A DNA stretch of 13,131 nucleotides, from the IMG/VR virus record IMGVR_UViG_2778261446_000002, positions 1 through 13,131 of that record. One strand, written 5' to 3'. The DNA is from a virus (lineage: Duplodnaviria; Heunggongvirae; Uroviricota; Caudoviricetes). The notes under the pieces were generated by a model. That model did not search any database, was not told the DNA's origin, and worked only from the letters and a program-made list of their open reading frames with translations. How positions within the stretch are numbered: the stretch's first letter is position 1; every line of letters starts with the position of its first letter. Position numbers and translations under genes: made by a program. Of the stretch, positions 1-13,131 are shown piece after piece.

Positions 1-65
1 CACGGGAATATCTGCGGCAGCAGGCCAGTAATGGGTTAAGTGATAACAGGTGTCTGGAAATATAG
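1..65 (+). CDS. IS2 transposase OrfB/InsD, C-terminal fragment (5' partial)
   Basis: Frame starting at base 3 reads REYLRQQASNGLSDNRCLEI then TAG at 63-65, resembling the IS2 InsD C-terminus from memory. The reading frame is open to the window edge. Confidence 0.6.
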   Translation, partial: REYLRQQASNGLSDNRCLEI

Positions 66-76
66 GGGCAAATCCA
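1..76 (+). mobile_element. IS2-family insertion sequence, right terminus (partial; element continues upstream of the window)
   Basis: Bases 1-76 end in ...GGTTAAGTGATAACAGGTGTCTGGAAATATAGGGGCAAATCCA, matching the IS2 right inverted repeat as I recall it, with a few substitutions. Host dsdC sequence resumes at base 77. Confidence 0.7.
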
Positions 77-580
77 CTGCAACGTGCCGGAATCGATTTG
101 GCGATCTACTTTGATGATGCGCCGTCAGCGCAACTCACTCATCACTTTCTGATGGATGAAGAAATCCTGCCAGTATGTAGCCCGGAATACGCTCAAAGAC
201 ATGCTTTAACCAACACGGTAATTAACCTGTGTCACTGTACGTTGCTCCATGACAGACAGGCATGGAGCAACGACTCCGGTACGGATGAATGGCATAGTTG
301 GGCGCAACATTATGCGGTTAATTTGCCGACATCTTCTGGAATTGGCTTTGATCGTTCTGATTTAGCTGTTATTGCCGCGATGAATCATATTGGGGTGGCG
401 ATGGGAAGAAAACGCCTGGTACAAAAAAGGCTTGCCAGTGGTGAGCTCGTCGCGCCGTTTGGCGATATGACGGTGAAATGCCATCAGCATTATTACATCA
501 CCACATTACCGGGCAGGCAGTGGCCAAAAATTGAAGCGTTTATTACCTGGCTAAGAGAACAGGTAAAAACCACTTCATAA
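77..580 (+). pseudogene. dsdC: dsdC (LysR-type D-serine regulator), 3' fragment truncated by the IS2 insertion; effector-binding domain only
   Basis: Translation LQRAGIDLAIYFDDAPSAQ...ITWLREQVKTTS* looks like the C-terminal half of a LysR-type regulator and matches my recollection of DsdC. The six-frame ORF start at ATG 50 lies inside the IS terminus, so it is not the native start. The N-terminal HTH half is absent from the window. Confidence 0.8.
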
Positions 581-675
581 TGAATAAAACCACGAGTTCC
601 TGGTGTGCCTTATTCGGCCTGCTAGTTCGAATTTAATTTACGGTTTTTATGTGGTTTTAGGGATAAACACAAGGA

Positions 676-690
676 TGGTGTCCCCTGCAG
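676..690 (-). other. attR core: 15 bp identical to the 3' end of tRNA-Arg argW (CTGCAGGGGACACCA on the minus strand)
   Basis: Plus-strand TGGTGTCCCCTGCAG is the reverse complement of the argW 3' terminus ...CTGCAGGGGACACCA. The flanking sequence does not continue the tRNA, so this is the partial duplicate at the prophage/host junction. Confidence 0.6.
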
Positions 691-763
691 ACATCTACTT
701 GAGGCGGCATGGGATTGATTGGAATGGTGTTTTTTAGATGTGAAAAATATTTTACCCGCTATT

Positions 764-964
764 TTACCCATTAGCGCGGCTTAAGAGCTTATTTTTGAAT
801 TCACAATGGTCACGATATAACCATCTTGCTCGCCCGTGGATAACTTTGGCTTTTGGCAGGTCGCCGGACTTAATCCGGTCATAGATGAAGGTTTTACCAA
901 AGCCAGTATCAGCCATGATGAATTTCAAATCAACCAGTGAATCAGGCTGTAGTTCGTGTTGCAT
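764..964 (-). CDS. torI: TorI-type excisionase / recombination directionality factor (66 aa)
   Basis: 66-aa product MQHELQPDSLVDLKFIMADTGFGKTFIYDRIKSGDLPKAKVIHGRARWLYRDHCEFKNKLLSRANG matches TorI of KplE1 as I recall it. SD GGAGAT precedes the ATG, and the gene sits next to the att core. Confidence 0.85.
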   Translation of the reverse strand: MQHELQPDSLVDLKFIMADTGFGKTFIYDRIKSGDLPKAKVIHGRARWLYRDHCEFKNKLLSRANG

Positions 965-1007
965 GAGTGCTATCTCCGAATAGGGAATCGAACCTGCAAA
1001 TCAGGTA

Positions 1008-1030
1008 ATAAAAAACCGCCATCAGGCGGC
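1008..1030 (-). terminator. Rho-independent terminator (minus strand); the stop codon of the upstream small gene lies in the loop
   Basis: Minus-strand CCGCC-TGAT-GGCGG hairpin followed by TTTTTTAT. Confidence 0.6.
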
Positions 1031-1189
1031 TTGGTGTTCTTTCAGTTCTTCAATTCGAATATTGGTTACGTCTGCATGTGCTATCTGCGCCCATATCATC
1101 CAGTGGTCATAGCAGTCGTTGATGTTCTCCGCTTCGATAACTCTGTTGAATGGTTCTCCATTCCATTCACCTGTGACTCGGAAGTGCAT
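1022..1189 (-). CDS. Hypothetical small phage protein (55 aa)
   Basis: ATG at 1189 preceded by GGAGATGATAA; product MHFRVTGEWNGEPFNRVIEAENINDCYDHWMIWAQIAHADVTNIRIEELKEHQAA, ending in the terminator loop. Below the size cut-off of the ORF track. Confidence 0.4.
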   Translation of the reverse strand: MHFRVTGEWNGEPFNRVIEAENINDCYDHWMIWAQIAHADVTNIRIEELKEHQAA

Positions 1190-1200
1190 TTATCATCTCC

Positions 1201-1226
1201 ATAAAACAAAACTCGCCGTAGCGAGT
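1201..1226 (-). terminator. Candidate rho-independent terminator (minus strand)
   Basis: ACTCGC-TACG-GCGAGT hairpin followed on the minus strand by TTTGTTTTAT. It sits between the 63-aa gene and the 55-aa gene. Confidence 0.45.
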
Positions 1227-1269
1227 TCAGATAAAAGAAATCCATCAATTGGTTAGGGTTTTTGTAATT

Positions 1270-1461
1270 CTACGAATTATGTTGTTTTTTAGCTTCAGCT
1301 TTCCATTCATCAAAGGCAGTGTCTTTGTTCATGGTGCTGATATTGATCTTACGGTCAATATCATATACACGCCACTCACCGTTAGGCCTCTCTTCGCATC
1401 TAACTAAGTATGAATTGCCATTAATATCTATGCGTCTGTCTATTTGCATGAACATTTTCAA
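1270..1461 (-). CDS. Hypothetical phage protein (about 61-63 aa)
   Basis: ORF-track ORF. SD GAGGG is 8 nt upstream of a TTG at 1461; in-frame ATGs at 1455 and 1449 are alternatives. Confidence 0.45.
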   Translation of the reverse strand: MKMFMQIDRRIDINGNSYLVRCEERPNGEWRVYDIDRKINISTMNKDTAFDEWKAEAKKQHNS

Positions 1462-1572
1462 TTTTCGAACCCTCTTTAATATGCATTTTTTGCTATTTCA
1501 GTAGTTTACTATTGATGAGGCGTTATTATACACACTTCATTAATGCAAGCATCTTTATGCTATGCTACTAAT

Positions 1573-1854
1573 TTAGCAATTGATATTTACCTTTATCGCG
1601 TATACCTTAACCGGTTTATCGCCGAAGTGGGGATGTGTGATTGTCTTGATTTCATATCCACCATACGGAACATCAATTCTACGGCTGGAATCGTCGCGCT
1701 TCGGATATCCCTTTGTGATAATCAGGCGGTCATACTCCCGGAACATAATTCGCTTATTCCAATAGTCATTACACAGGCGATACTCTTCCGTTTTCTCTCC
1801 TCGAATCATGGCATCGAAGTATTCACCTTTGACGGCAAGTTGCAGGTTAGCCAC
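1573..1854 (-). CDS. Hypothetical protein, possibly ASCH/PUA-like fold (94 aa)
   Basis: GTG start at 1854 preceded by AGGAGG and overlapping the stop of the upstream gene. The longer ORF-track version lacks an RBS. The ASCH-like assignment is a weak impression from the sequence pattern. Confidence 0.5.
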   Translation of the reverse strand: MANLQLAVKGEYFDAMIRGEKTEEYRLCNDYWNKRIMFREYDRLIITKGYPKRDDSSRRIDVPYGGYEIKTITHPHFGDKPVKVYAIKVNINC

Positions 1855-2413
1855 GGTTAACCTCCTGCGGCGGCTCTGGTAGCGGCATCCAGTGTGACGG
1901 CTCACATACCCCCTCAACACCATTCATGTAAAAGAATTGAAATAACCCTTTACCTTTGTGAAACCCTACCATCTGCTCTTTTGTGTCTGAACAATAAACC
2001 AAAACATCTTCTTCGTTTGGCATTCGCTCACTACAGCTTATCCAACTATCCGGAGTTACCGGAGAGTTGCCCGATAGCTGGTTCAACTTGTAAGTTTGGC
2101 TTACAGGTTCGGCTTTCAGTTCTGCTATGCGCTTTTTTGCTGTTTCCAGCTCATCCAGCAGCGCCAAGACGGTAGCCGGATTGGCTGCGGCGATGAATTC
2201 AGCATTGGCCTGCTGTTCCATTTGGAAATCTTCATCGAAGCCGCTTTCAGGATGCGCTCCTTCAATTCTGCAAATGGGAAGATATCCAACAACGTCACGA
2301 TGAATTAGCGCATCACCAGCATCAAGCCTCTCCTCTCCATATTCTAGCGACCACACACCACACGTTGCTTTCTCTGCCGCCTCACGCAGTGCCTGATAGT
2401 CAATCTTGCTCAC
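1847..2413 (-). CDS. Ead/Ea22-like N-terminal region fused to a DUF551-type C-terminal domain (188 aa)
   Basis: GTG start with strong SD AAGGAGG 7 nt upstream, overlapping the upstream stop (GTGA). C-terminal SHWMPLPEPP is typical of DUF551; N-terminal AANPATVLALLDELE is typical of ead/Ea22-like prophage proteins. Confidence 0.6.
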   Translation of the reverse strand: MSKIDYQALREAAEKATCGVWSLEYGEERLDAGDALIHRDVVGYLPICRIEGAHPESGFDEDFQMEQQANAEFIAAANPATVLALLDELETAKKRIAELKAEPVSQTYKLNQLSGNSPVTPDSWISCSERMPNEEDVLVYCSDTKEQMVGFHKGKGLFQFFYMNGVEGVCEPSHWMPLPEPPQEVNRG

Positions 2414-2892
2414 TGGTCGCCTCCTTTGCGAAGCTGGTCGGCGAACAAACGTACACTAGACGCTTCACTGCGTAGAAACTTAACGGCATAATCAAAACCA
2501 CCTCGTTCTGCGTCGTCTGCTCCGTTGTCGAGGTTATCTGCGTACATCTCTACCCCCTGCGCCCGTACTTCAGCCAGGAAAGCATCGGTAGATGGGGTGT
2601 TAAGTGAAAAGTCCTGTCGGCCTGATTTCAGATACGCAATGGCGATCTTTGTTGCTGCGCATTCGACAGCGAATTTCTCTTTTTCAGCAGCCATCTTCGC
2701 GCACTTGGCCTCAAGGTTATCAATCGTGATTCCAGCAGAACGACACTCCCGCAACGCCGTTTCCAGTTTTGATTCAAGTTCACCGAACTTACGCACCAGA
2801 TATTCAGCGTTTGTTTCGTTAACCTTTAAATCACTTGGGATGCATTTACCTTTCAGAAATCCATCCATCTCAATTAGTGACATTTGTTTCAT
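2410..2892 (-). CDS. Hypothetical Ea22-like coiled-coil protein (about 160 aa)
   Basis: ATG at 2892 ([12 protein letters not shown]...) overlaps the stop of the upstream 54-aa ORF (ATGA). The ORF-track start at 2910 is a GTG 18 nt further up. Confidence 0.55.
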
Positions 2893-3053
2893 TTCTTCCC
2901 ACTCCGCCACATTGCATTCAGATATTTGTTGTCATTAACAGAACCGAAACTATTTCTCTTAAGCAATTCCTCTCTCGATGGCATTGGCTTTACGCGTTGG
3001 CGAATAATCATTTCTGCCGGAAGAATGCCGGGATTGTATGCAAGTCCTCTCAT
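2889..3053 (-). CDS. Hypothetical small protein (54 aa), translationally coupled on both sides
   Basis: ATG at 3053 overlaps the stop of the upstream gene (ATGA) and its own TGA overlaps the ATG of the downstream gene (ATGA). Product [54 protein letters not shown]. Confidence 0.45.
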
Positions 3054-3340
3054 GATTTACTCTCCACGAACTGGTCAACGGCCATGCTAAGTGACACACC
3101 TAAAGTATCGATATGCTGCTGAATATCCTGTAGCGTCCGCGCTTGAGATAACAGAATTTCACGGTTGCATAACTCTTTAACCAGATGCTCAAACTTGCTG
3201 TAATAACCGATACGGCTTAGTGTTTCTTTCCCTGCATTCTCACCTTCTTTGATAATTCCTCTTTCGCTAAGAATCAGGTCGTGTTTGGTTCCGGTAATAA
3301 CGTATTTGCCGAGGTCGATGTTTAGCTTCATTGTTTTCAT
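3050..3340 (-). CDS. Hypothetical phage protein (96 aa)
   Basis: ATG at 3340 ([14 protein letters not shown]...) preceded by GAGG. An alternative ATG at 3358 overlaps the upstream stop. The longer ORF-track version has no RBS. Confidence 0.5.
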
Positions 3341-3350
3341 TGTTAATTCC

Positions 3351-3647
3351 TCAGTCATTACTGATAGCGCCATAGCGTGAGCGGTAATTACGCAGGCGCG
3401 GGTCGATATATTCAGGGAAGTGGGTATATGTGGCTTTGCGGAATGGTCGGATTGATGTCTGGTAAATTCGCTCTCGTTCTTCTTTCTCTGCAAGCCATAT
3501 ACAGTGGCGAAATTCCTTTTCTTCTTTCGTTTCCTGCGGTAGCGACATTATCCGGTCGTAGTTTTTCCTGAATTTATCCAGCACCTCCGATACGGAATTG
3601 CCGGAACAGCGGCGCGCGTCGTCCGCACCATACAGAGGCGCTGGCAT
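3351..3647 (-). CDS. Hypothetical basic phage protein (98 aa)
   Basis: ATG at 3647 with SD AGGAG 7 nt upstream; begins 14 nt after the SSB stop. Confidence 0.6.
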   Translation of the reverse strand: MPAPLYGADDARRCSGNSVSEVLDKFRKNYDRIMSLPQETKEEKEFRHCIWLAEKEERERIYQTSIRPFRKATYTHFPEYIDPRLRNYRSRYGAISND

Positions 3648-3660
3648 GATTTTCTCCTGA

Positions 3661-4176
3661 TTAAATTGCGTGAATAGCGTGACGAGGGAAGGGGAGGGTT
3701 ACTGGCGCAAAAGGTATATCGTCGTCAAACTCCATAGGTGGTTCGCTGTGATTTACCTGCTTCTGAGGCTGCTGTTTTTGTTGCTGACCGTTATTTCGCT
3801 GAGGTGAAGACTGTTCATTGCTTCCTTGCTTGCCACCAAGCATTTGCATGGTTCCACCAACGCCCACGATAACTTCGGTAGTGAACCGATCCTGTCCGCT
3901 TTGATCCTGCCATTTTCTTGTCCGCAATTTTCCTTCAAGATAAACCTCAGAGCCTTTTCGCAGATATTCGCTGGCAATTTCTGCCAGTTTCCCGCTCATT
4001 ACCACACGGTGCCACTCCGTCTGCTCCTTTTGCTCTCCAGTTTGCTTATCACGCCATTGTTCTGACGTAGCAACTATAAGGTTTGCAAATGCCGTTCCTG
4101 ATGGTGAATATCTGATTTCTGGATCATGCCCAAGGCGACCAATAATGATCACCTTATTTACGCCTCTACTTCCCAT
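3661..4176 (-). CDS. ssb: Single-stranded DNA-binding protein (SSB) with a 15-residue extension beyond the conserved DDDIPF tail
   Basis: N-terminal OB-fold region closely parallels E. coli SSB (SRGVNKVI..., [40 protein letters not shown]), followed by a Gln/Gly-rich linker and the acidic motif MEFDDDIPF, then [15 protein letters not shown] before the stop. Confidence 0.9.
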
Positions 4177-4884
4177 TTATGCCGCCTGTTTTAGTTCGTT
4201 AACTCTGATGTTCATTACCTGAACGCATTTAGCCTGCGCATCCTCATTGCCAGCCATTAATTGCCAGTCATGCTGATAACGTTCTATGAGTTTTTTCTTG
4301 TCAGTTTCTGTTGATGCATAATCGCTGAAGTCTTTCAGGATTTGTTCGCAGTCAACCGATGGAGATTTCTGGTTGGTATTTTCTGGTGATGGTTTGTTAT
4401 CTGATGCTGGGATTGCCCAGCCCGGCAGCGATGGAGGGAGCCAGTAAAATCCTGTTCCATCCTTCAGTTTTGCCCTGTGCCACCCCTGCTTTTTATCGGG
4501 AGATGTTTGTGCGAAACCTTCCTCAAGGTTATACAGATACCGACCGATTCCCCACTGAACGGCAGCGCGCTTCATTGCACCGGAACGACCACCTTTGACG
4601 GCTTCTACCTGCGTGTTTTCAGCAGCATCCCATTTGGTTACCCATTCGGAATCAATCTTTATTGATATGCCGCATTCAACGCCGCCGTTGTTGGGAATAT
4701 CGCGGTATTCATTGCGCCATCCTGCTTTGCCACAAACATCGTCAAGGCGTTTCATGATTGCCCGGTTCGTAACATAAGCCAGCACCATAGCCCACACCTT
4801 GCCATCGCGTGTTTTACCGCTTTGCTGTATTCGCCATTCGATATCTTCAGGGCAGAATGGCTCATCGAATTTGTTCAAATCCAT
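4177..4884 (-). CDS. Single-strand annealing recombinase, Rad52/Sak-like (235 aa)
   Basis: Sits immediately upstream of ssb in the position of lambda bet/exo. The motif GGRSGAMKRAAVQWGIGRYLYNL resembles the Rad52-family annealing core. Family assignment is by pattern, not by search. Confidence 0.6.
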   Translation of the reverse strand: MDLNKFDEPFCPEDIEWRIQQSGKTRDGKVWAMVLAYVTNRAIMKRLDDVCGKAGWRNEYRDIPNNGGVECGISIKIDSEWVTKWDAAENTQVEAVKGGRSGAMKRAAVQWGIGRYLYNLEEGFAQTSPDKKQGWHRAKLKDGTGFYWLPPSLPGWAIPASDNKPSPENTNQKSPSVDCEQILKDFSDYASTETDKKKLIERYQHDWQLMAGNEDAQAKCVQVMNIRVNELKQAA

Positions 4885-4892
4885 AATTCACC

Positions 4893-5063
4893 TCAGAATG
4901 GACATGGCCCAAGGAAATAACGCTGGTTTAATACTTCGACTCGGGACAAATTAAGGCATACCCGCATTCCTTCGCGGTCACCATTATGGCGATACCAGAG
5001 AGCTTTTTGCGTGTACATGCGTCTCTGTAACTTGCTCTCCTTCACTGTGGTTGCAAGTGACAT
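4893..5063 (-). CDS. Candidate small ORF (56 aa), overlapping an alternative ORF
   Basis: ATG at 5063 preceded by a strong SD (GAAGGAGATATTC-ATG); stop 9 nt before the annealing-protein start. Overlaps the 4984-5142 ORF in another frame, so both cannot be fully confirmed. Confidence 0.3.
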   Translation of the reverse strand: MSLATTVKESKLQRRMYTQKALWYRHNGDREGMRVCLNLSRVEVLNQRYFLGPCPF

Positions 5064-5142
5064 GAATATCTCCTTCGTTACCGATTAATTCTTTCATCTG
5101 ACGAATGAATTCTTCGTCTGACCAGTTATCTGTAAAACTCAT
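4984..5142 (-). CDS. Candidate small acidic ORF (52 aa), translationally coupled to the kil-like gene
   Basis: ATG at 5142 overlaps the kil-like stop (ATGA). Product MSFTDNWSDEEFIRQMKELIGNEGDIHVTCNHSEGEQVTETHVHAKSSLVSP. Confidence 0.35.
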   Translation of the reverse strand: MSFTDNWSDEEFIRQMKELIGNEGDIHVTCNHSEGEQVTETHVHAKSSLVSP

Positions 5143-5291
5143 TTCCTGCGATACCACGGAATGTTGATCGCTGATTTCATCGCTTTATTTGCTTCAAGCC
5201 ACATTTTGGAATCACCAATAAATCTGGCTATTACTGCTTTGTTCTGTGCAGCACGAAGCATCTGGTGATTAATGACTATTTCATTGCGCAT
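5139..5291 (-). CDS. Kil-like small protein (50 aa), candidate host cell-division inhibitor
   Basis: ATG at 5291 overlaps the cIII-like stop, with SD GGAGG. Product MRNEIVINHQMLRAAQNKAVIARFIGDSKMWLEANKAMKSAINIPWYRRK. The FIGD.KM core resembles my recollection of lambda Kil, and the position right after cIII fits. Confidence 0.45.
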   Translation of the reverse strand: MRNEIVINHQMLRAAQNKAVIARFIGDSKMWLEANKAMKSAINIPWYRRK

Positions 5292-5410
5292 AACGCCTCC
5301 AGTTGTTTCTTTGCTGCTCTGATTAATTGTTTAACTCGGCGTGATAATTCAGATTCGTGCGGGTAGAAAGCGGACATGACGCCGCTACCCGCGAGCTGAA
5401 AGTGCATCAT
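5276..5410 (-). CDS. cIII-like protein (44 aa), candidate FtsH inhibitor
   Basis: ATG at 5410 with SD AAGGAG. Product MMHFQLAGSGVMSAFYPHESELSRRVKQLIRAAKKQLEALCAMK shows the A.AG...P.ES.L..R...L pattern of the lambda CIII amphipathic helix. The 79-aa ORF-track extension runs through a terminator and is rejected. Confidence 0.5.
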   Translation of the reverse strand: MMHFQLAGSGVMSAFYPHESELSRRVKQLIRAAKKQLEALCAMK

Positions 5411-5474
5411 GGGTAACTCCTTATATTTGATTGCATAACGAAAACGCCTCAAGTGAAGCGTTATTGGTATGCAT

Positions 5475-5500
5475 ATAAAAAAGCCCCCACACTGGAGGGC
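5475..5500 (-). terminator. Rho-independent terminator (minus strand) upstream of the cIII-like gene
   Basis: Minus-strand GCCCTCCAGTGTGGGGGC hairpin followed by TTTTTTAT. Confidence 0.6.
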
Positions 5501-5595
5501 AAAGAAGATTTCCAATAATCAGAACAAGTCGGCTCCTGTTTAGTTACGAGCGACATTGCTCCGTGTATTCACTCGTTGGAATGAATACACAGTGC

Positions 5596-5796
5596 TTATT
5601 CGCGAGCTTTGAGCATTGCGTCTGCAAACTTATATGCAGCGCTTGCTGCATAATTAACAGCTCCATCAGAATCATTATCGATAATCGATGGATTGCTAAT
5701 CATTGCTTGCATAGCCTTTGCCGCGAAGTAATCACGTAATGTCGCATCACTTGCCATTTCTGGGCGTTTGATATCTGCTTCGTAAAACTCGCACAT
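5596..5796 (-). CDS. Hypothetical phage protein (66 aa)
   Basis: ATG at 5796 overlaps the upstream stop (TGATG) with SD GGGAGGTGA. Product MCEFYEADIKRPEMASDATLRDYFAAKAMQAMISNPSIIDNDSDGAVNYAASAAYKFADAMLKARE. Confidence 0.55.
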   Translation of the reverse strand: MCEFYEADIKRPEMASDATLRDYFAAKAMQAMISNPSIIDNDSDGAVNYAASAAYKFADAMLKARE

Positions 5797-6092
5797 CACT
5801 CACCTCCCAGAGCCTTGATGATTGCTGCAAAACCTTTATTAACAGCTCCATACCATTCTGGATATGTTGTCGTTGTTCTATTTTTGGATTGCTTAAGTAA
5901 TAACTGAAGTGCTTCGAGAAGGTCAGGTGCTGCCGCTATTAGATTGGCATCTTCAATGCATTGAACTTCCTCACAGATTGCAATATACGAACGCCAGCCT
6001 GCGCCATTTTCAAGAGAGTCTGCCTGGATGATTTTAATCTCATCGCCATCCATCATTATTTCCCACTTACCTTCAGTACCTTTAAATTCCAT
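5796..6092 (-). CDS. Hypothetical phage protein (98 aa) with an ead/Ea22-like motif
   Basis: ATG at 6092 with SD AGAGG. Contains LIAAAPDLLEALQLL, similar to the AANPATVLALLDELE motif of the 1847-2413 protein. Confidence 0.6.
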   Translation of the reverse strand: MEFKGTEGKWEIMMDGDEIKIIQADSLENGAGWRSYIAICEEVQCIEDANLIAAAPDLLEALQLLLKQSKNRTTTTYPEWYGAVNKGFAAIIKALGGE

Positions 6093-6112
6093 GTTAGCCT
6101 CTGTTGTTTATG

Positions 6113-6143
6113 CCAAAAATAAAGGCCACCATCAGGCAGCCTT
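6113..6143 (-). terminator. Candidate tL1-like rho-independent terminator just after ral
   Basis: Minus-strand AAGGCUGCC-UGAU-GGUGGCCUU hairpin (two G-U pairs) followed by UAUUUUUGG; the ral stop codon lies in the loop. Confidence 0.5.
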
Positions 6144-6332
6144 GTTGTTCAGTTTACCAAGTTCTCTGGCAATCATTGCCGTCGTTCGTATTGCCCATTT
6201 ATCGACATATTTCCCATCTTCCATTACAGGAAACATTTCTTCAGGCTTAACCATGCATTCCGATTGCAACTTGCATCCATTGCATCGTTTGAATTGTCCA
6301 CACCATTGATTCTTATCAATAGTCGTAGTCAT
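6132..6332 (-). CDS. ral: Ral-like restriction alleviation protein (66 aa)
   Basis: 66-aa Cys-rich product MTTTIDKNQWCGQFKRCNGCKLQSEC..., located directly downstream of N and orf28 as in lambda. Matches my recollection of lambda Ral in size and start. Confidence 0.55.
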   Translation of the reverse strand: MTTTIDKNQWCGQFKRCNGCKLQSECMVKPEEMFPVMEDGKYVDKWAIRTTAMIARELGKLNNKAA

Positions 6333-6402
6333 ACGGATAGTCCTGGTATTGTTCCATCACATCCTGCGGATGCTCTTCGAACTCTTCAAATTCTTTTTCC
6401 AT
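6316..6402 (-). CDS. orf28-like small acidic ORF (28 aa)
   Basis: ATG at 6402 with SD GAGGTG. Product MEKEFEEFEEHPQDVMEQYQDYPYDYDY overlaps the ral start by 17 nt. Lambda has a 28-codon ORF in this position. Confidence 0.35.
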   Translation of the reverse strand: MEKEFEEFEEHPQDVMEQYQDYPYDYDY

Positions 6403-6410
6403 ATCTCACC

Positions 6411-6737
6411 TCAAATAAGTGGTTTGCTGCCTAATTTCATTTTCTGGCGACCAACACAAGTCACACCCATTTCACTGCGTGGCTTGCTGTACCATGTGCG
6501 CTGATTCTTGCGCTCAATACGTTGCAGGTTGCTTTCAATCTGTTCGTGGTATTCAGCCAGCACCGTAAGGTCTATCGGATTCAGTGCGCTTTCTACTCGT
6601 GATTTCGGTTTGCGATTCAGCGAGAGAATAGGGCGGTTAACTGGTTTTGCGCTTACCCCAACCAACAGGGGATTTGCTGCTTTCCATTGAGCCTGTTTCT
6701 CTGCGCGACGTTCGCGGCGGCGTGTTTGTGCATCCAT
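6411..6737 (-). CDS. N: Antitermination protein N (lambda-type, 108 aa)
   Basis: Product MDAQTRRRERRAEKQAQWKAANPLLVGVSAKPVNRPILSLNRKPKSRVESALNPIDLTVLAEYH... is near-identical to lambda N, with SD CAGGAGAATCCAG-ATG as in lambda. The 30-codon upstream extension in the ORF track is rejected. Confidence 0.9.
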   Translation of the reverse strand: MDAQTRRRERRAEKQAQWKAANPLLVGVSAKPVNRPILSLNRKPKSRVESALNPIDLTVLAEYHEQIESNLQRIERKNQRTWYSKPRSEMGVTCVGRQKMKLGSKPLI

Positions 6738-6847
6738 CTGGATTCTCCTGTCAGTTAGCTTTGAGTAACGCGCCGTGATGCTTATCTCCACGGTTGCTGT
6801 CTTGCAGCTGCATTTCGCGCTACTCAAAGCCTTCTGCTTTGAATGCT

Positions 6848-6878
6848 GCCCTTCTTCAGGGCTTAATTTTTAAGAGCC
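6848..6878 (-). promoter_or_regulatory. nutL (boxA GGCTCTTA, boxB GCCCTGAAGAAGGGC)
   Basis: Minus strand reads GCTCTTAAAAATTAAGCCCTGAAGAAGGGCAGCATTC, essentially lambda nutL. Confidence 0.85.
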
Positions 6879-6918
6879 TCACCTTCAATGGTGGTTAGTG
6901 CGTCCTGCTGATGGCTAA

Positions 6919-6996
6919 ATAGTACGATTTGTACTTTATCGAGTCAATACAAAATGTTCTAAATATAATTGGTTTTTTATAACGCTTTGTATTTAA
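6919..6996 (-). promoter_or_regulatory. pL-type promoter with candidate OL operators
   Basis: Minus strand has -35 TTGACT (6942-6947), a 17-nt spacer and -10 TACTAT (6919-6924), then the lambda-like leader ATCAGCAGGACGCACT. Inverted repeat AGTACgatttGTACT (6921-6935) lies in the spacer; related sites at 6945-6959 and 6982-6996. Confidence 0.55.
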
Positions 6997-7011
6997 TGGG
7001 TTTATATTTTG

Positions 7012-7040
7012 GAAAAAGAAAACCCGACACTAAGGTCGGG
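7012..7040 (-). terminator. Rho-independent terminator downstream of the repressor gene
   Basis: Minus-strand CCCGAC-CUUAGU-GUCGGG hairpin followed by UUUUCUUUUUCC, 33 nt after the cI-like stop. Confidence 0.6.
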
Positions 7041-7072
7041 TTATTGTTGTGTGCTTTAGAGTGGTGAGGCTG

Positions 7073-7732
7073 TTAACTAAATGTCTCTTCAGGCCACTGG
7101 CTGGCGATAACTTTCCCTACAACGGAACAGCTATCATTGCATGGGATCATTGGATATTGCGGGTTTAGTGGCTGTAGGAACACCTGACCGCTATCCCTGA
7201 TCAGTTTCTTGAAGGTAAACTCGTCACCACCAAGTCTGGCTATGCAGAAATCACCTGGCTCAACAGCCTGCTCAGGGTCAACGAGAATTAACATCCCGTC
7301 AGGAAAGCTTGGCTTGGATCCTGTTGGCGCGGTCATGGAATTACCTTCAACTTCAAGCCAGAACGCACAATCACTGGCTTTTTTGGTTGTGCTGACCCAT
7401 CTCTCCGCATCACCTTTGGTAAAGGTTCTAAGCTCAGGCGAGAACATCCCGGCCTGAACATGAGAAAAAACAGGGTACTCATATTGTTTTTTAACGGGGG
7501 CAGATGAGTATTCGCCAACAGGTGAAAATGTACCGTCGTGGTTGAATGAGACGTTATCAATACCAAGGTATTTAAACACCACACCAATCTCGTCAAGAGA
7601 TGGATGACGAGATCCGCGCAACCAGTGACCAATTCCACCCTGCGTCATACCAAGCTCTTCAGCTAACTTCTCTTGAGTTATGCCGAGCTCTTTCATTCTG
7701 GATCTAGCCAGTTCATACCATTTCATTTTCAT
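7073..7732 (-). CDS. cI: CI-type prophage repressor (HTH plus LexA/S24-like autocleavage domain), P22 C2-like
   Basis: N-terminal HTH ([22 protein letters not shown]) and C-terminal [13 protein letters not shown]...FTFKKL...[12 protein letters not shown] closely parallel the P22 C2 C-domain as I recall it. Start uncertain: ATG 7732, ATG 7726 (better SD spacing) or ORF-track ATG 7774. Confidence 0.8.
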
Positions 7733-7741
7733 ACCCTTATT

Positions 7742-7817
7742 ATTACGCTCTGTACTAAAACCATCCATGCACAAGATGTATTTTTTGTTTGCATTCTAAA
7801 AGTACATATCGTATTAT
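7742..7817. promoter_or_regulatory. OR operator region with pR and divergent pRM
   Basis: pR has -35 TTGCAT (7789-7794), a 17-nt spacer and -10 TATTAT (7812-7817). Candidate operators AGTACatatcGTATT (7801-7815) and ATTACgctctGTACT (7742-7756) share the half-sites seen at OL. Candidate pRM -10 TAGAAT on the minus strand (7793-7798). Confidence 0.5.
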
Positions 7818-7843
7818 TGTTTCATGGTTACTATGGAGGGCAT

Positions 7844-8059
7844 ATGAGCAACCTACGAAAATATCGAGAGTCACTGAATATCTCTCAAACAACACTTGCT
7901 AAGGCAGTTGGATGCACACAGGGAGCTATCGGACATTGGGAATCTGGTCGTCGCTTCCCAGACCTTAAAACATGCCGTGCTCTTGTTGAGTGCCTAAACA
8001 AGTTAGGCGCAAAAGTCAGTCTTGATGACGTGTTCCCGCCGGAACACAAAGCCGCTTAA
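7844..8059 (+). CDS. cro: Cro-type HTH repressor (71 aa), not lambda Cro
   Basis: ATG at 7844 with SD GGAGGG. HTH motif ISQTTLAKAVGCTQGAIGHWESG; divergent from the cI-like gene across the operator region. Confidence 0.7.
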   Translation: MSNLRKYRESLNISQTTLAKAVGCTQGAIGHWESGRRFPDLKTCRALVECLNKLGAKVSLDDVFPPEHKAA

Positions 8060-8067
8060 GACATTCC

Positions 8068-8099
8068 CGCTCTTACACATCCCAGCCCTGAAAAAGGGC
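8068..8099 (+). promoter_or_regulatory. nutR (boxA CGCTCTTAC, boxB GCCCTGAAAAAGGGC)
   Basis: CGCTCTTACACATCCCAGCCCTGAAAAAGGGC, essentially lambda nutR. Confidence 0.85.
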
Positions 8100-8170
8100 A
8101 TCAAATTAAACCACACCTATGGTGTATGCATTTATTTGCATACCTTCAATCAATTGTTATCTAAGGAAAT
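8100..8170 (+). terminator. tR1-like rho-dependent terminator region
   Basis: ATCAAATTAAACCACACCTATGGTGTATGCATTTATTTGCATACCTTCAATCAATTG is near-identical to my recollection of the lambda tR1 region between nutR and cII. Rho dependence cannot be read from sequence. Confidence 0.45.
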
Positions 8171-8178
8171 ACTTACAT

Positions 8179-8472
8179 ATGGTTCGTGCAAACAAACGCA
8201 ACGAGGCTCTAAGAATCGAGAGTGCGTTGCTTAACAAAATCGCAATGCTTGGAACTGAGAAGACAGCGGAAGCTGTGGGAGTTGATAAGTCGCAGATCAG
8301 CAGGTGGAAGAGGGATTGGATTCCAAAGTTCTCAATGCTGCTTGCTGTTCTTGAATGGGGCGTCGTCGACGACGATATGGCTCGATTGGCACGACAAGTT
8401 GCTTCGATTCTCACCAATAAAAAACGCCCGGAGGCAACCGAGCGTTCTGAACAAATCCAGATGGAATTCTGA
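8179..8472 (+). CDS. cII: Transcriptional activator CII (lambda-type, 97 aa)
   Basis: Product [75 protein letters not shown]... is near-identical to lambda CII. The 20-codon ORF-track extension is rejected. Confidence 0.9.
8188..8201 (-). promoter_or_regulatory. pRE CII-binding site (TTGC-N6-TTGC direct repeats)
   Basis: Minus strand reads TTGCGTTTGTTTGC within the 5' end of cII, as in lambda pRE. Confidence 0.7.
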
Positions 8473-8496
8473 GGTCATTACTGGATCAATCCACAG
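8418..8496 (-). ncRNA. oop: OOP antisense RNA (antisense to the cII 3' end)
   Basis: Minus strand reads GGATTGATCCAGTAATGACCTCAGAATTCCATCTGGATTTGTTCAGAACGCTCGGTTGCCTCCGGGCGTTTTTTAT, matching lambda OOP as recalled and ending in hairpin CGCUCGG/CCGGGCG plus a U-run. The 5' end is approximate. Confidence 0.7.
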
Positions 8497-8504
8497 GAGT
8501 CATT

Positions 8505-8651
8505 ATGACAAAACAACTCAGTCCTTACCAGGACAAAATTCACAAACACATACTACGTGATCGCTTCCTGTCCAGCTTCAAGCAGCCTGGTCGATTCCGG
8601 GCTGAGTTGGAAAAAGTGAAGCTGATGCAGAAGGAGAAAGGTCATGAGTAA
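8505..8651 (+). CDS. Hypothetical small basic protein (48 aa) between cII and the initiator gene
   Basis: ATG at 8505 with SD AGGAG 6 nt upstream; stop overlaps the O-like start by 8 nt. Below the ORF-track size cut-off. Confidence 0.45.
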
Positions 8652-9504
8652 TCTTGCAACCGTAACACATTTAAGGCCTTCACAACGGCCTGTGGAGCGT
8701 CGTGTGGCAGAAGTTGAAGATGGTTATACCCGTCTTGCAAATGCCCTGTATGAAGAGCTTATCGGCGCAGATTTAACGAAAAATCAGAGCAAGGTTGCCC
8801 ACGCCATATGCCGTAAAACATACGGCTACGGTAAAAAGATGGATCGCATTTCTGATAGTCAGTTAGCTCAAATTACCAGGCTGCCAAGACAGAAGGTAAA
8901 CAAGGCCAAGAATGAGCTTATCGCGATGAAGGTTATCCTTCGCGAAGGCCAGCAAATCGGGCCTAACAAGAACATCGAAGAATGGCAAATCGAAGGGTGT
9001 CACTACTCTGGTGATAATGTCACTGCATTGGTGACAAAAAGTGTCACCAAAACGGTGACAGCGCTGTCACCAAAACAGGGACACACAAAAGAAACTATTA
9101 CAAAAGAAAAAAGAAATAATAAAAACACTATGTCCGAAAGTGTTCGGACGGAGTGTGAAAAATCATCTGACCGTCACGAAGAAACCGACAAGGCATTCGA
9201 GGAAATATTCTGGTGTGCAGGCATGCGGAAAGCCGGGAAGAAAAACGCGGCTTCGGCATTCAGAACACAGTTCAGGGAATGGCGTAAAACTACCAGGGGT
9301 ACGGCAAGCGAGTTTGCCACGATGCTGGCAGAAGACATCGCATGCAGGAATGGTAAGCAGTTCGGATTCGACAGGTTGTTACCATCGAGCTACCTGAACG
9401 GTCAACGCTGGAACGACGAGAAGCCAGAAACTATTCAACCACAATCCAAACCATCATCCGCAATCACCGTATCGAAAACTGGCTACGTGTTTTTCGACAG
9501 GTGA
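8644..9504 (+). CDS. Replication initiator, lambda O-like N-terminal domain with a divergent C-terminal domain (286 aa)
   Basis: N-terminal region ([57 protein letters not shown]...) resembles the phage O N-terminal DNA-binding domain. The gene contains the iteron array, as lambda O does. Confidence 0.75.
9010..9130. repeat. Replication origin: palindromic GGTGACA...TGTCACC iterons followed by an A-rich (AT-rich) tract, inside the O-like gene
   Basis: GGTGATAATGTCACTG (9010-9025), GGTGACAAAAAGTGTCACC (9030-9048) and GGTGACAGCGCTGTCACC (9054-9071) separated by AAAAC, then about 50 nt of A-rich sequence. Confidence 0.6.
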
Positions 9505-9507
9505 ACC

Positions 9508-9615
9508 ATGAAATCAAAAATCAAATCGCTACTGGTCGCTGGTTATAACCACGGCTGGTTAAGTATTTCGTTTGTCGATTTCTGGTTTAAAAATCTCAAT
9601 CTGAGGGAATCATGA
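9508..9615 (+). CDS. Candidate small hydrophobic ORF (35 aa) coupled to the primase-helicase
   Basis: ATG at 9508 with a short-spaced SD AGGTGA; TGA overlaps the ATG of the next gene (ATGA). Product MKSKIKSLLVAGYNHGWLSISFVDFWFKNLNLRES. Confidence 0.3.
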   Translation: MKSKIKSLLVAGYNHGWLSISFVDFWFKNLNLRES

Positions 9616-11492
9616 CGCCAAGTGAACTTAGCGACCTGCTTTGGGCGCAGGTTGACAGGGTGGCTCCGCACCTGTTGCCAAACGGCAAGAAAGAGGGGCA
9701 TGAGTGGGTTGCCGGTAACGTCAACGGTGACAAGGGAAACAGCCTTAAGGTCAACCTTAGCGGCAAGAAAAAATGGGCTGATTTCGCTGAGGGAGACGGC
9801 GGTGACATGCTTGATTTGTGGATGGCATGTCGTGGAATTAACCTGCATCAGGCTATGCAGGAAGCGAAAGCCTTTCTCGGAATCAAGGATGACGATCACC
9901 ATTTCGATGCCAAACGTGAGAAGAAATTCTCCAGACCTGACCGCAAGAAAATCGCCCGCTACGTTACCAGAACAGAATCCCATCTTGAGTACCTGCAATC
10001 GCGTGGCATATCGCCAGAAGTCGTAAAGCGCTACGAGGTTGTCAGCGGCAAGGTGTGGAAGGGAGAACGAGAACTTGATGCACTGGTGCTTCCGTACAAA
10101 CGCGATGGTGAGTTGTTGCAGGTCAAGCGAATCAGCACTGAGCGCCCGGACGGGAAGAAAGTCATTATGGCAGAAGGTGATTGCGAACCTTGTCTGTTCG
10201 GATGGCAGGCTCTGGACGCTGGCGTGAGGGCGGTTGTGCTTTGCGAAGGCGAAATTGATTGTATGAGCTATGCGCAATACGGCATCTCGGCGTTATCCGT
10301 GCCGTTTGGTGGAGGGAAAGGCGCTAAGCAACAGTGGATTGAGTTTGAGTACCACAACCTCGACAGGTTTGAGGAAATATTCATCTCGATGGACGTTGAT
10401 GATGTTGGTCGTGAAGCCGCAAGGGAAATCGCAAGCCGACTCGGTGAACATCGTTGCCGTCTTGTTACTCTGCCGTACAAAGACATCAACGAATGCCTGA
10501 TGAACGGTGTTACCGAGGATGAAATCTGGCAGTACATCGGCACGGCATCCTACTTCGATCCTGAAGAACTCTACAGTGCGCGAGAGTTTTACCAGGACAC
10601 TATCAACGCTTTCTACGGCAAGCAGCAGTATCTGTTTAATCCACCGTGGGAATCTCTGGCAGATAAATTCCAGTTCCGTGAGGCAGAGTTGACGCTGGTC
10701 AATGGTGTGAACGGTCACGGAAAAACGGAGGTTGTCGGGCATATGGCACTTGAGGCAATGCGTCAGGGTGTGAAGACGTGCATCGCGTCACTTGAGCTGA
10801 AGCCTGGTATTCTCCTTAAGCGCCTTACCCGTCAGGCGACGTGCTGCAAGATGCCGCCAGTGCTGGAAATTGACTCTGCATTTAAATTTTATGACGAAAG
10901 ACTTTGGGTGTTTGGTCTGACCGGAACGGCGAAAGCCGACAGGCTGATCGAAATATTCGACTACGCTCGCCGCCGATACGGGATCCAGTTATTCATCATC
11001 GACAGCCTGATGAAATGTGGCATAGGCGACGATGACTATAACGGGCAGAAGGCGTTTGTTGACTCGATTTGCGACTTCAAAAACAAAACAAACTCCCACG
11101 TCATTCTCGTTACTCACTCGCGAAAAGGAGACAGCGAAGAAAAACCAACCGGGAAAATGGACGTAAAAGGCTCTGGAGCGATAACAGACCTGACAGACAA
11201 CCTTTTCATCATCTGGCGTAACAAGGCTCGCGAGAGAGCGTTACAGAGAGTTCAGAGTGGTGAAAAGATGTCAGAGAAGGACGAACAGCTACTGGCATCT
11301 CCGGCATCTGTTTTGATGCTTGAAAAACAACGTAACGGCGAAGGTTGGGAAGGTGGTGTCCCGTTGTTCCTTGACGAGCAATCGCACCAGTTCCTGCAAC
11401 TTGAATCAGGATCGCCATATAGCTACATCGCCAATATGCCGAAATCGGAATATGACGAGGCGTGGCGACAGGAAAACGTGACGGAGTATTAA
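9612..11492 (+). CDS. Bifunctional DNA primase/helicase (Toprim domain plus DnaB/RecA-like P-loop helicase, 626 aa)
   Basis: Toprim signatures (VVLCEGEIDCMSYAQ; ISMDVDDVGREAA), Walker A (NGVNGHGKTE) and Walker B (IQLFIIDSLMK). SD GAGGG 5 nt upstream. It occupies the position of lambda P. Confidence 0.75.
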   Translation: MTPSELSDLLWAQVDRVAPHLLPNGKKEGHEWVAGNVNGDKGNSLKVNLSGKKKWADFAEGDGGDMLDLWMACRGINLHQAMQEAKAFLGIKDDDHHFDAKREKKFSRPDRKKIARYVTRTESHLEYLQSRGISPEVVKRYEVVSGKVWKGERELDALVLPYKRDGELLQVKRISTERPDGKKVIMAEGDCEPCLFGWQALDAGVRAVVLCEGEIDCMSYAQYGISALSVPFGGGKGAKQQWIEFEYHNLDRFEEIFISMDVDDVGREAAREIASRLGEHRCRLVTLPYKDINECLMNGVTEDEIWQYIGTASYFDPEELYSAREFYQDTINAFYGKQQYLFNPPWESLADKFQFREAELTLVNGVNGHGKTEVVGHMALEAMRQGVKTCIASLELKPGILLKRLTRQATCCKMPPVLEIDSAFKFYDERLWVFGLTGTAKADRLIEIFDYARRRYGIQLFIIDSLMKCGIGDDDYNGQKAFVDSICDFKNKTNSHVILVTHSRKGDSEEKPTGKMDVKGSGAITDLTDNLFIIWRNKARERALQRVQSGEKMSEKDEQLLASPASVLMLEKQRNGEGWEGGVPLFLDEQSHQFLQLESGSPYSYIANMPKSEYDEAWRQENVTEY

Positions 11493-11521
11493 ATGACCAT
11501 CTACATCACTGAGCTAATAAC

Positions 11522-11553
11522 AGGCCTGCTGGTAATCGCAGGCCTTTTTATTT
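11522..11553 (+). terminator. Rho-independent terminator after the replication genes (tR2-like position)
   Basis: AGGCCTGC-TGGTAATC-GCAGGCCT hairpin (8 bp) followed by TTTTTATTTGG. Confidence 0.7.
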
Positions 11554-11568
11554 GGGGGAGAGTAAATC

Positions 11569-11775
11569 GTGGCTGAGTTTATGCTCGTCGCATTCAAATG
11601 CGTTGGCGTTGGATGGATTCTTCTGACGTTTTTTATTGTTCTGCATAGCTACATTCGTCTTGTGAATGACGGTAAAGACCCATGGTATACGTTGTTTGGC
11701 GCTGCATTTGTCTGGGTGATTATCGGTGTTATGCCTGTCGCTGTAGCAAAAATGGCGTGGCGTTTTGTGAGTTGA
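11569..11775 (+). CDS. Small membrane protein with two predicted transmembrane helices (68 aa)
   Basis: GTG start at 11569 with SD GGGGGAGAG 8 nt upstream. Two hydrophobic stretches (LVAFKCVGVGWILLTFFIVL; LFGAAFVWVIIGVMPVAVA). Confidence 0.55.
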   Translation: MAEFMLVAFKCVGVGWILLTFFIVLHSYIRLVNDGKDPWYTLFGAAFVWVIIGVMPVAVAKMAWRFVS

Positions 11776-11792
11776 ACTGAGGGTAAGTATCG

Positions 11793-12149
11793 ATGGACGA
11801 ATCAAGAAAGCAGTTTGAGGAATACGTTGCCAAAAAATTGAGATTACCATTCGAGATGATAACCGAGGCAAGAAATGGTGATAGGTACTTCGCATTTTCA
11901 AGCATGGATATTCGTCACTCCTTAAATGAGTGGTGGACTTTATGGCAGGCATCGCGAGCAGCTATTGAACTGGATATCGACTGGCCAGAATCGAATGACG
12001 ACTTTTGGAAAGATGGTGAAGAAGGTGCTTATGCGATGGGTTATGAGGATGGGCGTGACAAAACGGTAATTGCAGTAATGAAAGCTATCAGAGCCGCTGG
12101 AATTAAAGAGAAGAATTTCGATGAAGCAAACAATATTCCTCCGAACTAA
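11793..12149 (+). CDS. Hypothetical acidic phage protein (118 aa)
   Basis: ATG at 11793 with SD GAGGG; the 3' end overlaps the ninB start by 29 nt. Confidence 0.6.
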   Translation: MDESRKQFEEYVAKKLRLPFEMITEARNGDRYFAFSSMDIRHSLNEWWTLWQASRAAIELDIDWPESNDDFWKDGEEGAYAMGYEDGRDKTVIAVMKAIRAAGIKEKNFDEANNIPPN

Positions 12150-12531
12150 GCAACAACAGCAAGCCGCAATCAACGCCATCCTCGCAACACCACTCGATAA
12201 AGACAAGCCAGTCACCATCCGCATTACTGACTACAAGCGCAACCTTGACCAGAACGCAAAATTTCACGCGATGCTGGCGGATATCGCACGTCAGGTTCAA
12301 TGGTGCGATAAGTGGTTAAAACCAGAACAATGGAAGGTTTTGTTGATTAGCGGTCATGCAGTGGCAACAAAGCAGGAAGCTGATGTTTTACCCGGCCTTG
12401 AAGGCGAATACGTCAACATTCGCGAAAGCAGCGCGCAGATGAGCGTGAAGCGTATGGCAAGTCTTATCGAGTACACAACAGCATGGGCTATTGGTCAGGG
12501 TGTCAGATTTACCGACAGGAGGTACGAATGA
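12121..12531 (+). CDS. ninB: NinB-like recombination protein (136 aa)
   Basis: Start MKQ..., the [20 protein letters not shown] motif and overall length parallel lambda NinB as I recall it. Confidence 0.7.
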
Positions 12532-12704
12532 GGCGACAGCGACGAAGTTTCACCGACATCATCTGCGAAAACTGCAAATACCTTCCAACGAAACGCTCCA
12601 GAAATAAACGCAAGCCAATCCCAAAAGAATCTGACGTAAAAACCTTCAATTACACAGCTCACCTGTGGGATATCCGGTGGCTAAGATATCGTGCGAGGAA
12701 ATGA
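12528..12704 (+). CDS. ninE: NinE-like protein (58 aa)
   Basis: ATG at 12528 overlaps the ninB stop (ATGA) with SD GGAGG. Product [58 protein letters not shown] matches my recollection of the NinE family. Confidence 0.55.
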
Positions 12705-12972
12705 CAATGGATTATTCACAGTTAAGTGATTTTGAAATTAACAGAATGGTAGGAGACATAATTTTTAAAGGCCTTTGGGCAAGTAAACCGGAAACATCAG
12801 GGAATAACACCAACAAATGGTATTACGGAAATGCTGATACAACTTTTGAGCCATTAAATCATTTGCCTGACTACTGCAATGATCCGAGCGCTTCATGGCC
12901 GATTATTGAGAAATACAGGATTTCTATCTTAGACCAGTTAACTGAATGGTGTGTGGATGCAAAAGGCGTAAG
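12701..12972 (+). pseudogene. nin-region gene of unknown function, interrupted by the IS10-type insertion after codon 90
   Basis: ATG at 12701 overlaps the ninE stop (ATGA). The reading frame runs into the IS terminus at 12973, so the last 15 residues of the 117-aa ORF-track product are IS-encoded. Confidence 0.55.
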
Positions 12973-13131
12973 CCTGAGAGATCCCCTCATAATTTCCCCA
13001 AAGCGTAACCATGTGTGAATAAATTTTGAGCTAGTAGGGTTGCAGCCACGAGTAAGTCTTCCCTTGTTATTGTGTAGCCAGAATGCCGCAAAACTTCCAT
13101 GCCTAAGCGAACTGTTGAGAGTACGTTTCGA
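12973..13131 (-). mobile_element. IS10-type (IS4 family) insertion sequence, inside-end terminus (partial; continues beyond the window)
   Basis: Terminus CTGAGAGATCCCCTCATAATTTCC carries the GATC Dam site of the IS10 inside end and resembles the IS10 outside end CTGATGAATCCCC. The minus strand encodes a transposase C-terminus (see next feature). Confidence 0.7.
12986..13131 (-). CDS. IS10-type transposase, C-terminal fragment (5' partial, runs off the window)
   Basis: Minus-strand frame reads ...[47 protein letters not shown], matching my recollection of the Tn10/IS10 transposase C-terminus. The frame is open to the window edge. Confidence 0.65.

Follow-up and report, generated by a model that had tools for sequence, protein, structure and literature searches.

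An IS2-like element in codon 146 of dsdC and the predicted loss of D-serine-dependent dsdXA activation in a small E. coli clone

The window (the whole 13,131-nucleotide stretch analysed here) opens inside a mobile element and passes directly into the 3' part of dsdC. This raises the question of whether the LysR-type activator DsdC, and with it the response of the divergent dsdXA genes to D-serine, has been lost, or whether the pieces left by the insertion have taken on another role. DsdC is described as essential for D-serine sensing and for up-regulation of dsdXA through direct operator binding; a strain from which all dsdC copies had been deleted did not grow on D-serine until the gene was provided in trans (PMC9659370).

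The insertion in dsdC

Window positions 1–76 aligned to positions 1256–1331 of K-12 IS2A (E. coli K-12 NC_000913.3 381260–382590) with 72 of 76 bases identical, which supports the earlier assignment of this segment to the right end of IS2. The differences fell at positions 22, 26, 27 and 50, and megablast returned IS copies 100% identical to the segment in many E. coli genomes. Its last bases are ...TTAAGTGATAACAGGTGTCTGGAAATATAGGGGCAAATCCA, ending in the IS2 IRR terminal sequence ...GGGGCAAATCCA. The complete element, which extends outside the window, was found in the carrier locus L001 (12746–14076, 1331 bp), where it starts with TAGACTGGCCCCCTGAATCTCC (IRL, TAGACTGGCCCCC...) and is annotated by RefSeq as 'IS3 family transposase, programmed frameshift'; the annotated coding sequence ends at L001 14065, equivalent to window 65, the last base of the transposase TAG stop. 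The product matched the Pfam families HTH_Tnp_1, HTH_21, rve and rve_3, as expected of an orfA/orfB transposase with a –1 frameshift and a DDE domain. Identity to IS2A over the 1331 bp was 95.6% (58 substitutions, no indels), a borderline value for near-identity at ~95% of nucleotides or more, so that 'IS2-like' or 'IS2 isoform' appears to be the safest name. The element shares with K-12 IS2 its length (1331 bp), terminal sequences, orfA/orfAB organization with programmed frameshift, 5-bp target duplication and a transposase C-terminus that ends inside the IRR. It differs from K-12 IS2 by an A-to-G change at IS position 1305, through which the terminal ATG of canonical IS2 has become GTG.

The preliminary description had placed the end of IS2 against dsdC codons, and the boundary was confirmed at base 76/77 by an identical junction in three complete genomes. 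Frame 2 from base 77 reads LQRAGIDLAIYF... (LQRAGIDLAIYFDD...) up to a TAA at 578–580, and its translation was identical to residues 145–311 of annotated DsdC (WP_001300996.1). What the same description had proposed to look for upstream was present in the relatives: the IS2 left end (from L001 12746), the target duplication and a dsdC 5' fragment (L001 12309–12745) adjoining intact, divergent dsdXA. The left junction in L001 reads ...GACAACGTCAATCTGCA then TAGACTGGCCCCCTGAATCTCC..., and the right junction ...GGGGCAAATCCA then CTGCAACGTGCC...; CTGCA occurs at both 12741–12745 and 14077–14081, and only once in intact dsdC. Removal of the element together with one CTGCA gave a 936-bp open reading frame that differed from dsdC of E. 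coli C by one synonymous nucleotide and encoded a 311-residue protein identical to WP_001300996.1. This restoration places the insertion within codon 146. For the source strain we infer the upstream half from its near-identical relatives, with the IRL joined to ...AATCTGCA. An assembly artefact was ruled out, since three closed genomes, independent of one another, contain the junction, as do three draft contigs at their ends.

In all three complete carriers (L001, L002 and L003) the gene order was dsdA-dsdX, annotated on the minus strand, followed divergently by dsdC', the IS and 'dsdC. The gene thus keeps its divergent position beside dsdX-dsdA next to argW, and the window shows the argW side. 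Intact dsdC of E. coli C occupies the same site and encodes the same protein as the reconstructed gene, whereas codon 146 of the gene here is broken by the element and the annotation gives a pseudogene fragment on either side. These were entered in all three carriers as 'LysR family transcriptional regulator, missing C-terminus' for the 5' piece and 'LysR substrate-binding domain-containing protein, missing N-terminus' for the 3' piece, with the frameshifted IS3 family transposase entry between them.

Table 1. Features of the window, in order of position
Feature	Position	Strand	Remarks
IS2-like right end (IRR side), IS3 family	1–76	+	window begins within the element
IS2 orfB/orfAB transposase (InsD), last 20 codons and TAG stop	3–65	+	frame 3, translation REYLRQQASNGLSDNRCLEI*
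Mechanically called 176-aa ORF	50–580	+	GTG start in the IS terminus, VSGNIGANP (9 IS-encoded residues), then DsdC 145–311
dsdC 3' remnant, codons 145–311 and TAA	77–580	+	frame 2 translation; about three-quarters of the LysR effector-binding domain, no HTH
Right copy of the 5-bp target-site duplication CTGCA	77–81		left copy precedes the IS left end, outside the window
Native spacer from dsdC to the argW attachment site	581–690		identity with prophage-free 19SZHZ886Rt
torI	764–964	minus
ead/Ea22-like, anti-RecBCD, ssb, Rad52-like recombinase, kil, cIII, ral, N			next in prophage order
LexA-family repressor	7073–7768	minus
cro-like, cII			between the LexA-family repressor and Phage_rep_O in order
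Phage_rep_O	8644–9504
Toprim/AAA primase-helicase	9612–11492
ninB/ninE/ninX			after the primase-helicase

Domain content of the two pieces and the state of dsdXA

Intact DsdC comprises HTH_1 (residues 18–76) and LysR_substrate (residues 99–307) in Pfam, and its closest solved relative, GcvA (8y6u, E = 9e-37), aligned over both domains in the usual LysR-type architecture. The remnant in the window covered positions 52–208 of the 209-position LysR_substrate profile (E = 5.8e-17), and the 5' piece held a complete HTH_1 with LysR_substrate profile positions 2–45. The cut therefore falls at profile position about 45–52, roughly 47 residues inside the effector domain and not in the hinge. The HTH half is indeed separated from the rest by the element, as had been proposed; the remnant is likewise effector-domain sequence with no HTH, although the 'effector-binding half' it was said to represent is an incomplete domain. 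The 5' piece would encode DsdC 1–145 followed by HRLAP, with a stop inside the IS (150 residues in total, also called by an independent gene caller), and would comprise the winged HTH and the linker helix together with the opening ~47 residues of the effector domain. Because the break lies inside that domain, neither fragment carries a whole effector-binding domain. HTH_1 was absent from the remnant, and the reconstructed gene contained both HTH_1 and LysR_substrate; judged by domain content, then, the gene is a disrupted DsdC member, that is, a pseudogene.

The preliminary description would have been overturned by an intact dsdC elsewhere in the genome. None was found in the three complete junction-bearing genomes, in which each dsdC half matched at one place by megablast, a search that a very divergent regulator would escape. 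The queries for this count (window 60–580 and L001 12309–12763) were chosen so that only dsdC-specific sequence seeded matches, and both ranked the three carriers first; genomes with two copies of dsdC do exist in the collection, two being the maximum number of places per genome. DsdX (WP_000556048.1) and DsdA (WP_000426426.1) of the carriers had protein accessions shared with a strain whose dsdC is intact. The lack of secondary decay in dsdC, dsdX or dsdA indicates that the insertion is recent.

These observations suggest the following course of events. A 1331-bp IS2-like element would have transposed into codon 146 in the orientation of the gene, duplicating CTGCA and splitting DsdC into a 5' product of residues 1–145 plus HRLAP and a 3' piece of residues 145–311. 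Since neither piece has a complete effector-binding domain, D-serine-dependent activation of dsdXA should be lost and the divergent genes would become non-inducible; D-serine would then not support growth of the strain, and in minimal medium it would be inhibitory. That the insertion in codon 146 splits DsdC and abolishes D-serine-dependent dsdXA activation we regard as highly probable. A recent, simple loss of function, leaving D-serine unused and the strain sensitive to it, is the most likely reading, the phenotype being predicted from published dsdC knockouts (PMC9659370).

Carriers of the allele and the argW site

Megablast of window 1–700 against 5426 complete E. coli genomes recovered the intact junction in three (S163-2, TUM9754 and 19SZHZ886Rt); thousands of other genomes, with intact dsdC, matched from base 77 on only, and 2710 of the 5426 held the dsdC 3' half. 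Exact-sequence look-up of the 176-residue ORF returned TUM9754 and three draft contigs, in which it lay at IS-truncated ends. These contigs begin 15–50 bases upstream of the ORF, as expected of short-read assemblies that break at IS2, and bring the carriers to S163-2, TUM9754, 19SZHZ886Rt, GCA_009821355.1, GCA_038072135.1 and GCA_025156205.1. Over the 8 kb upstream, the three closed carriers differed from one another by 0–2 SNPs, one of them inside the IS, which argues for one inherited insertion event in a clone and not for repeated hits. The carriers differ at the adjacent argW site, so the allele has persisted through some diversification: 19SZHZ886Rt has no island there, TUM9754 has a ~43-kb prophage and a ~6-kb small island with two intS genes, and one draft contig (L012) apparently has the small island only. 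The event is thus recent, yet old enough to be common to a small clone.

At argW, the left junction of a prophage is marked by window bases 676–690, a duplicate of the last 15 nt at the 3' end of tRNA-Arg (argW). The genome of 19SZHZ886Rt matched the window without a difference through base 690 and diverged at 691; it carries intact argW on the minus strand at the equivalent of window 676–750, and the window itself contains no intact tRNA. Positions 691–12973 hold part of a lambdoid/P22-like prophage integrated at argW, namely its left arm and early region, and the window was identical to TUM9754 over bases 1–12973. The remaining bases, 12974–13131, form a 158-base end of an IS10-like element (CTGAGAGATCCCCTCATAATTTCCCC...) that is inserted in prophage ninX; they were 100% identical to copies that carry the annotation 'IS4-like element ISVsa5 family transposase'. 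The ninX/IS10-like junction was absent from all 5426 complete genomes, from which we take the source strain to be a fourth relative of TUM9754 and S163-2. Both window ends lie just inside multicopy IS elements (IS2 at 1–76, IS10-like at 12974–13131). The window probably represents a complete short-read contig whose assembly stopped at repeats; this would account for the absence of the upstream half of dsdC.

In TUM9754 the prophage antiterminator gene Q is split by a copy of IS1A (L007 14763–16163), and its prophage is therefore probably defective for late gene expression. The same genome carries tandem elements at argW (L008 682–7967), in which the ~6-kb remnant island comes after the ~43-kb prophage, which has an intS of its own. 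The island carries a recombinase of the resolvase type, IS1A, an O-antigen polymerase gene and, beside intact tRNA-Arg, a second intS. In draft contig L012 the dsdC remnant is joined directly to a resolvase gene, which suggests that this contig came from a relative without the large prophage. Each closed carrier had 12 places that matched the query, which leaves about 11 IS2 right ends in addition to the copy in dsdC. These extra ends and the prophage insertions of IS1 and the IS10-like element point to a lineage with active insertion sequences.

Other possible fates of the split gene

The 5' fragment might have changed function instead of losing it, if DsdC 1–145 with HRLAP bound the dsdC-dsdX operator, and possibly other sites, as a dimer and acted as a non-inducible repressor or occupant. 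It retains the start codon, the upstream region with the native promoter, a complete HTH_1 and the linker, and LysR-type fragments made up of the DNA-binding domain plus linker dimerise and bind DNA; a degree of DNA binding may thus be kept. Gene callers report the 150-residue product, and many chromosomal sites are bound by DsdC (PMC9659370). However, the ~47 residues of broken effector domain with 5 foreign residues would be unfolded, and such products are usually degraded. To bind stably, LysR-type regulators normally also require tetramerisation through their effector domains, and this would be lost. We consider such an occupant unlikely. Transcription out of the IS, which the preliminary description had raised as a way in which expression of the neighbourhood could change, might instead act rightward into the remnant and antisense to torI, or leftward from the IRL to make dsdXA constitutive. 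The transposase gene and the remnant share one reading direction, and the IS2 IRR carries an outward –35 that is used in fusion promoters at ampC, acrEF and neo (PMC9330008), the ampC case being that of Jaurin and Normark 1983 as reviewed there. Such promoters depend on a –10 hexamer in the flanking DNA. The same IS end abuts host DNA here, but the flank offers no –10 at usable spacing and a promoterless remnant, not a silent intact gene, lies downstream. Where the IRR meets dsdC, a sigma-70 fusion promoter was predicted neither by a standard scan nor by a lenient custom scan: in the dsdC flank CTGCAACG... there was no –10-like hexamer at usable spacing, CTGCAA and TGCAAC matching TATAAT at 1–3 of 6 positions, and a terminator-like hairpin follows at window 85–103. 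Some transcription from the IRR –35 into the remnant may occur even so. To the left, the lenient scan returned the weak pair TTAAGA-17-GATATT (8/12) inside the IS left end, a match of the quality expected by chance, and any transcript from it could reach dsdX only by passing through 437 nt of antisense dsdC and past the dsdC promoter, which it would meet head-on. An effect of outward transcription on the neighbours is, in our estimate, very improbable.

The remnant itself would matter if the HTH-less ORF at 50–580 were translated and functional, for example by binding D-serine or poisoning other LysR-type regulators. The in-frame start at 50–52 that had been described is in the frame stated, although the codon is GTG, ATG being found there in canonical IS2. 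It lies 27 nt upstream of the junction and 13 nt before the transposase stop, which makes termination-reinitiation conceivable, and the ORF was called by gene callers in four public assemblies. Against this, no Shine-Dalgarno sequence was present in the 20 bases before the GTG (AATGGGTTAAGTGATAACAG) and none that was convincing before the internal in-frame starts of the remnant; the 3' piece lacks both a promoter and a ribosome-binding site of its own, the product would be without the first ~47 effector-domain residues and be unlikely to fold, and PGAP treats the 3' remnant as a pseudogene. An InsD-DsdC fusion protein was excluded, as the transposase stops at 63–65 in frame 3 and dsdC is in frame 2. 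Expression of the 176-residue ORF appears unlikely on these features, and a functional product from it borders on the negligible. That the allele is anything other than a plain null, through stable DsdC(1–145) permanently occupying many sites or through leftward IS2 transcription driving dsdXA constitutively, we likewise hold to be quite unlikely; if either were true, D-serine handling in the clone would be rewired and not lost.

Loss of function thus remains the preferred reading, and it amounts to textbook insertional inactivation by an IS2 isoform at an allele already annotated by RefSeq as an IS and two pseudogene fragments. A literature search on dsdC insertions found no paper describing this allele. 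Natural loss of dsdCXA is known, as in the truncation of dsdCX in EHEC (PMC9659370), and the locus is absent from about half of E. coli. The predicted outcome, loss of D-serine catabolism, is the same as in such strains, whereas here a single IS interrupts the regulator only and dsdX and dsdA are intact. The loss should therefore be reversible in principle, by precise excision or by complementation.

D-serine handling is tied to niche, urine being rich in D-serine, and carriage of dsdCXA varies between pathotypes. The allele predicts a small E. coli clone that would be unable to use D-serine and would be sensitive to it, a phenotype that supplying dsdC should restore to normal, the structural genes being intact. 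It is not a new biological principle and has little importance beyond strain characterisation; within that scope, the dsdC case illustrates an active IS2.

Follow-up and report, generated by a model that had tools for sequence, protein, structure and literature searches.

What do the three short genes packed between ssb and the Ea22-like genes of this prophage encode, and do they act against host defences, as the initial annotation had supposed for accessory blocks of this kind? The window, by which we mean the whole stretch of 13,131 nucleotides analysed (IMGVR_UViG_2778261446_000002:1-13131), carries here on its minus strand ORFs of 98, 96 and 54 aa, and re-reading the sequence bore out all three, along with the two ATGA overlaps described with them. 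They correspond to abc2, encoding anti-RecBCD protein 2 (3351..3647), a DUF5405 or P2-Orf83-family gene (3050..3340), and a DUF2737 gene belonging to the family of P22 orf56, HK97 gp38, HK620 HkaI and Sf6 gp23 (2889..3053). The last had been noted as missing from the ORF track, which is explained by its size, since at 54 aa it falls under the 60-aa threshold for listing. Very probably the block comprises the promoter-distal end of the Rec module together with the first 'ea' genes in the PL operon of an E. coli lambdoid prophage of the Sf6/ES18/HK446 type, with Abc2 as the product of the first gene; the products of the second and third may be small non-enzymatic binders.

The layout is compact. 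A spacer of 10 nt (3341..3350, minus strand) separates abc2 from the DUF5405 gene, and the DUF5405 and DUF2737 genes meet in TCATGA at 3055-3050, where the start codon ATG at 3053-3051 overlaps the stop codon TGA at 3052-3050 (the ATGA of 3050..3053). The DUF2737 gene ends in the same manner within AATGAA at 2893-2888, with ATG at 2892-2890 over TGA at 2891-2889 (the ATGA of 2889..2892), and is translationally coupled to a minus-strand gene at 2410..2892 for a 160-aa protein of the EaE/Oad2 family (phrog_614, E 2e-50). An Ead/Ea22+DUF551 protein, recognised by Pfam and PHROG, is encoded at 1847-2413. On the upstream side, also on the minus strand, lie the genes for a phage SSB (3661..4176; PF00436, E 1.4e-37; phrog_44) and an Erf/Rad52-type single-strand annealing protein (4177..4884; PF04098, E 5.6e-25; phrog_1097, E 4e-129). 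Shine-Dalgarno-like motifs precede the three starts by 6-8 nt, namely AGGAG at 3658-3654 for abc2, GAGGA at 3352-3348 for the DUF5405 gene, lying mostly within the 10-nt spacer, and GGAG at 3065-3062 for the DUF2737 gene. The start of the DUF5405 gene is annotated in more than one way: phage annotations use the ATG at 3340 (96 aa), which has the better Shine-Dalgarno spacing, PGAP uses the second ATG at 3331 (93 aa), and an automated ORF listing lengthens the frame to a TTG at 3493, upstream of the ATG at 3340. No promoter-like or terminator-like site was found on the minus strand between 2400 and 4900, and the block gave no Rfam match. The rest of the window encodes N, a LexA-type repressor, CII, O, a primase-helicase and NinB, and this early-gene content, like that of the flanks, places the block in the early region of a lambdoid prophage. 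The three are probably tightly packed, translationally coupled genes of the delayed-early leftward operon, and the order erf, ssb, abc2, DUF5405, DUF2737, EaE/Oad2-like and Ea22-like would represent one translationally coupled transcription unit.

Short ORFs are a poor guide to genes in this region, where 4 kb hold 47 ORFs of at least 30 aa on both strands; such sizes are common by chance, and the case for genuine genes has therefore to rest on conservation. We compared the window with the unique sequences from 158 related loci in IMG/VR, calculating dN/dS by the NG86 method as a ratio of means. Polymorphic sites at codon positions 1, 2 and 3 numbered 39, 36 and 57 in abc2 (dN/dS 0.22), 14, 7 and 35 in the DUF5405 gene (0.11), and 16, 11 and 31 in the DUF2737 gene (0.26), so that all three are evidently under purifying selection. 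Internal stops were absent from the 59 unique DUF5405 sequences and present in two of the 85 unique DUF2737 sequences. An absence of conserved frames from related prophages had been named in advance as an observation that would speak against genes, and the frames turned out to be conserved. That the 96-aa and/or 54-aa ORFs are chance frames, as the many spurious ORFs of similar size on both strands might lead one to think, is exceedingly improbable: besides the low dN/dS values and the rarity of internal stops, both match curated Pfam families above threshold, homologues occur in unrelated phages at identities down to about 40%, the DUF5405 profile, run against 1.84 billion representatives, matches 924 clusters built at 50% identity with E <= 1e-3, and the DUF5405 protein has a confidently predicted fold. 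As far as sequence analysis reaches, the chance-ORF explanation is refuted, and family HMM matches, homologues and dN/dS agree that the block between ssb and the Ea22-like genes holds genuine genes.

Two further statements of the initial annotation did not survive, that none of the genes matches a nameable family and that their function is unknown. All three match Pfam families (PF11043, PF17399 and PF10930), RefSeq annotates them as such, and the product of the first, Abc2, is a modifier of RecBCD that has been characterised both biochemically and structurally. Positions 2400-4900 of the window recur with 100% identity in two E. coli chromosomes, those of S163-2 and TUM9754, where PGAP names the products 'phage anti-RecBCD protein', 'DUF5405 family protein' and 'DUF2737 family protein'. 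The identities of the genes and their arrangement are thus already known and annotated in RefSeq. For about two decades the families and this exact arrangement have stood in published phage genomes (P22, Sf6, ES18, HK446), and they matter little as a discovery; the residual interest lies in what the DUF5405 and DUF2737 proteins do, both being very common and strongly conserved.

The first gene can be assigned with the most detail. Its product matches PF11043, 'Bacteriophage P22, anti-RecBCD protein 2', at 203.6 bits against a cut-off of 25 (E 4e-61), residues 1-98 aligning over profile positions 1-97, that is, over the full length, and it matches phrog_656, 'abc2 anti-RecBCD', at E 2e-56. Against P22 Abc2 in PDB entry 8b1t_A it aligns over residues 1-98 at E 1.8e-55 with about 92% identity. 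In the cryo-EM model of the P22 protein the RecC-binding helical region spans residues 3-66, and Pro68 engages the host protein PpiB (eLife 2022, PMC9836394). Both elements are conserved in the window protein, which differs from P22 Abc2 within residues 1-66 by three substitutions (Pro11Ala, Leu32Arg and Ala65Ser) and has the IRPFRK motif containing Pro68 in a form identical to that of 8b1t_A. The gene also sits where a Rec-module gene should, with SSB (3661..4176) and Erf (4177..4884) upstream in the same operon. Taken together, profile, structure-linked alignment and location identify the 98-aa product as Abc2.

P22 Abc2 is an extended helical protein that lies on the Chi-recognition ('inactivated helicase') domains of RecC, and PpiB co-purifies with it by way of Pro68 (PMC9836394). 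RecBCD bound by Abc2 keeps its helicase and nuclease activities largely intact and loses its response to Chi; a block to RecA loading and a hand-off of single-stranded DNA to Erf have been proposed and are still a model (PMC9836394). With 92% identity, the key residues kept and Erf and SSB encoded next door, a mechanism of the P22 type can be transferred to the window protein, and we infer that it would bind RecC and abolish the Chi response of RecBCD. The enzyme would then turn from destroying phage ends or loading RecA to feeding the phage's own Erf/SSB annealing pathway. The Abc2 label also flags the prophage as a manipulator of RecBCD, and so as a possible trigger of defences that guard RecBCD, such as OLD and retrons.

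The second gene belongs to a family that is better known by its distribution than by its action. The match to PF17399 is marginal (23.7 bits, cut-off 21.6), and it is backed by phrog_154 (E 1e-31), by tblastn matches to orf83 of 186 and of P2-like phages that cover more than 80% of the length at 32-38% identity, by the PGAP name, and by fold matches in BFVD; on these grounds we place the protein in DUF5405, the phage P2/186 Orf83 family. Closer relatives are Sf6 gp24 and its vB_EcoP-720R6 homologue, at 96-97% identity by tblastn. An AlphaFold2 model built from a 34-sequence alignment reached a pLDDT of 89.9 and consists of a beta-meander followed by a helical hairpin, with antiparallel strands at 6-10, 13-17, 22-29 and 39-47 and helices at 50-64 and 70-95. 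DUF5405 proteins in BFVD match the model at TM 0.75-0.86, and matches with TM up to 0.86 include uncharacterised proteins of N4-like, T4-like, Providencia, Bacillus, Lactobacillus and Cellulophaga phages. A Foldseek search of the PDB produced no match with an E-value under 0.19, and a sequence search of solved structures with the DUF5405 and DUF2737 proteins gave nothing at E <= 10. Almost every relative stands alone at a length of 85-100 aa, no domain fusion among them is informative, and a second domain sought in the long relatives yielded none that was informative; longer database 'fusions' of DUF5405 or DUF2737 ORFs proved to be mis-called starts or deletion junctions. Across 72 diverse members, conservation is confined to hydrophobic residues within the strands, a hairpin loop of the form GKNxGxE and a GYY motif, a pattern which suggests that the protein is a binder rather than an enzyme. 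The position of the gene beside replication or recombination genes in P2-like, T4-like and Hafnia phages points the same way, and the family would be a very widespread one of replication and recombination operons in unrelated phages.

In the present block this gene appears as an optional element. Of 80 IMG/VR loci retrieved with the DUF2737 protein, six carry it. Conversely, 80 loci were retrieved with the DUF5405 protein and 78 of these could be counted; the gene lies directly upstream of the DUF2737 gene in all 78, with abc2 upstream in 77. Of 86 related loci, 85 share the ATGA junction between the DUF5405 and DUF2737 genes (tblastn offset 0). Counted from the last Abc2 codon, the next start lies at a distance of 14 both with and without the cassette, and the spacer after abc2, whose sequence and spacing mark the left boundary of the cassette, reads TGAGGAATTAACAATG in the window and TGAGGAATTTACCATGAGAGG in cassette-free phages. 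In loci that lack the cassette the junction as a whole is TGAGGAATTTACC-ATGAGAGG, and in those that carry it TGAGGAATTAACA-ATG...TCATGAGAGG. Because spacing and sequence at the junction are the same with or without DUF5405, the gene is best described as a precisely bounded optional cassette, inserted exactly between abc2 and the DUF2737 gene.

The third gene is assigned to DUF2737 by a match to PF10930 of 103.8 bits (cut-off 25) in which residues 1-52 align with positions 1-52 of a 53-position profile, and by a match to phrog_1117 (E 2e-38). The family is found in 694 phage records. From its translation the protein is basic, with 11 K/R against 4 D/E and a net charge of about +7. AlphaFold2 gave four short helices at a pLDDT of 63, a confidence too low for a fold search. 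Within the family a core of P-x-P-[ST]-R-E-E-L-x-K-R-N-S-F-x5-N-K-Y-L-N is invariant. Basic charge, poor order and an invariant core together fit a peptide that folds on a partner, and we consider that this basic, largely disordered protein would most likely fold on a host or phage target. Its surroundings are stable: abc2 lies immediately upstream in 73 of the 80 IMG/VR loci, and in most of the 80 an overlapping EaE-family gene follows, as constant downstream as abc2 is upstream. The window keeps the EaE overlap and has DUF5405 interposed on the upstream side, the variant seen in six of the 80 loci.

Comparison with characterised phages shows how this arrangement is built. In the PL operon of P22 (NC_002371, 26449-26923), as in the window, abc2 is followed by a 10-nt gap, the DUF2737 gene (orf56) and an overlapping EaE-family gene; identity to the window proteins is 92% for Abc2 and about 74% for the DUF2737 protein, and P22 EaE is weakly similar to the window's downstream protein. 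P22 departs from the window in that abc1 takes the place of ssb upstream of abc2 and the DUF5405 cassette is missing. The closest known arrangements are those of Sf6 (genes 28-23, of which 25-23 are the abc2/DUF5405/DUF2737 trio) and HK446 (gp30-gp27, the trio being gp30-gp28), in which the trio has the same junctions as in the window and a DNA identity of 95-97%; the trio is also found at 95-97% DNA identity in vB_EcoP-720R6 and the PhiR12 series, and in diverged form in ES18 (gp46-gp44). Sf6 shares erf-ssb upstream with the window, although a further gene, 26, separates ssb from abc2 there, and HK446 has gp31 in place of ssb. The gene after DUF2737 differs as well, Sf6 gp22 being unrelated to the window's and HK446 Oad2 being 51% identical to it. 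P2/186 Orf83 shares with the window protein the DUF5405 family and, judging from BFVD, the same predicted fold class, and P2 orf83 is likewise a small early-operon gene overlapping its neighbours; in P2, in contrast to the window, it stands outside a Rec module, with the TraR/DksA-like orf82 on one side and the gene for the replication initiator A on the other.

The idea that such a block is a home of anti-defence functions holds for the locus and its neighbours. In HK446, gp33 triggers and gp27 (Oad2, of the EaE family) inhibits the OLD abortive-infection nuclease of P2, and a screen of an HK446 genomic library for OLD inhibitors yielded gp27 only (bioRxiv 10.64898/2026.07.10.737580, July 2026). 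The window has homologues of both. A 57-aa ORF at 4984-5157 corresponds to gp33, from comparison with HK446. The product of 2410..2892 is 51% identical to Oad2 overall and nearly identical over the first ~65 aa, the C-terminal FADQLRKGG motif being common to both; its similarity to P22 EaE is weak. In both phages this gene lies immediately downstream of the DUF2737 gene and is coupled to it, the same 4-nt overlap being annotated for HK446 gp28/gp27 and by PGAP; it is a neighbour of the three genes studied here and not one of them. An HK75 homologue with 54% identity to Oad2 fails to inhibit OLD, and gp28 and gp29, the DUF2737 and DUF5405 genes between abc2 and oad2, are unmentioned in the same preprint (bioRxiv 10.64898/2026.07.10.737580).

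What, then, might the DUF2737 and DUF5405 proteins do? A role for DUF2737 as a cofactor dedicated to Abc2, making it a third 'Abc' component that acts on Abc2, PpiB or RecBCD and needed for full RecBCD hijacking, is suggested by co-occurrence. The phage collection searched holds 225 records with Abc2 at a coverage of at least 80% and 223 with full-length DUF2737, the counts per group are equal (51 for Stx2a, 15 for Stx1a), and abc2 is directly upstream in 73 of 80 loci at a constant 10-nt spacing, being adjacent in P22 also. The two proteins nevertheless diverge independently. P22 combines an Abc2 of 92% identity with a DUF2737 protein of 74%, and Stx2 phages an Abc2 of 62% with a DUF2737 protein of 96%; over 153 loci the correlation is r = 0.04. 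In two loci (L040 and L042) an identical DUF2737 protein follows a RecT-type Rec module without Abc2, and does so with or without DUF5405. The C-terminal half of DUF2737, including its motif, is also found in virulent Guernseyvirinae (Jerseyvirus and Kagunavirus phages) among small early genes, and in the two genomes examined the flanking stretches of about 4 kb to each side hold no Abc2 homologue; the neighbours there all belong to PHROGs of unknown function except one without a match. Abc2 by itself, moreover, reportedly modifies RecBCD, both in vivo and in vitro, according to work by Murphy. Given the discordant divergence, the Abc2-less loci and the Guernseyvirinae, Abc2 and DUF2737 are not obligately linked, and we regard the cofactor role as unlikely. 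Somewhat better placed, though still doubtful, is a role for DUF5405 as a replication or recombination accessory, for example a PC4-like single-strand DNA binder or a partner of an initiator or recombination protein. In P2-like phages its gene is flanked by orf82 and the initiator gene A; in a T4-like phage it follows the gene for a gp46-like nuclease subunit, with gp46/47-like nuclease and clamp genes adjoining; a Hafnia phage has it downstream of ssb, and an N4-like phage has it after the dUTPase gene. Four antiparallel strands followed by helices recall PC4-type folds, and the T5 PC4-like protein 4bg7 appears in the Foldseek list, but similarity to PC4/Whirly-type structures is not significant, the best PDB match having E >= 0.19, and the PC4-like fold was rejected. 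PHROG and RefSeq hint at a role of this kind by attaching to phrog_154 the label 'replication initiation protein', which we did not adopt, there being no Pfam initiator domain, solved analogue, conserved catalytic residues or literature behind it. The same label is seen on phiKT H6VU99 in BFVD, with no experimental basis traced.

That DUF5405 and/or DUF2737 are stand-alone factors against host or prophage immunity, perhaps the systems that guard RecBCD (OLD, retron Ec48, Gabija), is a possibility we hold tentatively. Both genes are small and stand-alone and lie between abc2 and an EaE/Oad2-family gene, at a locus with an OLD trigger and inhibitor in HK446; DUF5405 comes and goes as a cassette; and Silas et al. 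counted a P2-type DUF5405 gene as accessory, including it in their screen of 200 such genes. Against this, the main text of Silas et al. mentions no phenotype for that gene and the HK446 library screen for OLD inhibition yielded gp27 alone, so that the two screens are weakly negative for an anti-defence role of either protein. PADLOC models, which cover defence and not anti-defence, matched none of the three genes, and a dN/dS of 0.11 speaks against DUF5405 as an arms-race gene. Searches of Pfam, PHROG, NCBIfam and the PDB revealed no homology of DUF5405 or DUF2737 to characterised anti-defence proteins, NCBIfam has no family for any of four proteins tested, and a literature search by family names and identifiers found no paper discussing either. 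Our best guess, made with modest confidence, is that the two act on host DNA-end processing or on its immune surveillance and are not obligate subunits of Abc2; they may be small non-enzymatic binders made together with Abc2 early in lytic growth. More specifically, and as a suggestion only, DUF2737 and/or DUF5405 could be host-directed factors of this hotspot, either a second modulator of the RecBCD pathway or an inhibitor of immunity that senses RecBCD inactivation, with the REEL-x-KRNSF...NKYLN segment of DUF2737, which virulent Guernseyvirinae have too, as the target-binding element. Since the locus was found in July 2026 to hold an OLD trigger and an OLD inhibitor, both proteins (694 phage records for DUF2737, 924 clusters for DUF5405) are reasonable and cheap candidates for targeted tests.

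Two minor observations concern the DUF5405 family. Its low dN/dS and its spread across very different phages make it less typical of fast-evolving counter-defence genes. The name 'ORF83' is also in use for an anti-Avs protein in two preprints; that protein is Smf/DprA-like, comes from phage DruSM1 and is unrelated.

The genes encoding DUF2737 (window 2889-3053, minus strand) and DUF5405 (3050-3340, minus strand) mark the boundary between the recombination (Rec) module and the accessory (ea) region, and neither belongs specifically to Abc2, because both also occur after another, Abc2-less Rec module. An identical DUF2737 gene lies after this module in the retrieved stretch L040 (2281-4165), and in L042 (2003-4165) the identical gene is found there together with DUF5405. 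The module in these two stretches encodes a RecT-like protein of 303 aa and two further proteins of 162 aa and 104 aa.

A DUF2737 variant, phrog_4684, is carried by virulent Guernseyvirinae (Jerseyvirus, Kagunavirus), including wksl3 (L005 3926-4096) and SZH-1 (L006 3941-4099), and shares with the DUF2737 of temperate phages only the C-terminal REEL-KRNSF...NKYLN half, the N-terminal half being different. Some DUF2737 homologues (P0087, P0095 and P0222) contain short internal tandem duplications, the duplicated segment including the conserved PMPSREEL / REELMKRNSF motif. As for the family of the 3050-3340 gene, many phage records in RefSeq label DUF5405/phrog_154 proteins as 'replication initiation protein', a product name that appears to be a propagated annotation without experimental or structural support.

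The gene at 2410-2892 (minus strand), whose translation is coupled to that of the DUF2737 gene, has as its predicted product a member of the EaE/Oad2 family, with 51% identity to HK446 gp27 (Oad2), which is reported to inhibit the P2 OLD abortive-infection tRNase directly (July 2026 preprint, 10.64898/2026.07.10.737580). Near-identity to Oad2 extends over the N-terminal ~65 aa, and the middle is divergent. Between kil and erf, a 57-aa ORF (4984-5157, minus strand) is a homologue of HK75/HK446 gp33, and was left unannotated by PGAP in the identical stretch of E. coli TUM9754. HK75/HK446 gp33 alone is reported to be enough to trigger OLD toxicity and has been proposed as a new RecBCD manipulator (10.64898/2026.07.10.737580).

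The left end of the prophage (window 1-1300; 1-2300 of the retrieved stretch L165) looks decayed. No integrase is present in the annotated stretch there; window 50-580 holds a truncated LysR substrate-binding fragment, adjoined in TUM9754 by an IS3 transposase, and the left end also has a torI/xis-like gene.

What the first reader, a model, noticed from the sequence alone, without database searches (positions are those of the whole stretch)
3661..3708. Prophage SSB whose conserved C-terminal DDDIPF tip is buried under a 15-residue extension
In E. coli SSB and related phage and plasmid SSBs the protein ends exactly at ...DDDIPF, and the free C-terminal Phe is the docking site for partner proteins. 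Here the frame continues [21 protein letters not shown] before TAA at 3661-3663. This could be a naturally masked SSB unable to recruit host partners, a lost stop codon, or a sequencing error.
Basis: partly seen in the sequence, partly recalled or inferred. Interest (0 to 1): 0.6.

Follow-up and report, generated by a model that had tools for sequence, protein, structure and literature searches.

The report
Phage SSB with a conserved C-terminal cap
The 15 extra residues after the DDDIPF tip of this prophage single-stranded-DNA-binding protein are neither a lost stop codon nor a read error: they are a conserved 14-15-residue cap carried by many phage SSBs and a few plasmid SSBs of Gammaproteobacteria, and homing-endonuclease genes repeatedly insert exactly where the cap begins.

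Summary
The ssb ORF (3661-4176, minus strand, 171 aa) ends ...[23 protein letters not shown].

The lesion and read-error readings are refuted. The same protein occurs in phage ECP1. About 300 of 5426 complete E. coli genomes carry the contiguous tip plus extension. Cap-bearing SSBs occur in Klebsiella, Salmonella, Citrobacter, Proteus, Pantoea, Vibrio and Pseudoalteromonas prophages, in IncN conjugative plasmids and in probable phage-plasmids.

In 205 viral loci the cap is always 14 or 15 residues, with consensus AP[IV][GT]L-x-[YFH]-x...[ILMV]-COOH. It is as conserved as the OB fold (84% against 48% for the linker) and is predicted disordered.

Sf6 and Huey SSBs stop exactly at IPF because an HNH gene sits between the Phe and Ala codons and reads into the cap codons. 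ES18 and one viral contig carry unrelated genes after the Phe codon; in the contig the cap survives as a remnant, in ES18 it is gone.

Function is inferred, not shown. The cap removes the free Phe carboxylate that host partners anchor, so it probably blocks canonical host docking while offering a second motif for an unidentified partner, probably a host protein. I found no description of the cap in the papers searched.

The parts
3661..4176 (-). ssb gene, 171 codons plus TAA. It is the bacterial-type SSB of the prophage recombination module.
   Evidence: ORF and translation. Pfam PF00436, E=1.4e-37. TIGR00621 at 179 bits against a cutoff of 54. RefSeq annotates the identical locus as ssb.
3832..4176 (-). 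OB-fold ssDNA-binding and tetramerisation core (residues 1-115).
   Evidence: Pfam match covers residues 6-105. The AF2 model has pLDDT 81-92 over residues 11-110 and a beta-barrel strand pattern. The best solved matches are enterobacterial SSBs, 7f2n and E. coli 1eqq.
3745..3831 (-). Gln/Pro-rich intrinsically disordered linker (residues 116-144).
   Evidence: AF2 pLDDT below 50 from residue 118. Mean pairwise identity is only 0.48 among 116 extended homologues.
3709..3744 (-). Acidic SSB-Ct tip [12 protein letters not shown] (residues 145-156). Here it is internal, not C-terminal.
   Evidence: Mean pairwise identity 0.92. F150, D151, D153, P155 and F156 are invariant in alignment A3.
3664..3708 (-). 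15-residue cap [15 protein letters not shown] (residues 157-171). This is the feature reported.
   Evidence: Conserved at 0.84 mean identity. Length is fixed at 14 or 15 residues in 205 viral loci. Predicted disordered. The motif is found essentially only at SSB C-termini.
3661..3663 (-). TAA stop of ssb. In Sf6-type phages the same stop terminates the inserted HNH gene.
   Evidence: DNA alignments.
3708..3709 (.). Phe|Ala codon boundary, the recurrent insertion point for selfish nuclease genes in related phages. It is unoccupied in this window.
   Evidence: An insert-free DDSDIPF+cap allele (L356) compared with Sf6 fixes the boundary to within one codon. At least 20 of 24 HNH-tail loci have an SSB that stops at IPF directly upstream. 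Unrelated inserts lie after the Phe codon in L293 and ES18.
3351..3647 (-). abc2 (anti-RecBCD), the next gene downstream. Its AGGAG ribosome-binding site lies at 3654-3658, just after the ssb stop.
   Evidence: Pfam PF11043, E=4e-61. Sequence. Annotation.
4177..4884 (-). Rad52/Rad22-family single-strand annealing protein. Its stop codon abuts the ssb start (TAAATG).
   Evidence: Pfam PF04098, E=5.6e-25..

Best explanation
The extension is a genuine, selected part of the protein: a short disordered C-terminal cap that defines a class of mobile-element SSBs. This part is shown.

How it works is inferred. The cap turns the SSB-Ct tip (DDDIPF) into an internal motif and removes the free alpha-carboxylate of the last Phe, which host SSB-interacting proteins anchor with a basic residue. 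ssDNA coated by this SSB should therefore recruit host partners such as ExoI, RecO, RecQ, PriA and chi poorly. The phage's recombination intermediates would be left to its own annealing protein, alongside Abc2, which disables RecBCD.

The cap's own motif is P-[IV]-[GT]-L-x-[FYH] followed by a hydrophobic C-terminus. Its fixed length and conservation suggest it is also a docking peptide for a second partner. That partner is probably host-encoded, because the cap occurs next to several unrelated phage annealing proteins and also on conjugative plasmids.

The Phe|Ala boundary is in addition a tolerated insertion site for homing-endonuclease genes. Insertion there leaves an SSB with a canonical free tip.
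For: **Family trait**
- Phage ECP1 encodes an identical protein. CP-1639, HZ41, epsilon34, g341c, HK75, mEp235 and mEpX2 carry the extension, and Hafnia phage Pocitis76 has a diverged version, APIGLMHPTHAIFSI.
- Nearly all of the 120 best 90%-identity clusters, from Klebsiella, Citrobacter, Enterobacter, Salmonella and E. coli, end [AS]P[VIL]TLPFPRH.....
- About 300 of 5426 complete E. coli genomes carry the contiguous tip plus extension.
- The taxonomic range runs from Proteus, Providencia and Pantoea to Pseudoalteromonas, Colwellia, Vibrio and Oceanisphaera.
- IncN plasmids and probable phage-plasmids also carry it.

**Selection**
- Cap length is always 14 or 15 residues in 205 loci, with position-specific preferences.
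- Mean identity is 0.84 for the cap, against 0.48 for the linker and 0.87 for the OB fold.
- For cap codons outside the search pattern, pN/pS is 0.27 and 0.59.
- There is no RNA structure (z=+1.0) and no promoter or terminator signal in the cap DNA.

**Short linear motif**
- AF2 gives pLDDT below 50 for residues 118-171 and shows no docking onto the OB fold.

**Masking**
- RecO Arg132 anchors the SSB-Ct carboxyl end (PMC3152348).
- SSB with GFP appended to its C-terminus fails to bind ExoI and behaved as a dominant negative in a plasmid complementation assay (PMC7293020).

**Partner not a single phage protein**
- Upstream neighbours are Rad52-like (89 loci), Sak4-like AAA_24 (23), DUF2303 (10), YqaJ (6) and RdgC (5).
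- The cap's C-terminal half differs by host order..PRHAIYVI in Enterobacterales and ..PALLMCM in marine gammaproteobacteria.

**The cap belongs to ssb, not to the HNH gene**
- HNH relatives elsewhere end near KPIY with short variable tails.
- Two HNH lineages only 47% identical to each other carry an identical or near-identical [11 protein letters not shown][HY]AI.
Against: - No binding or genetic experiment exists for this SSB type. A 2025 survey states that the Sf6 and ES18 Rec-module SSBs of this type have not been studied experimentally (PMC12315714).
- The DDDIPF tip is still 92% conserved under the cap. That is unexpected if the tip were simply switched off, so it may still be read internally, for instance by annealing proteins.
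- Viable phages such as Sf6, ES18 and Huey make an uncapped SSB. The cap is therefore dispensable for phage growth.
- The GFP precedent is a bulky fusion, not a 15-residue peptide.
- The host-order pattern in the cap could reflect phage phylogeny rather than co-evolution with a host partner.
- No partner has been identified.
Confidence: 0.5

Rival explanations
1. The cap is a degradation or processing signal. A hydrophobic C-terminus preceded by basic residues (..[12 protein letters not shown]) would be recognised by a host AAA+ protease such as ClpXP or Lon. This would either keep the mobile-element SSB short-lived or trim it to expose the canonical tip at the right time.
For: The cap is disordered and terminal. 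The last residue is almost always I, L, M or V, and the preceding residues are often basic (R, H or K). From my own knowledge, not tested here, this recalls ClpX C-terminal recognition motifs (ssrA ..LAA, MuA ..RRKKAI). Continued strong conservation of DDDIPF under the cap would make sense if the tip is later exposed.
Against: There is no experimental or computational test here. The N-terminal half of the cap, AP[IV][GT]L.[YF]P, is its most conserved part, and a terminal degron does not explain that. The marine-type tails end in ..CM or ..CI without basic residues.
Confidence: 0.15
2. The cap is a sliding-clamp-binding peptide. P-[IV]-[GT]-L-[PQM]-[FY] would occupy the hydrophobic cleft of the beta clamp, as the hexapeptides of Hda (QLSLPL) and Pol IV (QLVLGL) do. 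This would tether the mobile element's SSB-coated ssDNA to host replication forks.
For: Hydrophobic residues sit at positions 2, 4 and 6, with Leu invariant at position 4 and Pro often at position 5. This matches the QLxLx[LF] class of clamp-binding motifs, which I recall from memory and did not test. A host partner common to phages and plasmids fits the distribution.
Against: Position 1 is invariably Pro rather than the near-universal Gln. The eight or nine conserved residues after the hexapeptide are unexplained. Variants with His or Glu at position 6 exist, such as APIGLMHP and APIGLQEG. No binding test was possible.
Confidence: 0.1
3. The cap is a neutral passenger: an old read-through or a scar from a nuclease-gene insertion, tolerated because the tail is disordered and kept mainly by hitch-hiking and as part of homing sites.
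For: Phages without a capped SSB are viable. The locus is a hotspot of cassette insertions, deletions and fusion proteins. In a crude neighbour-joining tree of the OB domain, cap-bearing and canonical SSBs are interleaved, with 14 state changes in 170 taxa.
Against: Length is fixed at 14-15 residues in 205 loci, and residue preferences are position-specific across Enterobacterales, Vibrionales and Alteromonadales. The cap is far more conserved than the adjacent linker, 0.84 against 0.48. The amino-acid pattern is conserved where the DNA has diverged, as in Pocitis76. The cap persists on IncN plasmids, where the annotated stretch around ssb shows no nuclease gene.
Confidence: 0.1
4. The extension is a lesion or artefact of this one sequence, either a mutated stop codon or a read error.
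For: None beyond the expectation that SSBs end at DDDIPF.
Against: Identical sequence occurs in independent complete genomes and in a sequenced phage. Hundreds of homologues carry the cap.
Confidence: 0.01

Closest known systems
E. coli SSB and other bacterial-type SSBs (PF00436, TIGR00621; solved structures 1eqq, 4mz9, 7f2n)
   Same: OB-fold core about 70% identical to enterobacterial SSBs. Disordered Gln/Pro-rich linker. Acidic ...PPM(D/E)FDDDIPF tip.
   Different: The tip is not the C-terminus. Fifteen conserved residues follow it, so the alpha-carboxylate of the last Phe is absent. The family model ends at residue 156.
SSB-1 of the HK75-type and ES18-type lambdoid recombination modules (Genome Res 2025, PMC12315714)
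   Same: This window has the HK75-type module: annealing protein, SSB-1 and Abc2 with no nuclease. HK75's own SSB carries the identical cap.
   Different: I found no mention of the cap in that survey. It treats the ES18 HNH gene as a likely bona fide module member. The junction analysis here suggests that the Sf6-type and ES18-type nuclease genes are insertions at the ssb 3' end.
HK620 SSB and Sak4 (Hutinet 2018, PMC5928155), and RecT recognition of the last 7 SSB residues (Filsinger 2020 preprint)
   Same: These are precedents that an SSB C-terminal peptide decides which annealing protein can work on SSB-coated ssDNA.
   Different: Those tails end at a free ..PPF or ..IPF. HK620 SSB is only a distant SSB homologue. 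No extra motif beyond the Phe has been described.
Free-standing homing-endonuclease genes of phages (HNH type, for example relatives of T7 gene 7.7)
   Same: Nuclease-free and nuclease-bearing alleles differ by a precise cassette in a conserved gene. Several unrelated nuclease genes use the same spot.
   Different: The Sf6-type cassette borrows the host gene's last 14 codons and its stop codon as its own 3' end. It also converts the host protein to a different, canonical C-terminus. Homing itself was not tested.
SSB with GFP fused to its C-terminus (Dubiel 2020, PMC7293020)
   Same: This is an SSB whose tip is followed by extra polypeptide. It fails to bind ExoI and behaved as a dominant negative.
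   Different: It is an artificial fusion to a 27-kDa folded domain. Here the addition is a natural, conserved, disordered peptide of 14-15 residues.

Membership tests
Bacterial-type SSB (PF00436 / TIGR00621) | N-terminal OB-fold ssDNA-binding domain | tested here: met
   PF00436 E=1.4e-37 over residues 6-105. TIGR00621 at 179 bits against a cutoff of 54. Confident AF2 beta-barrel. PDB matches 7f2n and 1eqq at E of about 1e-63.
Bacterial-type SSB (PF00436 / TIGR00621) | Intrinsically disordered linker followed by an acidic ..DDDIPF motif | tested here: met
   pLDDT below 50 from residue 118. [12 protein letters not shown] at residues 145-156.
Bacterial-type SSB (PF00436 / TIGR00621) | The ..IPF motif is the extreme C-terminus, so the Phe alpha-carboxylate is free for partner docking | tested here: not met
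   Fifteen residues follow Phe156. The TIGR00621 profile ends at residue 156.
Bacterial-type SSB (PF00436 / TIGR00621) | Homotetramer that binds ssDNA | not testable with these tools
   Only a monomer could be modelled. No biochemistry is available.
HK75-type lambdoid Rec module (annealing protein + SSB-1 + Abc2) | Contiguous genes for an annealing protein, a bacterial-type SSB and Abc2 in the early left operon, with no nuclease gene | tested here: met
   Rad52-family gene at 4177-4884, ssb at 3661-4176 and Abc2 at 3351-3647, all on the minus strand and tightly packed. The classification comes from PMC12315714.
Homing-endonuclease target site (unoccupied allele) | Alleles with and without the nuclease gene share flanks and differ by a precise cassette | tested here: met
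   L356 compared with Sf6 places the cassette between the Phe and Ala codons. At least 20 of 24 HNH-tail loci show an SSB stopping at IPF directly upstream.
Homing-endonuclease target site (unoccupied allele) | The inserted gene encodes a nuclease of a homing-endonuclease family | tested here: met
   Sf6 gp26 matches phrog_2340 'endonuclease', E=2.6e-47, and has an HH..N..CH..WH motif by eye, though no Pfam hit. ES18 gp47 matches Pfam HNH_3. The L293 insert matches phrog_13389, of unknown function.
Homing-endonuclease target site (unoccupied allele) | The nuclease cleaves the unoccupied allele and the gene is copied in by repair | not testable with these tools
   Needs purified enzyme or co-infection crosses.
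Beta-clamp-binding motif (QL[SD]LF / QLxLx[LF]) | Gln at position 1 | tested here: not met
   Position 1 is Pro in all 63 distinct cap sequences tabulated.
Beta-clamp-binding motif (QL[SD]LF / QLxLx[LF]) | Hydrophobic residues at positions 2, 4 and 6 (or 5) | tested here: inconclusive
   I or V at position 2 and invariant Leu at position 4. Position 6 is Y, F or H in most, but E or C in some.
Beta-clamp-binding motif (QL[SD]LF / QLxLx[LF]) | Binds DnaN | not testable with these tools
   No complex prediction or binding assay is available.

The most novel reading that the evidence does not exclude
'Capped' SSBs are a distinct functional class of mobile-element SSB. The 14-15-residue cap insulates phage or plasmid ssDNA from the host's SSB-Ct interactome, which includes nucleases, RecFOR loading and restart proteins. 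At the same time it recruits a different, conserved host factor through its own motif. Homing endonucleases exploit the cap boundary because insertion there switches the protein back to a viable canonical SSB. Natural capped and uncapped allele pairs, such as HK75 against Huey or Sf6, would then be a ready-made genetic system for asking what the free SSB C-terminus is for during infection.
Probability: 0.3. Interest if true: 0.8.

Novelty: new variant of a known kind. Interest (0 to 1): 0.62.

Why it matters
In current accounts of bacterial SSB function, the protein acts as a hub through a free ..DDDIPF-COOH tip. That tip is also a drug target and a determinant of which recombineering proteins can be moved between species.

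A large natural class of phage and plasmid SSBs keeps the tip but buries it under a conserved peptide. This runs against that picture and can be tested directly with peptides and with existing phages.

If the cap blocks host partners, it is a new host-evasion device sitting next to the anti-RecBCD gene. If it recruits another factor, it adds a second hub motif to SSB biology.

There are practical consequences too. Annotation pipelines and SSB-tail-based tools that assume the last 7-9 residues are the tip would misread these proteins. The 'HNH nuclease' of ES18- and Sf6-type recombination modules may be a selfish insertion rather than a recombination enzyme.

Tried and rejected
- **DNA- or RNA-level function of the cap codons.** The RNA fold of 3630-3730 has z=+1.0. 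There is no promoter in 3300-4300, and its one terminator-like match is on the opposite strand, outside the cap and within chance expectation. The window has no Rfam family and no tRNA. Rejected.
- **Cap folding back onto the OB fold.** The AF2 monomer leaves residues 118-171 at pLDDT below 50. This gives no support, but a monomer model is weak evidence.
- **One dedicated phage partner.** Neighbour clustering shows at least five unrelated upstream gene families. Rejected.
- **The cap derives from the HNH gene.** HNH relatives elsewhere lack it, and divergent HNH lineages share an identical or near-identical copy of it. Rejected.
- **Pairwise pN/pS over whole caps.** The loci were selected with patterns that fix several cap codons, and pS is near saturation, so the result is biased. 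I kept only the codons outside the patterns and rely mainly on the region-identity comparison.
- **A 60-nt megablast junction count.** It found only 3 genomes, because this allele has private synonymous changes. It was replaced by an 11-mer blastn search.
- **Literal searches of papers for cap peptides.** Six strings gave 0 papers. Concept searches found nothing on the cap.
- **A rough neighbour-joining tree of the OB domain.** It was too crude to decide between a single origin and several.

Full report
**1. The observation**

Window 3661-4176 on the minus strand encodes a 171-residue protein ending ...[30 protein letters not shown], followed by TAA at 3661-3663.

The protein is a bacterial-type SSB. 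It matches Pfam PF00436 with E=1.4e-37, and its closest solved structures are enterobacterial SSBs. The NCBIfam ssb profile aligns end to end and stops at residue 156, the Phe, so the last 15 residues lie outside the family model.

**2. Context**

An identical stretch lies in E. coli S163-2. RefSeq annotates the neighbourhood there as the early-left operon of a lambdoid or P22-like prophage: torI, ea genes, DUF5405, abc2, ssb, a Rad52-family annealing protein, kil, ral, N and the repressor, followed by cro-like, cII and replication genes.

The three recombination genes are tightly packed. The stop of the annealing-protein gene abuts the ssb start (TAAATG). The abc2 ribosome-binding site follows the ssb stop directly. 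This is the 'HK75-type' recombination module of a 2025 survey, which states that the Sf6 and ES18 SSBs of this type (its 'SSB-1') have not been studied experimentally; I found no mention there of any C-terminal extension (PMC12315714).

**3. Not a lesion and not an error**

- Phage ECP1 encodes the identical protein. CP-1639 and HZ41 carry the extension.
- Phages epsilon34, g341c, HK75, mEp235 and mEpX2 have SSBs only about 70% identical overall, yet carry the same 15 residues.
- Hafnia phage Pocitis76 (about 61-64% identical) carries a diverged version, APIGLMHPTHAIFSI, encoded by diverged DNA.
- Of the 120 best 90%-identity protein clusters, nearly all are SSBs of 164-175 residues from Klebsiella, Citrobacter, Enterobacter, Salmonella and E. 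coli ending DDDIPF-[AS]P[VIL]TLPFPRH[ATV][IVM][HY][AV][IL].
- About 300 of 5426 complete E. coli genomes hold the 75-nt tip plus extension as one contiguous match annotated ssb.

**4. How wide the trait is**

- A scan of viral contigs for the codons of PVTLPFPRH gave 97 extended SSBs.
- A scan for DIPF[AS]P[VI]GL gave 120 more loci with related caps, such as APIGLPYPRHAIYVI, APIGLMYPRHLINVI, APIGLQYPALLMCM and APIGLQEGRLFLHMI.
- In all 205 loci where the SSB ORF could be delimited, the cap is 14 or 15 residues long. Pro is invariant at position 2 and Leu at position 5. Position 7 is mostly aromatic and position 8 mostly Pro. The last residue is almost always I, L, M or V.
- Scans for the cap codons alone, without requiring the preceding DIPF, hit SSB C-termini almost exclusively.
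- In one-genome-per-species bacterial contigs, the APIGL type occurs in Providencia, Proteus, Moellerella, Pantoea, Tatumella and Trabulsiella, and in Pseudoalteromonas, Colwellia, Glaciecola, Rheinheimera, Oceanisphaera and Vibrio.
- In that sample the Enterobacterales caps are 15 residues ending ..P[RS]H.I[YH].[IL]. The marine ones are 14 residues, mostly ending ..LL..[MI].
- Seventy-one of 72,556 plasmid records carry the cap, 58 of them conjugative. Examples are IncN pKPC-SMH (...[23 protein letters not shown]) and 85-kb non-mobilisable Salmonella plasmids that also carry a lysozyme gene (...DIPFAPIGLPYPRHTVYCL).
- More than 5000 plasmid records have an SSB, so the cap is rare among plasmid SSBs and common among phage ones.

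**5. Selection acts on the protein**

Among 116 extended SSB cluster representatives, mean pairwise identity is 0.87 for the OB fold, 0.48 for the linker, 0.92 for the acidic tip and 0.84 for the cap.

For cap codons not fixed by my search patterns, pN/pS is 0.27 and 0.59. These values are rough because synonymous sites are near saturation.

The cap-coding RNA has no unusual structure (z=+1.0), and no promoter or terminator signal lies in the cap DNA. AlphaFold2, run with a 30-sequence alignment, models the OB fold confidently and leaves residues 118-171 below pLDDT 50. The cap therefore behaves like a short linear motif at the end of a disordered tail.

**6. Homing-endonuclease genes at the cap boundary**

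In Sf6 the SSB stops immediately after ..DDSDIPF. Nine bases later gene 26 starts. It matches PHROG 'endonuclease' with E=2.6e-47 and has an HNH-like motif.

Among 24 viral loci with such an HNH tail, at least 20 show an SSB ending exactly at [DE]IPF directly upstream. One more has a frameshift there, and three are cut off by the locus end or interrupted within the HNH frame. At least three junction types occur.

An insert-free allele with the Sf6-type DDSDIPF tip plus the cap (L356) places the cassette between the Phe and Ala codons.

Relatives of the HNH protein elsewhere end near ..KPIY with short variable tails. Two HNH lineages only 47% identical to each other carry an identical or near-identical [11 protein letters not shown][HY]AI. 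So the cap belongs to ssb, and the HNH reading frames run into it.

Other inserts use the same position:
- In viral contig L293, an unrelated gene (phrog_13389) sits after ..DDDMIPF*, and FAPIGLPYPRHTIYVI* is left behind as an untranslated remnant.
- Huey has the second HNH lineage with the cap tail.

About 98 complete E. coli genomes carry the Sf6-type junction. Not every canonical-ended phage SSB has such a neighbour: S9-5 does not.

Actual homing was not tested. The 2025 survey regards the ES18 HNH gene as a probable recombination-module member. The junction evidence favours selfish insertion instead.

**7. How the cap probably works**

*Shown:* the cap exists, is conserved, is disordered and removes the free C-terminal Phe.

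*From published work:*
- RecO anchors the SSB-Ct carboxyl end with Arg132 (PMC3152348).
- An SSB with GFP appended to its C-terminus fails to bind ExoI and behaved as a dominant negative in a plasmid complementation assay (PMC7293020).
- Annealing proteins read the last residues of SSB.

*Inferred:* ssDNA coated by the capped SSB recruits host SSB partners poorly. This would complement Abc2 in taking recombination intermediates away from host pathways.

The cap's fixed length and motif argue that it is more than a plug and binds something itself. That partner is unlikely to be a single phage protein. The gene upstream of capped SSBs is Rad52-like in 89 loci, Sak4-like in 23, DUF2303 in 10, YqaJ in 6 and RdgC-like in 5, and IncN plasmids carry the cap as well. 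A host protein is the simplest candidate, and the host-order-specific C-terminal half of the cap is compatible with that.

Two points weigh against simple masking. DDDIPF remains 92% conserved under the cap. Phages with uncapped SSB are viable.

**8. Candidate partners**

The hexapeptide P-[IV]-[GT]-L-x-[FY] resembles the QLxLx[LF] class of clamp-binding motifs, which I recall from memory, but it lacks the Gln.

The basic-then-hydrophobic C-terminus resembles ClpX recognition tails, also recalled from memory. Neither candidate could be tested here, and both are listed as rivals with low confidence.

**9. Novelty and verdict**

Literal searches for six cap peptides found no paper. Concept searches found nothing on an extension beyond the SSB tip. 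The Sf6 record only notes that gene 26 shares 14 contiguous residues with an 'E. coli SSB'. These searches cover only the open-access library.

I rate this a new variant of a known kind: a bona fide SSB with an undescribed conserved cap, plus a recurrent nuclease-gene insertion site. The existence and selection of the cap are near certain. The masking-plus-second-motif mechanism is an inference that I hold at about even odds.

Noticed in passing
window 1-964: The left end of the window is the prophage/chromosome junction. It holds the tail of an IS3-family transposase, a LysR-family pseudogene split by that IS (ORF 50-580), and torI (764-964, minus strand), the excisionase-like TorI gene. dsdX lies just outside the window.
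   Followed up: partly
L356 2037-2504; L005 684-1208; viral-contig cluster 9: A second nuclease-gene insertion site lies at the 5' end of ssb. HNH_3-family genes sit between the annealing-protein gene and ssb and overlap the ssb start, in a metagenomic prophage, in Hafnia phage Pocitis76 and in 7 viral contigs. ssb is therefore flanked by insertion sites on both sides.
   Followed up: partly
L003 1716-2264 (epsilon34 gp34); 33 viral contigs; several E. coli genomes: An Rv2179c-like (DnaQ-type) 3'-5' exonuclease cassette is often inserted between the ssb stop and abc2. It lies after the cap, which stays intact.
   Followed up: partly
proteins P0131, P0134, P0144, P0173, P0180, P0183: Chimeric ORFs occur in public genomes. 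Some join an SSB N-terminus to the HNH C-terminus with the cap tail. Others join the HNH N-terminus to the exonuclease C-terminus. They point to frequent deletions across these cassettes.
   Followed up: no
L362 1904-2437 (IncN plasmid pKPC-SMH) and 57 other conjugative plasmids: IncN-type conjugative plasmids encode a capped SSB (...[23 protein letters not shown]) next to repA, a TrfB-related gene, a SprT-like gene and an antirestriction gene. Most plasmid SSBs are uncapped.
   Followed up: partly
L185 upstream ORF (384 aa; cluster 10): An RdgC-like protein fused to an FtsK-gamma domain lies upstream of some capped SSBs. It ends ...GERTVIPF, an SSB-tip-like C-terminus.
   Followed up: no
L328 about 240-900: One viral contig has a frameshift in the Phe codon region of a capped SSB (...DFDDDIPSRPSACSTLLY*), with the cap APIGLQYPALLMCM readable in another frame. 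It is either a read error or a natural loss of the cap.
   Followed up: no
window 4177-4884: The annealing protein matches Pfam Rad52_Rad22 over its first 136 residues. In epsilon34 the equivalent protein is called Erf-like only because its C-terminal 56 residues match P22 Erf, an instance of domain swapping in this gene.
   Followed up: no
L360 1366-1569 (Klebsiella phage phiKp_30): The SSB ends ..DDSDIPF*, followed by about 200 unannotated bases before the exonuclease gene. This may be the remnant of a deleted HNH cassette.
   Followed up: no

Follow-up and report, generated by a model that had tools for sequence, protein, structure and literature searches.

Two overlapping small reading frames between kil and the annealing-protein gene of a lambdoid prophage: frame-specific selection and natural variants

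Gene layout from cIII to Abc2

The window, the whole stretch of DNA that was analysed, covers 13,131 nucleotides of a Caudoviricetes virus (IMG/VR record IMGVR_UViG_2778261446_000002). It contains a block of genes that all lie on the minus strand and are ordered, along transcription, cIII, kil, ORF1, ORF2, a Rad52-like gene, SSB and Abc2. This block is the early-left operon of a lambdoid prophage. Its first gene encodes cIII (44 amino acids, positions 5276 to 5410; Pfam cIII, E = 2e-30), with AAGGAG located 6 nt 5' of the ATG. The next gene (50 amino acids, positions 5139 to 5291), which had been called kil-like, is a true kil (Pfam Lambda_Kil, E = 1.7e-20) and is named as such in the HK97, Sf6 and RefSeq annotation. 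The gene described as encoding an annealing protein (positions 4177 to 4884) was likewise identified correctly, as its 235-amino-acid product belongs to the Rad52/Rad22 family of single-strand annealing proteins (Pfam Rad52_Rad22, E = 5.6e-25). The ATG of the phage SSB gene (171 amino acids, positions 3661 to 4176; Pfam SSB, E = 1.4e-37) comes immediately after the rad52 stop, and the gene for the anti-RecBCD protein Abc2 (98 amino acids) occupies positions 3351 to 3647 (Pfam Anti-RecBCD_p2, E = 4.1e-61).

Two small open reading frames lie between kil and rad52. In the preliminary description, ORF1 (52 amino acids, positions 4984 to 5142) was coupled by ATGA to the kil stop, and the sequence agrees: at positions 5139 to 5142 the kil stop (5141-5139) overlaps the ORF1 ATG (5142-5140). 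ORF2 (56 amino acids, positions 4893 to 5063), placed in a different frame, was also borne out and lies in the +1 frame relative to ORF1. The reported overlap of 80 nt is located at positions 4984 to 5063, where ORF1 codons 27 to 52 and the ORF1 stop run across ORF2 codons 1 to 27. The Shine-Dalgarno sequence of ORF2, AAGGAG at positions 5070 to 5075, stands 6 nt 5' of its ATG and falls within ORF1, as had been noted. It had also been called the strongest in the region. The sequence is indeed strong, but not uniquely so, as cIII shows AAGGAG at an equal distance from its ATG and kil carries GGAGG. Among E. coli-type and Enterobacter-type alleles, the ORF2 AAGGAG was either unchanged or AAGGAGG. 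The distance from the ORF2 stop to the ATG of the annealing-protein gene had been given as 9 nt; the actual gap is 8 nt (positions 4885 to 4892).

The two ORFs differ in their putative initiation signals. ORF1 has no properly spaced Shine-Dalgarno sequence, with AGGAA abutting its ATG, so its initiation would depend on ribosomes terminating at kil. We consider termination-reinitiation at the ATGA junction the most likely mode of ORF1 translation. An alternative GTG at position 5157 would give a protein of 57 amino acids, and the ATG is the start that is kept behind differing upstream genes. ORF2, on the other hand, would be translated from its own strong Shine-Dalgarno sequence. The Shine-Dalgarno sequence of the annealing-protein gene, GAGGTG at positions 4889 to 4894, starts in the ORF2 stop codon (TGAGGTGAATTATG), and since the ORF2 stop overlaps this ribosome-binding site, coupled translation of ORF2 and the recombinase gene is probable. 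A scan for promoters and terminators found none inside the ORF1-ORF2 pair, and terminator-like hairpins were found only upstream of cIII. As a 3.5-kb stretch contains 47 open reading frames of at least 30 amino acids, most of them spurious, ORF length is uninformative here, and the case for both ORFs is a comparative one.

Relatives, distribution and predicted proteins

The ORF1-ORF2 pair is already annotated in well-known phages and hence is not new. The same pair with the same overlap is annotated in Sf6 (genes 30 and 29), mEp235 (034/033), HK022 and others, in every case as hypothetical proteins. Sf6 30/29, mEp235_034/033, the HK022 gp38 region and ECP1 share with the window the 80-nt out-of-frame overlap, the ATGA junction with kil and the downstream Rad52-like gene. 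This group is 97-99.6% identical to the window at the nucleotide level, with 100% identity of the ORF2 protein and 98% identity of the ORF1 protein. Compared with the Sf6 type, the window carries a single substitution in the ORF1 tail, E46K, which is synonymous in ORF2, and otherwise nothing of substance.

ORF1, the counterpart of Sf6 gene 30, matched phrog_2123 over its full length (E = 1.7e-41, residues 1-52 of 52), and it has both the ATGA start overlap and the N-terminal MS..D.WSDE.F motif of the Sf6 gp30 family. ORF2, the counterpart of Sf6 gene 29 and of the HK97 gp42 family, matched phrog_1723 (E = 9.4e-36), with its residues 1-56 on positions 3-58 of the 58-position profile, and its length falls within the range of about 56-62 amino acids of that family. 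Both PHROG families are labelled "recombinase" without domain support, and searches of Pfam and NCBIfam found no family for ORF1 or ORF2. It is unlikely that ORF2, a predicted helical hairpin of 56 amino acids, is itself a recombinase.

A stretch of 266 bases is present at 100% identity in E. coli S163-2, where neither ORF is annotated by NCBI PGAP, and related copies occur in 1115 of the 5426 complete E. coli genomes (about 20%). The NCBI pipeline elsewhere often leaves the 250-nt stretch blank or calls one ORF only. The results thus matter for annotation, as a stretch present in about one-fifth of complete E. coli genomes is frequently blank or half-called, and as the "recombinase" labels are unsupported. 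Literature searches for HK97 gp42, for Arf and for ribosome profiling or proteomics of the module returned no functional or expression data. What is added here is evidence that both genes are real, a map of the constraint on them, and leads that can be tested.

The ORF2 protein is basic (pI 10). AlphaFold predicted, with a pLDDT of 91, two antiparallel helices (residues 7-27 and 30-51) that form a hairpin. When this model was searched with Foldseek against the PDB and BFVD, the matches were all generic two-helix hairpins and none reached E <=0.001. The protein ends in YFLGPCPF. The family motif [YF]FLGxxPF is the most conserved feature of ORF2, being invariant in the family alignment; it always forms the C-terminus of the protein and is kept in the most distant relatives. 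Homologues with identities down to 36-48% retained both the length and this motif. The family is small and amounts, at 50% identity, to about 15 true clusters in a set of 1.84 billion representatives.

The first 26 residues of ORF1 are acidic (charge -5.5). The AlphaFold model of ORF1 had a pLDDT of 60, with a sole predicted helix at residues 9-21 and a tail of pLDDT about 50.

Selection in the two reading frames and natural variants

We then analyzed the substitutions in each reading frame. A scan of genome contigs by ORF2 alignment yielded 8 loci, and a first scan of viral contigs yielded 80 loci with identical protein. Because the diversity in these scans was low, loci were gathered by searching with three divergent types of ORF2 and, for the N-terminus of ORF1, with a degenerate DNA pattern. 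The 66 distinct alleles, which aligned without frame ambiguity, were placed on a neighbour-joining tree, changes were reconstructed by parsimony, and each of the 312 inferred substitution events was scored as synonymous or non-synonymous in each frame. Such a comparison had been proposed in the preliminary description, and it revealed selection in ORF1 before the overlap and in the whole of ORF2.

In the part that is ORF1 only (region A, 79 nt), omega was 0.34 in the ORF1 frame (30 synonymous and 51 non-synonymous events), 1.09 in the ORF2 frame and 1.43 in the third frame. In the overlap (region B, 80 nt), the ORF1 frame had an omega of 3.5 (8 synonymous, 94 non-synonymous), the ORF2 frame 0.21 (55 synonymous, 46 non-synonymous) and the third frame 1.20. 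In the part that is ORF2 only (region C, 88 nt), the values were 3.58 in the ORF1 frame, 0.09 in the ORF2 frame (93 synonymous, 27 non-synonymous) and 1.66 in the third frame. The events were also counted by nucleotide position modulo 3, the first value of each triplet being the ORF2 third codon position and the last value the ORF1 third codon position. The counts were 22, 16 and 44 in region A, 62, 27 and 13 in region B, and 92, 25 and 7 in region C. Events were therefore concentrated at ORF1 third positions in region A and at ORF2 third positions in regions B and C.

The synonymous fraction in the ORF1 frame of region A was 0.37, compared with an expected 0.17 (binomial p = 7.5e-6). The binomial tests in the ORF2 frame gave p = 5e-14 in region B and 1e-35 in region C, while the control frames were unremarkable. 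Pairwise Nei-Gojobori estimates among six diverged ORF1 types (54-89% nucleotide identity) gave a pN/pS of 0.40 in the ORF1 frame versus 0.79 and 1.42 in the other two. With an omega of 0.34, the constraint on ORF1 is moderate; the estimate draws on 81 events over a 79-nt stretch that in part also serves as the ribosome-binding site of ORF2.

The frame-specific omega values and the excess of third-position changes indicate that ORF2 is constrained over its whole length, and that ORF1 is constrained only in the 26 codons before the overlap (MSFTDNWSDEEFIRQMKELIGNEGDI, positions 5064 to 5142), with an overlapping tail that evolves freely. In the ORF2 frame, the synonymous rate was 55 events per 2071 site-branches within the overlap and 93 per 2656 outside it. 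The rate in the overlap was not significantly lower (chi-square about 2.6), so there is no sign of a second constraint there. Dual coding calls for purifying selection in both frames of an overlap, and in the ORF1-ORF2 overlap it was found in the ORF2 frame only. The results suggest that two products are probably made from the overlap without dual coding in the evolutionary sense.

Other sources of the conservation were considered. An antisense gene as the source of the codon periodicity was ruled out: no antisense ORF spans the region, and all three plus-strand frames have stops in positions 5064 to 5142. A structured RNA element was rejected, as folding of the ORF1 and ORF2-start region did not differ from that of shuffled sequences (z = -0.87), and no Rfam family matched anywhere in the window. 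Thus neither an antisense ORF, nor an RNA family, nor unusual RNA structure accounts for the conservation.

The preliminary description had left a choice between one spurious ORF and a genuine overlapping-gene arrangement. We think it likely that ORF1 and ORF2 are both real small genes of the early-left operon that evolve separately, and that the overlap is genuine but one-sided. Since both frames were under purifying selection and each gene was found without the other, the arrangement would be a genuine one; it is not symmetric, as the ORF2 frame alone was constrained within the overlap. The functional part of ORF1 would be its acidic N-terminal 21-26 residues, predicted to form a single amphipathic helix, and past this part ORF1 would read on in an unselected frame to a stop inside ORF2. 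The pair would then illustrate cleanly how a long overlap can exist without dual coding: the functional part of a micro-protein ends early and its frame runs on. By this map, the residues that matter would be residues 1-26 of ORF1 and all of ORF2, above all its C-terminal FLGxxPF.

That ORF2 is spurious and ORF1 the sole real gene has next to no probability. The neat ATGA coupling of ORF1 to kil is its only support, and the comparative data refute it: purifying selection in the region is strongest on ORF2 (omega 0.09-0.21), its fold is predicted at high confidence, homologues of 36-48% identity keep its length and C-terminal motif, and it is found in loci that lack ORF1. Such loci are varied. 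In 31 P22-like Salmonella loci, kil is coupled by ATGA straight to ORF2; a Yersinia prophage has a cIII-like gene coupled to ORF2; Erwinia and others also carry ORF2 without ORF1; and elsewhere ORF2 follows non-coding DNA or a larger gene.

The variants of ORF1 bear on the opposite possibility, that ORF2 is the only functional gene. In this case ORF1 would be at most a by-product of ribosomes leaving kil, with a functionless peptide, and the conserved 79 nt would be the leader and ribosome-binding region of ORF2 together with a homologous linker for the recombination of lambdoid modules. We regard this as unlikely, although several features of ORF1 fit it. The tail is unconstrained and the position of the stop varies, with ORF1-like frames of 52-71 amino acids in loci linked to ORF2 and 31-35 amino acids in HK140-type loci. 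Many phages carry ORF2 without ORF1, coupled directly to kil or to another gene. The first approximately 50 nt of ORF1 are near-identical across differing module contexts, as in a mosaic joint. ORF1 is not called by PGAP, and its structure prediction is of low confidence. Among the 104 loci that were found through ORF2 and have ORF1 DNA, one allele has an early nonsense codon (codon 8) and one has a rearranged N-terminus; ORF1 is intact in the other 102, with ATGA at the start in 101 and GTGA in 1, behind upstream genes that differ.

A leader and linker would not, however, explain why the substitutions in the 79 nt are codon-periodic solely in the ORF1 frame (omega 0.34 versus 1.1-1.4, at the binomial p given above). 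Versions of ORF1 with only 54-73% nucleotide identity retain the frame, the start (ATGA or GTGA) and the motif of the peptide, and one of them differs by an in-frame indel of one codon. Across the variants, the first 21-26 residues are conserved and such replacements as occur are conservative, while the remainder is wholly different. Examples of the N-terminal variants are MSIADTWSEDAFVRLMQDLIG; MSIRDMSDEQFYHLMKDLIG, which is one codon shorter in frame; and the GTG-started VSIADTWTDDAFIRLMKDLIS. In the Enterobacter-type variant the in-frame indel is exactly one codon (3 nt) and falls in the ORF1-only part. In addition, HK140-type phages, which made up about 45 of the 119 pattern matches, keep the ORF1 peptide in the absence of ORF2, as a 35-amino-acid version (MSFTDNWSDEEFIRQMNKMLNQHKEQEKDDDSDSE) followed by a 103-amino-acid gene and then RecT. 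ORF1 is thus not simply the leader of ORF2. The absence of significant RNA structure and of an Rfam match also argues against a leader element.

The N-terminal near-identity of ORF1 with HK140 and SPN9CC (83-89%) reflects in part recent mosaic recombination and not long-term selection.

In HK97, the DNA between kil and the recombinase gene is homologous to that of the window, and the downstream recombinase is Erf, whereas that of the window is Rad52-like. Compared with the window, two bases are added in the HK97 record, at a distance of seven positions from each other (ATGTcACACGCgAG); they bring the N-terminus of ORF1 into one 83-amino-acid frame with the C-terminus of ORF2 and truncate the stand-alone ORF2. 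HK97 gp42.1 and gp42 are annotated as two starts of this one frame. These two bases were unique among the distinct alleles examined and could reflect either a sequencing error or a mutation private to HK97. A second fusion, P0030, arose by the loss of 1 nt in an E. coli prophage lineage and was found on at least 24 contigs, and several further ORF1-ORF2 fusions were each found on a single contig. Frame-disrupting indels had been named in the preliminary description as evidence against one of the frames, and they do occur in two lineages, HK97 (+2 nt) and the E. coli prophage lineage (-1 nt). Both indels break the stand-alone frame of ORF2 and also join its last 37 residues to the N-terminus of ORF1; they therefore provide no argument that ORF2 is dispensable.

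These fusions raise the possibility that programmed ribosomal frameshifting (+1 or -2) within the overlap produces an ORF1-ORF2 fusion of 82-83 amino acids, like HK97 gp42.1. ORF2 lies in the +1 frame of ORF1, as this would need, and the natural in-frame fusions (HK97 gp42.1, P0030 and the single-contig cases) indicate that a fusion is at least tolerated. The natural fusions were, however, made by DNA indels and not by recoding. The overlap has no conserved slippery motif, the ORF2 third positions vary freely in it, and the context of the ORF1 stop varies among the allele types. With no stimulatory RNA structure found, with a strong conserved Shine-Dalgarno sequence and an ATG of its own for ORF2, and with ORF2 present in many phages that lack ORF1, a programmed frameshift is very improbable.

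Comparison with P22 Arf and other systems

To place the pair among known systems, we compared it with the corresponding region of P22, where the gene order is kil-arf-erf and that of the window is kil-ORF1-ORF2-rad52. P22 Arf (47 amino acids, Pfam PF17585) resembles ORF1 in that its gene directly follows kil, overlaps the kil end and precedes the annealing-protein gene. Both proteins are small and acidic, and they have the motif [W/F]SDEEFI in common at residues 5-13. The PHROG Arf profile gave weak matches to ORF1-like proteins (E = 0.038-0.062), the match at E = 0.038 covering residues 5-26, and a protein with 90% identity is named "accessory recombination function protein" in a public record. 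On the other hand, Pfam PF17585, which is present in all true Arf relatives, matched neither ORF1 (at E up to 1) nor 10 ORF1-like variants (at E up to 10). Profile-profile comparison by hhalign was also weak (P = 0.016, probability 2.8%, 20 columns). The conserved C-terminal half of Arf (EQQINLAAERQN..W.EF.GYYS) has no counterpart in ORF1, and arf abuts erf, whereas ORF1 is separated from the recombinase gene by ORF2. "Arf-like" is therefore an unproven lead for ORF1, drawn from position and a short motif and not from family membership.

In lambda, it is Gam that is encoded between kil and the annealing-protein gene. The analogy with gam drawn in the preliminary description holds only for position. 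It did not extend to sequence, as lambda Gam differs in size from ORF1 and ORF2 and has no sequence relationship to either, neither ORF matching any Pfam family at E up to 1. The RecBCD-inhibitor role of lambda Gam is covered in this operon by Abc2.

The lambda Rz/Rz1 pair, the MS2 lysis gene and phiX174 have overlapping same-strand frames that are both functional within the overlap. ORF1 and ORF2 resemble these in that one DNA stretch is read in two frames of the same strand, and differ from them in that their overlap is constrained in one frame only.

The context of the two genes suggests, by guilt by association, that their most likely role is accessory to phage recombination, of the kind of P22 Arf. 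Arf aids Erf-dependent recombination and is not essential for it, and its mechanism was described as unknown in 2025 (PMC12315714). A host-directed role, like that of the neighbours Kil, cIII and Abc2, may apply to ORF1 and ORF2 instead. The gap between ORF2 and the recombinase gene was 7-12 nt in about 240 occurrences, with 8 nt in the window. The recombinases downstream of ORF2 were Rad52-like, ERF (two types) and AAA_24/Sak4-like (two types). An identical ORF2 protein can precede either a Rad52-like or an Erf gene, and this speaks against a partner-specific contact with the recombinase core.

Taken jointly, these observations would also fit an unrecognised accessory layer of lambdoid recombination modules, in which ORF2 would be a portable adaptor, ORF1 a minimal Arf cofactor, and the fusions functional single chains; this we regard as a speculative reading and quite improbable at present. 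Bacterial SSB docks into its partners through a C-terminal tip, ...DDDIPF. In a similar manner, the free C-terminal FLGxxPF of ORF2 would dock in a pocket of a partner. This partner could be a host nuclease, the SSB network of the phage or the host, or the recombinase itself, many of the recombinases downstream of ORF2 having a similar C-terminal tail. An adaptor role of ORF2 would explain why it travels with three unrelated recombinase families. The Arf-like acidic N-terminal helices would be one family wider than Pfam records, and the HK97 and P0030 indel fusions would represent the pair as a functional single chain.

If the genes do act as recombination accessories, they would be candidates for improving recombineering with Rad52-like, Erf and Sak4-type recombinases, and they would have a bearing on the function of P22 Arf.

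Fusions and variants of ORF1 and ORF2

ORF1 (the small frame after kil) and ORF2 (the frame before the Rad52-like annealing-protein gene) have variant homologues in other phages and prophages. Indels of two independent lineages were found at a single spot of about 8 nt (ATGTACACGCAG), which matches window positions about 5008-5020. The HK97 sequence is longer by 2 nt (locus L001, 1809-2060), and that of an E. coli prophage lineage encoding protein P0030, represented by at least 24 contigs with an HK97-like Erf module, is shorter by 1 nt (L298, 2501-2749; L300, 649-897). Both indels shorten the stand-alone ORF2, and in HK97 and the P0030 lineage alike the last 37 residues of ORF2 are joined in frame to the N terminus of ORF1. 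The two bases added in HK97 may be real or may be a sequencing error.

The conserved part of ORF1 also contained in-frame 21-nt tandem duplications, in which EFIRQMK is present two or three times (P0001 and P0021, one Salmonella and one E. coli record; homologues of window 5090-5110). One viral contig has a nonsense mutation at codon 8 of ORF1 (TCA to TAA) with ORF2 intact (L017, about 1430-1450), and in another, codons 1 to 5 of ORF1 are replaced by unrelated sequence (L053, about 1420-1440).

In the HK140-type phages, which have RecT, a short ORF1-like gene is followed by a gene for a 103-aa protein (L085, HK140, 1289-1597). A Pfam search with this protein returned no match. Near its N terminus is ASFTDEDYERI, which is reminiscent of MSFTDNWSDEEFIR in ORF1.

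Annotation of the DNA separating kil from the Rad52-like gene

E. coli S163-2 (NZ_CP058709.1), a RefSeq genome, is 100% identical here, and none of the DNA that lies after kil and before the Rad52-like gene has an annotated gene in it (L302, 1513-1766, equivalent to window 4885-5138). Across complete E. coli genomes, PGAP places 0, 1 or occasionally 2 hypothetical proteins in this interval. PHROGs labels the families of both ORF1 (phrog_2123) and ORF2 (phrog_1723) as "recombinase," and the re-annotated RefSeq phage records (NC_005344, NC_019708 and others) likewise use this name for their products. The proteins of the two families (52 to 58 aa) contain no recombinase domain, and the label appears to have been carried over from the annotation of the adjoining gene.

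C termini of the recombinases and SSB, and the region upstream of cIII

Downstream of ORF2, recombinases with unrelated core families resemble one another over their C-terminal tails, which are about 45 residues long and have the pattern ..LK.F......L...Y/F...W..L.G....Q.K...V...R..EL..AA (window 4177-4330, minus strand, and the downstream genes in L001, L089, L096, L100 and L115). The carriers are the Rad52-like protein, two ERF types and one AAA_24 type; a second AAA_24 type (L086) is without the tail. A similar tail is also present in P22 Erf.

In the phage SSB (window 3661-4176, minus strand), the canonical C-terminal tip (...MEFDDDIPF) is internal and is followed by 15 more residues, the last 14 of which are identical to the C terminus of Sf6 gp26. 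In Sf6, gp26 is encoded by a separate 159-aa gene next after the SSB gene and, unlike the window protein, the Sf6 SSB terminates at ...DDSDIPF. From this sequence comparison, it looks as if a deletion had joined the window ssb with the 3'-terminal part of a gene resembling gp26. The same ssb fusion is found in mEp235.

Just upstream of cIII, terminator-like hairpins are followed by T-runs (window 5443-5500, minus strand), and a putative terminator is annotated at the equivalent position in HK97.

Follow-up and report, generated by a model that had tools for sequence, protein, structure and literature searches.

A predicted 68-residue membrane protein gene and a probable PF26207 gene between tR2 and ninB of a lambdoid Escherichia coli prophage: probable delayed-early nin cargo

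The interval at positions 11493-12149 of the window (the whole stretch of DNA analyzed here, 13,131 nucleotides of the IMG/VR record IMGVR_UViG_2778261446_000002) is, judging from its sequence, the leftmost part of the nin region in a lambdoid Escherichia coli prophage, opened by the near-universal ninA/tR2 junction. The two genes located in this interval, orf68 and orf118, probably represent ordinary lambdoid nin cargo, that is, ninA/tR2 is followed by two independent, N-dependent delayed-early accessory genes that precede ninB. This arrangement is already known in kind, being routine lambdoid mosaic cargo within the usual nin organization; nin regions are pools of small, non-essential and tightly packed genes (PMC5630979; PMC8022706). 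Both tR2 and ninA are textbook lambda elements, and the products of orf68 and orf118 are identical to proteins that have already been catalogued.

The window is the early region of a lambdoid prophage, and the E. coli strains S163-2 and TUM9754 both carry an identical chromosomal copy of the interval. The gene order annotated around the S163-2 copy is kil, N, cI (LexA-type), cro, cII, O and the toprim primase-helicase, followed by two hypothetical proteins, NinB, NinE, NinX and NinF, and then by a Roi-like gene, RusA, NinH and Q; in the window, NinE and NinX likewise come after NinB. A search for paralogues inside the window found none, and an Rfam search of positions 11300-12300 gave chance matches only. 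The relevant features of the window are the following:

8068-8099, plus strand: nutR-like site 3' of cro, with boxA CGCTCTTA at 8068-8075 and boxB GCCCTGAAAAAGGGC at 8085-8099
9612-11492, plus strand: primase-helicase, 626 aa, with Toprim_2, AAA_25 and DnaB_C matches; the last replication gene
11493-11576, plus strand: ninA, a hydrophobic ORF of 27 codons that runs through the tR2 hairpin; stop codon TGA at 11574-11576
11522-11553, plus strand: tR2 intrinsic terminator at the boundary of the replication and nin modules, a hairpin and T-run assigned by identity to lambda
11554-11562, plus strand: Shine-Dalgarno-like GGGGGAGAG, 6 nt 5' of the orf68 GTG
11569-11775, plus strand: orf68, GTG start, encoding a predicted 68-aa inner-membrane helical hairpin; phrog_1165
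11793-12149, plus strand: orf118, encoding an acidic soluble protein of 118 aa; PF26207 (Phage_phiTE_015), phrog_343
12121-12531, plus strand: ninB, a lambda Orf-type recombination mediator (Pfam NinB, E=4.2e-54), the right-hand anchor of the variable slot

The terminator is, on sequence grounds, lambda tR2, and its role in terminating transcription here is predicted accordingly. The hairpin consists of an 8-bp stem (11522-11545; 6 G-C pairs) with an 8-nt loop, and is followed by TTTTATTT up to position 11553. The energy of the RNA fold, -16.8 kcal/mol, is unremarkable compared to shuffled sequences (z-score -1.5), and the hairpin is considered non-random because this stretch is nearly identical to lambda ninA/tR2 and not because of this score. 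Between positions 11493 and 11562, the window differs from lambda ninA/tR2 (40570-40640) by a single mismatch, with the hairpin and the U-run included in the match, and in an alignment with lambda, HK620 and H-19B the only deviation within the same stretch is a single base in lambda. In the HK620 record, the hairpin at the matching place is annotated as tR2 and the short ORF as ninA; in HK630, the exact 27-aa peptide is named NinA, and the peptide matches phrog_5907 (E=1.3e-18). The location of tR2, between the last gene of the replication module and the first nin gene, is shared with lambda, where ninB comes directly after the ninA/tR2 block and where the GGGGGAGAG bases that here precede the GTG of orf68 stand before ninB.

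The TAA stop of the primase-helicase abuts the ATG of ninA, and the ninA stop overlaps codons 2-3 of orf68 (GTGGCTGA); in lambda, the ninA stop forms an ATGA with ninB. The ninA frame is open through the hairpin in all 144 loci that carry the hairpin. Across these loci, eight different upstream sequences lead into the ATGA start of ninA, which either provides the stop codon of the preceding replication gene, whatever its type, or adjoins it. Counted by codon position, ninA shows 11 synonymous and 21 non-synonymous variant types, a comparison to which indels add noise. The ninA/tR2 junction and the nin region of lambda are treated in Kroger and Hobom 1982 and in Cheng, Court and Friedman 1995, as these are cited in PMC8022706 and PMC4824070. 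At its maximum, lambda tR2 stops about 90% of transcripts, initiation at the NinA start site is active ("not weak"), and translation from this site reduces termination at tR2 by only about 10% (PMC4824070).

A preliminary description of this DNA, made from the sequence alone, correctly located the terminator, the 68-aa membrane protein and the acidic 118-aa protein, and all these features are confirmed in the sequence; within this anatomy, only the account of the short ORF calls for correction. This ORF had been given 26 codons (11493-11573) and considered probably not coding, whereas it has 27 codons and, with the stop included, spans 11493-11576. Given that it is a named gene, open through the hairpin in each of the loci compared, and that the start of its lambda counterpart is reported to be active, the non-coding reading appears doubtful, and ninA is best regarded as at least a translated linker.

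The N gene annotated in the S163-2 prophage corresponds to approximately positions 6411-6737 of the window, on the minus strand. The boxA and boxB sequences at 8068-8099, which we take to match those of lambda nutR, mark the rightward operon as putatively N-antiterminated. A scan with the sigma-70 consensus found no promoter-like site with 9 or more matches out of 12 in positions 11300-11850, where the single 8/12 site lies inside orf68, and none from the helicase to ninB; nor was a terminator found 3' of orf68 or orf118. Starts and stops abut or overlap along the helicase-ninA-orf68 and orf118-ninB-ninE series, with a gap of 17 nt between orf68 and orf118: the 3' end of orf118 overlaps the ninB start by 29 nt, and the ninB stop overlaps the ninE start as ATGA. 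Tight gene packing of the ATGA type is found in all lambdoid nin regions (PMC8022706).

Because orf68 and orf118 have neither a promoter nor a terminator of their own, lie downstream of nutR and N, are joined to their neighbors by overlapping starts and stops, and are separable from each other in other phages (see below), this anatomy implies that they should be N-dependent delayed-early nin genes that are silent in the repressed prophage. In this scheme, N-modified RNA polymerase initiating at pR would read through tR2, such that orf68 and orf118 are transcribed after infection or induction, and translation would be chained from the helicase stop to the ninA start, from the ninA stop to the GTG of orf68, from orf118 to ninB, and from ninB to ninE. 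A weak or non-canonical promoter for the two genes may be conceivable, the scan being limited to the sigma-70 consensus, and the residual read-through of about 10% at tR2 could yield low expression of orf68 and orf118 whenever pR fires.

The composition of the slot between tR2 and ninB was compared across phages in three sets of loci. In 80 IMG/VR loci chosen via orf68, the order is always ninA/tR2, orf68, zero to two orf118-family genes and ninB, and the module upstream of this block in IMG/VR loci is a DnaB-type helicase, a primase-helicase, or lambda P together with ren. Among 80 loci chosen via orf118, orf68 is absent in 36, a few of which have too little upstream flank; in those with adequate flank, other small genes occupy the space. 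A less biased sample, anchored on the exact tR2 sequence, comprised 100 usable loci with 56 distinct tR2-to-ninB intervals, and the first gene after tR2 in these intervals is distributed as follows:

orf68: 24 of 56 intervals
another predicted membrane protein (phrog_5903, 108 aa; DUF4752-like, 90-101 aa): 12 of 56 intervals
ninB directly: 7-9 of 56 intervals
other small genes: the remainder

Altogether, a predicted membrane protein is the first gene after tR2 in 36 of the 56 distinct intervals, small membrane proteins thus being frequent in this slot. Both orf68 and orf118 are present in 19 intervals, orf68 only in 5, orf118 only in 11 and neither in 21; in some intervals, further two-helix ORFs (60-77 aa) or a second orf118-family gene are found as well. 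No function is assigned to any of the alternative occupants. The treatment of the two genes as a pair in the preliminary description is not supported by these data: in HK620, orf68 occurs without orf118, unannotated and taking up exactly the 207 bp that separate ninA from ninB, and orf118 is found in many phages that lack orf68. Of 78 orf118-selected loci, 66 show an overlap of 4 to 47 nt between the last PF26207 gene and the start of ninB; among the distinct tR2-to-ninB intervals, other genes lie between orf118 and ninB in about 11 of 30. In Hafnia and Cronobacter prophages as well, PF26207 genes belong to the series of small genes that precedes NinB: the gene adjoins NinB in one Hafnia locus and lies 189 nt upstream of it in the other, and in Cronobacter it is one gene away. 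In a third PF26207 locus no Pfam-recognized NinB is found behind the family member. Among 5426 complete E. coli genomes, 2025 carry part of the block. Two database entries in which ninA appears fused to orf68 (93 aa, P0132) or to orf118 (116 aa, P0053) were given no weight because the reading frames probably happen to coincide.

The product of orf68 is strongly hydrophobic (GRAVY +1.20) with two hydrophobic stretches, and its AlphaFold2 model is a helical hairpin (helices 2-33 and 38-67, mean pLDDT 91) with the four-residue turn DGKD; hydropathy and modeling thus agree with the two-helix topology proposed in the preliminary description. Both termini probably lie on the cytoplasmic side, which leaves only about 4-6 residues for the periplasmic loop; this orientation follows from the positive-inside rule only, as applied to K61 and R65 in the tail. 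The protein matches phrog_1165 over the full length (E=5.2e-39; residues 1-68 on profile positions 1-68). Its named homologs come from Escherichia and Salmonella, those of full length have nearly all exactly 68 aa, and this length is kept down to about 50% identity. The family consists of two subtypes that are about 50-60% identical, with dN/dS between them of about 0.38; both occupy the tR2-ninB slot, and the protein encoded here belongs to the less common MAEFMLVA subtype as opposed to the MVELIFSALR subtype. Across 54 sequences, 13 columns are invariant, nine of which (I52, G53, P56, A60, K61, M62, A63, W64 and F66) are located where helix 2 ends and in the C-terminal tail. A scan of contigs for orf68 yielded 3 loci, two of these in metagenome-assembled genomes labeled Cellvibrionaceae and Bacillota, which may be due to contamination.

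By contrast with the membrane protein, orf118 encodes an acidic soluble protein (pI 4.67; 24 D+E vs 16 K+R), which is, by sequence comparison, a member of phrog_343 and probably a full-length member of PF26207. The match to phrog_343 is highly significant (E=5.6e-31); the assignment to PF26207 comes from precomputed matches on the 98%-identical homolog P0001 and on all 120 listed homologs, the local copy of Pfam giving no match for orf118 itself. The phiTE_015 family name is also used in PGAP annotation, in which orf118 is started at an internal Met, giving 81 aa instead of 118 aa. Searching 1.84 billion representative proteins with a profile retrieved 910 clusters at E<=0.001, in a phage-only family with lengths of about 50-160 aa among the matches listed; no known Pfam domains were found in 49 sampled members. 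In alignments, orf118 carries the family motifs, namely the N-terminal SRxxFE-W, WQASRAAIE, and the C-terminal AIRAAGIKVK (AIRAAGIK-x-K), and the enterobacterial subfamily of PF26207 to which it belongs has an additional acidic, aromatic-rich insert, DWPESNDDFWKDGEEGAYAMGYEDG, with the pattern DWPE(S/A)NDD...GEEGAYAMG. Between the SRxxFE and WQASR motifs lies a variable segment of 20-45 residues, which, among 54 representatives that share the orf118 C-domain (median C-domain identity 80%), falls into 31 mutually unalignable clusters (<50% identity). The AlphaFold2 model is of moderate confidence (pLDDT 72.7), good for residues 1-60 and below 50 in the acidic insert.

Neither homology nor structure comparison points to a characterized function for these proteins. 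Searches of orf68, orf118 and ninA against Pfam, NCBIfam and PADLOC returned sub-threshold noise only, namely T4SS_pilin (E=0.027) and an antiporter subunit G (E=0.019); sequence searches of the PDB with orf68 and orf118 gave no match, and no informative fold match was obtained for either protein. The homology searches proposed earlier thus lead to phrog_1165 for orf68 and phrog_343 for orf118, neither of which is a functionally annotated family. The exact orf68 sequence is found on at least 579 public contigs and the exact orf118 sequence on at least 991, under the name "hypothetical protein" throughout, and in the literature on the family names, on nin-region membrane proteins and on the relevant phages we did not find a functional study of either protein.

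Under the reading of orf68 and orf118 as ordinary nin cargo, both proteins would be dispensable accessory factors acting in lytic development, a speculative assignment that can be given some detail. The tiny periplasmic loop and the invariant residues proximal to the cytoplasm suggest that orf68 might act within the membrane or at its inner, cytoplasmic face, and its target there might be an inner-membrane component conserved in Escherichia and Salmonella. The product of orf118 could be a small binding or adaptor protein, with the specificity for its partner conceivably set by the variable segment.

Several other interpretations have to be weighed against this one. The preliminary description considered orf68 and orf118 to be a superinfection-exclusion or abortive-infection module, that is, a moron expressed from the prophage and shielding the lysogen. 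Insertion between tR2 and ninB, which are neighbors in lambda, and the recurrence of small membrane proteins in a highly mosaic slot are compatible with this proposal, but the two genes have no promoter or terminator of their own, are coupled to ninA and ninB by codon overlaps, lie directly behind a terminator of about 90% efficiency in the repressor-controlled pR operon, give no PADLOC match and occur independently of each other, so that a role in the lysogen is very unlikely. Exclusion would be easier to reconcile with a function in the lytic phase than with lysogenic conversion, and we retain the general idea of exclusion or defense because unrelated small membrane proteins recur in the slot, a pattern that is expected of conflict genes. 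In this form, orf68 would be a lytic-phase protein that blocks the entry of DNA from secondary phages or takes over the host by inhibiting an inner-membrane protein, and we assign this reading a modest chance of being correct. The delayed-early position, the two-helix hairpin, the presence of non-homologous membrane proteins in the same slot and the restriction to Escherichia and Salmonella, as expected of a host-specific target, all agree with it, and the invariance of the helix 2 end and C-terminal tail across subtypes of about 50% identity suggests a conserved partner. DicB, which is not a membrane protein itself but acts on the inner-membrane proteins ManYZ, offers an analogy, and the inhibition of receptor proteins in the inner membrane by small prophage proteins has a precedent (PMC6832061). 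Searches, however, gave no homology of orf68 to known exclusion proteins, and the predicted loop of 4-6 residues would be too short to touch the incoming phage machinery directly.

For orf118, a function as a counter-defense protein or decoy, with the hypervariable N-terminal segment tracking a diversifying immune target of the host, has a rather small chance of being correct. The 31 non-alignable variants of the segment on a conserved C-domain, the acidic aromatic-rich loop, the location in the early operon, the large phage-only family and the occurrence, within a single slot, of as many as two paralogues that differ in this segment are what one would expect of such a protein; at the same time, the searches run gave no similarity to known anti-defense proteins, intragenic mosaicism is common in lambdoid phages and may simply reflect recombination at conserved motifs, and the AlphaFold2 model is only moderate, particularly over the acidic loop. 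It is decidedly unlikely that orf118 instead assists the recombination mediator NinB (Orf) and is translated together with it. The frequent overlap with the ninB start, seen in this prophage as well, and the location of related genes just before NinB in Hafnia and Cronobacter fit this possibility, but lambda, P22 and HK620 carry NinB without a PF26207 gene, intervening genes are common, one locus lacks a Pfam-recognized NinB altogether, and shared module boundaries can account for the adjacency. That either ORF, or both, should be no gene but an accidental open frame within conserved junction DNA is hardly conceivable, even though the two are absent from the original annotation of H-19B and HK620 and PGAP starts orf118 at an internal Met: orf68 retains its length of 68 aa at 50% identity and shows a dN/dS below 1, and the family of orf118, with 910 clusters, has conserved motifs at both the N- and the C-terminal end. 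The Shine-Dalgarno sequences of both genes and the confident (orf68) or moderate (orf118) AlphaFold2 models add to these conservation data, which effectively refute this reading.

A broader and rather unlikely possibility is that the tR2-ninB slot as a whole is a hotspot in which interchangeable inner-membrane proteins (orf68, phrog_5903, DUF4752 and unnamed hairpins of 60-63 aa) and hypervariable PF26207 proteins are lytic conflict genes that would serve the exclusion of secondary phages or counter-defense. Expression of such genes would be under double control, exerted at tR2 by N antitermination and at the translated ninA linker by the passing-on of ribosomes.

Regardless of function, several annotations can be improved: the terminator can be named tR2 and the short ORF ninA, orf118 encodes 118 aa and not the 81 aa given by PGAP, and the slot is not that of ren. 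In E. coli and Salmonella prophages, Shiga-toxin prophages among them, the small membrane proteins encoded between tR2 and ninB form a compact set that is very common. The residual interest of the interval is that this slot is enriched in small membrane proteins and in hypervariable PF26207 proteins, and the slot proteins are cheaply testable for effects on exclusion, toxicity and the lysis-lysogeny decision.

Comparison with known systems places the two genes among nin cargo in more specific terms. The preliminary description had located them at the ren position while noting that neither protein resembles lambda Ren; the latter observation holds (for orf118, BLASTP E=9.2; for orf68, no alignment), and the idea that Ren could be a distant relative of PF26207, raised by a faint resemblance of the C-termini, was rejected at an hhalign probability of 0.2%. 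The position is nevertheless a different one, because both genes lie downstream of tR2, unlike ren, which directly follows P, and because in H-19B, in O26/O103 EHEC prophages and in IMG/VR loci ren is found upstream of tR2 alongside the very same orf68/orf118 block. The likeness to Ren is thus confined to the rough map place between the replication genes and ninB. The genes resemble a moron in being inserted between genes that adjoin in relatives, as tR2 and ninB do in lambda and in 7-9 of the 56 intervals, but differ from one in that, within the reach of the sigma-70 consensus scan, no promoter of their own is seen and no terminator follows, orf118 overlapping ninB. No match of either protein to known anti-phage defense, superinfection-exclusion or abortive-infection systems was obtained with PADLOC, PHROG, Pfam and NCBIfam. 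We would therefore tentatively regard orf68 and orf118 as neither a substitute for Ren, nor an obligate two-gene system, nor a classical moron.

T4 Imm and the class II (pin)holins such as S21-68 are small two-helix phage membrane proteins. The prediction for orf68, two transmembrane helices in a protein of about 70 aa, matches the class II holins, but these are encoded in the late lysis cassette beside the endolysin, whereas orf68 belongs to the early nin region, and the S163-2 prophage has a lysis cassette with a lambda-family holin about 5 kb downstream of orf68; moreover, a long charged C-terminal tail is absent from orf68. T4 Imm, a small early membrane protein, is the analog to be invoked for orf68 in an exclusion role, with size, topology and the presumed early lytic timing of orf68 being alike, a likeness confined to these general features. 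The junction of lambda shares with the interval described here the ninA-tR2 sequence except for one base, the place before ninB, the Shine-Dalgarno sequence and the style of start/stop overlap. It differs in the upstream module, P and ren in lambda as opposed to a primase-helicase and no ren here, and in that lambda tR2 is followed directly by ninB, whereas in this prophage 0.55 kb with two extra genes are interposed.

The gene for the acidic 118-aa protein (orf118, family PF26207/phrog_343) has been called by PGAP in an identical prophage (L004, 14425-14670) as an 81-aa product that starts at the internal Met38 and lacks the N-terminal MDESRKQFE motif, which is conserved throughout the family. 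The 118-aa form (window 11793-12149) is the better model. In orf118 (residues ~11-47, window ~11823-11933) and its homologues (P0001-P0120), the stretch that separates the SRxxFE motif from the WQASR motif is hypervariable, with 31 unalignable variants combined with a conserved C-domain. Two family members with differing variable segments are present together in some prophages.

The adjacent gene for the two-helix membrane protein (orf68) is unannotated in the original GenBank record of HK620 (L003), where it lies at 2077-2283 and accounts for precisely the 207-bp 'gap' that separates ninA, the short hydrophobic ORF that runs through the terminator tR2, from ninB. In the original record of H-19B (L001, AF034975, 3001-3757), orf68, orf118, and ninB are all unannotated. 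The slot between tR2 and ninB is occupied in other phages (L099, L113, L169, L171, L232, L245) by unrelated small membrane proteins and, in addition, by DUF7301 and phrog_7185 proteins; the occupants found in other phages are the following:

phrog_5903 protein, 108 aa, one transmembrane helix
DUF4752 membrane protein, 90 aa
phrog_31901 membrane protein, 66 aa
two two-helix ORFs, 63 and 60 aa, without a PHROG match
DUF7301 proteins, basic
phrog_7185 protein, 65 aa

In four database proteins, namely P0132, P0133, and P0138 from Salmonella (93-94 aa) and P0053 (116 aa), the ninA frame continues without a stop into orf68 or an orf118-family gene. These fused frames probably reflect a chance coincidence of frames; if ninA is translated in these proteins, a third hydrophobic helix would be gained. 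In metagenome-assembled genomes that carry the labels Cellvibrionaceae and Bacillota, short contigs (L006, L007) also contain homologues of orf68 with 52-54% identity; these contigs may represent enterobacterial prophage DNA introduced through binning contamination.

Two further features of the window are:

8068-8099, nutR-like site directly 3' of cro, boxA CGCTCTTA, boxB GCCCTGAAAAAGGGC
12665-13018, NinX reading frame, broken by an ISVsa5-like element

The former is of the lambda type. The final ~160 bases of the window (~12960-13131) match the terminus of an element of the IS4 family, which bears the annotation ISVsa5 (IS10-like), and this end sequence has 4896 matching sites across 1028 E. 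coli genomes. The element breaks the NinX frame, so that ninX contains an IS insertion in this copy of the prophage. The primase-helicase gene upstream of ninA is intact in the window (626 aa), whereas in vB_EcoP-720R6 (L002, 1194-3093) it is annotated as two CDSs (1194-2822 and 2869-3093), which suggests a frameshift or a sequencing error relative to the window copy.

Follow-up and report, generated by a model that had tools for sequence, protein, structure and literature searches.

A probable solo insertion of IS10-Right in the ninX gene of a P22-like prophage of Escherichia coli

A single copy of IS10-Right (ISVsa5) has, very probably, been inserted by simple transposition into ninX, a gene of the nin region, in the 13,131-bp stretch of DNA analysed here (hereafter, the window). 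The interrupted gene belongs to a P22-like/lambdoid prophage at the argW-dsdC site of E. coli, and the observation is of an ordinary kind: a further private insertion of IS10, in a prophage gene that is dispensable. The junction at the right edge of the window joins ninX to the inside end of the element, and whether Tn10 can be attached is evident directly from the kind of end, inside or outside, that forms such a junction. The features on which this reading rests are given below, followed by the alternatives and by the possible consequences for the prophage.

Identification of the inside end of IS10-Right

The right-edge junction reads ...GATGCAAAAGGCGTAAGC joined directly to CTGAGAGATCCCCTCATAATTTCCCC... 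in the window sequence, and three overlapping features were assigned to its right-hand side.

12974 to 13131, minus strand: the inside-end-proximal 158 bases of IS10-Right (= ISVsa5), identical at all aligned positions; the element continues past the contig end
12974 to 12996: inside-end terminal repeat of IS10, CTGAGAGATCCCCTCATAATTTC, read from the sequence, with a start common to five aligned copies
12987 to 13131, minus strand: 3′ end of the IS10 transposase gene, comprising the last 47 codons and the stop (12987-12989), from translation; it reads towards ninX

To the window we aligned both IS10 arms of Tn10 from plasmid R100 and two solo ISVsa5 copies, one from a Salmonella plasmid and one from the chromosome of E. 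coli CUPS04. All five copies are identical from CTGAGAG onward, the six IS10-Left sites listed below apart, and are unrelated directly to the left of this motif. This abrupt loss of similarity just 5′ of CTGAGAG, seen in five independent copies, fixes the terminus of the IS at 12974, the first base of the inside-end tip (CTGAGAGATCCCC...). Over 12974-13131 the window is identical to IS10-Right of the R100 Tn10 at 157 of 157 aligned positions and to the solo ISVsa5 copies at 158 of 158, whereas it differs from IS10-Left at six IS positions, namely 30, 49, 58, 59, 62 and 81 (IS10-Left has A at 30, G at 49, TA at 58-59, C at 62 and G at 81). The same segment was found at 99% identity or more in over 890 plasmid records and 884 E. 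coli records, and, judged by sequence, the match to IS10 is far beyond chance.

The transposase 3′ end maps onto the annotated ISVsa5 transposase coding sequence WP_001339197.1 (minus strand, positions 11015-12223 of record L004). Because the transposase C-terminus and its stop at 12987-12989 lie on the minus strand, the IS10 end contained in the window is the inside end; from this orientation, the body of the element and then its outside end lie to the right of the window. Over the visible part, which is 158 of 1329 bp, there is no difference from IS10-Right of Tn10 (IS4 family; ISVsa5 is its NCBI/ISfinder name): the element shows the same terminal CTGAGAGATCCCC and GATC, the same transposase C-terminus, and a stop at the same 14-16 bases from the tip. 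The GATC Dam site lies inside the terminal repeat, at 12980-12983. The 23-bp length of the inside-end repeat and the role of its Dam site we take to be established IS10 knowledge.

Interruption of ninX and its chimeric reading frame

The junction splits an open reading frame of 103 codons into a native and an IS-derived part.

12707 to 12973, plus strand: native 5′ part of ninX, 89 of 113 codons, 100% identical to the intact ninX of E. coli S163-2 (WP_159122214.1, 113 aa)
12974 to 13018, plus strand: IS-derived tail of the chimeric ninX frame, 14 codons and a TGA (13016-13018), from translation of the frame

The frame was assigned to ninX by a profile match to Pfam PF10765 (Phage_P22_NinX, DUF2591). 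Its ATG at 12707 lies directly downstream of ninB (12121-12531) and ninE (12528-12704), and residues 1-89 are identical to those of the 113-aa S163-2 NinX, which is encoded between ninE and ninF in that strain. The insertion thus cuts the gene after codon 89, with the loss of the C-terminal 24 residues. Genes of the nin region are dispensable in lambda.

An initial annotation of this DNA, made from the sequence alone, had described an IS10-type insertion that cuts a nin-region gene and had named as checks a database comparison of the terminus and transposase fragment and a comparison with the uninterrupted gene of related prophages. Both comparisons bear it out: terminus and transposase fragment match IS10, the intact 113-aa ninX is found in S163-2 and TUM9754, and the insertion can now be specified as IS10-Right, by its inside end, in ninX. 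The finer details needed correction. The element begins one base to the right of the 12973 first given, and the reading frame does end in an IS-derived tail, of 14 codons and a TGA rather than 15 codons. Similarly, the nine target bases had been read correctly but placed at 12964-12972, again one base too far left.

The chimeric frame (12707-13018) corresponds to RefSeq entry WP_123008362.1, a 103-aa "phage protein NinX family protein" that occurs on a single contig. This entry, with 89 NinX residues followed by 14 encoded by IS10, carries no disruption flag in RefSeq, and its listing as an ordinary NinX is a minor artefact of annotation. NinX fragments that end at residues 61-96, at contig ends, are also present in many draft E. 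coli assemblies (P0002-P0015). The recurrent contig breaks within ninX presumably mark a mosaic boundary common to co-resident lambdoid prophages. We considered whether other truncated NinX proteins of the same 90% cluster might represent the same junction, and rejected them: they are contig-end partials that end in native sequence and contain no IS junctions. One 94-aa member of this cluster (P0007) has a different non-native tail, EPPRVSWRVFYL.

Target site of the insertion

Nine bases adjoin the IS end on the ninX side.

12965 to 12973: GGCGTAAGC, the target bases adjoining the IS end; presumably the left-hand copy of a 9-bp target duplication

The IS10 target consensus is NGCTNAGCN / NPuCNNNGPyN (PMC4574204). 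The left half of GGCGTAAGC (GGC) fits this consensus and the right half (AG) does not, which counts against a solo insertion; nevertheless, IS10 insertions at imperfect target sites have been documented (PMC2744996). A register shifted by one base, GCGTAAGCC, would be closer to the consensus, yet it would need TGAGAG to be preceded by CCC, and only CC is present in the window, so this register was discarded.

The solo ISVsa5 copies in records L004 and L005 have an inside-end-to-outside-end layout and are flanked by 9-bp duplications, GGCTGAACC and CGTTGGGTG respectively, which are likewise non-consensus. Solo insertions of this kind, for example those in CUPS04 and in plasmid pSA20030575.1, therefore resemble the window copy in the element itself, in the use of one inside and one outside end and in their non-consensus 9-bp targets, but their target sites differ from that in ninX. 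In CUPS04 (about 3001-4329 of L005) the solo ISVsa5/IS10 lies between emrY and dsdA with the duplication CGTTGGGTG, a few kilobases from the argW-dsdC prophage site; it is an independent insertion in another strain. An apparent coverage of the window up to 13131 by CUPS04 proved to be an artefact of joined BLAST pieces, as the ISVsa5 of that strain is located between emrY and dsdA and not in ninX.

Prophage setting, close relatives and age of the insertion

The left edge of the window also lies in an insertion sequence.

1 to 76, plus strand: right end of IS2 in the host gene dsdC; the S163-2 counterpart is 100% identical

The right terminal sequence of IS2, an IS3-family element (...GGGGCAAATCCA), is present at 1-76 and is followed at 77-81 by CTGCA, the 5-bp IS2 target duplication, and by the 3′ part of dsdC to position 580. 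In the 100%-identical S163-2 the complete IS2 (4746-6076 of L003) measures 1331 bp, lies within dsdC and has CTGCA on both sides, and the intact dsdC of CUPS04 has CTGCA once, so that the first identification of an IS2 end at this edge holds. The product of dsdC, the D-serine regulator, is required for activation of dsdXA, and the use of D-serine may be affected by the dsdC::IS2 allele.

Adjoining dsdC, at the end of the prophage, is torI (764-964, minus strand), as at the KplE1/CPS-53 site in K-12. The 13,131-bp window contains no integrase gene and no tRNA gene, which fits an integrase gene at the other end of the prophage, by argW. P22/Sf6/HK620-like prophages at argW-dsdC (the K-12 KplE1/CPS-53 site) likewise have torI by dsdC, and as in the window their recombination, immunity, replication and nin modules follow in succession, with the gene order ninB-ninE-ninX-ninF. 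The window prophage differs from them in that its ninX is interrupted; its relative in S163-2 has Q::IS1A.

The complete genomes of E. coli S163-2 and TUM9754 are 100% identical to the window from 1 to 12974, the IS2 end included, and carry an intact ninX that encodes 113 aa; downstream of it lie ninF, a KilAC antirepressor gene, a DUF1364 gene, rusA, ninH and the antiterminator gene Q. The ninX::IS10 junction was found in no complete E. coli genome, and among the public assemblies searched it occurs on a single contig. Since relatives that are 100% identical have an intact ninX, the IS10 insertion must be private and recent. By contrast, the IS2 in dsdC lies outside the prophage and is common to S163-2 and TUM9754, both of which lack the IS10; it is therefore older than the IS10 event and serves as a marker of the lineage.

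Insertion sequences at both contig edges

By exact-protein look-up, the window was identified as the entire 13,131-bp contig NOCT01000092.1 of the draft assembly GCA_002517975.1, an accession for which the literature gave no match. Short-read contigs normally end at multicopy repeats. The two edges thus most likely lie in insertion sequences because the draft contig broke at repeats, and IS2 and IS10 most likely represent unrelated events whose "bracketing" of the window is an assembly effect. The bracketing had at first been taken as meaningful, a view that is not sustained by a window that is a whole draft contig, nor by an IS2 in host DNA that is shared with relatives lacking the IS10. Insertion sequences at both ends of a draft contig reflect assembler breaks at repeats and are no evidence of a composite transposon.

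The lengths of the IS sequence at the two ends offer a further lead. The left contig end comprises 76 IS2 bases and 1 flank base, or 77. At the right end, 77 bases (13055-13131) extend past IS10 position 81, which is the last site distinguishing IS10-Left from IS10-Right, and 81 + 77 = 158. Both ends would fit a de Bruijn assembly with k = 77. The same arithmetic would imply that the genome has, at another place, an IS10-Left-like copy, which might be a Tn10 remnant, and lacks a second IS10-Right inside end.

A solo element rather than Tn10

The arrangement of Tn10 in plasmid R100 provides a reference for the orientation of the window element. The IS10 transposase genes of R100 (36239-37447, plus strand, and 43963-45171, minus strand) both point inward, and between the IS10 arms are gltS/jemA, tetR, tet(B), tetC and tetD. 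Given this orientation, tet is flanked by the inside ends, and it is the outside ends that delimit Tn10. Two outside ends take part when the composite element transposes, whereas the IS by itself moves by means of one outside end and one inside end (PMC1676026). In its right arm Tn10 carries the same IS10-Right sequence as that in the window; however, the inside end of Tn10 abuts tetD-side DNA, whereas that of the window abuts the phage gene ninX. Therefore, the window junction is not a canonical Tn10 border, at which outside ends join the target DNA, and only the IS10 body and an outside end can follow rightwards. No tet sequence is present in the 13,131-bp window. The suggestion that Tn10 or tet genes lie just beyond the window is thus contradicted by the orientation of the element.

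We also counted IS10 inside ends and tet(B) genes in complete genomes.

IS10 inside end: 4896 places overall in 1028 genomes, 4146 of the places on chromosomes (5426 complete E. coli genomes)
tet(B): 901 places overall in 848 genomes, 363 of the places on chromosomes (5426 complete E. coli genomes)

If each tet(B) is taken to account for two IS10 copies, solo copies make up at least 63% of the IS10 copies overall and at least 82% of those on chromosomes in complete E. coli genomes. These counts run against the premise, also part of the initial annotation, that IS10 usually travels in Tn10. Published rates are about 1e-4 for IS10 alone, about 1e-7 for Tn10 and, for rearrangements promoted by Tn10, about 1e-5 per generation (PMC4574204, PMC1676026). 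On these figures, a simple IS10 insertion is about ten times as likely as an inside-end rearrangement, before the requirement for a nearby Tn10 is considered.

The strongest alternative is that the junction is the scar of a rearrangement promoted by IS10 or Tn10, either an adjacent inside-end deletion or inversion or a homologous recombination between IS10 copies, with the late region deleted or moved and DNA other than the rest of ninX beyond the IS10. Inside-end events of Tn10 also join an inside end to new DNA (PMC1676026), the far side of the IS10 lies beyond the window (a point that likewise counts against the solo insertion), and the 81 + 77 contig end agrees with a k = 77 graph of a genome that has an IS10-Left-like copy elsewhere and no second IS10-Right inside end, so that a Tn10 remnant could be present. 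Nevertheless, we regard such a scar as unlikely, given the roughly tenfold commoner transposition of solo IS10, the dominance of solo copies on E. coli chromosomes, the undisturbed prophage at ninX in the nearest relatives and a window that bears no sign that Tn10 was ever near.

It is very improbable that the ninX-IS10 junction is an assembly chimera absent from the strain. The source is a draft short-read assembly and the junction is known from one contig only, which also counts against the solo insertion, but the break coincides precisely with the terminal nucleotide of IS10, as transposition predicts and a random misjoin does not, and the same contig is recorded for 3 samples. Finally, although Tn10 has IS10-Right as its right arm, and the presence of tet(B) in 848 and of IS10 in 1028 of the 5426 complete genomes makes a Tn10 somewhere in the strain plausible, a complete Tn10 with tet(B) in ninX and tet genes just past the window is scarcely credible, since a canonical Tn10 is bounded by outside ends with its inside ends towards tet (PMC1676026), and an inside end that touches the target would place tet on the ninX side, where it is absent, with the IS10 body and outside end lying rightwards.

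Proposed event and possible consequences for the prophage

In the simple insertion that we favour, a single IS10-Right would have transposed by cut-and-paste into ninX with its own inside and outside ends. Past the window we would expect about 1.17 kb more of IS10, the outside end, a second GGCGTAAGC and the remaining ninX (CCAATATTTG...). The predicted right junction would consist of the outside end (...AATCATTAGGGGATTCATCAG, CATCAG), then GGCGTAAGC-CCAATATTTGATACC and the rest of ninX, followed by ninF. This predicted junction and, as a control, the known left junction were both absent from the genome_contigs and metagenome_contigs collections, which do not include the source assembly, so that the search is uninformative.

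Relative to rightward phage transcription, the transposase gene lies in antisense orientation. The pOUT promoter lies within about 100 bp of the end of the element at which the transposase gene starts, reads outward and can activate adjacent genes (PMC2744996, PMC9330008). In the window prophage, pOUT would be directed to the right, into ninF, the antirepressor gene, rusA, ninH and Q, and the insertion may thus replace, and not only block, downstream nin transcription. There is a slight chance that, given a simple insertion of a complete element, pOUT would drive constitutive, repressor-independent expression of an antirepressor or antiterminator in a lysogen and would in this way change the induction of the prophage, or else that the junction marks a deletion or inversion, mediated by IS10, by which the late region was lost. 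In this lineage the prophage may be defective already, or unable to express its late genes, as Q::IS1A was seen in S163-2: in that strain, at 20763-22163 of L003 and past the end point of the window, the antiterminator gene Q is split by IS1A.
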